64,000 nt of DNA from Octopus sinensis (Eukaryota): the NCBI RefSeq assembly GCF_006345805.1, contig NC_043005.1:96038001-96102000 (forward strand), given 5' to 3'. Shown here in pieces: positions 1 to 64,000 of the stretch. How positions within the stretch are numbered: position 1 is the stretch's first letter; each line of letters starts with the position of its first letter. The notes under the pieces are model-generated. The model saw only the letters and a list, made by a program, of their open reading frames with translations, made no database searches and had not been told where the DNA came from. A program made the translations under genes and the position numbers.

Positions 1-228
1 TGGACGCTCAGGAAAGGAAAGAAAGAAGGAGGATATAACGTTTCGAGCGGAGCTCTTTGTCAGAAACAGGAAAAGGAAAGATCCAAGGAAGGGAAAACAG
101 AGGAAAAAATCGCCTATATATTCAAAATGTGACCGCGTGTGTACCGTTGGCGATTTTTTCCTCTGTTTTCCCTTCCTTGGATCTTTCCTTTTCCTATGTT
201 TCTGACAAAGAGCTCCGCTCGAAACTTT
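1..228. mobile_element. Penelope-like pLTR remnant forming an inverted repeat (arms 40-114 / 149-225) with degenerate hammerhead core
   Basis: Arms are reverse complements apart from a 2-nt indel. Both carry CTGACAAAGAGCTCCGCTCGAAAC (CUGANGA mutated to CUGACAA; stem II GAGC/GCUC). Confidence 0.6.
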
Positions 229-1216
229 AAATATATCATCATCATCGTTTAATGTTCATTGATGATGATGATATATATCATCAGCATCATCATTTAACAT
301 CCCTTGTCCATACTGGCAAGCTAGAGAGGTGCACTAGGCTCCAGTCTGATTTGAGATGGTTTCTATTGCTGGATGCCCTTCCTAATGCCAACCACTTTAC
401 AGAGTGCTCCACTGGGTGCTTTTATGTGGCACCACATAAGTGCTTCAATGTGGCACTGGCACGAGTGCATTTTACATGGCACCAGCACAGGACTCTTTTA
501 TGCCAATCCTCTTCACCATCAGGGTGACTGGCCTTAACACTTCTGCTGCAGTGGAGTACAGGGTCTTCTTGAGTACAGCAAGGTGCTAGTCATCTCAGTC
601 TTCCTGGGTCTTCTACTTCAACATGTTCCATCAACTTTGAGAGATCAGCACTTATTTATGCAGCTGTTGGCATCAATCTGCATCACATGACCAAACCAGT
701 GCAGTCTTCTCTCTCGCACATAGCATCTAATTCTTCTTAAGCCTAACTTCTCTCTCAGTACACTCACACTGTCGAACAGGTACACTTACATTACATATCC
801 ATGGAGCATACTAGCCTCATTTGTCTCTGATGTCCTCCCTCCTCTCTCTTGAAATAAATTATCTGTTAAAGAAAGTAATCAAATATTTATATATATTGGT
901 TGTGTGGTAAGAAGCCTGTTTCCCAACCACATAGTTCCGGGTTCAGGCCCACAGCGTGGCATCTTGAGTAAGTGTCTTCTACTATAGCCTCAAGCCAACC
1001 AAAGTCTTGTGAGTGGATCATCATATGTATATGCCGCTAGGCAGAATAATGTTTTTGCTTCTCGCTAACCTCCGCCAAACTTCCTTGCCAACCTCCAACA
1101 ATCTCTCTCTCCTCCAGCTGGAAGTTTTTTGTACTAAGGTGTTTCAATACAACAGAGTTACCCACGGATATTTCTCAGTCTTTACACCAGCTAGTGTATA
1201 CATACATATATATATA

Positions 1217-1262
<46 letters not shown>

Positions 1263-4085
1263 ATATGTGTGTATGTTTGTCTCCTCACCATCACTTGACA
1301 ACTGATATTGGTGTGTTTACAACCCCTGTAACTTAGCAGTTCAGCAAAAGAGACCGATAGAATAAGTACTAAGCTTACAAAGAGTAAGTCTTGGGGTCGA
1401 TTTGTTTGACTAAAGGTGGTGCTCCAGCATGGCCAAAAATAAAAGAGTATATAAATATAATTAAATATATATATAAAATTAAAACAGGCTAAGTTTCATG
1501 AGGGTGAATGCTAAATATTACCACTATATAAAAACTGTTGCTAAATTTGATAAAACCCCCAAGGATTAAAATCTACACTGAAATAAATTGTAAGCTGGTA
1601 ATGTAATGTTTCTTAATTTTACTAATACCATCCAATCCATTTCCACTAACTCTCAATGGTTTTGTAGCAGATCTTCTATATACAAGCTCAATATATTAGA
1701 CAAACTTCCCTTCAAACACTCCACCACCATTCTTACATAAGCTAGTGAGGAGACTTCAGCATAGCTGCATTGTCTTTGTTACATTATTGCTTTGATTAAG
1801 GCAGCAAGTGGGTAGAATCATTAGTACGCCAGGCAAAAGGCTAAGTGGCTTTTCATCTGTCCGTACATTCTATGTTCAAATTCTACTGAGGTCAACTTTG
1901 TTTTTCATCTTTTTGAGTGACAATAAAATAAGTACCAGTTGAGCACTGGGGTCAATGTAATTGATTTACCCACCTCCTCAGTATGATTTTAAATTACATC
2001 TGACAGCAGGGCCCTGGTTTAGGGGCCCCAGGTCTTTGAGGAGTGTGAAACTACCTCCTAGCAACTATTGTTCCCAGTTTCACTCTGACCCAGAGTGGTA
2101 GCACATGTAAGGGTTCCAGTTATGAGTTAATTAGCAAGGCTTTGGTCGGCCCGAGGCTATAGCAGAAGACACTTGCCCAAGATGCCACGCAGTGGGACTG
2201 AACCCAGAACCATGTGGTTGGTTAGCAAGCTACTTACCACACAGCCACTCCTGCGCCAATACATAATTTTTTTATATAATAAAGTTCCCTAAGCATTTTC
2301 ATCTTCTCATTTTTTCAATATAGAGATTATATGGACTGATATAACATAAGGAAGGTGGAGGTTTTAGTGTTCAGGGAAGGCATGTGTAGGTTGGGCAGTT
2401 TTTCTGATAATGGAAATGTCAGTCCCTTCATGTTTTTTTTTTTTTTTAGTTTACTTCATGTTTTTTTTTATATTTAGTATGAATTGTTCTTGTTATTTGG
2501 TCGAATGTGTGTGTGTGTGTGTGTTTCTATATATAAGTGCAAGTGTGGATGTATGATAAAAAGTTTGTTTTCCAACTACATAGCTTCAGGTTTGGTCCCA
2601 CTATGTGTAACCTTGGACAAGTGTCTTTTATTATAGTCCCAGGCTGACCAAAACCTTGTTAGTAGATTTGGAAGATGGAAACTAAAAGAAGTCCATCAAA
2701 TAGATATATATATAAACACACACACACACACACACACACACAAGTAAGCACATAGGTGCAATACAAGGTGGAAAAAACATTGCTCAAATACCAAATGAAT
2801 TAATTTGAATACAAGTTTTTCAGTGTTTATTATCATGACTGTCTGGTGGCCAGTTATATGAAACTTTGAGTAACAGTTTGTGAAGTCTTTTCAGCTTTAA
2901 CAAAACAGTATATGTGTGTGTGTGTAAGTGTGTGCATCTTTGTATTTGTGTTTGTTCACCACCACCTGACAACTGGTGTTGGTTTGTTTACATCCCCATA
3001 ACATCAGCAGTTCAGCAAAAAGAGACCAATAGAATAAGTGCAAGACTAAGAAAAAAATAATAAGTAATGGGGTAGATTTGCTTGAGTAAAACATTTCAAG
3101 GTGATATCCCAGCATGGCTGGAGGCTAATGACTGAAAGAAATAAAAGATAAGAGAGTTTAGTCAGAAGAGAGGGCTGTGCCCATAACCCTGCACAGAGTC
3201 TTTGAAACCAGAGGGTCAGAAAGAAGGTATTTTTAAACTGGAGACCTCGATCAAATGTATGTAGCATAATGAACTCCACTTAAGGCACCCTACTGCCAGG
3301 AAGTGGTGCCAAAACAAATGATGGATTAAGTCTACTACCCTAATAGACCACAGTGGGATATGAACTCAGAATGCAAAGGGAAGAATGAATATCTTACCCT
3401 CACCCCACCCAATGCTCTAATGATTCCGGTCCACTGCTCTTGACTTGTATCTTATCTGTTGACCCTGAAAGGATGAAAGGTAAAGTTAACCTCAGTAGGA
3501 ATTGAACTCAGAAGGCAAAATGTTGGAATAAATACGACAAGCCATTTCATCTGATGCTCTTCTAAAGCTTCTGCTAATTCCCTGCCTCTCTGTGTGTGTG
3601 TGTGTGTGTGTGTGTGCACGCTCGTGCACATGTGTTTGTATGTGTGTGTGTATGGTGTGTGTGTGTGTCTGTGTGTGTGCGCGTATATGAGTATGTGTGT
3701 TTACTCAGTGATAAGGTAGGTATGTAGTTATCTTGAAGCAAATTCTGACATGTTTTTCTTTGAAATCATATTTGAAATATTTCCATTCCATCGTAAGGAA
3801 ACTATTCCAAATCTAATTTTAAGGAAAAACATTTAGAATTGTTTTTCAATGAACACACATATGCATGCACATACATATATACACATATAAGCACACACAC
3901 ACACACATTCATACATCAATATATCCACAACAAAAACCAAATTAGTGTAGGAGGAAAATATCAAGATTATTTACCTGTCAGATAAAATACCTTGTGCAAT
4001 TTTACATTTTGAGTTCAAAAGGCAACTTTACTCTCCATTTTGTATCACATCTAAATTAACTATGACTTAACCATCCTCTCCCACC

Positions 4086-4137
4086 GTCTCCGATGAAGGG
4101 ATATTATTAATATATATCCTGGAAACAGCTGTAAGAC
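4086..4137 (+). ncRNA. Minimal type I hammerhead-like motif (Penelope pLTR type), solo
   Basis: GTCT-CCGATGA-A-GGGATAT...ATATCCT-G-GAAAC-AGCT-GTA|AGAC. Stem I GUCU/AGAC and palindromic stem III; core variant CCGAUGA, and the base of stem II is irregular. Confidence 0.55.
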
Positions 4138-4449
4138 ATTCTACCTATAAATGCTCTAATATCTATACAGCCTTGGTTTACAGCCTTGGCTTTTTTATCT
4201 CATTACGTAAAAAATTCTTATACACACATGCTGACATACAACCATCGTTGAACCCCTTATTTGCAAAATTACCAAATCTGGAACTTAACTATGGTCTGTC
4301 TATAGCACTTATTCAGCATTACCTGACACCTTTGGGTCTCAATGACACCATTATCTCATATATATATACATATATATTATATATGTATATGTACATATAT
4401 ATATGCATATACATTCGTATGTTTATACATGTATGTATGTATGTATGTA

Positions 4450-4493
<44 letters not shown>

Positions 4494-4846
4494 TTTTGGG
4501 AATGGTTTAAGTCAAAAATAAAGCTATAAAGAATATAAATAATAGCATGTAAATTCTATTGTTTGACTAAATTTTCACATTAAACACATGAAACTATTTA
4601 AGCTACACAGATGTTTATTTTGTAATCTAAATTTGTAATTTTAATTCTGTTAATTGCTTATGTCAATACATAAACATGTGATATAAAGGAATTATGATTC
4701 ACAAGTAACATTAATACAAAAGAGAACAAACTATTACGAAGTTTTTTGTATGTTGGAAGATAATAAGATCTCTGAGTTAGTGATGTTATTAGTAAGGTAG
4801 TAGGTGACATCAATCCAAGTGATACCACTGCATCAACCCTCTACAA

Positions 4847-5187
4847 CAGTGGTTCTCAAATGGAATCCATATGGCTCCCAAGGGTCCATATAAGATTTTG
4901 GGGATGCCCATGCAAGGAAAAGAGTAAACTGGGGATAGTATTTTAAGGGCCCTTTAAAAAAATTTACTTTCAATGTATGTTTTGGTATGTACCGCAAGAA
5001 ACAGTTGTTTTCTCTAACATTTTACATAATACAACCTACACAAGTTAACATGAGAAAAAACAAAACAGGAATTTTAAAAGAGGATTCTATAGAATTAGTT
5101 TTTAAACATCAAATGACTATGGGAGGTCCACCCGAATAAAATAGTAATCAAAGAAATCCATAGATAAAAAATGGCTGAGAATAACTG
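4847..5187. mobile_element. hAT (Charlie-like) MITE
   Basis: Termini CAGTGGTTCTCA / TGAGAATAACTG; imperfect 8-bp TSD ctctacaa / ctctaaga. Confidence 0.6.
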
Positions 5188-8100
5188 CTCTAAGATTTTC
5201 TTCCCTGCACAAGTTTTCCTTACAGCTGCTCAAGATTAATTGTGTTAATCTAACAGGTTTTGAAAGGTCCTGTGAACGGCAGGGGTGTAAATAATTCTTG
5301 ATTACACTTATTAAGAAAAAATAATCTTTACTAACTGATAGAAATATAATTTTTGGTTTCTCTTGAATAACATTTTTATGGTTATTGTTTCATCATCATC
5401 ATCATCATTATCATTATTATTATTATTATTCAGGCAGTGAGCTGGCAGAATTGTTACCATTCCAGACAAAATGCTAAGCAGTATTTCTTCTGGGTTTTTG
5501 TTCTGAACTCAAATGCTACCAATGACAACTTCACATTTCATCATTTTATAGCTGATAAAATAAGTACCAGTTGATTACTAGAGTCAATGTAGTTAATTAG
5601 CAGACTCCCACACAGAATTTCAGGCCTTGTGCCTATGGTAGAAATGGTTGTTGTTGTTGTTTGAGTTCAAATTCCATTGAAGTTGACTTTGCTTTTCATC
5701 TTTTTGGAGTCAATAAATTTGGTACCAGCGAAACACTGGGGTTGATGTAATCGACTAGTCCCCTCCCACCCAATTTCAGGCCCCTAGTAGAAAGGATTAT
5801 TATTATTATTATTATTATTATTGTTAAAGCAGGACTGACAGAATTGCTAGCAAATCAGACAAAATGCTTTATGGCATTTCTTCTTACACATTAGATTCTG
5901 AATTCAAATTCTGCAAAATAAGAACTACTTAGAAACTAATCAACGATGTAATCAACTTATTCCCACCACTAAAAGTTGCTAGCTTTGTGTCATAATTAGA
6001 AAGAATAATTAGTTTTGTTTAAATCCTAAACAAATATTTAACAAAATGGCATTACCAATGAAAAACAAGGTAACTTTTTCCAGCTGTATTCTGTATAAGC
6101 CGTGATGATTTAAAATGATTTAGCGTCAGTTTATAGAGACAATAACCTCAGTTTGCTGCAATTCAGGCTTGGAGGAAATAACACGCCATTATTCTGGACA
6201 GAAATAATATTTAATGAATAAATTAATACAACATAGAATGGGGATTAGTTCAGAGGACACTTCCCTTTCTTAGCAAATATTATGCCGATATGTTTCATTC
6301 ATTAGAATAAAATGTTTACTTTGCTTTCATATTCCTTGTTTCTGTTTAGAATGAAATAGCCAAGTAGTTAAAGTACCTTGGTTGTATTTCTGAGAGAGAC
6401 ACTTCTGTCAGTTCACCTTGTTGATGATTATATAAGATGTGTCTGGCTTTTCCAGAGAAGTTACACACCCAAGATAGACTTGAATCCTATCCAAAAGGAA
6501 ATCTGTTTCTCATCTATTGAACTCTACAGAAAAGGGATTTTATCAATCACTATTTGTTGATCTTCTAATATAAGGGATATAAAAGGATACAACATTAACA
6601 ACAATTGTTATAAATATAAACACAGCAATGGACATACGTACATACATACACACGCACGCACGCACACATACATACATAGGAACACATGGCTGTGTTTGTG
6701 TGTGTATAACTGGCTACTGTACAGTTTCTCTCTACTAAATTCCAATCACACCGTATTGGTCAAGCTGAGGCTATAGGACAAGATAACTGCCTAATAATGC
6801 TGAGCAGCTCCTATGGATCTTTTAAGGTTGACGAAACTTGTGTTTTCATCGTTGTCATAGGTGGAAGCATTAATTTACCTTGTGTCTTTGCAGTTGGTGT
6901 AAGTTCTCTTAGTCCAGAAGAGTAGAAAGGTCAGTAAGAACACTTTTAAGTTGGCAACTTGTCCTTCAAGTATGTTACCCAACCAAACTATGGTAGTCTT
7001 AAAGAATTCAGAATTTAAAATGTACAAGCCATAACGTGCAGGGTTGTAGTTTATGGCTATCATTTGGAAATTTTATGCAGTGTTTTTAAAAATTAGTGCC
7101 AACCACACCTGTAATAACCACGGCTATAGTCCTTTCCTCCAGACCAACTATTAAAAAAAGGTTAATCTGAAATAGTTCATATCAATATTAAGATAATTTG
7201 AACTTAGCACTACATATTAAATTATACAGCATTATATAGCTGCAGCTACCAAAGGGATTGTACAGTAAAATCATTTCACCCTTTAGTTGGCTATCCAATG
7301 TTCCATCTGCAAAATCGCGAGTTGTGATTGCTAGTTTCAAGCTTTGCATGAACTGACTTTTATTATCTGTTAAATTATTCAAGTCTTTTTAAGATCTCAG
7401 TATGTACAGGTTGAAGAAAACTGTGGAAGAAATATGGTAACTTGATACAAAAGTATAATTTAAGTTAATGTAACCAATTAAGCTTCATATGAAGTGAAAA
7501 GAAATTCATGAAAGATAGCAGTTGAAAACATCATTTATAATGAGCCAATGAGATAATTCTACAAAGATGCTAAGCCTGGTGGAAATAATAGTCAAATCAC
7601 CCTCAAAGTACACCTTCATCATCATCATCATCATCATTTAACGTCCGTTTTCCCTGCTAACATGGGTTAAACGGTTCGACCTGGGTCTGGTAAGCCATGG
7701 AGGCTGGACCAGGCTCCAATCGTAAGAATTCAAGGAAGAACAAAAGGGCATGTGTGCATATTTGATATATCTGCTTAAAGGTTGCCAATGTCAATAACTC
7801 CACTTTCACTTTGTGATCATAAAACGAAAGAATTTAAACATCTAAAACCTATATAGTCATGTATTTATGTGTTAAATATTTCACAAACTTTGTGCGGAAA
7901 GCAACTCAAAAACATATATTCCCTAGTTCATAGACTGTATGATATGGACATAGAACTGATTACTCAAATATATCATTTTAAGGTTTCTTGTTGGAGTTCG
8001 TTTAATTTTGATTGGTATAAATATTAAGAAGTAACATCTTTTAAGTCGTGTGGAAATTCCTACAGGGTAAGCTAATTAGCAAATTAATCCTAATTCCACA

Positions 8101-8859
8101 AATAATTGTGAGAACTTAACCAGTTAGGTAACGAACTGCTGCCAAAGTATGTAAATAAGCTTAATTTGCAGAAACTGCAACACATTTTCTACATAGCTTA
8201 TCGACTTTACAGAATAATTAACGAAACAACCAAACTTTAAGGGCATAACTACAACTTCATGTTTCTTCCCACCAACACTTTTGTCTTTTCATATCTTCCT
8301 TAATAATGAACATGATATGAAATTTGACAGGGATATGTTCCAAGTTACCATTCGGTAATAAGGGTTTCAAATTTCGGCACATGGACAGCAATTTTGAGGG
8401 AGGAGGTAAGCTGATTACAATGACTTTAGTGCTCAACTAATACTTTATTGATCTCAAAAAGAAGAAAGGCAAAGTGGACTTCAGCGAAATTTGAACTCAG
8501 AACTTAGAGCTGAAAGAAATACTTCTTAGGCATTTTGTCCAACGTGCTAATGATTCTTGTACCTCGCTGCCATATTCAATAATAATACTTTCAGTTTGTA
8601 TTGTATCATGCTGATAATTAATATCATTCAGGTTACTCTTTACTCTTTTACTCTTTCACTTGTTTCAGTCATTTGACTGCGGCCATGCTGGAGCACCGCC
8701 TTTAGTCAAACAAATCGACCCCGGACTTATTCTTTGTAAGCCTAGTACTTATTCTATCGGTCTCTTTTGCCGAACTGCTAAGTTACGGGGACGTAAACAC
8801 ACCAGCATCGGTTGTCAAGCGATGTTGGGGGGGACAAACACAGGCACACACACATCTCT

Positions 8860-9515
8860 CTCTCATTTTTACTTTCTCTCTATTCATCTTCTCTTTCCTC
8901 TGATCCTTTGGTCTAGTCTTCCACTACCCTCCTATTTCTTTGTCTCGCTCTGCACTCACAGGTCATTCTTCAACACCCATCCCTTCTCCTCTCTGATTCC
9001 TTCTTTCTCTCTCTTCTCTCTCTTTGTTGCGTTTTGTCCCCCTTTTCTCTCTCTCTCTTCTCTGTCACGTGACTGTTGGCCGAAATCTGCCTTTCAGCTC
9101 CTGACCCTCGTCGTGTTAACATCGTTGTTCTTCGTCCGCCGCTATAAAGGCTTTTTCCAATGCGCCAGAGAAAAAATTTGTTTGCTTGTTATCAGTCGTA
9201 AGACACTTGTTGTTCTCACCGTTAATGCTTCTGTATTTCATGTTTCTGTATTCCATTTTTGTTTTTTCTATATCTGTCCCTTTTGCTGTCCTGGTGTTCG
9301 TATGCATTCGATCCTTCTTCCAGGAAATCTACGCTTCCAGCTTAGTTTTTCTTGGAGGGCTGGCCGTGATCTAGTAATCTCAAGATTAATCAGCCGAAAT
9401 TACTACGATGATCCGGTTCTTGACTGAAGACTGAGGGGTTCGAATGTCCTGTCCATGTTTATTGTATCGTCTTCTATGAGTTATACGTTCTTGTCCATGT
9501 TGTATTTTTCTACAT
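8860..9515 (+). mobile_element. Probable Penelope-like 3' UTR/pLTR fragment inserted into a SINE microsatellite
   Basis: CT-rich tract followed by a degenerate CTGAAGA...CGAA motif at 9424-9445; interrupts the SINE at 8634-9748. Confidence 0.45.
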
Positions 9516-10942
9516 ACCTTTACATATATATATATATACATATGTACGACAGGCTTCTTTCAGTCTCCGTCTACCAAATCCACTCACAAGGCTTCTTTCA
9601 GTTTCCGTCTACCAAATCCACTCAAAAGGCTTTGGTCGGTCCGAGGCAATAGTAGAAGACACTTGTCCAAGGTGCCACACAGTGGGACTGAACCCGGAAC
9701 CATGTCGTTGGTAAGCAAGCTACTTACCACACAGCCACTCCTACGCCTGATTTTTTTTCTTTATTTTAGTTGTGTTGCATGGTGATCATGAGTTAGATAA
9801 TGGGTAATTAAAAAGTTTTTTTTTTTTTTTTGCTGAGCGAAAAAGAAAAAAAAAACTTTTCCTTAACATAATCGTCATCAATATATTCGAAAACGGCTGT
9901 GAAAAATTTCGTTTGAAAATGTCCACGTTTTCTCTTCTTTACAATGACTAAAGTTAAACTTCTGACGAGAAGTTAGAAAACTTTGGAGGTAATGTAGTTT
10001 GGTTCCGTCCCCGTATTATGTACGACCGAATTTCTCGTTCAGTTTTGTGTGCTAGCATCACGTTAAATATTCTAAAACGTCTCTCAGCAATGCGTTAGAT
10101 ATCTTTACTGCTAATGACAGTTTAGTAATTGAAACTATTACCAATTAATAAGTTCGCACGAGCCAAACGAAGGTGCTTTTAAGTGATCACTCGCCCAACG
10201 AGAAATAGCAGCCAAGTCTAAATCAAATTACGCGCTTACTATCTTAAAGAAGGAAAGAGACGTTGGATAATGATGTAGTTCCAAATCTACTAAATACCCT
10301 GGAACATATTCGATTATGGGGCTACTCGATCAGAGTTGATTTGGGGTTTAAACAATACTACCAACAAATAAATTAACTTGAAATAACCCTCACAACGGCG
10401 ATTTGATTTATCTGCATCTACCTAATTATTTTCAAACCAATGTGTGATGTGCCTGTTTTTTGTCAAAGGAATTAACGACATAAGTTAATTTGGTTACAAT
10501 TTATAAATGAAACTAAATTTTCAAGCTCATCCCTCTGAATGCTTCAACCTTTTCGAAACGATCGAATTGATGTTTCATGATGCTCGTTCCATAATAAAAT
10601 AGGAATAAATATAAACATGACTTCAGTCTAACTGTAAATTATGAAAAATAGCCTTGTTTGGGTGTCACAGACGGTTTGAGAACAAGATAGGTTGACACGA
10701 TAAACAATTCAAAACTATTCTAGATTTACTTGTAAGCTGATGTATGAGCACAATTCCGAGCTGAAAACTAATCCATTGTTAGAAATTATCCCAAAGGATG
10801 GATTAAATCTGAGCTTAGAAAGATTCTAGGAGCAATTAGAAGTTCCATAGAAAAAAAGAGATAACCTTTTTTGACGTAAAAATCAAAAAAAGTATCTCTC
10901 TCTCTAGATATATATATATATATATATATATTATATAATATA

Positions 10943-10998
<56 letters not shown>

Positions 10999-11429
10999 GT
11001 ACCTATATAGGTAAATAGGTAAATAAATATAGGTATATATAAATAGTACCTAGACACACACACACATACACGTTTATGTATTTGTTTTGCAAGATTCTTG
11101 GTATTATTTTTATATTTCGGTCATTTTTTTTTCCAAATAAACACACACACTAGTTAGATTGGGCAAAAAAAGATGACCATCCGAAACATAACTATGTGTG
11201 TGTGCGTGTAACAGTTATTAGTGATGGATTATCAATCCGGGCAAAATACTTTATAAGCTCTCTATTAATACACCAGGCTAACAATACTGTTTAGATTAGC
11301 AAAGAACTCCGCGTATTCTTGTGGCAGGCTCCGAGGTTATAAGTTCATCACTGTTCTATATTGTAAATCCGTGATTGTGCTCCAGCTATACTGGTTATAT
11401 ATTACTGCCCAGAAGGTGTGTGTAAAAAC

Positions 11430-11525
<96 letters not shown>

Positions 11526-14261
11526 TACATACATACACACACACACATACTTACATACATACATACATATATACATACATACATACATACATACACAGTG
11601 GCCTAAAGATAATACGATAGATAGATAGTTTGGGTAAATAAATATATTGATTGGTTAAGGCGAGCGACAGACACCTCTTGTTCGCAGCATCCTTATATTC
11701 CATCCATTAAAAAAATTACTCAACAAGCCTAACAGCTTCTTAAAGAAATCTTGAGAAGTATTGACTGGAATATGGCACATGCGTATCCAAAGACCATGTC
11801 TTCGGCAATGCGACAGGGTTTACAATAAACGTGTGGACATGCGTTCATGTGAATGTATGTCTATGCAGTCTGTTAAATCTAAGGTATGGATTTACATAAC
11901 TGATATATAGACAACGATCTTGCTACCACATCAAATGACTGCAATATTTCAGAAGTCAACGAAAGCGCCTCGTTCAGTCTGTTTGAAATAGCAACCAAAT
12001 TACTCTCAAAACACGCAAAAGAAATAATGTCTGATTATGTACTCTGGATACATTAAGCTTAACAAGTATATGGAATGGTCGAGGCTGGAATGCTTTCGAA
12101 TATAAGTCTTGCTGGATCAGACAGAGCTGGTCCGCGTTAAACAACATCAGAAATGCCATAACATCAGGCAACAAGGCAGCCTGTGTATGGTTGCTCAGCC
12201 TACAAGAAACAGCAGCCAAATCTTCAAATCACACCCTACTGTCTTGTATAAGGTATATGGGACTTCATTAAGTAATGTAGTCCTTCATACCCCTAAAACG
12301 GGATATTCATGATTCTAATGCCTTTGATCCAAGGTCTGCGCAAGAAGACCCTGGTCTGGAGTTAGATAACAGCAATCATATATATATTTGAAAATACTAA
12401 TTTGGGACCGAAAAAGAACACAATATAGTTGATATTTTGTGAAAATAAATAATTATTCTACATCAGAATTGTAACTAAGCCTTTCTTTTTTCTACAACCA
12501 TCATTAAATATCGTTAATTACACCTTGCACAAAGTTGTATTGTTTGCGGGTGTTAATTAAGAGAAACAGATGCTGAATGAATTTGTGTTATTTAAAATAA
12601 CATTGGTGGTGGTGGTGTTGAGACAATAATGAAGAGAGGGCAACGGAATGGTAGAATCGTTAGAGCGTCAGAAATAAATACTTGGTAGTGTTTGTTCTGG
12701 CTTTTTACATTTTGAGTTCAAATTCCGTCGAAGATAGGGATGGTCATGTTTGTCTTTCATCCTTTCGAGGATGATAAAATAAAGTGCCAGTCAAGTACTG
12801 GAGTCGATGATATCGACTAGGTTCCTTTTCAAAATAGCTGGCCTGGTACCTAAATTAGAAACCATTTTTAGTATTATTTTCACTAATGATAATGAGAATT
12901 GTATTGATTTCTTATATTGACACTCGTTCATAGCGATGGTGGAGTTAATCGATTGAAGGACCCAATAACATGACTGGTGGTTTTGTTTGTTTGCAATCAG
13001 AGCTTCGATCCAGTTGTTTTCCCACTTTAGTTTATTATAACACCATACAATGAAAAACTTATTCAGAGGAATTATAGTAATTAATTATTGTTGTTATTGT
13101 TGGTGATGATCATCATGATGCTGTATTCTTTGCCATGATAATCTGTATCCAAAATAAATATTTTTTTTCTTTTTCTATAAGAATCAAGAGCCAATAAGAA
13201 ATGCCAGGTAGATCAACAATATGGCCGAGGGAAAATACCTCAGTGCCAGGTAGAGTCAGCCAGGATGCATGATGTCAACACAGCATCAACAATATCACCA
13301 CCAAATTCGACAACAACAGCTGCAACAATACCCACAACAGTAATACAAACACCTCTGCTATCATTAATATCTGCCAAACAAGGGAATCTCTTGTAGTCGC
13401 TAGGCTTGCGCGAAATACCAATCAAATCTCCCTCAAATCGTACCCTAGCATCTGAGAAAAAGAGACGTTGGATGGTCCAATGTTCCATGCACATAGGAAA
13501 ACGACGAGAAGATCACAAGTGGAATGTCTCAATCATAAGTCTGCTTGATCTGACTTGAGCTGTGGCTAAACGACAACAGAGATCCTCCGAGCCAACGAGG
13601 GAGCCTCTGCATAGACATTCAACCTGCTAGAAATAGCAGCCAAATCTTCCTCCAATCACACCTTACTATCTTAGAAAAGGACATGCAGTAAGAATGTGAG
13701 CTTGGGTTCCATGCATACATGAAAAAGACTAGACTGTCATGACTGGAATGTTTTTGATTATAGGTCTGCTTGATCAGAGCTGATATAGAGCTAATTAACA
13801 ACGTCCACAAAAGAAATATTTCCATAATTAATAAAAGATTGCTATCAATAAGAACATCATGAGTCTGGTTGAAGCAATGTTGACAATGGAACATTATCAA
13901 CATGAACTTAATCATAATCATCATAAATTAGATCTCAGAGGAAACAAACACATAATATATACAAGTGAGCAATTACAGAGATGTCCAGGAGCGAAACATT
14001 TGCGGAGAAGGGTTAAGAAGAGAAAAAAAACAAAAAATATTAAACTCACCCATCTGAAAAGAGTAGTTTTTATCCAACGTAACATGTTTCCGAAGAAGTC
14101 TTATTAATTAAAGACATTTATCTGTGTAACGTATATTGTTTTCTTTTGAAAATGTCGCAATTAGAACATATTAAATATTAAATTTCATCACAAAATTGTA
14201 TTATAAATCGAGTTATTGTCATGGAAGAATCATCGTCATGATACATGTGTGTGTGAGTGTG

Positions 14262-14292
<31 letters not shown>

Positions 14293-15201
14293 TACATAAA
14301 CATTGATTGATTGATGTCAGTTGATAAACATGTGTGAGTACTGTTAAATGCACTGTTGTACACCAGAATTATCCAGGATTGTCTTGCTTATCGCGTAAGT
14401 TTCTTGTGTTTGTGCTTGTGATGCTGCTATTATTGACCAGGTTGACGATGGCAGTTGTTTTTATTGGAATAAAATCTATAAAAAATTTATCGCTTCACCT
14501 GTCCAAAACAACCGTCTCCAATATAGGTGGCTGCCTTACAGACAGAAGATTCTTGGTAAGAATCCATAACATAATGTATATATACATATACATATATATA
14601 TAATCAAAATAAGCAACAAGGATATCCAAAGGTAGTATAGTACAATCGTTTCATGCTACTTCATTGAATTAAACAATGCAAGTATTACATCAGCCCTCTT
14701 CAGCCCCATATGGAATTTTTTTTTAATTAAATTGACAATGTTCATTTTTATACTTATTCCATTTGCCTGGTGCCTTTAACTTAAGTACCATATTCATCTG
14801 AATCTAAATTTTTACTGAACTTATATATATATATATACATGCGATCTTTATAATCTCAGAGATGTATTCTTCGCGTCACTCGCGAAATAGTGAAGAACAC
14901 CAACACACCTACACACTCGATGAACCTTTTCTTACATAGCAAGTACCTTGCTTTCGTTGTTTTACCCCCATCGCTTGCGTGTATCAGATACTTTCTGATC
15001 GTAGTCACAGACAGCCACTACATCGAGAACTTGTGCTGTGCTTGCTCAGCCTTCCTGTCTGTTATAATCACGTGCTCTAATTTCCTTTCTTCCGTTACTT
15101 CCAGCTTCCCCTGATCTTTCTTTTATCCCTCTTGTCTCTTTCATTCCTTCTCGTGCTTACGTTGATGCAATATATCTAAAAAGCTGCACGATTCTTCGTC
15201 T

Positions 15202-15243
<42 letters not shown>

Positions 15244-16760
15244 CCCTATCTAGCCATATATATCTATTGTAAATAATTGGTATTTCAAAAGGAAAATAAC
15301 GAACATATTTTCCTTTGGAATCGCATTATGTATCTGCTGCTTTCTTTTTCTCTCACTACAGTCTATCTATTTACGCTAAATAATCGGAAAACATTTAAAA
15401 ACAAAAGTAACGGACATAATTTTCTGCAAGAATCGAACCATACATCTCTCTCTCTCTTTCTATCTCTCTCTCTCTTTCTTTCTCTCTCTCTGTTTTCATC
15501 AACTGTAAATGATTTATGTACATTTGAAAACAAAAATAATGGACAAGTTCTCTTGAATCAAACCACGCATCTTTTCTTTTCTTCCACTCTCATACATATA
15601 CTCGTATATGGCATACCACGTGTATGTGTGTGCGAAATACAAACAAAATTAAGGGCGACAATTCTCCTGTCAAATATTTGATTTCTTACATAGTTTACAT
15701 AAGGTTAAATAAAAGAAAAGGAATGTTTGATTATCTCTACCCAGTACTTGAATGGTACCTTATTTTATCGACTCCAGGAGGAGAAAAGGCAAAGTTAACT
15801 GCAACCGAATTTGAACGCACAAAATAGAGAACCGATGCTCTAACAATTCCGCTAATCTACATATTTCAAATGTTAATAAATAAAAGAATAAGGCGTGGGA
15901 GTGACTGTGTGGTAACACATGGTTCCGGGTTCAGTCCCACTGCGTGGCACCTTGGGCAAGTGTCTTCTACTATAGCCTTCGGTTGACCAAAACCTTGTAG
16001 ACGGAAACTGAAAGAAGCCCGTCGTATATATATGTGTGTGTTTGTATTTGTGTGTCTGTTTGTCCCTCAACGTCGCTGGTGTGTTTACGTCCCCGTAACT
16101 TAGCGGTTCGGCAAAAGACACCGATAGAATAAGTGCTAGGCTTACAAAGAATAAGTCCTGGAGTCGAATTGCTCGACTAAAGGCGGTGCTCCAGCATGGC
16201 CACAGTCAAATGACTGAAACAAGTAGAAGAGAATATATATAGGGAGAGACAGATAGAGATGGAGAGGGAAATGGAAAGCTCAGACTAAAGCTACTGAAAA
16301 TTACATATTAATCAAAATTTTAGGTTTCTAAGGAAAAATCTATCACGAAATATGGCTTAAAATAACAGTATACCTACACAATTGTGCCTTCATCTCCCGT
16401 CGTTATTTACTCGTAAGTTTCAAAAAAATGGATATTTTTTAATGAAATTTCTACAAATCCCTTTCAGATTTGATATTAAAAAAAGGGTAAATGCGCACAT
16501 GCCTCCTGACACACTTCACATATATATACCAAATGAAACTTGATGTGTGTCAGTATGTATGCATGCAGCTTCTCACTAGTTTTATTCTTGTTCATTGGCG
16601 GTCTGTTTAAGGGGAAGAAAAACAAAATAAAATTAATTACTTAATCAAAAAGTTTTGAGCCATGCAACGAGTAACCAGCAGTGCTGAAGGACAAACACAC
16701 ACAATATATACACATACATATGTGTATGTATATGTTCATACATTCATACATACATTCAAT

Positions 16761-16802
<42 letters not shown>

Positions 16803-16894
16803 GATAAGGAAATAATTTTATTCTCAAATGCAGAATAATGCAAATAATATAGCATGAACAGGATAAACTATACATATTTTGCAGAAAAATCTGT

Positions 16895-16970
16895 CAGTAG
16901 GCTAGCCATGAGACTTGAACTCACATCCCTGTGATTACACATCAAGTGCTTTACCATTAAGTTAAACTGT
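16895..16970 (-). pseudogene. Degenerate tRNA-like sequence (TGT anticodon; SINE head or tRNA pseudogene)
   Basis: GTGAGTTCAAGTCTCAT T-arm and a D-arm-like segment; acceptor and anticodon stems are mismatched. Confidence 0.35.
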
Positions 16971-17892
16971 CCGAACAACAAATTCATCTGCTAATTTAGG
17001 ATATATATAAATCTAGCTTTATAAGATGCTATCGTACATTCAATTCAATATCCTATTGTGGGAATTGTATAGTAAACAATAGCAACATGTTATTCAGTTA
17101 TTCATTGCTTAATTAGAAGTGTATAATCACTAGGATGGCCTGTGCATAATTATATAAATTGCTTAGCAAACTTACTCAATGACTTCTCCAATTATACATC
17201 TTTTGACATGCACAATAAGATGACATTTGTGAAAAGTAAATAGGCATCTATACATATATTAGACATGTACATACATGTACATACACACACACACAGAAAA
17301 TGAACATCATCATACATTCATATAGTATAGGTATATGCACTTATGTATGGATGGATGGGTGGATGGATAGGTGGATGGATGGATGGATGGATAGGTGGGT
17401 AGATGGATGGCTAAGCAGCCACATTGTACTTACCGCGACTCAATTCTCTAACATCACAGTTTTGAAAATGAATTCCTTCCTTCATGTGCAACCAAGAAGG
17501 TTTCTGCAATGTACATTGGCCTACTAGAAATAGCAGCCAAATAACCAGCCATATTGTCTTAAAAAGTAAGAAAACACTGGGAAATGTAGTCTGGAATAAA
17601 ATGTTGTATTATCACAATTGGAATATCTCTTTTATCTTCAGTTTAATCACTCATCTCACAGCTAAATGATAACAACAGCACTTTAACATTCAAATTACTC
17701 TGTTGAACATAATGCTTTTCAATTAATCATGCCATTATGTTGTAGCTTTGTGATTTTGATGATGTGATTGTTTATTTTTAGAGTGACATTGTAGGATAAG
17801 TGTAAGAGGCCAGATTTGGTTGGTTCAAACATAAAACAAGTTGAACGTTTGTATAATTATGGTTGGCTTAAATGCTAAAGAGTTAAATGAAC

Positions 17893-18120
17893 TACAAGGG
17901 GTTGCTGAAAAGTTCCTGGCTTTGGGTAAAATAATAAACAGGAGGATCAGTTAATTAAGATTTTACTCAACATATTTCCCTCTCAGATTCCCACGCTTAT
18001 TGCTGCGGTCCTGCAGTCTTTCTAAGCCCTATAAAAGAACTTGGAAGTTGGAAGGTTGGGCCTTCAACCAAGCCTTTTGTGGTACCCTTAAAGCCAGGAA
18101 CTTTTCAGCACCCCCTTGTA
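17893..18120. mobile_element. Mariner-like MITE
   Basis: ~30-bp TIRs TACAAGGGGTTGCTGAAAAGTTCCTGGCTTT / AAAGCCAGGAACTTTTCAGCACCCCCTTGTA with terminal TA. Confidence 0.85.
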
Positions 18121-19399
18121 CAGTGTAATAGCTTTCCTTTTTAAATATTCTGTTGGTTTTGATTTAAATATCTGTGAAGATCAAAAAAATGATTTTAGAA
18201 AGAATTTCTACTGAAGCAAAGGCATAAAGCAATTCATCTGAAAACTTTTTAATTGACCAACTGCTTTCTTCAGATTTTCAATAGTTCAGCCTAGTTTCTA
18301 TCGATTACGAGACTTGTCGTGACAGCCATTAAGTATGTTTAGCTTCGATGTCTACTAGATATGCAGAACTGAACTAAAAATGCCATTCAACACAACCTAT
18401 AGATATATCCACAAAGGTAGTGGCGATGGTGGCAGGTTGATATTTAAATGGAAACAAATACAATCAAAGTAGTGTACGGAAATATATATGCATGTGTGCA
18501 TGTATGTCTTGTGTTTGTGTGTGTGTATGTACATGTGAGTATGTATATATATATATATATCATCATCATCATTTAATGTCCGTTTTCCATGCTAGCATGG
18601 GTTGGACATATACATATATGTGTGTATGTATGTATGTTTAAGAATTTATAAACTGTTGAGAGAATACAAACTAATTCTTTTCCTGGAATATCTCGAAGTG
18701 CATATACAAAGCTATAAATAACAGCATGTAAATACTGAGTTGAAAAACCTGTAGAATACCAAAAATCAGAGGCTGCTCCTGGGACCTGAACCAACATGTG
18801 GGTCCAAAGGCTTCCACTGTATTATGGGCAGCCTCTGACTTTTTCTACACAAAAGGGGTTTTCAAGCCAATATTTACATGCTATTATTTATAGCTTTATA
18901 AATGTTTTCACACACAACATGTATACATGCATAACAAACAAGGAACTGGAAATTTTTTTGGTATAATTTATTCCCCATTTGCTGCTTAATAGAATTTACG
19001 AAGTTTTACATGTTAGACAGATATGTAAGGAATTTCCTGTTAAAAATTTTTCAGACAGAGAAATAGAATAATGCATTATTTTATTTCTCCATCTCAAGAA
19101 ATTCTTATAGGAAAGATCCTTACATGTTTATTTAACATGTAAATCTTTGGATTTCCTATCAGCAAATGAAACATGTGTAATGGTGAATAAATAATACAAA
19201 AAATTTTTTTCTGGTTCCCTGTTTTGCTATGCAATAAACTCTGCAAATAATATTTCTTCCACAACACTCAATTTTAACACGTGTCTTGACTAGCATACAG
19301 TACATACTGGATTGTAATAATCGAATAAATAGATGTGTTTTATGAGGAAACAGCTGCCTATATAATTGAATTAATTATAGAGATACACACAAGTGAAGG

Positions 19400-19655
19400 C
19401 ACATGGCTTAGTGGTTAGGGTGTCAGCATCATGATCATAAGATTGTGGTTTCGATTCCCAGACCGGGCGACACGTTGTGTTCTTGAGTAAAACACTTCAT
19501 TTCACGTTGCTCCAGTCCGCTCAGCTGGCAAAAATGAGTAATGCTGCGATGGACTAGCGTCCCATCCAACTGGGGAACACATACGCCATAGAAACCGGGA
19601 AACAGGCTCATGAGCCTGGCTAGGCTTTAAAAGGGCGCATTTATTTATTTTATAG
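19400..19655 (+). mobile_element. tRNA-derived SINE, family C
   Basis: A/B-box-like head GGCTTAGTGGTTAG...GTTTCGATTCCC and central GCGATGGACTAGCGTCCCATCC; related minus-strand copy at ~59290-59630. Confidence 0.65.
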
Positions 19656-22600
19656 AGAGATACACACACACACATATACATACATATTAGGCATGCTAGG
19701 TAAGTGCTGTAATGGATTACTAGGGCTCCAAGGTTATAGCTGAGATGGTAGTTATGGAGCCATTGCAGATTTCCGACGCACCGGATATATAATCGTTAAA
19801 AAGGACAACAAACGTTAAGGCAAGGCAAACATCTCAAGTTGTATACATTATTATTATTGGAAAGAAATTAAAAGTCTTACAGCTGTTTCTGGGATATCCC
19901 CGAGTATGAGATATTTCATCATCAGAGACAAACAGGGAAAATGAGAAGGGTATAGATTAATGAGATGCCAACATGAGGAAGGGAGTAAAAGAATAAGGAG
20001 ATGGAGAGAAAGAAGCATAAAAATTTCAACTTTCCGAAGTTGAAGAAACAAGAGCATAAATTCTTAGGTGGGATCTCACAGTCAAGCGAATGTGTCTAAT
20101 GACAGTCTCAAACTACCAAGGCAGCCTGAATTCAATCTATCAAGTGTGGCAGTGGATTATCTCATGATTAGCCTTAGAAATGTCTGTTGGTTCCCCCCTA
20201 CACCCATGCATTAACATTTGTACCAGCTATAGATTTAGTCTGTAACCCTTATTAAGTTGTTTTGCAGGAACTTCTCTAAACAATTTGTTTCCAACTCCTC
20301 TTCCTCATCAGAAATTTCCATTAGAATATTTCTGTTAGTATGCTGGATCTTTGAGCTTCCATGTCACCCTTGTCCAGACTGGTTTATTTCTCCAAGTCCT
20401 TCTAGTTAACTAATGTATATATATGTGTGAATGTTATTAATATCACCTGAGTGATGAATTCGGCATCTGTTTCCAATCTCTACTAAGTAGAAAGTAACCA
20501 GAATCTTTTTTTTTTCATGTGTGAGAAACAGTGGAATGAAAAAAATACCTCACTTGGAAAACAAGTTAAGATGGTGACGGATTACAGGTAGGTTCACTGT
20601 CATCAGTTCATTGCAGGGAAAGTTTACCAAGAAAATATAAGTCAAAAACCATTTTATTGAAATAAAAAATAGTGAATTCATGACAGGAAGCACCAAACCA
20701 TAGAAGATTTGCCTTCAGAAGTTTCATCTAACCCATGCCAACTTGGAAAAACAGATGTAAAAAATCAATTCAATGAAAATTCTATATACATGAAAGATAT
20801 GTTTTCAAACAAAGTGCAGGCATGCCTGCGTCATTGAGAAACCTGATTCTAATCATATGGTTACAGGTTTAATCCCACTTAGTGGCACCTTAGGCAAATG
20901 TCTTCTACTATAGCCCCAAACCAATGAAAGTCTTGTGAGTGGATTTGGCAGATGGAAACTCCAAGAAACCCCATCATGTACATGTAAGATTGCGGATGTT
21001 TCCTTGTCATCACACTGTGTAATAGTTGTAAATGAGTGTCACACATTTCCAATGTTCTTCAAAAAACATGTCTAACCGTGGGAAAATGTTACCTCACTTG
21101 GAAGCAGGTGAAGGTTGGCAACAGGAAGGGCACCCAGCATAAAACCCCATCAAACCCATGCAAACATGGAAAAGAGGACATTAAAGTCATGATGATGATG
21201 AAAATAGATGGAAAAAAAAGGATTTAATAACAAATTTACTGTAAAAACAACAAAACAGTTAATTTTATTTGCTTATTTTTTTAAAATTAATTAGTATCAC
21301 TTTATTATCTTTTTTGTTTGGTTTTTGTTTCTTTACAATAAATAGCTTTTACAATAAATAATTCGACTTCAAATACAGTAACAATATCGTTAAATATTCA
21401 TCACAACCTTTGATTGGGTAAATAATGGGCAGGTACTCTGACAATACAAGCACAAATTCTCACAACAAATTTTCATTGCTGCTAGCAACGAGAAACGTTA
21501 TTTTAAAAAAATTATGCTTCAGCCAAATCAATTGTGTTTCTAAATAGTTTATGACGAACACTCTTTTTCAAATAATTACTTATTAATTGATTAAAAAAAA
21601 ACAAACGTTATCATAATTAGGAAGGAAAATAGAAATATTTTCTACAATAATCACAAGGCCACAAATTTGGAAAAAGCAGTCTCAGGATTTGACTGGTATT
21701 TTTTTTATTTTATTTTATTTTTTTTTTGTATCAGACCTGGAAGAATAAAAGGCAAAGTTGGCCTTAACAAGATTTGAAATCAAAATGTAAAGGGACATAA
21801 CTAAACACTAAAATGCCTTTTGTCCCACATTCTAGCCATTCTTTCAATCTACCATTCTTGGAAGCAAGAAAATATTTATTCCTGTTGTACTGAAATTTGA
21901 TTCTGTCTTTTAGGGTAACTAATACCGTTTAAGGATTTGATTTGATATTTTTGTAGTTTTAGACAAGAGATTTAGTCTTTAAATCCCTTTTTTTGTTCAA
22001 GGGAATATTTCAAAACAGAGGAATATTGTTTTCTACTCTAGGCACAAGGCCCAAAATTTTCGGGGAGAGGGCCAGTCGATTAGATTGACCCCAGTATGTA
22101 ACTGGTACTTAATTTATCGACCCCAAAAGGATGAAAGGCAAAGGTGACTTCAGCAGAATTTGAACTCAGAACATAAAGACAGACAAAATACTGCTAAGCA
22201 TTTCACCCAGCGTGCTAACATTTCTGCCAGCTCTCTGCCTTAAGACAGAGGAATATTAACAAATGTGTGTGTGTATGTGTGCATGTGTGGTGGTTATTAA
22301 ATTATGGAAGGCGGCGAGCTGGCAGAAACGTTAGTGCGCCGGGCGAAATGCTTTGCGGTATTTCTTCTGCCGCTACATTCTGAGTTCAGATTCCGCTGAG
22401 GTCGACTTTGCCTTTCAGCCTTTCGGGGTTGATTAAATAAGTACCAGTTATGCACTGGGGTCGATATAATCGACTTAATCTATTTGTCTGTCCTTGTTTG
22501 ACCTCTCTGTGTTTAGCCCTTTGTGGGTAGTAAAGAAATAGATTATTAAATTATGGAATTATTCTTCCCTTTTGCATTTATTCCTCCTCCTCCTCTTCTT

Positions 22601-25600
22601 CTCTGGGTGAATTGGTTTCATCTGGATTAATAAGAATTCATTCAAGCTCTTCTTGAGAGAATTCAGCTCTTTTGTAGAATGCAGTTCTTTTGTAGAAAGA
22701 AGACTACTGAGGAGTGAAGCACTTTTACAAGAGACCAATTACATAAGTAGTATAATTATTGGTTTCAAATTTTGGGACAAGGCCAGCAATTTTGGGTGCA
22801 GATAGATCGCTTACATCAACCCCAGTGCTCAGTTGGTACTTATTTTATTGACTACAAAAGGATGAAAAACAAAGTCAATCTCGACAGAATTTCAAATCAT
22901 AACGTAAAAACAGATGAAATGTTGCTAGGCATTTTGTCCAGCTTGCTGCCTTACTTAAGTAATAATTAAAAACTGAAGGAAATTGAAAAAAGATATATTA
23001 ACACATTTCCTCTAATTTTGCAGACATTTACCAAAAGTTTTTTTTTCTATTTACTTTTACTTTAAAAGTTAAAAACAACTAGCATTAAGAATTCAATAAA
23101 CAGTAAGATTACCATAAAAGCCAAATTGTTTTATATGAAATTATGGAATCCCTTCCCTACTTTTTCTTGTATTTTCATCCAGCAAAATCCATATTTACAC
23201 AATTTGTAGCAAATTCATAATCCATTATAAATAATGGAATAAAGGTAACTTTAATTCTGAGTTAAGAGGCTGAGCAATGCAATATCAAATTGAGACATTT
23301 ATTAAAAGGACATTATCGATATATTCACCAATCCTAAAACTCACTACTGAATAAAAGAATATATATGAATTCCCAACAGCAAGTTAAAGCAGCTTACCAA
23401 GACTTTAACAAGTCTTAAGTAAGTACAATTGACATAAAAATAATCAGACAAAATAGTTAAATATCATGAAAATAGCACTTGAATAAATTCACATTCTGTT
23501 TGAAAAAATAGTTCAATTTTAGTCTTTTCTGAAAGGTCCATTTTGCTCTTCTTTTCTACATAAACTATTAATGAGTAATTAACTATACACACACAATACC
23601 AGTCATTACATTCTTGACAACAACCCTGTATTGAGCAGTTTAATGTAAATCACAATTCACACACACACACACACACACGCGCGCACACACAATTTCTTCG
23701 ATTTATTTCAGCAATAACAACATAAATTGCCAGGAAAACAACAGAAATATTCCTGCAAATAAACATTCCATCACAACACCAAGAATATTTGATTTTAATA
23801 TTTTCATATCACATTTTGCTTCAAAACAATCTAAAGCTGCAGATTATTCAAAAATAGTTTCAATAAATTACATCACGGTAGCACTGTACAGCTGACAGTC
23901 CTAAATATCATAAAAACAATGTTTCTCGTGGCAGTTTTGAGATAAGCATATATCTTCGATTCTTAACCTCATCTAACAGCACCAAATTAAATAAAAGAAT
24001 AATGATAGGCACAACAGAACAAACTTAATTTACAAGATGAGTGTTGAGATTGAACCATGCAGAGAAGAACTAAGTTGTCTTCAATGACTTTAGCAGAGTA
24101 AGATTTTATTTTGTTGCTAGGCAGGTAATTTTGTAATCTTTTTTCAGCATGTCAGCTATGCAAAACAATCTTTAACAATGGAGGTAAGCATGAACATCTT
24201 AACATGTTTTATAAATGTTTATTTAGAGTTTTCTGTTATATAAATCTCAATGTGTCTGTACCACAGAAATCAGAATAAATTGAAGGCATTTTGGGCAGCA
24301 CAATCTATTGGACTTTATATTTAATCTGTCATCTTTCTTAACATTACTACAATCTCAAGCTATATCACAAGACAGCATCCAAGTCTATGTTTTTGACATC
24401 TTAGTTCAATTGTCTTTTATAACAGTAGTTCCTTAACCATCACTCTTATAATGTCAGAGTAGTATTATGGAACTTTGATATAAAAGGTTTTGATAAACAC
24501 AAGTTTATATATTATTTCTTCCCTACATATGGTTGTTTGGAACCTCTGCATTGAATGTTCAAAGTGCAATTGGATGCTTAACCACGACAGGTCCAATACA
24601 GATGTTCCAAAGAACCACAGCAGTGAAATGAATGTAAGGGAACAAATTAAATAAACTTGTGTTAATCACAATTTTCCCTATATTTACTCTGTATATCATA
24701 ACCAGTAATACTACTAAGTACAGTAGTAACCAAGCCACTAAAATAAGAGCAAACTTGATGATGATAATCTACATGGAGCTCTAAACTGAACAGTAGGAGT
24801 CATACATCTAACTGTATACACAGGATATGTATGCATGAGTGAGTGTGTATGTATGTATGTATGTATGTATGTATGATGCATGCATTATTACATAGACATA
24901 CATACATACAAAAAGAAAGAAAGAAAGAGACAGAGTGAGAGCAAGGTGTCATGTAAATTATTTATGTATCACCAGTTTTACCCTTCCTTCGTTAAGATCA
25001 TCACTGTCAGCTGATCTATTGTAATTTTTGTGCCAGCAAAAAGGATCATAGATTGCTTTTGTAATTTGGATTTTGTAAATTGCAATGCATAAATCCTTCA
25101 GTTTCGATTTTCATGTTAACCATATAGAACACTTAATGAGTTTATATGACCTTCACATTTAGTTTTTGTGACTTCTATGAGATTTTGCTATTACAGAGTT
25201 TCTGTTAATTTTCTCTTTGCCCCATGTTTGAAATTCTCCTTGATTATTTTAGTTACTATCATGAGAAACAAATCACTCTATTTTTTACTTAAAAGTTTTT
25301 TTCCCCAATTTACTTCCGAATGTTGTCAATGAAATTCACTTCAATAGCTTTAACATCACTTGAAAGCCAGCAGTTTAAATCTATAGTTTTCCAAATACAA
25401 CAAGCAATATTTGTGAAGAATACACACATTCCTATCAGCCTAAAGCCACTTTCCTTACCTTTTTACATATCTCCAGTCAGCAGTATTCGAATAACAAGGA
25501 AAAACAAATGTAAACCCCAAATATTTTAAACTATAATTTCAACAAGAATTTAAAACCTTTGCTAAATATCATTTTTCAGATTAAGAACAAAACACGCTTA

Positions 25601-25643
25601 TCATAAAATAATTGCATGAAATTTTAACATTGTTGCCAAGAAT

Positions 25644-25786
25644 TCAACCACACAGATCATCATAGTTCAAGTAAGATATCAAAAACTTTGGTAACATCAC
25701 TAGCTCGTTGATTTTCTTTATTCTTTGCCATCCAATATGTTTCCAAATGCATATCCTGCAAGATGCTTTTAGCTGCCGTGGAGTTT
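25644..25786 (-). CDS. ASB-family gene last coding exon: SOCS box (TPRQLKASCRICIWKHIG...LPKFLISYLNYDDLCG*)
   Basis: Acceptor CTCTTTGAACAG|AA completes the phase-1 codon. SOCS-box pattern P..L...CR..I and LP..L..YL; TGA ends at 25644. Total CDS 876 nt = 291 aa. Confidence 0.9.
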
Positions 25787-26099
25787 CTGTTCAAAGAGAA
25801 AATGAAACCATTATTCTAGATAAAAGGAAAGTCTGTCAAGAATAAAGGTGTGGAAAATATTCACTGACTTCAAGGTACAAAGGTTACATTTTATCAATCA
25901 TCACATTAATATGTTCTGTTTGGTCCATTCTGTTCAATCCGTATTAATATGCTTTTATGTATTTCAATATATTCCTATGTCCTTTTACTTGTTTCACTCA
26001 ATAGACTGCAGCAAAGATGAAGCTCTGCACTGACGGATTTAGTCAACCAAATTGTTGCCAATATGTATTTATTTAACTCTACTAGGACAGCTCCCCAGC

Positions 26100-26700
26100 T
26101 GAGCAGCTCCTATTAAACTGCTTAACCTGTACCAGCATGGAAAACAGACATTAAACAATGATGGTGATGATGATGATGATGACGACAACGACATCCTATT
26201 GGTCTCTCTTTTTTATTGGTATCTCGCTTATCTGTGCCCCCCACACAATAATCAAGGGGGTTGCAGACTGAGGGGTTTGGTGGCCAGATGTGAGGGGTGG
26301 TGTGGTCACAGAAATTGTCTGACCACCATGACTGGGTTCTCCTGCATGTGTGGCATGGTGCATAATCCTGTTGCCAGATGTAGGGCCTTCCAACAGCCAC
26401 CCTCTTGATCCAGGGTAACACTACCTCCTCCAGGCACTTGATGTAGGCCTCCGTGTTGAGTGTGAGGTTGTGTGCGGAGATGAATGGAGGCATAACGTCA
26501 CCATCACTAGTGATCACTCCAAACACCATGATGTTGACAGGATGTTTGATTTTTATCACTAAGTAAATGCACTGTCCTCAAATCAACACCCAAACACTCT
26601 GAAATGTTCGTATTGGTCTGAATGCCAAGCAGTACAGCATGTCTTTTCCAAATTACTGGCAGAGTGAATTGCATCATGGTGCTGTTTTTCTCACAGACAG
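26100..26700 (-). mobile_element. Tc1/mariner-type DDD/E transposase fragment in ASB intron 3
   Basis: ORF 26122-26559: IMVFGVITSDG, WQQDYAPCH, IWPPNPSVCNPLDY. Confidence 0.85.
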
Positions 26701-27540
26701 TGCTCAACTGACCCTACTATACTGTGTAGTCAACAAAGAGAAGAGAGAAGGAGAGTGAGGGAGCGGAGAGAAAGAGAGTAAGGGAGAAGAGGGAAAGAGA
26801 ATAGGGGTGAAAAGATAAAGGAGTGAAGAGAAGTAGGAGGAGGGGAGGAGGTTAGATGAAGAGGGGAGGAGAGTTGAGCCCAAATGACGTAAAAGAGCAA
26901 AGAGAGAAGATTAATCCCTGTTCACGGCGCAAACGGGAGTCCGGATGACCTCTGTGCAAGGACAATTCGAACACAGACAGGTGTTGCAAGGAGTAACCGG
27001 TGGAGCGGAAATGGCATGAGACTGGAGTGTCATTGCTGAGGCGGATGTCTCGGAGGTGTTCTGCGAACCGGTCAGCCAAGCAGCGTCCCGTTTGTCCGAT
27101 GTACAGGGAATGGCAGAGAGAGCAGGAGATGCAATAGATGATATTGCTGGAGGTGCAGGTGAAGGAGTCAATGATGCGATAGGGTCGATGATGGGTGCCG
27201 GTGAGGAGAGTGGTGTTGGAGAGGTAAGGGCAAGTGCGGCAGCGTGGGCGGGAGCAGGGGAACGAGCCAGGTTGGGAGGTAGGGTCAGGGAAGAAGCTGT
27301 GGACCAAGAGGTCTCGTAGGTTATGGGCTCGTTAGAAGGAGGGGAGGGGTCGGTTAGGGAAGAGGTGTGAAGTGGACGGGTCGGACTGGAGATGTTGGAA
27401 AGCTCAGAGAATGGTGCGTTGGAGAGATAGGGTGGTGGGGTGTTAGGTGAGGGGAAAATGCAGGCGGGAGACTGCAGGGCAGGTTCGGGGGGGGGGGGAG
27501 CAGATGCACGGTCCACGGAACGTGCTCTGGCAAGGGCAAT
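26700..27540 (-). mobile_element. Penelope-like element fragment encoding GIY-YIG endonuclease with Zn-finger cysteines
   Basis: ORF 26852-27307: CSRPRCRTC...FTCTSSNIIYCISC..C..LYIGQTGRCLADRFAEHLRDIR. CT-rich downstream region; abuts a TA run at 27540. Confidence 0.85.
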
Positions 27541-27895
27541 ATATATATATTCTAAATAATAACTATTCTAATTTTGTGATATATCTTCTATTTTGTAACA
27601 ATATAATTTATACAGTGATAATTTAATTTTATAATATACCATATATATAGTTGTATAGAAGTCAACTTTTTGAGACACATTTTGAAATCTATATTTAGGA
27701 GGTCAAATACACCCCAAACCTGTGGGTTTTGTCTAGACCCATGTTAGAATCCACAATCTTATTCCTGTAGGCCAAACACTGCAACCATTGGGCCACATAT
27801 TTGCACATCACAATATATAATTAACCAAAATGAATACATTTATAAAATGAAATATCCTTTAAAAAATTTGATGAAGGCTGCAAAATGTGACTCAC

Positions 27896-28211
27896 CTTTG
27901 AGGATGTTAAGAAGTTTGACACACTCGTTTTGATCATTGTCTAATTCCCAAGCAAACATTAGAGATTTATCCTTCTGAAAGATATTAATTCCAAACTGGT
28001 AAAAGAGATGGACATATATACTGGAGTATTTCTTCCGGACTGCTCGGTGACAGAAATATCCAGACAAGTTAGGGTCTGCTCCTGATTTCAATAATAACTT
28101 GACGCATTCCAAATGTTGATAAGCAAAAGCCAAACTTAGTGGCCTTTGATAATCAATCTTGATATCATTCTGATTCTTGAGATTAACATCAGCACCAAAT
28201 TCAAGCAACAA
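27896..28211 (-). CDS. ASB-family gene coding exon 3 (ankyrin repeats)
   Basis: Acceptor GCTTTCAG|TTG, donor G|GTGAG, 316 nt, phase 0/1. Encodes LLLEFGADVN and HLECVKLLLKSGADPN. Confidence 0.92.
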
Positions 28212-28237
28212 CTGAAAGCAGTAGAAAATATAAGTAA

Positions 28238-28626
28238 CTAGCAGTATCGCCCGGCGTTGCTCGGGTTTGTTTTGACCCTTTAGAATTGGAATTTTTGAAA
28301 AGTAAAAATTTTGTATTATGTAGCTTGTTATTCTCTTTAAGTGAACATTTTTCTTGTTGAAATGCACCGAAAAATGGTGACACAGCAGTCAAAAAATCGT
28401 AAAAAATAGGGATTTTCATAGAAAAAAAGCACCTTTTTGGTGTAAATAATTTTTGGTGACATGGTCCGATTTGAATTTTTTCTTCTACGGAAGGAAGAGC
28501 AAGCCTTCTTCTATCATACTCTCAATTTTGGTCAACTTGTGCCACAGGGTCTCAGAGGAGATAGTGTTAGTTGAAGGCTACCAAACCTGCCATACACAGA
28601 CAACTTCAGCTTTATATAGAGAGAGA
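28238..28626 (-). mobile_element. Non-autonomous Helitron-like element
   Basis: Minus strand: 5' TCTCTCTCTATATAAAG... to ...CCCGAGCAACGCCGGGCGATACTGCTAG 3' (subterminal hairpin + CTAG), inserted between A and T with no TSD. Confidence 0.8.
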
Positions 28627-28934
28627 TTAGTAAAAAGAGTTATGTTAATGTTTAAACACACATCAACCCTGACTGAGCAGACTTATAACATTTCAGGCTT
28701 GTCACAAATCAGTTTAAACTCATAGATGCATTCAGAGAAACAGTGTTCCTGATATGTAATACTGACCCTAAGTGGAGATCATATTGTTCACTTCAAAATA
28801 CAGTGGTTTATCAGAGATGCATGTTTGAACATAAACCTGGATGAATATTCGGGCCAGATATGTCCGGTTTAAGTGCTAAAGGGTTAAAATGCATCCAACT
28901 GTGAGTTTTCACAGTTCTATATTTAAAAGATGAG

Positions 28935-29085
28935 GAATTATTTACATTATTTAGAGTTGACGGATATTTGTCCTCATCTTGTTTGTTGTTAACACAATGT
29001 TTCAGCTGATATACCCTCCAGCCTTCATCAGGTGTCTTGGGGAAATTTCGAACCTGGGTTCTCATTCCTAGGGTATTTTTCAATG
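28935..29085 (-). mobile_element. Penelope-like pLTR remnant with degenerate hammerhead (28991-29036) in ASB intron 2
   Basis: Minus strand reads GACAC-CTGATGA-A-GGCTG-GAGGGTATAT-CAGCT-GAAAC-ATT-GTGTT. Confidence 0.55.
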
Positions 29086-29092
29086 TTATTGC

Positions 29093-29136
<44 letters not shown>

Positions 29137-29469
29137 TCACTGCCTGGAATTGAACTTGGAATCTTGGGGTTAATAGCCCTGGCATATGGCATAGTGGTTA
29201 AGAGTGCAGACTACTAACTCTAAGATTCTGAGTTCGATTCCAAACAAGATCGTTCATTTCTTATCTTCTGTGTCTAGCCATGGGGAAATATTACCTCGCT
29301 TGGAAACTAGTGAGGGATAGCGACAGGAAGGGCATCTGCCTGGAGAAAATCTGCCTCAACAAATTTTGTCTGACCCATGTAAACATGGAAGTGTGGACAT
29401 TAAATGATGATGTTGATGATGATGATAACACACACACACACACATGTATATATAAAATTTATCACAAAC

Positions 29470-29690
29470 CTTTATTGCTTCTAGGTCACCATGCCAAGCT
29501 GCATGACAGAGTGGGGTTGCAGCATTAGCCAAATCTCCATCTGGGTTTGCACCATGGATGAGAAGAAATCTTGCAACATCAAAGTGTTGATTTCGAAGTG
29601 CTAGGAAGAGAGGCGTTTGAGCTTTGATGTCTGAGGTAGATGTAATACAGTTATGCTCCAGAAGTAACTTTACACATTCTAGATTACCTC
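29470..29690 (-). CDS. ASB-family gene coding exon 2 (ankyrin repeats)
   Basis: Acceptor TTTCTTAG|GA, donor AAG|GTTTG, 221 nt, phase 1/0. Encodes GNLECVKLLLEH, DIKAQTPLFLAL, ATPLCHAAWHGD. Confidence 0.92.
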
Positions 29691-30339
29691 CTAAGAAAGA
29701 AAGAAACATAACAATGGAATATCTTTAACAATAATTCATTAGCAGTATTAATTAAAATGATTTTGAATATTGGCAATGAAAAATAGAAAAGTCAAAAATT
29801 TATTAAGGGTAGGATGTGGTGCATTGTGAGTACAGTGGAGTGGAGTTAATTGAATCAGTCTTTGTAAGTGATTGGTACCTATCATACCCAGGGGAAAATA
29901 AAATTAGAATAAAAAGGAACATAATCATGTCCTGCAGTTTGGGGTCAGTTAATCAAAAACAGCTGATTGAAATACAATTCTTTTATCTTTTATTTGTTTC
30001 ACTCATTGGGCTGTAGCCATGCTGGGCATCACCTTGGTGTTTCTAGTCAAATAAATCTACCCCAATAAAATAAGTACCAATCATTAACTGGGGTCAATGT
30101 AATTGACTACCCTCTCCCACCAAATTTCAGGCTTTGTGCTTATATTAGAAAAGATTATTATCATCATCATCATCATCATTATTATTATTATGATTATTAT
30201 TATTATACCAGTGGCAAAGGTTGATAAATTAAGTACCAGTAAAACATTGGGGTCGATGTACTCAATTGGTCCCCTTGCCCTAAATTTCAGGCCATGAGCC
30301 TATAGCAAAAAGAATTAGTATGTGTTAAGTGTCTATAAC

Positions 30340-30850
30340 AAAAATTTAGAAAATGTTGTAGCTATATCGGGAGATAATACTGCAGTGAACAAATCTATAG
30401 CCATTGATTGGATGTGCCTCTCATAAATTCAATCTAGCTGTTTCTGCTTATCTTGACAAGCAGGAAGTTCTGCTTGATAAAATTAATATGTTGATGGGCA
30501 AGGTAAAGTCATTAAAACTTGCAGGTAAACTGTGGGAAAAAAAGCCTTTGCAACCTATACAAAGAAATAAAACCTGTTGGTCCAGTACTTATAACATGAT
30601 TGAGAAGTACATCCAACTCAAGCCATTTTTAGACTCGTTTCAAGGTGATCCAAAGCTGGTTGATGATCTGTTGACTCCACATGATCATAATGATCTGCAG
30701 ACTCTAAAATATAATTTAGGAAAGTTAAGCTCAGTAACAGTCACTTTGCAAAGAACAGAAATAGATTTGGGAGATGCTCAAATTCTTTTTGACAAAATTC
30801 TAGCATTATATCCTTATGAGGAGTTTTAAAAATATTTGCTTCCATTAGCA
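30340..30850 (+). mobile_element. hAT-like transposase fragment in ASB intron 1
   Basis: ORF 30404-30829: IGCASHKFNLAV (CxxH) and RNKTCWSSTYNMIE (R.WxS..M) motifs. Confidence 0.7.
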
Positions 30851-31621
30851 CAGCCCAAATTTCTCATCCTTGTTTTTATGTCTTTTATTTTTACAGTGTA
30901 CATTTATTTACTTGGCCGAGTTGAATTCAATGAAATTTCTAAGCCTTTCATCATTTGTTTTCAATAGTGCAATTGATTTTGTATCTAGTTTGTGAGATTC
31001 TTTGTTAGTTAGTTGGGTATTTAACGAATCAACTAATAATAAAAGAGTTTGATTGACCCTTTTAAAGTCAGGTGTGGCTTATTGACACACAGCTAAATTG
31101 TGAAGAAGATAGTGTTCTTGGTGAAACATGGTTTTCACCATGTAAACAGAGAAGCATGGTGCATGTGTTTATTATATTTGGAGATGAGGAAAATATAAAG
31201 GTTGCACGGGAACCACTGATCTAGTGATTAATTGAATATAATGCCACATTTGCATCATAAGCTGTTTGATTGATTATCATATTTTTTCCTTTTTTATTTT
31301 GCATCTCACATGAAAAGATTTATTTACACCTGGCCTTAGAGGATTAATAATATTAGCATAATGATACTCCCTAGACACAACAAAAAAGTGTAACTGATCT
31401 TTCTCTTTTTTATAATTCATCCTTATCTATTTAAATTGTTACTTGTTTAATATTTTTCCATAGCTTTATAGCAGTGCCATTCTTATTTACATATTTGGAC
31501 ATTTATGTCACTGGTCACCAAAATGTGGGTCAAAATAAGATTTTGTGGTTAAAAATTTATGTGGAATAAATTGGTTTTATTTCTACAATACACAAAATAT
31601 TTTAACAACTTTTTATACAAT

Positions 31622-33000
31622 TCATCATCATCATCATTTAATGTCCGTTTTCCATGCTGGCATGGGTTGGACGGTTTGATTGAGGTCTGGGAAGCCAGGA
31701 GGCTGCACCAGATTCCAATCTGATCTGGCAATGTTTCTACAGCTGGGCAATGTTCCTAATACCAACAACTCTGAGTTTAGTGGGTGCTTTTCACATGCCA
31801 CTGGCACAGGAGCCAGTCAGGTGGGCCTGGCATCGATCACATTCAGATAGTGCTTTTTACGTGCCACTGGCACAGAGGCTAGTCAGGGGGTACTGGCATT
31901 GGCCACATTCGGTTGGTGCTTTTTATGTGCTACTGGAATGAGAGGCAGTCAGGGAGTACTGGCATCGGCCACATTCGGATAGTGCTTTTTACATGCCACC
32001 AACATGGGAGCCAGTCAGGTGGCCCTGGCATTGGCCACATTCGAATGGTGCTTTTTACATGCCTCCAGCATGGGATCAAACAGGGGACAATGGCCACAGC
32101 TACAATATTGGTTTTACTTGACTCAACAGGTCTTCTCAAGCATATCACATCGTAAGACACATCAGGGGGTACTCTTAACTGGACCGGACATGTGTGGCTG
32201 CAATCTCACTTTAGTTGCCAGGTCTTTTAAATCACAGCATATCTCCAAAGGTCTCGACCTCCTGTCATTGCTTCTGTAAGGCCCAATGTTCAAAGATCAT
32301 ATTTCACTACCTCACCTCATGTCTTCCAGGGTCTACCTCTCCCACAGGTTCTTTCCACAGTTAGGGAGTAGCACTTCCTCACGCAGCTGTCCTCATCCAT
32401 ACATAACACATGACCACACGAGTGCAGTTGTCTCTCTTGCACACCACATCTGATGCTTCTTGTGCCCAACTTTTCTCTCAGGGCACTTACACTCTGTCAT
32501 GTATGCGCATTGACATTATACATCCAGTGGATCATACTAGCTTCATTTCTTCCAAGCTTACACATGCCCTCAGCAGTCATGGCCCATGTTTCAGTGCTGT
32601 GTAGCATGGCAGTTCACACATATGCATCATACAGTCTACCTTTCATCTTGAACGAGAGGCCCTTGGTTGCCAGCAGAGGTAGGAGCTCCCTGAACTTTTC
32701 CTAGGCTATTCTTATTCTAGCTGCTACACTCTCAGAGCAACCACCCCCACTACAGACCTGGTCACCTAGGGAGCGGAAGCTATTAACTACTTCTAGTTTC
32801 TCCCACTGGCATGTAATGGAATCTGTTTTCTGAACATCTTCGGTGTTTACTGCCCCTGTGCATCTGCCACACACAAAAACAATTTTCCCAGTTAACCTTC
32901 CTTTGATATTGCTGCACCTTTTATGTGTCCATAGCTTACACTGGGTACATCATATGGAGTTGCTACCCAGCCTTTTCTACAGGTCGAGCAGAGCCATCTA
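31622..33000 (-). mobile_element. RTE-clade LINE 3' fragment with (CAT)n tail
   Basis: Minus-strand translation gives GRGRPWKTWGEVVKYDL...RDLWR and VYDACVRTAMLHSTETW. The same 3' end recurs at ~240-830, 7620-7720, 57590-57790, 58915-59140 and 59640-59830. Confidence 0.75.
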
Positions 33001-33619
33001 TTCCTAATAATATTTAATTATAAAAATATATTAGGGATTTTTAAACATCAAATGGCTATAAGGGTCTATCCAAGTAAAATAGGAATCAAAGGGTAAAAAT
33101 GGTTGACAATCAGCGTTAAACTGTTTTACCCTAGGTAAGAAGTTGGAGACTTATCTATTCCACACTTATAATAACATCTTTATATTCATTTTATATAGTG
33201 GACCAATAAGAAGATCACTAATAGGATTTCTGAAAGATTGTCAAGATGCTTACATGCTTATAAATGCATTTTCATATAATGCAGTAAGAATGAATTTGAG
33301 CAATCGCTAACCAAATTAATAACCATATTTATCTTATAGTATGGACTGTAATCTCCCCATTCTTATAAGCACAAAGCATTTATTTGATTCATTGTGTGAG
33401 CATATGTGCACCAAATCATGCGTATGTGTATGCTTATATCCTCGTGTAAGTTTGTACGAGTGAGTGTATGTGCACCATACAACCTAAGCAAGGGTGTTTA
33501 TACATCCATATCTGCTAACGGTTACATTTGGTACTTTTTCGATGTATTGTGTATTTGTTTCTTTTGCCATCTGATTTTTATTCATCTTCTATAATAATGA
33601 AGCTGTATCTCTTAATTTT

Positions 33620-34010
33620 AAACCCTTTAGCAAAGCAGTTAGGAAGTGAGGGTTACCATTGTACAGTGAAAACAGTTGAAGTTGGATGGCGAGGATTCAT
33701 GGCTGCATCAACATGTCGGCTACTCAGGCAGCTGGACATCAGAGGCTGCAGAAGAACTGCCACAATTAAACGCTTCTCTAATGTTGCTGAAAAGAGCTCA
33801 ATGTGGATATGGGCGAAAAGGAATGACCAATGGACCAAGTTATGGATTCCATTGGTTATTTACAGGAATAGAAGGAAGAAGAGAACTAACTTTACCATCG
33901 GTCAGAGTGGCCTGGTAGGCTGAAATAAAACACAGACCTGGGAACAAAAGAACAATCCAGGTTCAAATCCTGCTGGAGACAGGACTTTGGAAAGCAACAG
34001 GAGGACACCA
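33620..34010 (+). mobile_element. 3' end of an RLE-type non-LTR retrotransposon (HERO/NeSL-like)
   Basis: VEVGWRGFMAASTCRLLRQLDIRG...AEKSSMWIWAKR resembles the C-terminus of restriction-like-endonuclease LINEs. Confidence 0.6.
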
Positions 34011-34227
34011 AGGAGTCGTGACCTGGGTGGGCCTGGCTCCTGTAGAGTGTCAGGTATAACGGCCAAAACACTTGGATGAGATTTCTTCCTCTGAAGATCT
34101 CTCTCGTTGTGCAGTCACCTTGTGGTGAGTTTCTGTTATTTTTTCATAATTAATGTTTGCATAGTAAGGAGTATTGGAAGTAAGCTCCAGGCAAACAGAG
34201 CAGGCTTCAATAATACTACCTATTAGG

Positions 34228-34640
34228 TGGCGAGCTGGCAGAATCGTTAGCACGTCAGGCGAAATGCTTAGCGGTATTTCGTCTGCCGTTACGTTCTGAG
34301 TTCAAATTCCGCTGAGGTTGACTTTGCCTTTCATCCTTTCGGGGTCGATTAAATAAATACCAGTTACGCACTGGGGTCGATATAATCGACTTAATCCGTT
34401 TGTCTGTCCTTGTTTGTCCCCTCTGTGTTTAGCCCCTTGTGGGCAGTAAAGAAATAGGTATTTCATGTGCCGTTACGTTCTGAGTTCAAATTCCGCAGAG
34501 GTCAACTTTGCCTTTCGTCCTATCGGGGTCGATTAAATAAGTACCAGTTACGCACTGGGATCGATATAATCGACTTAATCCGTTTGTCTGTCCTTGTTTG
34601 TCCCCTCTGTGTATAGACCCTTGTGGGCAATAAAGAAATG
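34228..34640 (+). mobile_element. tRNA-derived SINE, family B, with tandem duplication of its 3' part
   Basis: GGCGAGCTGGCAGAA...GTTCTGAGTTCAAATTCC...GGGGTCGATTAAATAAGTACCAG. Other copies at ~22030-22245 (-), 22310-22542 (+), 42530-42755 (+), 62455-62592 (-), plus many decayed ones. Confidence 0.85.
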
Positions 34641-36424
34641 AATAATACTACCTTTTTATAAACAATAAAAACCTCATATTCCAATCAAGCTAATATTTAT
34701 TAAACCCACAGTAATTTAAATACTAAATAGTTATAAATATGACTACAGAGTCATACTTTTAACTATTAAGTATTAGAGTGAAATTAGGCCCAATGATGAT
34801 CTTTTCAATGGCCTAAGTGCAGAAGTGAACCGACCATTTTCGTTACCCTAACCCAGCTCCACGATGACTTTTTCAGCGGCTATCAAGGACGGAGATCGTG
34901 GTTATTTATTTTTTTTTCATTTGTTCAATACACATTTGAAATGAAAAAAATAGTCACAAAACTTACTAAATAAAGTAAGTTTTGTGACGAGAGAGAGAGA
35001 GTGTGTGTGTGTGTGTGTGTTTAAAAGTAAATATAGATTTCGCAAATTATACAATAAATATATATACATACATACATATATCGGGGATCGACTGGTCAAC
35101 CAGAGTCGTTCCTTTGAAGAATTTGGACAGCTTTAAAGAAGCAACTTTTTTTTTTTTTTTAAGAAATATTTTCTATCGTTATTTACAATGAGTCAATGAA
35201 AAGGAACGTAATTTAGAAAAGTAAATAGCAAGAAAATGGAGAAAAAAAAGAGGCAGGTCGGTAAATAAACACTTAAAATAGAAATATGCACATCCCCCAC
35301 CGATCATGCATCACGCAGGGGAAAAACGGAGGTTCCTTGCTAGAAAGTTTAGGGACACAACCAAAATGCCTGAAATAGGATTTTGAAAATTGAAATGTAA
35401 AGAGGGTTCCAACAAAATCTATCAATGTTTTGCTAAATTTGCAACACTTTTGAAATATTTTATAAAATAAAAAAAATTACACAGATATCGAAAGGCAATC
35501 TTTGGTTTTAATTATAAGCGCCGTAGTAGTGAAATTAATTATTAATATTTACCATTAACAGGCTTTTTTAAAATCATTTTCCGCGTGAATATTGGTCAGG
35601 AGAAATGGCAGCTAAAACGCCTGGCTTTATTTATTTACAACCCTTATCATTCCGAGCTCAAATCACGCTGAGGTTGACGTCACCCTTTATTTTTCCAGTT
35701 CCATGAAATAAGCACAAGTCGGACACTAGAATATCTATGATAGACCATACCATTTCACTAAAATGCTTAGTCTTGGACCAATGGTTAAAAATGATCGTTC
35801 TGGATCTTGCTATCTGTCCAAGGTCCGAATTATCTCTTGGGAATAAACTGACGATGACAAAGGTGCAGTAAAGTCTGCCTCTCTTCATATTATTCTGTAA
35901 GAATAACGATTCCTGCACCGTTTTGTTATTGTGATGAGTTAGATTTATTTCCTAAATACATCACTGAATGATGAAGAAGTTGAAATAAAAATTTTCAAAA
36001 ATAACGCATGTTTGGAATATGGTCGAAATACTTTAGGACAAATAATAACATCAACAGAGAACATCGGGACCAAATCTTATTTCCGTTTACCCTAAGAAAA
36101 AAAAAACGAAACCAATTATCAAACGAACAAATGTAAAGGAAAGAGAATTAAAGATAATGTTTTAGTCCAAATTATCGATTTTGTAACAACAATAACGTAT
36201 TCGATATTTTGATGATTTCATCTGTTGAGATTATTTCTCTTTAATTCTACCATTTCTCGGTGATGTGTCTGTGCGCGCCATCGACTTTGTGCTGTACAAG
36301 ATTTGTTTTTCTACACATCCACATCGCCGAATAATGAAGTAAACAGAAATAATTCATAGTGGAAAGATTATCAGAATACCATAGATACGTAAAGGAAATA
36401 AATAAATGCCAAAATGTTTGGTAC

Positions 36425-36620
36425 CAGCAGCTGCTTGTGCCAGGGGTGTTTGTCCCATGCAGTTCTTCAGGTTGATATCAAGCGGAGTACAGTGTGGAGC
36501 TAAGAGAAGGGATCGCATCTGATCCAAGTTACCATCTCGTGCTGCTTTATGTAAATCACTGTCTTCAACATCTCCAAGTTGGTCAAAGACCGGATGGAGT
36601 AAAACCTGCATGGGATTCAT
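36425..36620 (-). CDS. Ankyrin repeat and SOCS box protein (ASB1/ASB12-like), coding exon 1
   Basis: ATG at 36620 (alternative ATG at 36611). Ankyrin motifs DLHKAARDGN and GQTPLAQAAAG; donor G|GTACC, phase 1. Confidence 0.85.
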
Positions 36621-37479
36621 GCTTGGTTGAACTAACAAACCATTTTTGATTCATAGAAATTCTTCACTTGTTTGGCCGTTCTCGGAGAACAGTTTTACAA
36701 GGGACATCATTCACAATGCACTGACTGTCTTTGCTTTTTGCATGTCTGCTAGAGCGTCTCAACGAAATTTTCTTCCCTTGCTTGTTATCTGCTATTGATC
36801 AATTTGTGGTGGAAAAACAGCTCCTGTTTTCCAAATTTTATGAGAGAAAATATCAGAAATTAGTTTAGAGAATAAGAAGGAAAGACGATGAGAAGAAATG
36901 TGTTGATTGGCAACTCGTAAAAATATCGAAATGCATGATAGTACACATGTATCATATTAGAAACGATATTTTCTTACAAAATAAAAAAATAGTGAATTTA
37001 AAAAATAGCTAATCAAATGTTTCTAATATATTTTCACAAACAAAATTCATGGTAATTAGAAATAATAATTATCAGTAAATCAAATATATTTCAAGAATAA
37101 TCACAAATAATTTTAAAATATTTATTAAACTATCACATTTCACAGGGTAGAATAGAGATAATAGACTAAGATTACTTCAAAAAAAAATCATTGAAGTAAA
37201 TAATTAATAATAAAATGATCAATAGTAAGATTATTAGAATCTTTTCCGAAAAGATCTGATTATTTAATTAATAGATGGAAATTTAACTCTACTGAAATAT
37301 TTTAACACATGATCACAAATTAACTCTTATTCTCATACAAACATACAAAAAAATAAATACATATATTAATGTATGTTTAAATGTGATCATCTGTGAATGC
37401 TAATTCATAAAAGACTGTTTACAACTCTAACTTTGTAAAAAGTACTTAACCCTCTAGCTTTTTCACCCTTCTAAAGTAC

Positions 37480-39200
37480 TCCTTTTCAATTTTCGTTTTC
37501 ATTTCTATAGTTGGTACTCTGTCAGATGCTAATACTCTTAGATACTAATAACTCTCTTCTTCTTTCAATGATTTTAATGTCAGGCCATCTGGTAATTGGA
37601 TGCTTTCACTGTTCTATCTGTCCCCTTCTCATGACTAATATTCCACACTTATCTGTGCCAAATTCCATTCCTATATTACAGTCTGTATTAAGAAATCTAT
37701 CTCTTTTACATTCTTACTTAAAAGCTTCAGATCACCCATGTAGAGCAAATGGTTAATTTTTTCATTAATATTTCTGAACTGATATTCTGCCTTTGCCTTC
37801 CTAAATACTAAATTGAGGGGCACCAAATGTAAGACAAATATTAAAGGGGACAACAAGTCCCCCTGGAAAATTCCTCTTTTGATATTAACTTTCCCCAAGA
37901 CTATGTCACTTGACTAGAGTGGAGATCTACTTTCCATTTCTTCATGCTAAAGCTAATTAATTCTCTTATGCTGTCTGCTGTATTGAATATACTCAGACAT
38001 TCACTTGTCCAAGAGTGTTGGATCATGTCATACGATTTCCTATAATTTATCCATGCTATTGTTAGATTTCTAGCCTTTACTTCATTTAGAACAGAATCTA
38101 TTCTGCTGATACTGATCTTATCTTTTTCTGATATCTGGAGAGCTTGCCTGCAACTGCTATAATACACTGTTTCAACTCTTCTATTACTGTCTCAAATCCT
38201 TTCTCTTTGACTAAGTATCTTTTCTCGAAGGAAGATTTGCATCTTGTGTTTCCTACCTTGTTCAATTTCCAGGCGTCTATTCTACTCATATCTTGTCTTA
38301 AAGTCTTCACTTTATTTTGTAGTCTCCTTTTCCACATTTGCTCTTTTTCAATCTTTTCCTGTGAGATATATAATCTTCAGGTGACTACCACCCCTCCTGC
38401 ATAGATCAGTAAGTTAGTGTCCCCTATATTTTTAGTATCTATCCTACTGAAAACAGAATTTACTTTCCTAGTCCTTTCTTGCAGCTTCCTTCTGTTGGTG
38501 CCTTTTAATTATGGCAATCTTTTTCTTACTTCTTTACTCATTATTCCTTGCAACTCATCTAAAATCTTCTGCTCTTCTTCAGTTAAATCACTAACGGCAC
38601 TGGTACCAGTTGTCCTTTCTTTATTGGTAACACTATTATTATTTTTTCCTTTGTTTTCTTCTGTGGCATGAGCTGTGTCTCTTATGTTGTTGTTTGTCTT
38701 TCCCACTGCCTAGTCTTTCTTTTCCAGTTCTCTTGTGATCTCTTCTACCTCTAATTCTGTCAACCACTTTCTTCTAATAGCATTAGCTCAATCTACTAAT
38801 CTCTGCTCAGACACTTTAAACATACCCTTCTCTACTTAAAGTGTTAACATCCGTTTTCTTTAGCCCCTTTTTTAGGTTCACTTTCTCAGTAGCACTGCAT
38901 CACTATTCTGTTTTCTTCGCTGGTCTACTTCCTCCCCTTTACTCTATTATCTGCTGATGCTGTATTAGGATAACAGCTGTGATCAGTCTGCATCTTTACT
39001 GAACCATTGCCAAGCAAGAGCCCTTCTCTTAAAGTTCCAGCTTCATTTTCGCTGTTACAACCAGAGTTTCTTCAGAAACTCCTGTCTCTCATAAACTGAG
39101 CTAAGGTGATGTTCGTCACCAACGTCATCACCACTATTATTTTACAACATCTGATAGTTTCAAACAACTTTCTATTGCATCATTTGTTGCACCTTTGTGC
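37480..39200 (-). mobile_element. Degenerate non-LTR retrotransposon (R4/Dong-like) RT fragment
   Basis: Frameshifted ORFs 37671-38706: KRGIFQGDLLSPLIF, INHLLYMGDLKL, WINYRKSYDMIQHSW. Confidence 0.75.
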
Positions 39201-40154
39201 TGGTGGGGTGGGGTCTGCTGCATTTTCTTGGTAGCAGGGGATATTGTATTGTATCAGTATGTTTTTTTATGGGGTTGGTTTGAGTCTTTTGCTATATTAG
39301 TTTTTTTGTATTGTGTGTTGTTTGTGTGGCACAGGTTGTGTTCTGTTGAATATCGGCCTTCTACGGCACATGTTATGGGCCTTGGTCATTTTGTTGGGTA
39401 TTTACAGTATGAGTTTATTCCTGTATGTTTTTGGAGGAGTGTTGCATAGTAGTGTGTGTTAATCATAAATCAACTATGTCATCTCTCCACTGTTCTTTCT
39501 CTTTTGGTTGATTTTGTTATGGGCTCGTTTTAAGATCTGCTTTAGCAAGGTTTCTATGGTTAGAGATACTTTCTATTGTCAACCACTTTACTGGGTATTT
39601 TTTCATGCTACACTAATGAGGCCACCATGCAGTTTGCAACACTACAAGCCCTAAGTGGGTATCTTTATGCTCAGAGATTACTGGTAAAGGTATGAGGGAA
39701 AGAGCCAAAGCAGAATAGTTTTCCTGTTGTAGAGGAGCTACATGACTTCTCGTATTTTAGAAGAGAAGGTGGAAGTGTTTGAGAAGCTGGAAAGTGATAA
39801 AAAATAATGATGCTGAGGTGTCAAGTTTGAGTCAGGTGTTCTGGTAAATACAATAACATTTATCAGGAAGACTACAAAATTACTATTTGTTTTGATGGAA
39901 AAAGTTTCTGGGCTGCTAACTTATTTTTCTGTCTTTTAGTAAAATGTTTCAAACAAGTTTTGATAGCATTTATCATTAGCTACTGTATAAATGTACATGG
40001 GACTCAGATTGAACTAACAAACATTTATTGCAAACTTCCAATGCTTTTATGCATTGTACCATGGACAAACAGTTCAAAGATACATGTTCATTTAAGAGTT
40101 GCAGATAATTGTTGAAAGAAAGATTGTAAATATTCTTCCAATTGTCTGTTTCAG

Positions 40155-40736
40155 CATGGTTTCTTGAGCTGGATGCCCTTCCTAACACCAATCCAGCATT
40201 CTAAAAGGCTGTTAAACACAGACTTGATCATCTCATTTCAGGACTGTGTATCAGGTTAAGAACTCTAGACTTAACAACCATGCCATTGATTTAACAACCT
40301 ACTGTAGGGTTAACAATCTTGCTATAGGGTTAACTACTCCACTGCACAAAAAATATTTCGTGTTAAGAGAATAATGAAAGAAATCAAAACAGGTTCCATC
40401 TATCTTGATTCATTTTACTCCAGGGACAAGGAATGTTCTCTAGTCATGGTTTCTTGAGCTGGATGCCCTTCCTAACACCAATCCAGCATTCTAAAAGGCT
40501 GTTAAACACAGACTTGATCATCTCATTTCAGGACTGTGTATCAGGTTAAGAACTCTAGACTTAACAACCATGCCATTGATTTAACAACCTACTGTAGGGT
40601 TAACAATCTTGCTATAGGGTTAACTACTCCACTGCACAAAAAATATTTCGTGTTAAGAGAATAATGAAAGAAATCAAAACAGGTTCCATCTATCTTGATT
40701 CATTTTACTCCAGGGACAAGGAATGTTCTCTAGTCA
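40155..40736. repeat. Perfect 290-bp tandem duplication
   Basis: CATGGTTTCTTGAGCTGG starts at 40155 and 40445; the copies appear identical by eye. Confidence 0.9.
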
Positions 40737-41214
40737 AAGATCTTTTAGAGAGGTTGACGCATTCTCTGACTTCAAAATATACTGTTTAATGATACACAGA
40801 GGGGACCCAAATCTCTTGGAAACCAGCAAGACCAAGAATCGTTTTAGCAATTTGCAAGACAAACAAGAAGGAAACAACTGGAAGTTATTAGAAAGGTTTG
40901 TACAAGGTAGGATGGACTTAATCTGTATAGGATAATGACAAATAGTGAGAGGAGGAGGGAAGTGAGGCAGAGGAGTAGAATATTACACAAATAGAGTATT
41001 GTGCAATATCTTTTATGTTAGCTGATAAATACTGGGTCAGCTGTGAACCAAGCAAGGGAAATTGGATTGACAGAAACTGAGCCAAAAGCTAGTTTGCCAG
41101 TAATTTTGAAGGTCAACCTTCTCAAACCATGTCTCACACACACACACATACTGTCTTTTTCTCTCTTTCTCTCTCTCACAAACATACACACATGCATACA
41201 CATATAATCATCAT

Positions 41215-43200
41215 CATCATCTTCACTTGATGTTCATTTTCCCTGCTGACATGAGTTGGACATTTGACAAGATTTAGTGATCCACAAAGGTTGCCAAGTA
41301 CTCGCAAAACAGGAAAAGAATACAAAAAAGCCCCAAGATTGAGAGGGGCATGAGACTTTATGCAAGGTGTTGAGAGGCTGAAGTATGACAGATGGACAAA
41401 ACAAGTGTCTTGCTATAGGGGAAATATATGGCTACCCAGTATTATACGGTGGATGGGAGTAGTAGGAAAGAAGATAAAAATGGTAGTGATGGGGTGTCAG
41501 AGCAAACTCTCAAGGTACAAGAAGGTGAGCATAAGAGAAAATGTGGACAGTGGACTGCAGCAGGGGGAGATAATTTTATAACACTGTGTAAGAGGAGAGT
41601 AACAGATGGTTAGAGATGAAGTAGGGGTGAATGTAATGAGTGATAAACAAGGGTGGAGGTGTGATTGGTGGGAAATGCCAATATGGAAATGGACAGTAAG
41701 GTGAGAAAGATAGAAGTGACTCAGGAAGAAGGACAGATCAGGAAGTAAAACTATGATATGCAAGGTGTAGAGGTAATAGGGAGAGAGATGTAGAGATACA
41801 TAATGGGGAGTGTTATAGTGAGCGGGGCATGATGGTATGCCCCACTCACTATATGAGAGAGCATTGAGAATTGTGACATAAGAGAGATGTTAAGATGAAG
41901 TATGGCAGAAGAGGGAAAGAGATAAACTGAATGCAGAGAAAGGAGATGATTGGTGAAAATAGTGTGAGAAGTGATGATAATGAGAATGAGGGATAGAAGT
42001 GGTTCCAGAGTAAGGAAAGAGAAAACTTGTAAAACAGAGTCAGGGATGTGATTTAATATATGCTAATCCTGCTCTTACGTGATTACAGCAGCCAAGTAGT
42101 GCCATAGATAGTGGAGTGATGGAGAGATGGATTTGAAGGGATAAGACGTGGAGAATGATTGATGGGCTGAAGTGGGTGTAGATGCAGAGCCCACTATGGA
42201 CAAGCATAAACAAAATGCTTTTAGGATACCATTTTTACTGTGATAAATGGGTCTTCTCAAGCACAGCAAATCGACAATCACCTTGGTCCTTTGTAATATT
42301 TCAATATTTTGTCCTGTGTCTTCCTAAGTTTCCCTCTTCCACAAGTACCATCCACCTCAAACAACTGGTACTTCTTTATGCAGCTGTCTTCATTCATATG
42401 CATCAAATCACCAAATCAATGCAGTCTTCTTTCTTGCGCACTACATCTTATACCTAATTTTTCTCTCAATACATTAGCACTTTGTCATATATGCACAGGT
42501 ATTGCACATCCAACAGAACATACTAGGCAATGAGCTGGCAGAAGTGTTAGCACACCGGGCGAAATGCGTACCCGTATTTCATCTGCCGTTACGTTCTGAG
42601 TTCAAATTCCACTGAGGTCGACTTTGTCTTTCATCCTTTCGGGGTCGATTAAATAAGTACCAGTTATGCACTGGGGGTCGATATAATCGACTTAATCCGT
42701 TTGTCCTTGTTTGTCTCCTCTGTGTGTGGCCCCTTGTGGGCATTAAAGAAATAAGAACATACTAGGTTCCTTCTTTTCAAGTATCCACATATCTTCTGCA
42801 TTCAGGGCCCATGCCTCATTACTATGTAGCACTGCTATTTGTACACAACCATCACACAATATGCCTTTCACTCTGAGATTAAGAACTTTTGTCGCTCTCC
42901 TTTCTTTTTCATGCTGGCTGCTGAAGCAACCAGTTGTAATTTCTCTAGTTCCAACTTGTTTTGCTGTCTGTTGCCCTTTTGTTTCCAATGCTTTAGGATT
43001 TCCCTCATAGCATTACTCATACTTCATCTTCCCCCAAAGGCTATATTCTGTTTGTTTATTTCGTTTTTGCCCCTCATCCATCCACTAATGGTCTCATCTT
43101 GAATTACATTTATTCATTTCTGTATTGCTCGTTTATCCATTTATTCTTTGTCTCTTCTCATTCTGTTTACCATTGTCTTGTTTCTCAGCTAAACATCAAT
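41215..43200. mobile_element. Cluster of decayed LINE (RTE-like) fragments interrupted by a SINE
   Basis: Purine-rich degenerate coding-like sequence; ORF 42743-42988 GILCDGCVQIAVLHSNEAWAL resembles the RTE fragment at 32.5 kb. Confidence 0.5.
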
Positions 43201-44328
43201 CTTGCAGACTGCACAACTCTTATTAGAAGCTAAATGTTCACTTTTTATTCTTATAGTTGTGTAAAAATAAACATCTTGTCATACTTGTCAAGAACCAGTC
43301 GCAATGTTGGAGTTCAATTTAAGTTAAAGCTAGACATGACCAAAACATATCTAAGCAGTAAAGGGCATTTAAAAATTAATTAGTGTGTGGCTGATTGTTG
43401 AGAAAATATCAACATATTTGAGTTCTGTAAACATTATCACTGATGTCATTACCACCATCATCACTGCCACTGCCTCCACCTCCACCACCATCATCCTCAT
43501 CAGTATGCCTATTTTTCTATGCTTGCATGGGTTTGACAGGTTAACAACACAATATATTTTTCAATGTGCCTTACAGTCTTTTCTGGCATACAAACTGAAT
43601 TTTTGGGGGTTAAAATTTACAACCAAAAAAGATAGGTCCACGGTCCATTTAAAATGCAGCAGGATTTGGAAAGACAGCAACACTGTTTGAATGCCTACAC
43701 TACATGTTCACACTATATACTAAAGTGATTTGTATGCCAGAAAATATGGTAATCTCGTGTTTTGTCATAGGTGAGGCCCAATATGCAGAGTCCTAAACTG
43801 ACTGCATTGTCTCTGAAGTCTTCCAAGACCTACTTCTATTACCTACCCCTTCCACTTCAGCTCTTACTCTTTTACTCTTTTACTTGTTTCAGTCAGTTGA
43901 CTACGACCATGCTGGAGCACTGCCTTTAGTCGAGCAAATCGACCCCAGGACTTACTCTTTGGAAGTCTAGTACTTATTCTATCGGTCTCTTTTGCCAAAC
44001 CGCTAAGTTATGGGGATGTAAACACACCAGCATCGGTTGTCAAGTGATGTTGGGGGGACAAACACAGACACACAAACACACACACGCATATATATATATA
44101 TATACACATATATATGACAGGCTTCTTTCAGTTTCCGTCTACCAAATCCACTTACAAGGCTTTGGTCAGCCCGAGGCTATAGTAGAAGACACTTGCCCAA
44201 GGTGCCACACAGTGGAAATGAACCCAGAACCATGTGGTTGGTAAGCAAGCTACTTACCACACAGCCACTCTTTTTACTTTTCACCCAGCATGTACAATAA
44301 CAACACAAAAAATTCAAAATTTACATGT

Positions 44329-44446
44329 TCAATGATGTATACTCTTTAATTTAGAAACATAATTTACAAATAGATGTTGTGAACTGGCATTTGTGAAAAT
44401 ATCCTTAACTTCATCCAAGCTAGAACATTCTTGTATTTGCAAGGCA
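44329..44446 (-). CDS. RWDD3: RWDD3 last coding exon (ALQIQECSSLDEVKDIFTNASSQHLFVNYVSKLKSIHH*)
   Basis: Acceptor TTGTTATTTCAG|T completes the phase-2 codon from exon 4; aligns by eye with the RWDD3 C-terminus; TGA at 44331-44329. Total CDS 903 nt = 300 aa. Confidence 0.85.
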
Positions 44447-44915
44447 CTGAAATAACAAAATAAATGCACTTTTAAAGGAAAACTTTTCTTTTAGCAAATT
44501 TGTCATTTATGACTTTAAGATAAAAAGAAAAAAGTGAACAGACAGAAATAATCAATTTACTAATTTTCTAGAGTAAATGACTTATTATGAGCAGGGCAGG
44601 CATTCTCTAATAATAAGTATTTCATTAGCTTGCAATATTTGCGATTTATAAACTAATATTTTTATTAATTGGTTTATTAAGCTAGTATTTGGTGTGAAGA
44701 AAGTTTGCACATAAAATTATGATGGAATGTCCAGGGGTGGCTGTGTAGTAATGAGTTGGTTTTTCAACCACATGGTTCACACTGCATGGTACCTAGGGGA
44801 AGTGTCTTCTACTATAGCCCCAGGCTAACCAAAGCCCCAGGCTAACCAAAGCCCCAAAGCCTTGTGAGTGGATTTGGTAGACAGAAACCAAAGATTCATA
44901 TATATATATATATAT

Positions 44916-47900
44916 ATTATATAAAAGGGCTTAGTAAAATAAATTACTTTGCCGCATACTGAACTCGTTAGAAATAGCAGCTAAAAAAACTTTTTATAAA
45001 ACTATTTCTAACACTTAAAGAAAACCTCTCTCATATAGTGTTTGCTCAATTCAACTCAAGGAAGTATGGGGGTAGAGACATTAAAAAATCAAATGCAAAG
45101 GTTTTAACCCACGCTGGTGGAAAGGGGAGAGCAGAAATTCTTCGCTTGCATATTTGAGTTTGTTGGCACTGTTAGTTTGGAACAGATCTTCAGAAGCGAT
45201 AACAAGCCGAAAGGGTATGCTCCCATTTTCAGTGTTTTCAGATTCAAACAAGGGCATTCTGAGCTGATGAGAGAAGGGTCGATTTTGACTAATCTTGAAA
45301 CGTACGTACTCAAATAACCTTTGCATTTGATTTTTTAATGTCTCTACCCCCATACTTCCTTGAGTTGAATTGAGCAAACACTATATGAGAGAGGTTTTCT
45401 TTAAGTGTTAGAAATAGTTTTATAAAAAGTTTTTTTAGCTGCTATTTCTAACGAGTTCAGTATGCGGCAAAGTAATTTATTTTACTAAGCCCTTTTATAT
45501 AATGTAATAATTTGAATTCGCCTTAAATGGTCCTTTGCATACTGAATACTTGGTGAAATTGATTAATTGATTAATTAATTTTACCCTCAATTGTTGAAAT
45601 TATATAATTCATCTCTCTCTACTTAATGTCTCGGATTTTACCGAAAAAAACATAGTGTTTGCTGATTTTAACCCACGCTGGTGGAAGGGGAGAGCAGAAA
45701 TTCTTCGCTTGCATATTTGAGTTTGTTGGCACTGTTAGTTTGGAACAGATCTTCAGAAGCGATAACAAGCCGAAAGGGTATGCTCCCATTTTCAGTGTAT
45801 TCAGATTCAAACAAGGGCATTCTGAGCTGATGAGAGAAGGGTCGATTTTGACTAATCTTGAAACGTACGTACTCAAATAACCTTTGCATTTGATTTTTAA
45901 TGTCTCTACCCCCATACTTCCTTGAGTTGAATTGAGCAAACACTATATGAGAGAGGTTTTCTTTAAGTGTTAGAAATAGTTTTATAAAAAGTTTTTTTAG
46001 CTGCTATTTCTAACGAGTTCAGTATGCGCAAAGTAATTTATTTTACTAAGCCCTTTTATATAATGTAATAATTTGAATTCGCCTTAAATGGTCCCTTTGC
46101 ATACTGAATACTTGGTGAAATTGATTAATTAATTAATTATTTTACCCTCAATTGTTGAAATTATAATTCATCTCTCTCTACTTAATGTCTCGGATTTTAC
46201 CGAAAAAAACATAGTGTTTGCTGATTTTAACCCACGCTGGTGAAAGGGGAGAGCAGAAATCTTCGCTTGCATATTTGAGTTTGTTGGCACTGTTAGTTTG
46301 GAACAGATCTTCAGAAGCGATAACAAGCCGAAAGGGTATGCTCCCCCATTTCAGTGTTTTCAGATTCAAACAAGGGCATTCTGAGCTGATGAGAGAAGGG
46401 TCGATTTTGACTAATCTTGAAACGTACGTACTCAAATAACCTTTGCATTTGATTTTTTAATGTCTCTACCCCCATACTTCCTTGAGTTGAATTGAGCAAA
46501 CACTATATGAGAGAGGTTTTCTTTAAGTGTTAGAAATAGTTTATTTAAAAAGTTTTTTTAGCTGCTATTTCTAACGAGTTCAGTATGCGGCGGCAAAGTA
46601 ATTTATTTTACTAAGCCCTTTTATATAATGTAATAATTTGAATTCGCCTTAAATGGTCCCTTTGCATACTGAATACTTGGTGAAATTGATTAATTAATTA
46701 ATTAATTTTACCCTCAATTGTTGAATTATAATTCATCTCTCTCTACTTAATGTCTCTCGGATTTTACCGAAAAAAACATAGTGTTTGCTGATTTTAACCC
46801 ACGCTGGTGGAAAGGGGAGAGCAGAAATTCTTCGCTTGCATATTTGAGTTTGTTGGCACTGTTAGTTTGGAACAGATCTTCAGAAGCGATAACAAGCCGA
46901 AAGGGTATGCTCCCATTTTCAGTGTATTCAGATTCAAACAAGGGCATTCTGAGCTGATGAGAGAAGGGTCGATTTTGACTAATCTTGAAACGTACGTACT
47001 CAAATAACCTTTGCATTTGATTTTTTAATGTCTCTACCCCCATACTTCCTTGAGTTGAATTGAGCAAACACTATATGAGAGAGGTTTTCTTTAAGTGTTA
47101 GAAATAGTTTTATAAAAAGTTTTTTTAGCTGCTATTTCTAACGAGTTCAGTATGCGGCAAAGTAATATTATTTTACTAAGCCCTTTTATATAATGTAATA
47201 ATTTGAATTCGCCTTAAATGGTCCCTTTGCATACTGAATACTTGGTGAAATTGATTAATTAATTAATTAATTTTACCCTCAATTGTTGAAATTATAATTC
47301 ATCTCTCTCTACTTAATGTCTCGGATTTTACCGAAAAAAACATAGTGTTTGCTGATTTTAACCCACGCTGGTGGAAAGGGGAGAGCAGAAATTCTTCGCT
47401 TGCATATTTGAGTTTGTTGGCACTGTTAGTTTGGAACAGATCTTCAGAAGCGATAACAAGCCGAAAGGGTATGCTCCCATTTTCAGTGTTTTCAGATTCA
47501 AACAAGGGCATTCTGAGCTGATGAGAGAAGGGTCGATTTTGACTAATCTTGAAACGTACGTACTCAAATAACCTTTGCATTTGATTTTTTAATGTCTCTA
47601 CCCCCATACTTCTTGAGTTGAATTGAGCAAACACTATATGAGAGAGGTTTTCTTTAAGTGTTAGAAATAGTTTTATAAAAAGTTTTTTTAGCTGCTATTT
47701 CTAACGAGTTCAGTATGCGGCAAAGTAATTTATTTTACTAAGCCCTTTTATATAATGTAATAATTTGAATTCGCCTTAATGGTCCCTTTGCATACTGAAT
47801 ACTTGGTGAAATTGATTAATTAATTAATTAATTTTACCCTCAATTGTTGAAATTATAATTCATCTCTCTCTCTACTTAATGTCTCGGATTTTACCGAAAA

Positions 47901-50900
47901 AAACATAGTGTTTGCTGATTTTAACCCACGCTGGTGGAAAGGGGAGAGCAGAAATTCTTCGCTTGCATATTTGAGTTTGTTGGCACTGTTGGGAACAGAT
48001 CTTCAGAAGCGATAACAAGCCGAAAGGGTATGCTCCCATTTTCAGTGTTTTCAGATTCAAACAAGGGCATTCTGAGCTGAAGAGAGAAGGGTCGATTTTT
48101 GACTAATCTTGAAACGTACGTACTCAAATAACCTTTGCATTTGATTTTTTAATGTCTCTACCCTCATACTTCCTTGAGTTGAATTGAGCAAACACTATAT
48201 GAGAGAGATTTTCTTTAAGTGTTAGAAATAGTTTTATAAAAAGTTTTTTTAGCTGCTATTTCTAACGAGTTCAGTATGCGGCAAAGTAATTTATTTTACT
48301 AAGCCCTTATATAATGTAATAATTTGAATTCGCCTTAAATGGTCCCTTTGCATACTGAATACTTGGTGAAATTGATTAATTAATTAATTAATTTTACCCT
48401 CAATTGTTGAAATTATAATTCATCTCTCTCTAATTAATGTCTCGGATTTTACCGTAAAAAAACAGAGTGTTTTGCTGATTTTAACCCACGCTGGTGGAAA
48501 GGGGAGAGCAGAAATTCTTCACTTGCATATTTGAATTGGTTGGCACTGTTAGTTTGGAACAGATCTTCAGAAGCGATAACAAGCCGAAAGGGTATGCTCC
48601 CATTTTCAGTGTTTTCAAATTCAAACAAGGGCATTCTGAGCTGATGAGAGAAGGGTCGATTTTGACTAATCTTGAAACGTACGTACTCAAATAACCTTTG
48701 CATTTGATTTTTTAATGTCTCTACCCCCATACTTCCTTGAGTTGAATTGAGCAAACACTATATGAGAGAGATTTTCTTTAAGTGTTAGAAATAGTTTTAT
48801 AAAAAGTTTTTTTAGCTGCTATTTCTAACGAGTTCAGTATGCGGCAAAGTAATTTATTTTACTAAGCCCTTTTATATAATGTAATAATTTGAATTCGCCT
48901 TAAATGGTCCCTTTGCATACTGAATACTTGGTGAAATTGATTAATTAATTAATTATTTTACCCTCAAATGTTGAAATTATAATTCATCTCTCTCTACTTA
49001 ATGTCTCGGATTTTACCGAAAAAAACATAGTGTTTGCTGATTTTAACCCACGCTGGTGGAAAGGGGAGAGCAGAAATTCTTCGCTTGCATATTTGAGTTT
49101 GTTGGCACTGTTAGTTTGGAACAGATCTTCAGAAGCGATAACAAGCCGAAAGGGTATGCTCCCATTTTCAGTGTTTTCAGATTCAAACAAGGGCATTCTG
49201 AGCTGATGAGAGAAGGGTCGATTTTGACTAATCTTGAAACGTACGTACTCAAATAACCTTTGCATTTGATTTTTTAATGTCTCTACACCCATACTTCCTT
49301 GAGTTGAATTGAGCAACACTATATGAGAGAGGTTTTCTTTAAGTGTTAGAAATAGTTTTATAAAAAGTTTTTTTAGCTGCTATTTCTAACGAGTTCAGTA
49401 TGCGGCAAAGTAATTTATTTTACTAAGCCCTTTTATATAATGTAATAATTTGAATTCGCCTTAAATGGTCCCTTTGCATACTGAATACTTGGTGAAATTG
49501 ATTAATTAATTAATTAATTTTACCCTCAATGTGTTGAAATTAATCATCTCTCTACTTAATGTCTCGGATTTTACCGAAAAAAACATAGTGTTTGCTGATT
49601 TTAACCCACGCTGGTGGAAAGGGGAGAGCAGAAATTCTTCGCTTGCATATTTGAGTTTGTTGGCACTGTTAGTTTGGAACAGATCTTCAGAAGCGATAAC
49701 AAGCCGAAAGGGTATGCTCCCATTTTCAGTGTTTTCAGATTCAAACAAGGGCATTCTGAGCTGATGAGAGAAGGGTCGATTTTGACTAATCTTGAAACGT
49801 ACGTACTCAAATAACTTTGCATTTGATTTTTTAATGTCTCTACCCCCATACTCCTTGAGTTGAATTGAGCAAACACTATATGAGAGAGGTTTTCTTTAAG
49901 TGTTAGAAATAGTTTTTAAAAAGTTTTTTTTAGCTGCTATTTCTAACGAGTTCAGTATGCGGCAAAGTAATTTATTTTACTAAGCCCTTTTATATAATGT
50001 AATAATTTGAATTCGCCTTAAATGGTCCCTTTGCATACTGAATACTTGGTGAAATTGATTAATTAATTAATTAATTTTACCCTCAATTGTTGAAATTATA
50101 ATTCATCTCTCTCTACTTAATGTCTCGGATTTTACCGAAAAAAACATAGTGTTTGCTGATTTTAACCCACGCTGGTGGAAAGGGGAGAGCAGAAATTCTT
50201 CGCTTGCATATTTGAGTTTGTTGGCACTGTTAGTTTGGAACAGATCTTCAGAAGCGATAACAAGCCGAAAGGGTATGCTCCCATTTTCAGTGTATTCAGA
50301 TTCAAACAAGGGCATTCTGAGCTGATGAGAGAAGGGTCGATTTTGACTAATCTTGAAACGTACGTACTCAAATAACCTTTGCATTTGATTTTTTAATGTC
50401 TCTACACCATACTTCCTTGAGTTGAATTGAGCAAACACTATATGAGAGAGGTTTTCTTTAAGTGTTAGAAATAGTTTTATAAAAAGTTTTTTTAGCTGCT
50501 ATTTCTAACGAGTTCAGTATGCGGCAAAGTAATTTATTTTACTAAGCCCTTTTATATAATGTAATAATTTGAATTCGCCTTAAATGGTCCCTTTGCATAC
50601 TGAATACTTGGTGAAATTGATTAATTAATTAATTAATTTTACCCTCAATTGTTGAAATTATAATTCATCTCTCTCTACTTAATGTCTCGGATTTTACCGA
50701 AAAAAACATAGTGTTTGCTGATTTTAACCCACGCTGGTGGAAAGGGGAGAGCAGAAATTCTTCGCTTGCATATTTGAGTTTGTTGGCACTGTTAGTTTGG
50801 AACAGATCTTCAGAAGCGATAACAAGCCGAAAGGGTATGCTCCCATTTTCAGTGTTTTCAGATTCAAACAAGGGCATTCTGAGCTGATGAGAGAAGGGTC

Positions 50901-53900
50901 GATTTTGACTAATCTTGAAACGTACGTACTCAAATAACCTTTGCATTTGATTTTTTAATGTCTCTACCCCCATACTTCCTTGAGTTGAATTGAGCAAACA
51001 CTATATGAGAGAGGTTTTCTTTAAGTGTTAGAAATAGTTTTATAAAAAGTTTTTTTAGCTGCTATTTCTAACGAGTTCAGTATGCGGCAAAGTAATTTAT
51101 TTTACTAAGCCCTTTTATATAATGTAATAATTTGAATTCGCCTTAAATGGTCCCTTTGCATACTGAATACTTGGTGAAATTGATTAATTAATTAATTAAT
51201 TTTACCCTCAATTGTTGAAATTATAATTCATCTCTCTCTACTTAATGTCTCGGATTTTACCGAAAAAAACATAGTGTTTGCTGATTTTAACCCACGCTGG
51301 TGGAAAGGGGAGAGCAGAAATTCTTCGCTTGCATATTTGAGTTTGTTGGCACTGTTAGTTTGGAACAGATCTTCAGAAGCGATAACAAGCCGAAAGGGTA
51401 TGCTCCCATTTTCAGTGTTTTCAGATTCAAACAAGGGCATTCTGAGCTGATGAGAGAAGGGTCGATTTTGACTAATCTTGAAACGTACGTACTCAAATAA
51501 CCTTTGCATTTGATTTTTTAATGTCTCTACCCCCATACTTCCTTGAGTTGAATTGAGCAAACACTATATGAGAGAGGTTTTCTTTAAGTGTTAGAAATAG
51601 TTTTATAAAAAGTTTTTTTAGCTGCTATTTCTAACGAGTTCAGTATGCGGCAAAGTAATTTATTTTACTAAGCCCTTTTATATAATGTAATAATTTGAAT
51701 TCGCCTTAAATGGTCCCTTTGCATACTGAATACTTGGTGAAATTGATTAATTAATTAATTAATTTTACCCTCAATTGTTGAAATTATAATCATCTCTCTC
51801 TACTTAATGTCTCGGATTTTACCGAAAAAAACATAGTGTTTGCTGATTTTAACCCACGCTGGTGGAAAGGGGAGAGCAGAGAATTCTTCGCTTGCATATT
51901 TGAGTTTGTTGGCACTGTTAGTTTGGAACAGATCTTCAGAAGCGATAACAAGCCGAAAGGGTATGCTCCCATTTTCAGTGTTTTCAGATTCAAACAAGGG
52001 CATTCTGAGCTGATGAGAGAAGGGTCGATTTTGACTAATCTTGAAACGTACGTACTCAAATAACCTTTGCATTTGATTTTTTAATGTCTCTACCCCCATA
52101 CTTCCTTGAGTTGAATTGAGCAAACACTATATGAGAGAGGTTTTCTTTAAGTGTTAGAAATAGTTTTATAAAAAGTTTTTTTAGCTGCTATTTCTAACGA
52201 GTTCAGTATGCGGCAAAGTAATTTATTTTACTAAGCCCTTTTATATAATGTAATAATTTGAATTCGCCTTAAATGGTCCCTTTGCATACTGAATACTTGG
52301 TGAAATTGATTAATTAATTAATTAATTTTACCCTCAATTGTTGTTGAATTAAATTATAATTCATCTCTCTCTACTTTGTCTCGGATTTTACCGAAAAAAA
52401 CATAGTGTTTGCTGATTTTAACCCACGCTGGTGGAAAGGGGAGAGCAGAAATTCTTCGCTTGCATATTTGAGTTTGTTGGCACTGTTAGTTTGGAACAGA
52501 TCTTCAGAAGCGATAACAAGCCGAAAGGGTATGCTCCCATTTTCAGTGTTTTCAGATTCAAACAAGGGCATTCTGAGCTGATGAGAGAAGGGTCGATTTT
52601 GACTAATCTTGAAACGTACGTACTCAAATAACCTTTGCATTTGATTTTTTAATGTCTCTACCCCCATACTTCCTTGAGTTGAATTGAGCAAACACTATAT
52701 GAGAGAGGTTTTCTTTAAGTGTTAGAAATAGTTTTATAAAAAGTTTTTTTAGCTGCTATTTCTAACGAGTTCAGTATGCGGCAAAGTATTTATTTTTTTA
52801 CTAAGCCCTTTTTATAATGTAATAATTTGAATCGCCTTAAATGGTCCCTTTGCATACTGAATACTTGGTGAAATTGATTAATTAATTAATTAATTTTACC
52901 CTCAATTGTTGAAATTATAATTCATCTCTCTCTACTTAATGTCTCGGATTTTACCGAAAAAAACATAGTGTTTGCTGATTTTAACCCACGCTGGTGGAAA
53001 GGGGAGAGCAGAAATTCTTCGCTTGCATATTTGAGTTTGTTGGCACTGTTAGTTTGGAACAGATCTTCAGAAGCGATAACAAGCCGAAAGGGTATGCTCC
53101 CATTTTCAGTGTTTTCAGATTCAAACAAGGGCATTCTGAGCTGATGAGAGAAGGGTCGATTTTGACTAATCTTGAAACGTACGTACTCAAATAACCTTTG
53201 CATTTGATTTTTTAATGTCTCTACACCCATACTTCCTTGAGTTGAATTGAGCAAACACTATATGAGAGAGTTTTCTTTAAGTGTTAGAAATAGTTTTATA
53301 AAAAGTTTTTTTAGCTGCTATTTCTAACGAGTTCAGTATGCGGCAAAGTAATTTATTTTACTAAGCCCTTTTATATAATGTAATAATTTGAATTCGCCTA
53401 AATGGTCCCTTTGCATACTGAATACTTGGTGAAATTGATTAATTAATTAATTAATTTTACCCTCAATTGTTGAAATTATAATTCATCTCTCTCTACTTAA
53501 TGTCTCGGATTTTACCGAAAAAAACATAGTGTTTGCTGATTTTAACCCACGCTGGTGGAAAGGGGAGAGCAGAAATTCTTCGCTTGCATATTTGAGTTTG
53601 TTGGCACTGTTAGTTTGGAACAGATCTTCAGAAGCGATAACAAGCCGAAAGGGTATGCTCCCATTTTCAGTGTTTTCAGATTCAAACAAGGGCATTCTGA
53701 GCTGATGAGAGAAGGGTCGATTTTGACTAATCTTGAAACGTACGTACTCAAATAACCTTTGCATTTGATTTTTTAATGTCTCTACCCCCATACTTCCTTG
53801 AGTTGAATTGAGCAAACACTATATGAGAGAGGTTTTCTTTAAGTGTTAGAAATAGTTTTATAAAAAGTTTTTTTAGCTGCTATTTCTAACGAGTTCAGTA

Positions 53901-54043
53901 TGCGGCAAAGTAATTTATTTTACTAAGCCCTTTTATATAATGTAATAATTTGAATTCGCCTTAAATGGTCCCTTTGCATACTGAATACTTGGTGAAATTG
54001 ATTAATTAATTAATTAATTTTACCCTCAATTGTTGAAATTATA
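44916..54043 (+). repeat. Tandem array of 16 x ~563-bp hammerhead-ribozyme-containing units (non-LTR retrozyme / Penelope pLTR-like multimer) in RWDD3 intron 4
   Basis: Sixteen CTGA(T/A)GA...GAAACGTACGTA motifs spaced 558-568 bp (mean ~562.5). Units are nearly identical. The array is flanked by (TA)n and its left end is an inverted copy of part of the unit. Confidence 0.95.
45245..45329 (+). ncRNA. Type I hammerhead ribozyme (first of 16 copies)
   Basis: Stem I UGAG/CUCA extended by AUU/AAU, AAGG/CCUU and CAAA/UUUG. Core CUGAUGA at 45264-45270; stem II GAGA/UCUU plus GGUC/GACU, loop GAUUUU; GAAA at 45297-45300; stem III AC-GUAC-GU; predicted cleavage GUA after 45308. Other predicted sites after 45871, 46430, 46998, 47562, 48122, 48685, 49247, 49805, 50366, 50928, 51491, 52054, 52622, 53185, 53746. 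Confidence 0.85.
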
Positions 54044-54052
54044 TATATATAT

Positions 54053-54119
<67 letters not shown>

Positions 54120-54160
54120 GCATATATATATGTGTGTGTGTGTATATATATATATATGTA

Positions 54161-54714
54161 TCTATATATACAAAACTGAGAATGTGTGTCTGTCTGTCTG
54201 ACTGTAAATCCCTAACACTTGAGAACTACACAACCAATTTCATTCAAATTTTACACATGCCTCACTTAGGGTCCATGTAGTGTCATGGGTAAAAAAAATG
54301 TTCAACTTCTTGCCTACAGAGAGCCAATAGCAATATTATATCTTCTCCACTATTTCACTATTACATGTCAAAAGTGAAACAAAAACATCTCTCTATTGTA
54401 ATGTCACATGCTTTCACTTTAATACTTTCATTTTAATACTGACACTATTAAAGTGAAACTATTATATAACAGAGATGAACTGTAACTGGACATCCATTAT
54501 GCTAGAAGATCTACTATGGTCTTATATGCTACACCACTGGTTTTAAATACATATTAATCAAATTAATATTCAATTTTTCACCCTTATTATTTTAAATTCA
54601 AATTTACATGTATATATATATATATATATAGATGTATACATATAGATGTATATATCATGGGCTAAGAACTTTTGCCAAGAGCTTTGCACAGAACCTCCAA
54701 GGGCCAACAGCTAG
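54161..54714 (+). mobile_element. Non-autonomous Helitron-like element next to the ribozyme array
   Basis: 5' TCTATATATACAAAACTGAGAATGTGTGTCTGTCTGTCTG...; degenerate 3' ...GGGCCAACAGCTAG. Confidence 0.55.
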
Positions 54715-54805
54715 CCAATCATCAGACCTGTATTTGTATATGGAGATGAATTTATAAACCTGAAACATATACACATCATATTTACAGTAAAATAAAACAT
54801 TTTAC

Positions 54806-54933
54806 CTTCGTATTATATTCAAACTGTCTTTCAGATATGGCTCTTCACACAAAACTGTCATCATCTTCTCTTTGCACCCAACACCTCTGGAATCAACATC
54901 CACACAAACTGTCTTGTGTTGGACTAGATATGA
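54806..54933 (-). CDS. RWDD3: RWDD3 coding exon 4 (SYLVQHKTVCVDVDSRGVGCKEKMMTVLCEEPYLKDSLNIIR)
   Basis: Acceptor CTTCTTCAG|, donor AG|GTAAA, 128 nt, phase 0/2. VDVDS.G..CKEKM motif of RWDD3. Confidence 0.92.
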
Positions 54934-55073
54934 CTGAAGAAGATTGAAAACCAATTAAAAGCATTCAGTGAAGATTAAGTGTAAAGTAGCTTAATACTGC
55001 AGCATTTAATTACAGTCCTTTACATCCAGAGTTCCTTTCAATGAAGGGAGTGTAAAAATTGATAAAATATATT

Positions 55074-56190
55074 AGCTAACAAATACTGGGGTGTTATATC
55101 CTTTTCACTCATAAAATATATGAGCTAACAAATACTGGGGTGTTATATCCTTTTCACTGATAAAATATATGAGCTAACAAATACTGGGGTGTTATATCCT
55201 TTTCACTGATAAAATATATGAGCTAACAAATACTGGGGTGTTATATCCTTTTCACTGATAAAATATATGAGCTAACAAATACTGGGGTGTTATATCCTTT
55301 TCACTGATAAAATATATGAGCTAACAAATACTGGGGTGTTATATCCTTTTCACTGATAAACTATATGAGCTAACAAATACTGGGGTGTTATATCCTTTTC
55401 ACTGATAAAATATATGAGCTAACAAATACTGGGGTGTTATATCCTTTTCACTGATAAACTATATGAGCTAACAAATACTGGGGTGTTATATCCTTTTCAC
55501 TGATAAAATATATGAGCTAACAAATACTGGGGTGTTATATCCTTTTCACTGATAAACTATATGAGCTAACAAATACTGGATTGTTATATCCTTTTCACTG
55601 ATAAACTATATGAGCTAACAAATACTGGGGTGTTATATCCTTTTCACTGATAAACTATATGAGCTAACAAATACTGGGGTGTTATATCCTTTTCACTGAT
55701 AAAATATATGAGCTAACAAATACTGGGGTGTTATATCCTTTTCACTGATAAAATATATGAGCTAACAAATACTGGGGTGTTATATCCTTTTCACTGATAA
55801 AATATATGAGCTAACAAATACTGGATTGTTATATCCTTTTCACTGATAAACTATATGAGCTAACAAATACTGGGGTGTTATATCCTTTTCACTGATAAAA
55901 TATATGAGCTAACAAATACTGGATTGTTATATCCTTTTCACTGATAAACTATATGAGCTAACAAATACTGGATTGTTATATCCTTTTCACTGATAAACTA
56001 TATGAGCTAACAAATACTGGATTGTTATATCCTTTTCACTGATAAACTATACGAGCTAACAAATACTGGGGTGTTATATCCTTTTCACTGATAAACTATA
56101 TGAGCTAACAAATACTGGGGTGTTATATCCTTTTCACTGATAAACTATATGAGCTAACAAATACTGGGGTGTTATATCCTTTTCACTGAT
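55074..56190. repeat. 49-bp minisatellite, ~23 copies, in RWDD3 intron 3
   Basis: Unit GAGCTAACAAATACTGGGGTGTTATATCCTTTTCACTGATAAAATATAT; period 49 (e.g. 55122 and 55171); two recurrent variants. Confidence 0.95.
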
Positions 56191-56299
56191 GTATGGCTTT
56201 GTGCCAATCTCAGAAATCATTATTATAAATATTACATCAGAAGCAATTAACTACTGGTGATGATGATACATGAAGACATGATGTTATGTTAAAAATTAC

Positions 56300-56691
56300 C
56301 TTTAAATTGTTGTGTTCTCCAATAAGGAAAAGTAATATAGTCTTCTTAAAAAATATTAGTTGACCACTTAACTGGAAATCTCTGCACCATTTCTTGATAA
56401 ATTTAATATATTTTGCTTTAGCTCTCATATGGTCAATATGAATCAATAAGGTCCAATTTTGAACATCCTTAATTCCTGTTTGACTACCAATGTTCTGAGA
56501 TGTCAGAGACTTAGCTTTCAAGTTCTTGGTGTGTGATGATGGTGGTGGTGGCAATGGTGATGAAGACTGGGTATCTGTCACAGAGTTCTCCCTGTGTGTT
56601 GCAAGTTGGACACAGTCAGATGTGTTGGAAGAGTGTAAATCTTGTATAAGGTCTTTAGCATAATTTATCAAATCAAGCAATAATGGACTTC
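56300..56691 (-). CDS. RWDD3: RWDD3 coding exon 3 (LLIHIDHMRAKAKYIKFIKKWCRDFQLSGQLIF)
   Basis: Acceptor TTCCTGCAG|, donor AAG|GTAAT, 392 nt, phase 1/0. Closely resembles human RWDD3 [20 protein letters not shown] (from memory). Confidence 0.93.
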
Positions 56692-56750
56692 CTGCAGGAA
56701 AGGAAATAATGTATTAGTTAAGCCACCAAATACTCCTATTGTACATGCAA

Positions 56751-56788
<38 letters not shown>

Positions 56789-57471
56789 TATGGAAGCTAA
56801 ATCTAGTACTGAGAGATTTTAAGGTAAACTTAGCAAAGACAAACGTTTTGGATAGTAGGTAAAAACAGGATCCTGATATCTTCAAGGAAATGGCCCTGCT
56901 CTATATACAGAAAAGGAGTATGTATAAGCTCCATAAGCTGTACCCAATGTAAGCTAGACACACAAGCAGTGTAGTGTATTCCTAAACTAATAAAGTAAGC
57001 TTCATATGTGACAAATACACTGAAGTAGTAAATGTTATGAGCATAACGGATTCTCTTAAATGCTTGGATGGTTCAGTAAAATTTGAGAGCTCATGTTACT
57101 ATAGTAGCTAGTATAGTATAATAGCTAGAACAAGAACAGGTTGCAAAAAAATTCAGGGAGTTTCTACTGTTACTGACAACAAAGGTCTTTTCTCTCAGGG
57201 TGAAAGGTAGATTGTATGACACTTGTGTCAGAACTGTGATGCTGCATGGTAGCCTTGAATGCAGAGGACTTAAGAGGAAATAGAAAAGAAAAATGAAGCT
57301 AGCATGTTTCATTGAGAGTGCAGCATTAAGTGTGCATGAACAACGAAGTACAAATGTGCTGAGAGAAAAACTGAGGTGTAAGGAGAATCAGATGAAGTGT
57401 GCAACAAAGACAAAAGTGCTGCTATGAACAGGTGACGCAAATGGATGAGGACAGCTGCATAAAACCAATCA

Positions 57472-57920
57472 CTTAACCCATTCGTGCCAAAATTTTTGTA
57501 GTGAATGGAATTGCCTGAAAATTCACATATACTATTATTTTGACCTAAATAACAACTGAAAAAAATGTCACTGAAATCTGTGCTTGACTGGCCTCGTGCC
57601 GGTGGCACATAAAAGCACCCTCTACACTCTCGGAGTGGTTGGCATTAGGAAGGGCATCCAGCTGTAGAAACTCTGCCAGATCAAGATTGAAGTCTGGTGC
57701 AGCCATCTATTCGCCAGCCCTCAGTCATTCATCCAACCCATGCTAGCATGGAAAGCGGACATTAGACAATGATGATGATGATGATGATGCATACGCGTTA
57801 AGAACATGTTTCATTTTTTGATACAGATCATACACAAATCACAATTTGTATCAAGCATTTGTTTTATACCCTTATAAATTAAGGGTCAGTTTAAATGGAC
57901 AATCGGCATGAATGGGTTAT
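57472..57920. mobile_element. piggyBac-like (TTAA) MITE interrupted by an RTE 3' fragment
   Basis: TTAACCCATTCGTGCC at the left and GGCATGAATGGGTTA at the right; RTE tail at 57590-57790 lies inside. Confidence 0.45.
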
Positions 57921-58437
57921 GAGGATGGAACTTGTAGAAGACATGGGATGAAGTGATCACAGGACCTTGGACCTTGAAATTCTGGAAGCACAATGTGAAA
58001 ATGTGTGTGTGTGTGAGTGTTACTATCTCTTTGCCTTGACATCATATGATAGTTGTAAATGAGTGTCGCTATCATGCAGACACTGCTTGCCTGATGTACC
58101 CTTGTCTAGACACCTCACGATGATTGTAAATTGGCATCGCTGTCATACAAGGGAGATTGTTTCCAGTCTTCTGGGAAAAACATATCTAGTTATAGGAAAA
58201 TATCACCTTGCTTGGTGACAGGAAGGCCATCTGGTCATAGAAAATCTGCCCTAACAAATTCCATCTGACCCAAGCAAGTATAGAAAAATAAATTCTAAAA
58301 CAATGATGATGGTGGTGGCATTAAATACACGTTAAGTACATGCATCTGTCATTATATTGTCTATTTTTCAGTTTCTCTACACCACAAGTAAGAAATAAAC
58401 CATTATGCCGTACACAATAAAATAAAGTCAAACTTAC

Positions 58438-58635
58438 CAACATTACTATGAGCATACGTTTGTAGTTTGTCTCGGATATCATCACATTTTATGGAGTAAC
58501 TGGATACTTCGATTTGTGGGCAGCTTTCAGAAGGGTAGTCTTCAGAGAGACTGAAAACTAAAGTAACCTCGTGGCCCTCTACATGAGGGCACTGTTCTGA
58601 TATGATTACCTTCACATGTATTTTCTCCCCATCAC
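58438..58635 (-). CDS. RWDD3: RWDD3 coding exon 2 (RWD domain: VTLVFSLSEDYPSESCPQIEVSS)
   Basis: Acceptor TTTATTAG|GT, donor G|GTAAG, 198 nt, phase 1/1. RWD-domain YP..P motif; lies within ORF 58403-58651. Confidence 0.9.
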
Positions 58636-58849
58636 CTAATAAAGAAAACATATGATCTTATTGATATAAATATTCTTTAACTGGTTTCAGAAATTAGAGT
58701 TTAGCTTCACCTTTAATAATATAGTAGATGATTAAATTGATCCCAGAACCTAACAGGCACTTATTTTATTGACCTTGGAAGGATGAAAGCCAAAATTAAT
58801 CCTGGAGAGGATTTGAATTAAAAAAGACTAAGAATAAGAATAAACATAT

Positions 58850-58882
<33 letters not shown>

Positions 58883-60221
58883 CATGCATACATAGATACA
58901 TGTATGCTTACAGATACATCATCATCATCATCGTTTAACGTCCGTTTTCCATGCTAGGATGGGTTGGACAGTTCGACCGGGGTCTGGGAAGCCAGGAGGC
59001 TGCACCAGGCTCCAGTCTGATCTGGCAGTGTTTCTACAGCTGGATGCCCTTCCTAATGCCGACCACTCCGAGAGTGTAGTGGGTGTTTTTACGTGCCACC
59101 GGCCACAATCGGTTGGTGCTTTTTACGTGCCACCGGCACAGGTATCACAACTACAATTTCCATTATGTATATACACACATGCACACAAATTTCATAATTC
59201 TCTATCTGCATGGTACAAAACTCTAGAACCTTCACAAAATTATGATTGTATGCATACTCGTACATTATCATGAATATTTTATATATTTCTATAAAGGGTA
59301 AAGAGCTCCTTCAGTCATGAATAACCATGGGATTGCACCTAGAAAGTTCCCCTCCAACATGTCTAAGCAACGTTGTTTTTATGTAAGACCAGCAGTAGCC
59401 CATGTATATCAGTCTCCGCTCCCCATGCAACCAATGTTATCCAAGGGAAAGGCAAAGGGGCCGATACAGCTTGGCACCAGTGATGTCACAACTCATTTCT
59501 ACAGCTGAATGAACTGGAGCAACGTGAAATAGAGTGTCTTGCTCAAGAACACAACACACAGCCTGGTCTGGGAATTGAACTCACTACCTCATGATTGTGA
59601 GCCTAACACTAACCACTGAGCTATACGCCTTCACATATCGTCATAATCATCAAGTAACATCTTTTGTCCATGGGTCGGATGGTTTGACCAGGGATGGTAA
59701 GCTGAGGGGCTGCACCATACACTACTCTGATTTGGAATGGTTTCTAGGGCTGGATACCCTCCCTAATGCCAACCACTGTGAAAGTATAATGGGTGCTTTA
59801 ACATGCCACTGGCATGGATGCCAGTTGCATGACAACACTACCTACCACACACACACACACACACACACATTATTATATTGTATATCATACCTGTCACTTG
59901 TTTGATGATGATGCTCATTTGCAACCATCATGCAATATCAAGACAAGGGTACCCACAAACATACACACACATATAAGATAGGGTTCTTTAAGTTTCCATC
60001 AACCAAATCTGTTCACAAGGCTTTGGTCAACCTGAGGCAACAGTAGAAGATACTGGCCCAAGGTACTGCACAGTGGGACTGAATACAAGCCCATATGTTG
60101 GGAAGCAAGCCTTGTACCCACACATAACATTTATCCAAAGCCAAATCAGCATAAAGTGCTAGTTGAAATTTCTCATTTCCAGCACTCAATCACTCAAGAA
60201 TTATTTTAAATGGCAAATATC

Positions 60222-60602
60222 AGGCGCAGGAGTGACTGTGTGGTAAGTAGCTTGCTTACCAACCACATGGTTCTGGGTTCAGTCCCACTGCGTGGCACCT
60301 TGGGCAAGTGTCTTCTACTAAAGCCCCAGGCCGACCAAAGCCTTGTGAGTGGATTTGGTAGACGGAAACTGAAAGAAGCCCGTCGTATATATGTATATAT
60401 ATGTGTGTGTTTGTCCCCACAAAATTGCTTAACAACCGATGCTGGTGTGTTTACGTCCTCGTAACTTAGCGGTTCGGCAAAAGTGACCGATAGAATAAGT
60501 ACTAGGCTTACAAAGAATAAGTCCTGGGGTCGATTTGCTCGACTAAAGGCGGTGCTCCAGCATCGCCGCAGTCAAATGACTGAAACAAAAGAGTAAAGAG
60601 TA
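60222..60602 (+). mobile_element. tRNA-derived SINE, family A (internal TA/TG microsatellite)
   Basis: tRNA-like head GGCGCAGGAGTG.CTGTGTGGTAAG...GGTTCAGTCCC and tail AAAGAGTAAAGAGTAA. Other copies at ~895-1445 (+), 8634-9748 (-, split), 15893-16232 (+), 43860-44272 (-), 44733-44900 (+, head only). Confidence 0.85.
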
Positions 60603-62298
60603 AATCTGTGATATTTAGGAGTTCAAATCCTATTGGGTCAAATTAGCTTTGAATGTTTTGGAGCTGGATAAATTAACCATGTATTAATCAACCAATTTAG
60701 TATTGAAAACAAATCAACTACTAGCAACAAATGCCAATGTCAGAAACTATCGTTAGTTTTATTAGGACAGCTTAAGTTCAAATCTCATGAGCTTCAATGT
60801 TGATAAAATAAGTATTAGTTGAGAAATATTAGGGATCCAGTAAAATCAGCTGTACCATCCCCTAAAATCTGTGGCTTTCACTAGCTTCTATATTGTCTCC
60901 AGTGTTGATAAAATAAATAGAGATCAAAAAGTACTAAGGATCCAATAAGATCACCTGTTCCATCCCATAAAATATGCAACCTTGTGATCATGTTAGAAAT
61001 TATCACCATTATTGTTTTTGCAGCTGTTTGACCCTTGTCAGCCGATTTTTGGCCAAAAAAAACTTTTTTAATAAGCAAATTTGGGAGAAAATGCGGGGGG
61101 GGGGGGCGAAAAAGTTCAAAATTTTAAGGGGTGGGGGGGTTAATTTATTATTTTTTTTTGCATATTCATAATCCTCAACATATTAGAAGTAGGAATCCGG
61201 AAAATTTTTTCCAAAAAAATGCATTTTTCAAGGAGAGGTGCGAAACTGCATTAGCCCCAAATAATTTATGAATTCTTTTCTCTTCGGAAGTCCTCTCCCC
61301 ACCCCTTTGGGAAAAAAATTTTCTCCACAAATTTCTTTATAATCGTTTATGCCGTTTGAAAGGTATTTATATAAAATGTCACTAAAAGATATCCATTTTC
61401 CTAAAAGCTATGAGAGAAAAAATCGGATAATGTGAATTTTCCGAAAGTCCTCTCCCCACCACCACGGAAAAAGTTCCTCCCACAAATTTCTTTATAATCG
61501 CATTCTATCCGTTTGTAAGGTATATGGCCAGTATTTATATAAAATTTCATTAAAAGATATCCATTTTTCTAAAGATTATGAAGAAAATTAGGTAAAACCC
61601 ACAAGCTGGCCACCAGATCGATATCAGTGGTCAGTCGAATAAGGGTTCTTCTAGACGTGAAGGATTTCATGCGACAACTGCTTTACTTTGATAAATTTGA
61701 TCTGACACAACAGATTTCTTTTCCAAGGCACCGGTTCTTCGAGGTTTTTTTCCACCACCCATTACTCATAAATATCGGCGAAAGTTATATTCCATTACAT
61801 ATAATAATACGACAGTTTTCCACGTAGTTTCCATTTCCACCAAATTCTACTCAAAATGTATTGAGTAACCCCGAGGCCTTGATAAAGGACGCTTGTCCTA
61901 GGCGCGAACTCGAAATCAGGGGACTACGAAGCGAAGTTCTTAACCAAACTCTGGAACAGTAGGTAAAAGTTGGATTTTCTTTTGTTTACATGTTTCAATC
62001 TTATTGATGTGATATGTAAATCCCTTTTATTTCATATGGAAATCCTTTCCTTTCTTCAAGAGATAGCGAAAGCTATTTCAAAAACCCATCGAAATCCTTA
62101 TTTTATGCATAAATGAAATTATTTAAACACATTTACAAGGAAATGGTAATTGGCAGCGGAGTGAGGAAATTTATGAAAAGTATAAATATATAAACAACAA
62201 AAAATAACGAAAGCCTAATGCAGACAATAACTATCATGAAAATTATCTGAAACTTAGTTTTTTAAAAATTGAAAACCACAAAGATAACAAGACCGTAC

Positions 62299-62365
62299 GC
62301 CACTGAGTGAGTTCTCCTGGCAGACAGAATATTTCTGCTAAAACACTGAATTCGTCTTCGGCCAT
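62299..62365 (-). CDS. RWDD3: RWDD3 (RSUME) coding exon 1: MAEDEFSVLAEIFCLPGELTQW
   Basis: ATG at 62365; peptide resembles the vertebrate RWDD3 N-terminus (EELSVLAAIFC, from memory). Donor C|GTACGG is phase 1 and matches exon 2. Not in the ORF track because it is short. Confidence 0.8.
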
Positions 62366-63745
62366 GTTGTGAAGAAGGGGAGATAACCGGTTTTAATTCA
62401 TTCTTTGTTGAGATTTTACATTGAATTATTGATTACAACGCACAATAATACCTATTTCTTTACTGCCCACAAGGGGCTAAACACAGAAGGGGACAAACAA
62501 GGACAGACAAACGGATTATATCGACTCCAGTGCGTAACTAGTACTTAATTAATCGACCCCGAAAGGATGAAAGGCAAAGTCGATCTCGGCGGAATTTGAA
62601 CTCAGAACGTAGCGGCAGACAAAATACCGCACAATAATAACATTATTAAAAAAAAATTAACCGATGAACAGAATAGTTATTTTTTTTTAATATAAGAAGA
62701 GTTCATTAAGTTGAATAATTATTTTGCCGTGAATCTAATGTTTCAGGCAAGACTCTTAGATAAGGGAGAGATAGAAGGAATGTCCCTTCATTACAGCAAC
62801 ATAATCTTTATAATTCGTTTACGTCTCAGTACTCGACTAGTACTTATTTTATCGGCTCCGTAAAGGATGAAATGCCAAATGGCTGTCGGCGGAATTTGAA
62901 CTCAGAACGAAAAGAAATGTCAACTAAGCCTTTTTGATCGACATCCTAACGATTCAATCAGCTTGCCGAACTTTCTACTTTCCGACTCTCTTGTAGTTAG
63001 TAATCGACGGTGTAGATAACATAAAACTCTTGTTTTACTTTCATTTTCCCACAGCTAAGAGGCTACATTTATGAATGCATTTGTTTTGTAAATATGAAAA
63101 TAAGGAAGACTGAAGCTCAATAAAACTGTATAGGGTGTTGTTTTGAACTGTTTTCAGTGTTCTTATGTTACATGCATATGAGGGAAAATAGTGAAGTTGG
63201 ATGTTTATGCTCATGCAAGATTCTAAAGGACCAATTTAGTCGTTCACAATACAAGTTGTGAAGAAAGACTTGCATTTCCTATATCTATAACCTTTATAAA
63301 CTTTTTATGACCAATGATCACCAATTTCTTTACTATGTCTCTGACGCTGATAGCATTCTTTTCTTCTATAAAATTCCATGCACATCCTATAGGATGTTTT
63401 ATAACAGTATACTTGGCTTCCGAGGGATCCCAATGTTCTATGGGTAAAAAAAATCTGGGGTTCTGCGAGATAACGTACCATTTAGCAAAATCAAATTAAA
63501 AAATTTGAGTTTTTTTTTAACCAAATGCTATTCATCATTTTCAAAATAACGAGGGACAATTTGTATTACACCTGTCTCACTTTGAGGGTGAAATTTATGT
63601 TTTTTTCAATGGGTTTTGATTTGGTTTGAACTAATCTGACCTTCGAAACTTTAAAAATTATTCATTCTCTAGATAACCCGCTCCTTAAAATAAGTCGAAA
63701 GTAAATCGAAAAAATTTATCGGAAAGTTAACCATTTTCAGAGCCT

Positions 63746-63776
<31 letters not shown>

Positions 63777-63784
63777 GTATGTGC

Positions 63785-63816
<32 letters not shown>

Positions 63817-64000
63817 GATTGTATATATATGTATATATATGTGTGTGTGTGTATGTATATATATATGTATGTCAGGTCACTTTCAAGTGCTACTGGTAAC
63901 ATGTAACCCAATACAACCTGTTGCATGGTCGGGTAATCGGCGACTAAACCGGCAACCCCACCAAGCTTGCTTGGTGAGGAGTGTGTTTATTGGACACCCT

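What the first reader, a model, noticed from the sequence alone, without database searches (positions are those of the whole stretch)
45104..54043. Sixteen tandem hammerhead ribozymes: a ~563-nt retrozyme-like RNA cassette arrayed inside a gene intron
Seen: every unit contains, on the + strand, UGAG-CUGAUGA-[stem II GAGA/UCUU + GGUC/GACU]-GAAAC-GUAC-GUA^CUCA. This is the full type I hammerhead core with a GUH cleavage triplet and an extended, bulged stem I (45245-45329 in unit 1). Copy 6 reads CUGAAGA, which still fits CUGANGA. Known: tandem repeats with one type I hammerhead per monomer define non-LTR retrozymes (newt satellite 2, Schistosoma Sm-alpha, cricket pDo500), whose transcripts self-cleave into monomers that circularise. 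As I recall, most such monomers are shorter (~150-400 nt). Inference: a transcript of this array would be cut into ~563-nt monomers and could form circRNAs, making this a long, possibly undescribed cephalopod retrozyme family. Caveat: the 10.1-11.1 pair is G-U rather than G-C, which may slow cleavage.
Basis: partly seen in the sequence, partly recalled or inferred. Interest (0 to 1): 0.93.

Follow-up and report, generated by a model that had tools for sequence, protein, structure and literature searches.

The report
Hammerhead-ribozyme retrozyme array in cephalopod intron
A 9.1-kb block of sixteen near-identical ~563-base repeats, each with a complete hammerhead self-cleaving RNA motif, lies in the last intron of a cephalopod gene; it looks like a young insertion of a known kind of parasitic element (a non-LTR retrozyme), and its borders preserve a record of how it was pasted in.

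Summary
There are 16 head-to-tail copies, 558-568 nt apart and about 99% identical. Each carries on the + strand the full hammerhead core, helices I-III and a GUA^C cut site. A descriptor search finds these 16 and nothing else in the window. About 0.004 chance matches are expected per window.

The motif is atypical:
- No Rfam hammerhead model scores it, even at E<=10.
- Pair 10.1-11.1 is G-U in every copy.
- Helix III is 2 bp with a GUAC loop, so ACGUACGU is a palindrome. This points to a double hammerhead formed between neighbouring copies, as in newt and Penelope-type hammerheads.

The block sits in the (TA)n tail of a SINE-like repeat. It starts with a 191-nt inverted partial copy whose inner end lies 7 nt from the predicted cut site. 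This is the insertion signature of Penelope-like elements. It fits twin-primed reverse transcription of one linear multimeric RNA.

The array fills 88% of the last intron of an RWD-domain gene and is antisense to it. The orthologous intron in Argonauta hians is about 0.68 kb and empty.

Verdict: a new member of a known kind (non-LTR retrozyme). The 563-nt unit is within published sizes. Cleavage and circular RNA were not tested.

The parts
44730..44897 (+). SINE-like repeat copy. Its (TA)n(TG)n tail is the target site of the insertion.
   Evidence: At least 10 related copies in the window. Other copies end in ...GGTAGACGGAAACTGAAAGAAGCCCGTCGTATATATGTATATATATGTGTGTG.
44898..44912 (.). Left (AT)n flank, the 5' half of the split microsatellite target.
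   Evidence: Sequence read. The boundary with the inverted arm is ambiguous by a few bases because the unit itself reads ATTATATAA there.
44913..45103 (-). Inverted partial copy, the reverse complement of monomer positions 8-198. Its outer end lies in a UA-rich stretch of the unit. Its inner end is 7 nt from the predicted hammerhead cut site.
   Evidence: 191-nt arm, 99% complementary to 45316-45506 and to the same segment of the other copies. Junction alignment.
45102..45103 (.). 2-nt TT microhomology at the head-to-head junction between the inverted arm (monomer position 8) and the direct array (monomer position 357).
45102..45308 (+). First direct copy, partial (monomer positions 357-563). 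It contains hammerhead 1 (helix I 5' arm from 45245, core 45264-45270, cut after 45308).
45309..53746 (+). Fifteen full monomers measured cut site to cut site (558-568 nt, consensus 563). They carry hammerheads 2-16. Substitutions against the consensus are about 0.4%.
53747..54043 (+). Terminal partial copy (monomer positions 1-297). It ends in GAAATTATA and merges into (TA)n.
54040..54170 (.). Right (TA)n(TG)n flank, the 3' half of the split microsatellite.
50865..50949 (+). Representative hammerhead domain; the flanking monomer m11 (50929-51491) equals the consensus.
- Helix I: UGAG/CUCA, a C bulge, AUU/AAU, a 2x2 loop, then AAGG/CCUU.
- Core: CUGAUGA.
- Helix II: GAGA/UCUU (G10.1-U11.1), an AG/AA internal loop, then GGUCG/UGACU.
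- GAAA, then helix III: A-U and C-G with a GUAC loop.
- Cleavage at GUA^C.
54806..54934 (-). Exon 4 of the host RWD-domain gene (SYLVQHKTVCVDVDSRGVGCKEKMMTVLCEE...). The donor GT is at 54805-54804.
   Evidence: tblastn with P0002 and P0016. Splice sites read.
44332..44446 (-). Last exon (5) of the host RWD-domain gene, preceded by the acceptor tttcag and ending in a stop codon. The intron 44447-54805 (10,359 bp) contains the whole element.
   Evidence: tblastn with P0002 residues 257-295, E = 7e-11..
26735..27535 (-). Context: a dead, 5'-truncated Penelope-like element tail (C-x4-C-x2-C linker plus GIY-YIG endonuclease) next to a (TA)n run. It shows that endonuclease-bearing PLEs have been in this genome. 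It has no sequence similarity to the array unit.
   Evidence: Pfam GIY-YIG E = 0.0028, below the curated cut-off. Frames and sequence. BLASTN of the unit against the window.

Best explanation
The block 44913-54043 is one young insertion of a non-autonomous, hammerhead-bearing retroelement of the non-LTR retrozyme type.

Proposed mechanism:
1. A + strand transcript of such an array carries one type I hammerhead per 563 nt.
2. Helix III of a single motif is only 2 bp. Two neighbouring motifs therefore pair their palindromic ACGUACGU segments into an 8-bp helix III. In this double hammerhead, each core cuts the GUA^C site of its partner.
3. Cleavage releases ~563-nt RNAs with 5'-OH and 2',3'-cyclic phosphate ends. 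The ends are held together by the long helix I of a highly self-paired molecule, where a host RNA ligase could join them (inferred from published retrozymes).
4. This copy arose when a partly processed linear multimer was reverse-transcribed at a nicked (TA)n microsatellite. The multimer had 16 units plus 297 nt, and its 5' end lay at or near a hammerhead cut site. The enzyme was most likely a Penelope-like element RT/GIY-YIG endonuclease.
5. The bottom-strand end primed on the UA-rich stretch near position 297 and copied about 16 units.
6. The top-strand end primed on the UA-rich stretch near position 198 of the 5'-most unit and copied to position 8. This is twin priming.
7. The two cDNAs were joined through a TT microhomology, and positions 199-356 of the first unit were lost.

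Shown here: the anatomy, the motif, the predicted folds, the junctions, and the empty orthologous intron. Inferred: catalysis, circularisation, the RNA template and the enzyme.
For: Motif:
- Complete hammerhead core and three helices in all 16 copies, with about 4e-5 chance matches expected per unit.
- The only core substitution in the array is at N7, the one position that tolerates any base.
- Helix III (2 bp plus a 4-nt palindromic loop) matches the published description of metazoan type I hammerheads that act as dimers in tandem repeats (PMC4209133).
- The monomeric helix III is unfavourable: -12.3 kcal/mol with it, -13.3 without.
- The dimer MFE is -40.4 kcal/mol against 2 x -14.5.
- The unconstrained MFE of a 761-nt two-ribozyme transcript forms the inter-copy 8-bp helix III, with helices I and II correctly placed around the downstream core.

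Retrozyme traits:
- Tandem array at 34% GC. No ORF has a homologue or a Pfam domain.
- The + strand monomer folds at -157.4 kcal/mol, z = -6.8. The - strand gives z = -4.4. About 60% of bases are paired.

Insertion signature:
- (AT)n | RC(198->8) | TT | 357->563 | 15 x (1-563) | 1->297 | (TA)n.
- The site is the (TA)n(TG)n tail of a SINE-like repeat.
- Tandem copies, an adjacent inverted 5'-truncated copy and a microsatellite target are features reported for Penelope-like elements (PMC8557442).
- The inner end of the inverted arm lies 7 nt from the cut site. A random end would fall that close in about 1.4% of cases.

Context:
- A PLE endonuclease fragment is in the same window.
- The orthologous last intron in Argonauta hians is about 677 bp and has no similarity to the unit and no hammerhead motif.
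- Copies differ from the consensus by about 0.4% in substitutions.
Against: - No Rfam hammerhead model matches, even at E<=10 on a 101-nt slice.
- Pair 10.1-11.1 is G-U in all copies, whereas G-C is described as highly conserved (PMC4209133).
- The 85-nt ribozyme domain is no more stable than shuffles, z = -0.27.
- The copies are about 99% identical. There is therefore no covariation or differential conservation to show selection on the motif.
- No second locus, transcript or other species could be retrieved.
- The unit shows no similarity to the only PLE fragment at hand.
- The stop of the inverted arm at position 8 could also be reverse transcriptase stalling at the base of helix I. It is a single observation.
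- Assembly errors in a 9-kb array of near-identical repeats cannot be excluded. Many differences between copies are 1-nt indels.
Confidence: 0.68

Rival explanations
1. This is an ordinary tandem repeat (minisatellite or satellite). Its hammerhead-like motif is a relic or a chance match and does not cleave. The array grew at the DNA level, by unequal exchange or replication slippage.
For: Rfam finds no hammerhead. Pair 10.1-11.1 is a G-U wobble. Helix III is very short. No selection signal can be obtained from 99%-identical copies. A genome of a few Gb should hold on the order of 100-200 chance descriptor matches at the measured rate of 4 per 120 Mb.
Against: The chance of a full match in one given 563-nt unit is about 4e-5, and lower still with the palindromic helix III. 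The motif sits in the context where such ribozymes are known: a tandem, AT-rich, highly self-paired unit. The borders look like a retro-insertion, with an inverted arm, microhomologies and a microsatellite target, rather than slippage. There are no higher-order repeat blocks.
Confidence: 0.17
2. The array is a genuine hammerhead repeat, but it was built from a circular template (circular RNA copied by rolling-circle reverse transcription, or extrachromosomal circular DNA) and captured at a broken (TA)n site by end joining. In this reading no linear multimer or twin priming was involved.
For: Rolling-circle transposition is the model proposed in the retrozyme literature (PMC7229834; 10.64898/2026.07.22.740005). 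Both outer ends lie at internal UA-rich positions (198 and 297), not at a defined 3' end. (TA)n tracts are break-prone (my own knowledge).
Against: A circle has no 5' end, so the stop of the inverted arm 7 nt from the cut site would be a coincidence of about 1.4%. Several substitutions are shared by non-adjacent copies: T491A in m1, m3 and m9; C40A in m8 and m15; A114T in m3 and m9. That is not expected if all copies were read from one circle and then mutated independently.
Confidence: 0.2
3. The repeat is not an independent non-autonomous element. It is an amplified pseudo-LTR or terminal region of a full-length Penelope-like element that lies elsewhere in the genome.
For: Hammerheads of animal PLEs sit in their pLTRs (PMC4209133). 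Xenopus retrozyme families are sister to PLE pLTRs. The insertion has PLE-type architecture.
Against: No RT or endonuclease ORF lies in or beside the array. There is no similarity to the PLE fragment in the window. Sixteen head-to-tail units without any internal coding body is the retrozyme arrangement. This rival differs from the best explanation mainly in naming, since retrozymes are proposed to derive from pLTRs.
Confidence: 0.1

Closest known systems
Metazoan non-LTR retrozymes (Cervera and de la Pena 2020, PMC7229834; Li, Clavereau and Pollet 2026 preprint 10.64898/2026.07.22.740005)
   Same: Head-to-tail repeats with one type I hammerhead each. Low GC, non-coding, highly self-paired monomer RNA. 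Co-occurrence with Penelope-like elements. Multimer size and unit length lie within reported ranges (up to 300 units; 51-972 bp).
   Different: No cephalopod example turned up in my literature searches. The unit is longer than the 170-400 nt typical of invertebrate examples. Helix II continues beyond an internal loop, and pair 10.1-11.1 is G-U. Expression and circular RNA are unknown here.
Newt satellite 2 and axolotl retrozyme hammerheads; double hammerhead of Forster et al. 1988 (as described in PMC7229834 and PMC4209133)
   Same: Helix III is too short to be stable. A palindromic helix III and loop allow two tandem copies to form one extended helix III, so dimeric transcripts are expected to cut much better than monomers.
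   Different: The units are about 330-350 nt in amphibians against 563 nt here. The sequences are unrelated. Dimer-dependent cleavage is shown experimentally there and only predicted by folding here.
Dolichopoda cave-cricket pDo500 satellite (PMC2837043)
   Same: A roughly 500-bp tandem unit with an embedded hammerhead. Both single and double hammerhead modes have been proposed. Natural variation reaches positions 10.1 and 11.1.
   Different: pDo500 is an abundant satellite that is conserved across 12 species, with compensatory changes and shown self-cleavage. Here there is a single 16-copy locus with no comparative data.
Penelope-like elements and their pLTR hammerheads (PMC4209133; Craig et al. 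2021, PMC8557442)
   Same: Partial tandem copies, an inverted 5'-truncated copy at the upstream end, and insertion into microsatellites. Hammerheads have a small palindromic helix III, a short helix I of 4-5 bp and a long helix II.
   Different: The array has no RT/GIY-YIG ORF. The two outer ends are at different internal positions rather than at one defined 3' terminus. The (TA)n bias is documented for Naiads, which lack hammerheads. No extra unpaired base lies between A9 and 10.1.
L1 twin priming (5' inversion of LINE-1 insertions; my own knowledge, Ostertag and Kazazian 2001)
   Same: The inverted 5' segment and the direct 3' segment come from one RNA. They meet at a microhomology, with a short internal loss. 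The inner end of the inverted part marks the RNA 5' end.
   Different: A different retroelement class and enzyme. The template here is a multimeric ribozyme RNA, and priming is on UA-rich internal stretches rather than on a poly(A) tail.

Membership tests
Hammerhead ribozyme (type I) | Conserved core C3 U4 G5 A6 N7 G8 A9 / G12 A13 A14 / A15.1-U16.1 and H17 that is not G | tested here: met
   CUGAUGA ... GAAA ... GUA^C in all 16 copies. Copy 6 has A at N7.
Hammerhead ribozyme (type I) | Three helices around the core, with helix I open (type I topology) | tested here: met
   Helix I is 4 bp, a C bulge and 3 more bp, and it continues. Helix II is 4 bp, a 2x2 loop and 5 bp. Helix III is 2 bp with a GUAC loop. 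The rest of the monomer closes helix I.
Hammerhead ribozyme (type I) | G10.1-C11.1 Watson-Crick pair | tested here: not met
   G10.1-U11.1 wobble in every copy. G10.1 itself is kept. Natural variation at this pair is reported in crickets (PMC2837043).
Hammerhead ribozyme (type I) | Match to the curated covariance models (Rfam hammerhead families) | tested here: not met
   No hammerhead hit at gathering score or at E<=10, on the window, on the 10-kb region or on a 101-nt slice. The likely causes are the 18-nt extension of helix II, non-consensus helix II pairs and the internal loops of helix I. I could not measure this.
Hammerhead ribozyme (type I) | Site-specific, Mg2+-dependent self-cleavage | not testable with these tools
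   Needs in vitro transcription of monomeric and dimeric constructs.
Dimeric (double) hammerhead of tandem repeats | Unstable helix III (1-2 bp) with a palindromic loop, able to form an extended inter-copy helix III | tested here: met
   ACGUACGU is a perfect palindrome. The dimer MFE is -40.4 against 2 x -14.5 kcal/mol. The inter-copy helix forms in the unconstrained MFE of a two-copy transcript. The definition is taken from PMC4209133.
Non-LTR retrozyme | Tandem repeats, each with one type I hammerhead; no LTR; no coding capacity | tested here: met
   16 copies. The only ORFs of at least 90 aa are on the - strand and have no Pfam domain or homologue.
Non-LTR retrozyme | Low GC (<45-50%) and highly self-paired monomer RNA | tested here: met
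   GC is 34%. MFE is -157.4 kcal/mol, z = -6.8. About 60% of bases are paired, in both linear and circular folds.
Non-LTR retrozyme | Expressed as linear and circular monomer RNAs | not testable with these tools
   No transcriptome of the species could be reached. Protein-based routes to Logan contigs found nothing.
Non-LTR retrozyme | Multiple dispersed loci (a mobile family) and co-occurrence with PLEs | tested here: inconclusive
   Only this locus was seen. No other copy is in the 64-kb window or in the metagenome and viral collections. A PLE endonuclease fragment is present in the window. PLEs are reported as recently active in Octopus vulgaris (PMC13282606).
Penelope-like element (autonomous) | ORF with a telomerase-like RT and a GIY-YIG endonuclease between pLTRs | tested here: not met
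   No such ORF lies in or next to the array.
PLE-type insertion architecture | Partial tandem, an adjacent inverted 5'-truncated copy, and a microsatellite target | tested here: met
   compared with the description in PMC8557442.

The most novel reading that the evidence does not exclude
This is a currently active cephalopod retrozyme family with two notable properties. First, its hammerhead is functional although it lies outside the curated models (G10.1-U11.1, helix II extended past an internal loop). Second, its insertion borders are a molecular fossil: they would show that Penelope-type integration uses hammerhead-cleaved, linear multimeric RNA through twin priming on microsatellite ends. 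That would be direct structural evidence for how animal retrozymes are mobilised, which so far is inferred from co-occurrence and pLTR homology.
Probability: 0.25. Interest if true: 0.6.

Novelty: new member of a known kind. Interest (0 to 1): 0.4.

Why it matters
Hammerhead-bearing tandem repeats are known in many animal phyla, including a mussel. A cephalopod example therefore extends a list rather than opening a category.

Three points give it some value:
1. It is a complete, very young insertion (about 0.4% substitutions) with both borders intact. Few retrozyme insertions have been described at this resolution. The inverted arm that stops 7 nt from the predicted cut site offers a testable link between ribozyme cleavage and the template used for integration.
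2. The motif escapes every Rfam hammerhead model. Covariance-model surveys would miss this family, and possibly similar ones.
3. The array enlarges an intron from about 1.2 kb to 10.4 kb. That is one concrete example of how such elements inflate cephalopod genes compared with the compact Argonauta orthologue.

Tried and rejected
- Rfam at gathering score on the whole window, at E<=10 on 44500-54600, and at E<=10 on 45235-45335: no hammerhead or other ribozyme on either strand. Only microsatellite-driven microRNA noise and weak snoRNA or CRISPR-repeat chance hits appeared.
- The spurious 110-aa minus-strand ORF of the unit was used as a handle to pull related repeats from public assemblies: no homologue and no exact product on record.
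- Exact-pattern scans of metagenome and viral contigs with the ribozyme and with a GC-rich part of the unit: nothing.
- BLASTN of the unit against the rest of the window and against the Argonauta locus: only chance hits of 26 nt or less in the window and 32 nt or less in the Argonauta locus.
- A relaxed hammerhead / min-hammerhead descriptor on the window, L001 and L002: no further motifs. None lies next to the PLE fragment.
- tRNA search for a tRNA-derived origin: none.
- Protein searches with an ankyrin exon and the RWD exon in the word-indexed database gave one unnamed hit and none. The exhaustive HMMER search was needed to find the Argonauta orthologue.
- A literature search for the SINE-like sequence found nothing.
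- An alternative register with an unpaired base after A9, as in PLE min-hammerheads, was considered and rejected. It breaks helix II at the third pair.
- I considered whether the minus-strand ORF could be a gene and rejected it. It has no domain or homologue, and frameshifts from 1-nt indels differ between copies.
Full report

Yes. The repeat finder reports 15-16 copies of every part of the unit, with start-to-start spacings of 557-569 nt, between 44.9 and 54.0 kb. Tandem Repeats Finder misses the array only because its longest period is 500.

Anchoring on the ribozyme gives 16 copies of CTGANGA-GAGAAGGGTCG... and 16 copies of GAAACGTACGTA^C. The predicted cuts fall after 45308, 45871... 53746, and are 558-568 nt apart. 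The 15 full monomers, measured cut to cut, have a 563-nt consensus. They differ from it by 0-8 substitutions each (32 in 8,445 nt, about 0.4%) plus short indels, many of them single bases in homopolymers.

It also has one extra T in loop 2.

**2. Is the motif more than chance?**

I wrote a descriptor asking for the full core, helix I of at least 4 bp, helix II of at least 4 bp, helix III of at least 2 bp with a 3-8 nt loop, H17 not G, and G-U allowed.

- It hits exactly the 16 copies and nothing else on either strand. The same is true when it is relaxed to PLE-type minimal motifs.
- In 120 Mb of first-order Markov sequence with the window's composition it found 4 distinct cores. That is about 0.004 per window and about 4e-5 per unit on both strands.
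- The 16 copies count as one event. A genome of a few Gb would contain on the order of a hundred chance matches. The weight of the argument therefore comes from the motif sitting in a tandem, AT-rich, self-paired repeat, not from the motif alone.

**3. What speaks against a working ribozyme**

- Rfam 15 gives no hammerhead hit at gathering score, none at E<=10 on the 10-kb region, and none at E<=10 on a 101-nt slice around unit 1.
- Pair 10.1-11.1 is G-U in all copies. Cervera and de la Pena list the G10.1-C11.1 pair among the hallmarks of genuine motifs (PMC4209133). Compensated changes at this pair do occur in cricket pDo500 (PMC2837043).
- The 85-nt domain is no more stable than shuffles, z = -0.27.
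- With 99% identity among the copies, there is no covariation or differential conservation to analyse. The single core substitution falls on N7, the only free core position. That is one data point.

**4. Architecture of the motif**

- In the full-monomer MFE, helix I is C1-G518, U2-A517, C3-G516 and A4-U515, then a bulged C514, then three A-U pairs, then a 2x2 internal loop, then CCUU/AAGG. The rest of the molecule branches from it.
- Helix II is GAGA/UCUU, an AG/AA internal loop, and then a 5-bp hairpin.
- Helix III is only A15.1-U16.1 and C15.2-G16.2, closed by GUAC. Forming it costs energy (-12.3 kcal/mol with it, -13.3 without).
- The eight bases ACGUACGU are a perfect palindrome.

[quoted passage not shown] Amphibian retrozymes behave this way in experiments (PMC7229834).

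Folding agrees. Two 85-nt domains cofold at -40.4 kcal/mol against 2 x -14.5 kcal/mol, with the inter-molecular 8-bp helix and swapped helix I arms. The unconstrained MFE of a 761-nt transcript spanning two adjacent motifs pairs the two ACGUACGU segments, which lie 563 nt apart. The downstream core, its helix II and a helix I made with the upstream cut-site arm are then correctly arranged.

The expected mode is a double hammerhead, and single motifs should be poor.

**5. Retrozyme traits**

- The monomer has 34% GC.
- The + strand RNA folds at -157.4 kcal/mol against -117.9 +/- 5.8 for shuffles (z = -6.8). The - strand gives z = -4.4.
- About 60% of bases are paired, whether the fold is linear or circular.
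- The only ORFs of at least 90 aa are on the - strand. They are broken differently in different copies and have no Pfam domain or homologue.
- These are the features listed for non-LTR retrozymes (PMC7229834).
- Unit length is not exceptional. pDo500 is about 500 bp, and the 2026 survey reports 51-972 bp, with arrays of up to 300 units.

**6.

Immediately upstream of the array lies a 191-nt inverted copy (44913-45103), 99% complementary to the same segment of the direct copies. Aligned to the consensus, the insertion reads:

left flank ...GATTC(AT)n | reverse complement of positions 198 down to 8 | TT overlap | positions 357-563 | 15 x (1-563) | positions 1-297 | (TA)n(TG)n.

- Both outer ends lie in UA-rich stretches of the unit (TTTTATATAATG and GAAATTATAATT) and merge into the microsatellite.
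- The host sequence is the (TA)n(TG)n tail of a SINE-like repeat. Other copies of this repeat in the window end the same way, which gives an approximate empty site.

The geometry also fits twin priming, step by step:

1. The right-flank bottom-strand 3' end primes on the RNA near position 297 and copies leftward through about 16 units.
2. The left-flank top-strand 3' end primes near position 198 of the 5'-most unit and copies toward the RNA 5' end.
3. The two cDNA ends (...GGTT-3' and ...TTAAAA-3') anneal through TT/AA.
4. Positions 199-356 of the first unit are lost.

Under this model the inner end of the inverted arm marks the 5' end of the template. It lies at position 8, which is 7 nt from the predicted cut. 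A random end would be that close in about 1.4% of cases.

This is circumstantial evidence that the template had been cut by the ribozyme. Reverse transcriptase stalling at the base of helix I is an alternative explanation.

Several substitutions are shared by non-adjacent copies: T491A in m1, m3 and m9; C40A in m8 and m15; A114T in m3 and m9. They fit a multimeric transcript of a heterogeneous master array better than a single circle read 16 times.

**7. Genomic context**

An exhaustive HMMER search with the ORF at 56237-56680 (-) found a 296-aa protein, P0002. It is annotated 'RWD domain-containing protein 3-like [Argonauta hians]'. The next cluster includes a protein from Acanthosepion pharaonis. 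P0002 has a Pfam RWD domain.

- tblastn maps five exons on the minus strand: 62365-62300, 58651-58433, 56692-56330, about 54934-54806, and 44446-44332.
- Canonical splice sites bound the last intron, 44447-54805.
- The element (9,131 bp) fills 88% of that 10,359-bp intron.
- The ribozyme strand is antisense to the gene. The host pre-mRNA therefore carries only the complement, and a separate + strand transcript is required. I did not test any promoter.

In the Argonauta hians locus the same five exons span 3 kb (L002). The last intron is about 677 bp, without similarity to the unit and without a hammerhead motif. The downstream ankyrin/SOCS-box gene is syntenic. The insertion is therefore lineage-specific.

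On the calibration used for Octopus vulgaris transposons (Jukes-Cantor distance 0.09 is about 25 My; PMC13282606), 0.4% divergence is roughly 1 My. This is a rough figure, and it assumes that the differences are not assembly errors.

The exact species could not be determined. 'Cephalopod' rests on the two best named homologues.

**8. A possible partner**

The window holds a dead, 5'-truncated PLE tail at about 26735-27535 (-). It has the NLRDLLV motif, a C-x4-C-x2-C linker and a GIY-YIG domain. The Pfam match (E = 0.0028) is below the curated cut-off. Its 5' end abuts a (TA)n run.

It shares no sequence with the array unit and has no hammerhead nearby. It shows only that endonuclease-bearing PLEs have lived in this genome. 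PLEs are reported as recently active in O. vulgaris: 31 families and 336 recent insertions.

**9. Comparison and verdict**

The element works like, and passes the testable criteria of, a non-LTR retrozyme with a dimer-type hammerhead.

- As a hammerhead, it fails two sequence-level criteria: the G10.1-C11.1 pair and the Rfam models.
- Three functional criteria could not be tested: cleavage, circular RNA, and multiple loci.
- I found no paper in the library that links hammerheads or retrozymes with cephalopods. Molluscs are already represented by Mytilus.

I file it as a new member of a known kind. I give 0.4. Most of that is for the well-preserved insertion borders and for the fact that standard covariance models miss the motif.

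Noticed in passing
window 26735-27535 (-): A dead, 5'-truncated Penelope-like element tail. It has an NLRDLLV motif, a C-x4-C-x2-C linker and a GIY-YIG endonuclease domain (Pfam E = 0.0028, below the cut-off), and in-frame stops upstream. Its 5' end abuts a (TA)n run at about 27540-27555.
   Followed up: partly
window 44730-44897 and at least 10 other places (e.g. 60227-60369, 44268-44131, 9742-9563, 2275-2138): A SINE-like repeat family whose copies end in a (TA)n(TG)n microsatellite. The array sits in the (TA)n of one copy. No tRNA-like part was found by ARAGORN.
   Followed up: partly
window 55060-56190: A 49-nt minisatellite, 23 copies, 97% matches, inside intron 3 of the RWD-domain gene.
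   Followed up: no
window 40155-40736: A perfect (100%) tandem duplication of a 290-bp unit, so very recent or an assembly artefact.
   Followed up: no
window 62365-44332 (-) versus L002 10001-12982: A five-exon RWD-domain gene spans about 18 kb here but about 3 kb in Argonauta hians. It is followed on the same strand by an ankyrin/SOCS-box-type gene in both (window exons 36638-27840). Synteny is conserved and the introns are strongly inflated by repeats.
   Followed up: partly
window 26122-26559 (-) and 30404-30829 (+): ORFs that by eye resemble a Tc1/mariner transposase C-terminal part and a hAT transposase fragment. Pfam gave no hit at E<=0.01, so these identifications are unverified.
   Followed up: partly
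window 54060-54173: Sub-threshold Rfam hits to mir-297, mir-3149, mir-1277 and others. They are produced by the (TA)n(TG)n microsatellite and are not microRNA genes.
   Followed up: yes
window 45309-53746: Substitutions shared by non-adjacent monomers: T491A in m1, m3 and m9; C40A in m8 and m15; A114T in m3 and m9; G86A in m6 and m7. Monomer m6 carries 8 substitutions, the most of any copy. No higher-order repeat blocks are seen.
   Followed up: partly
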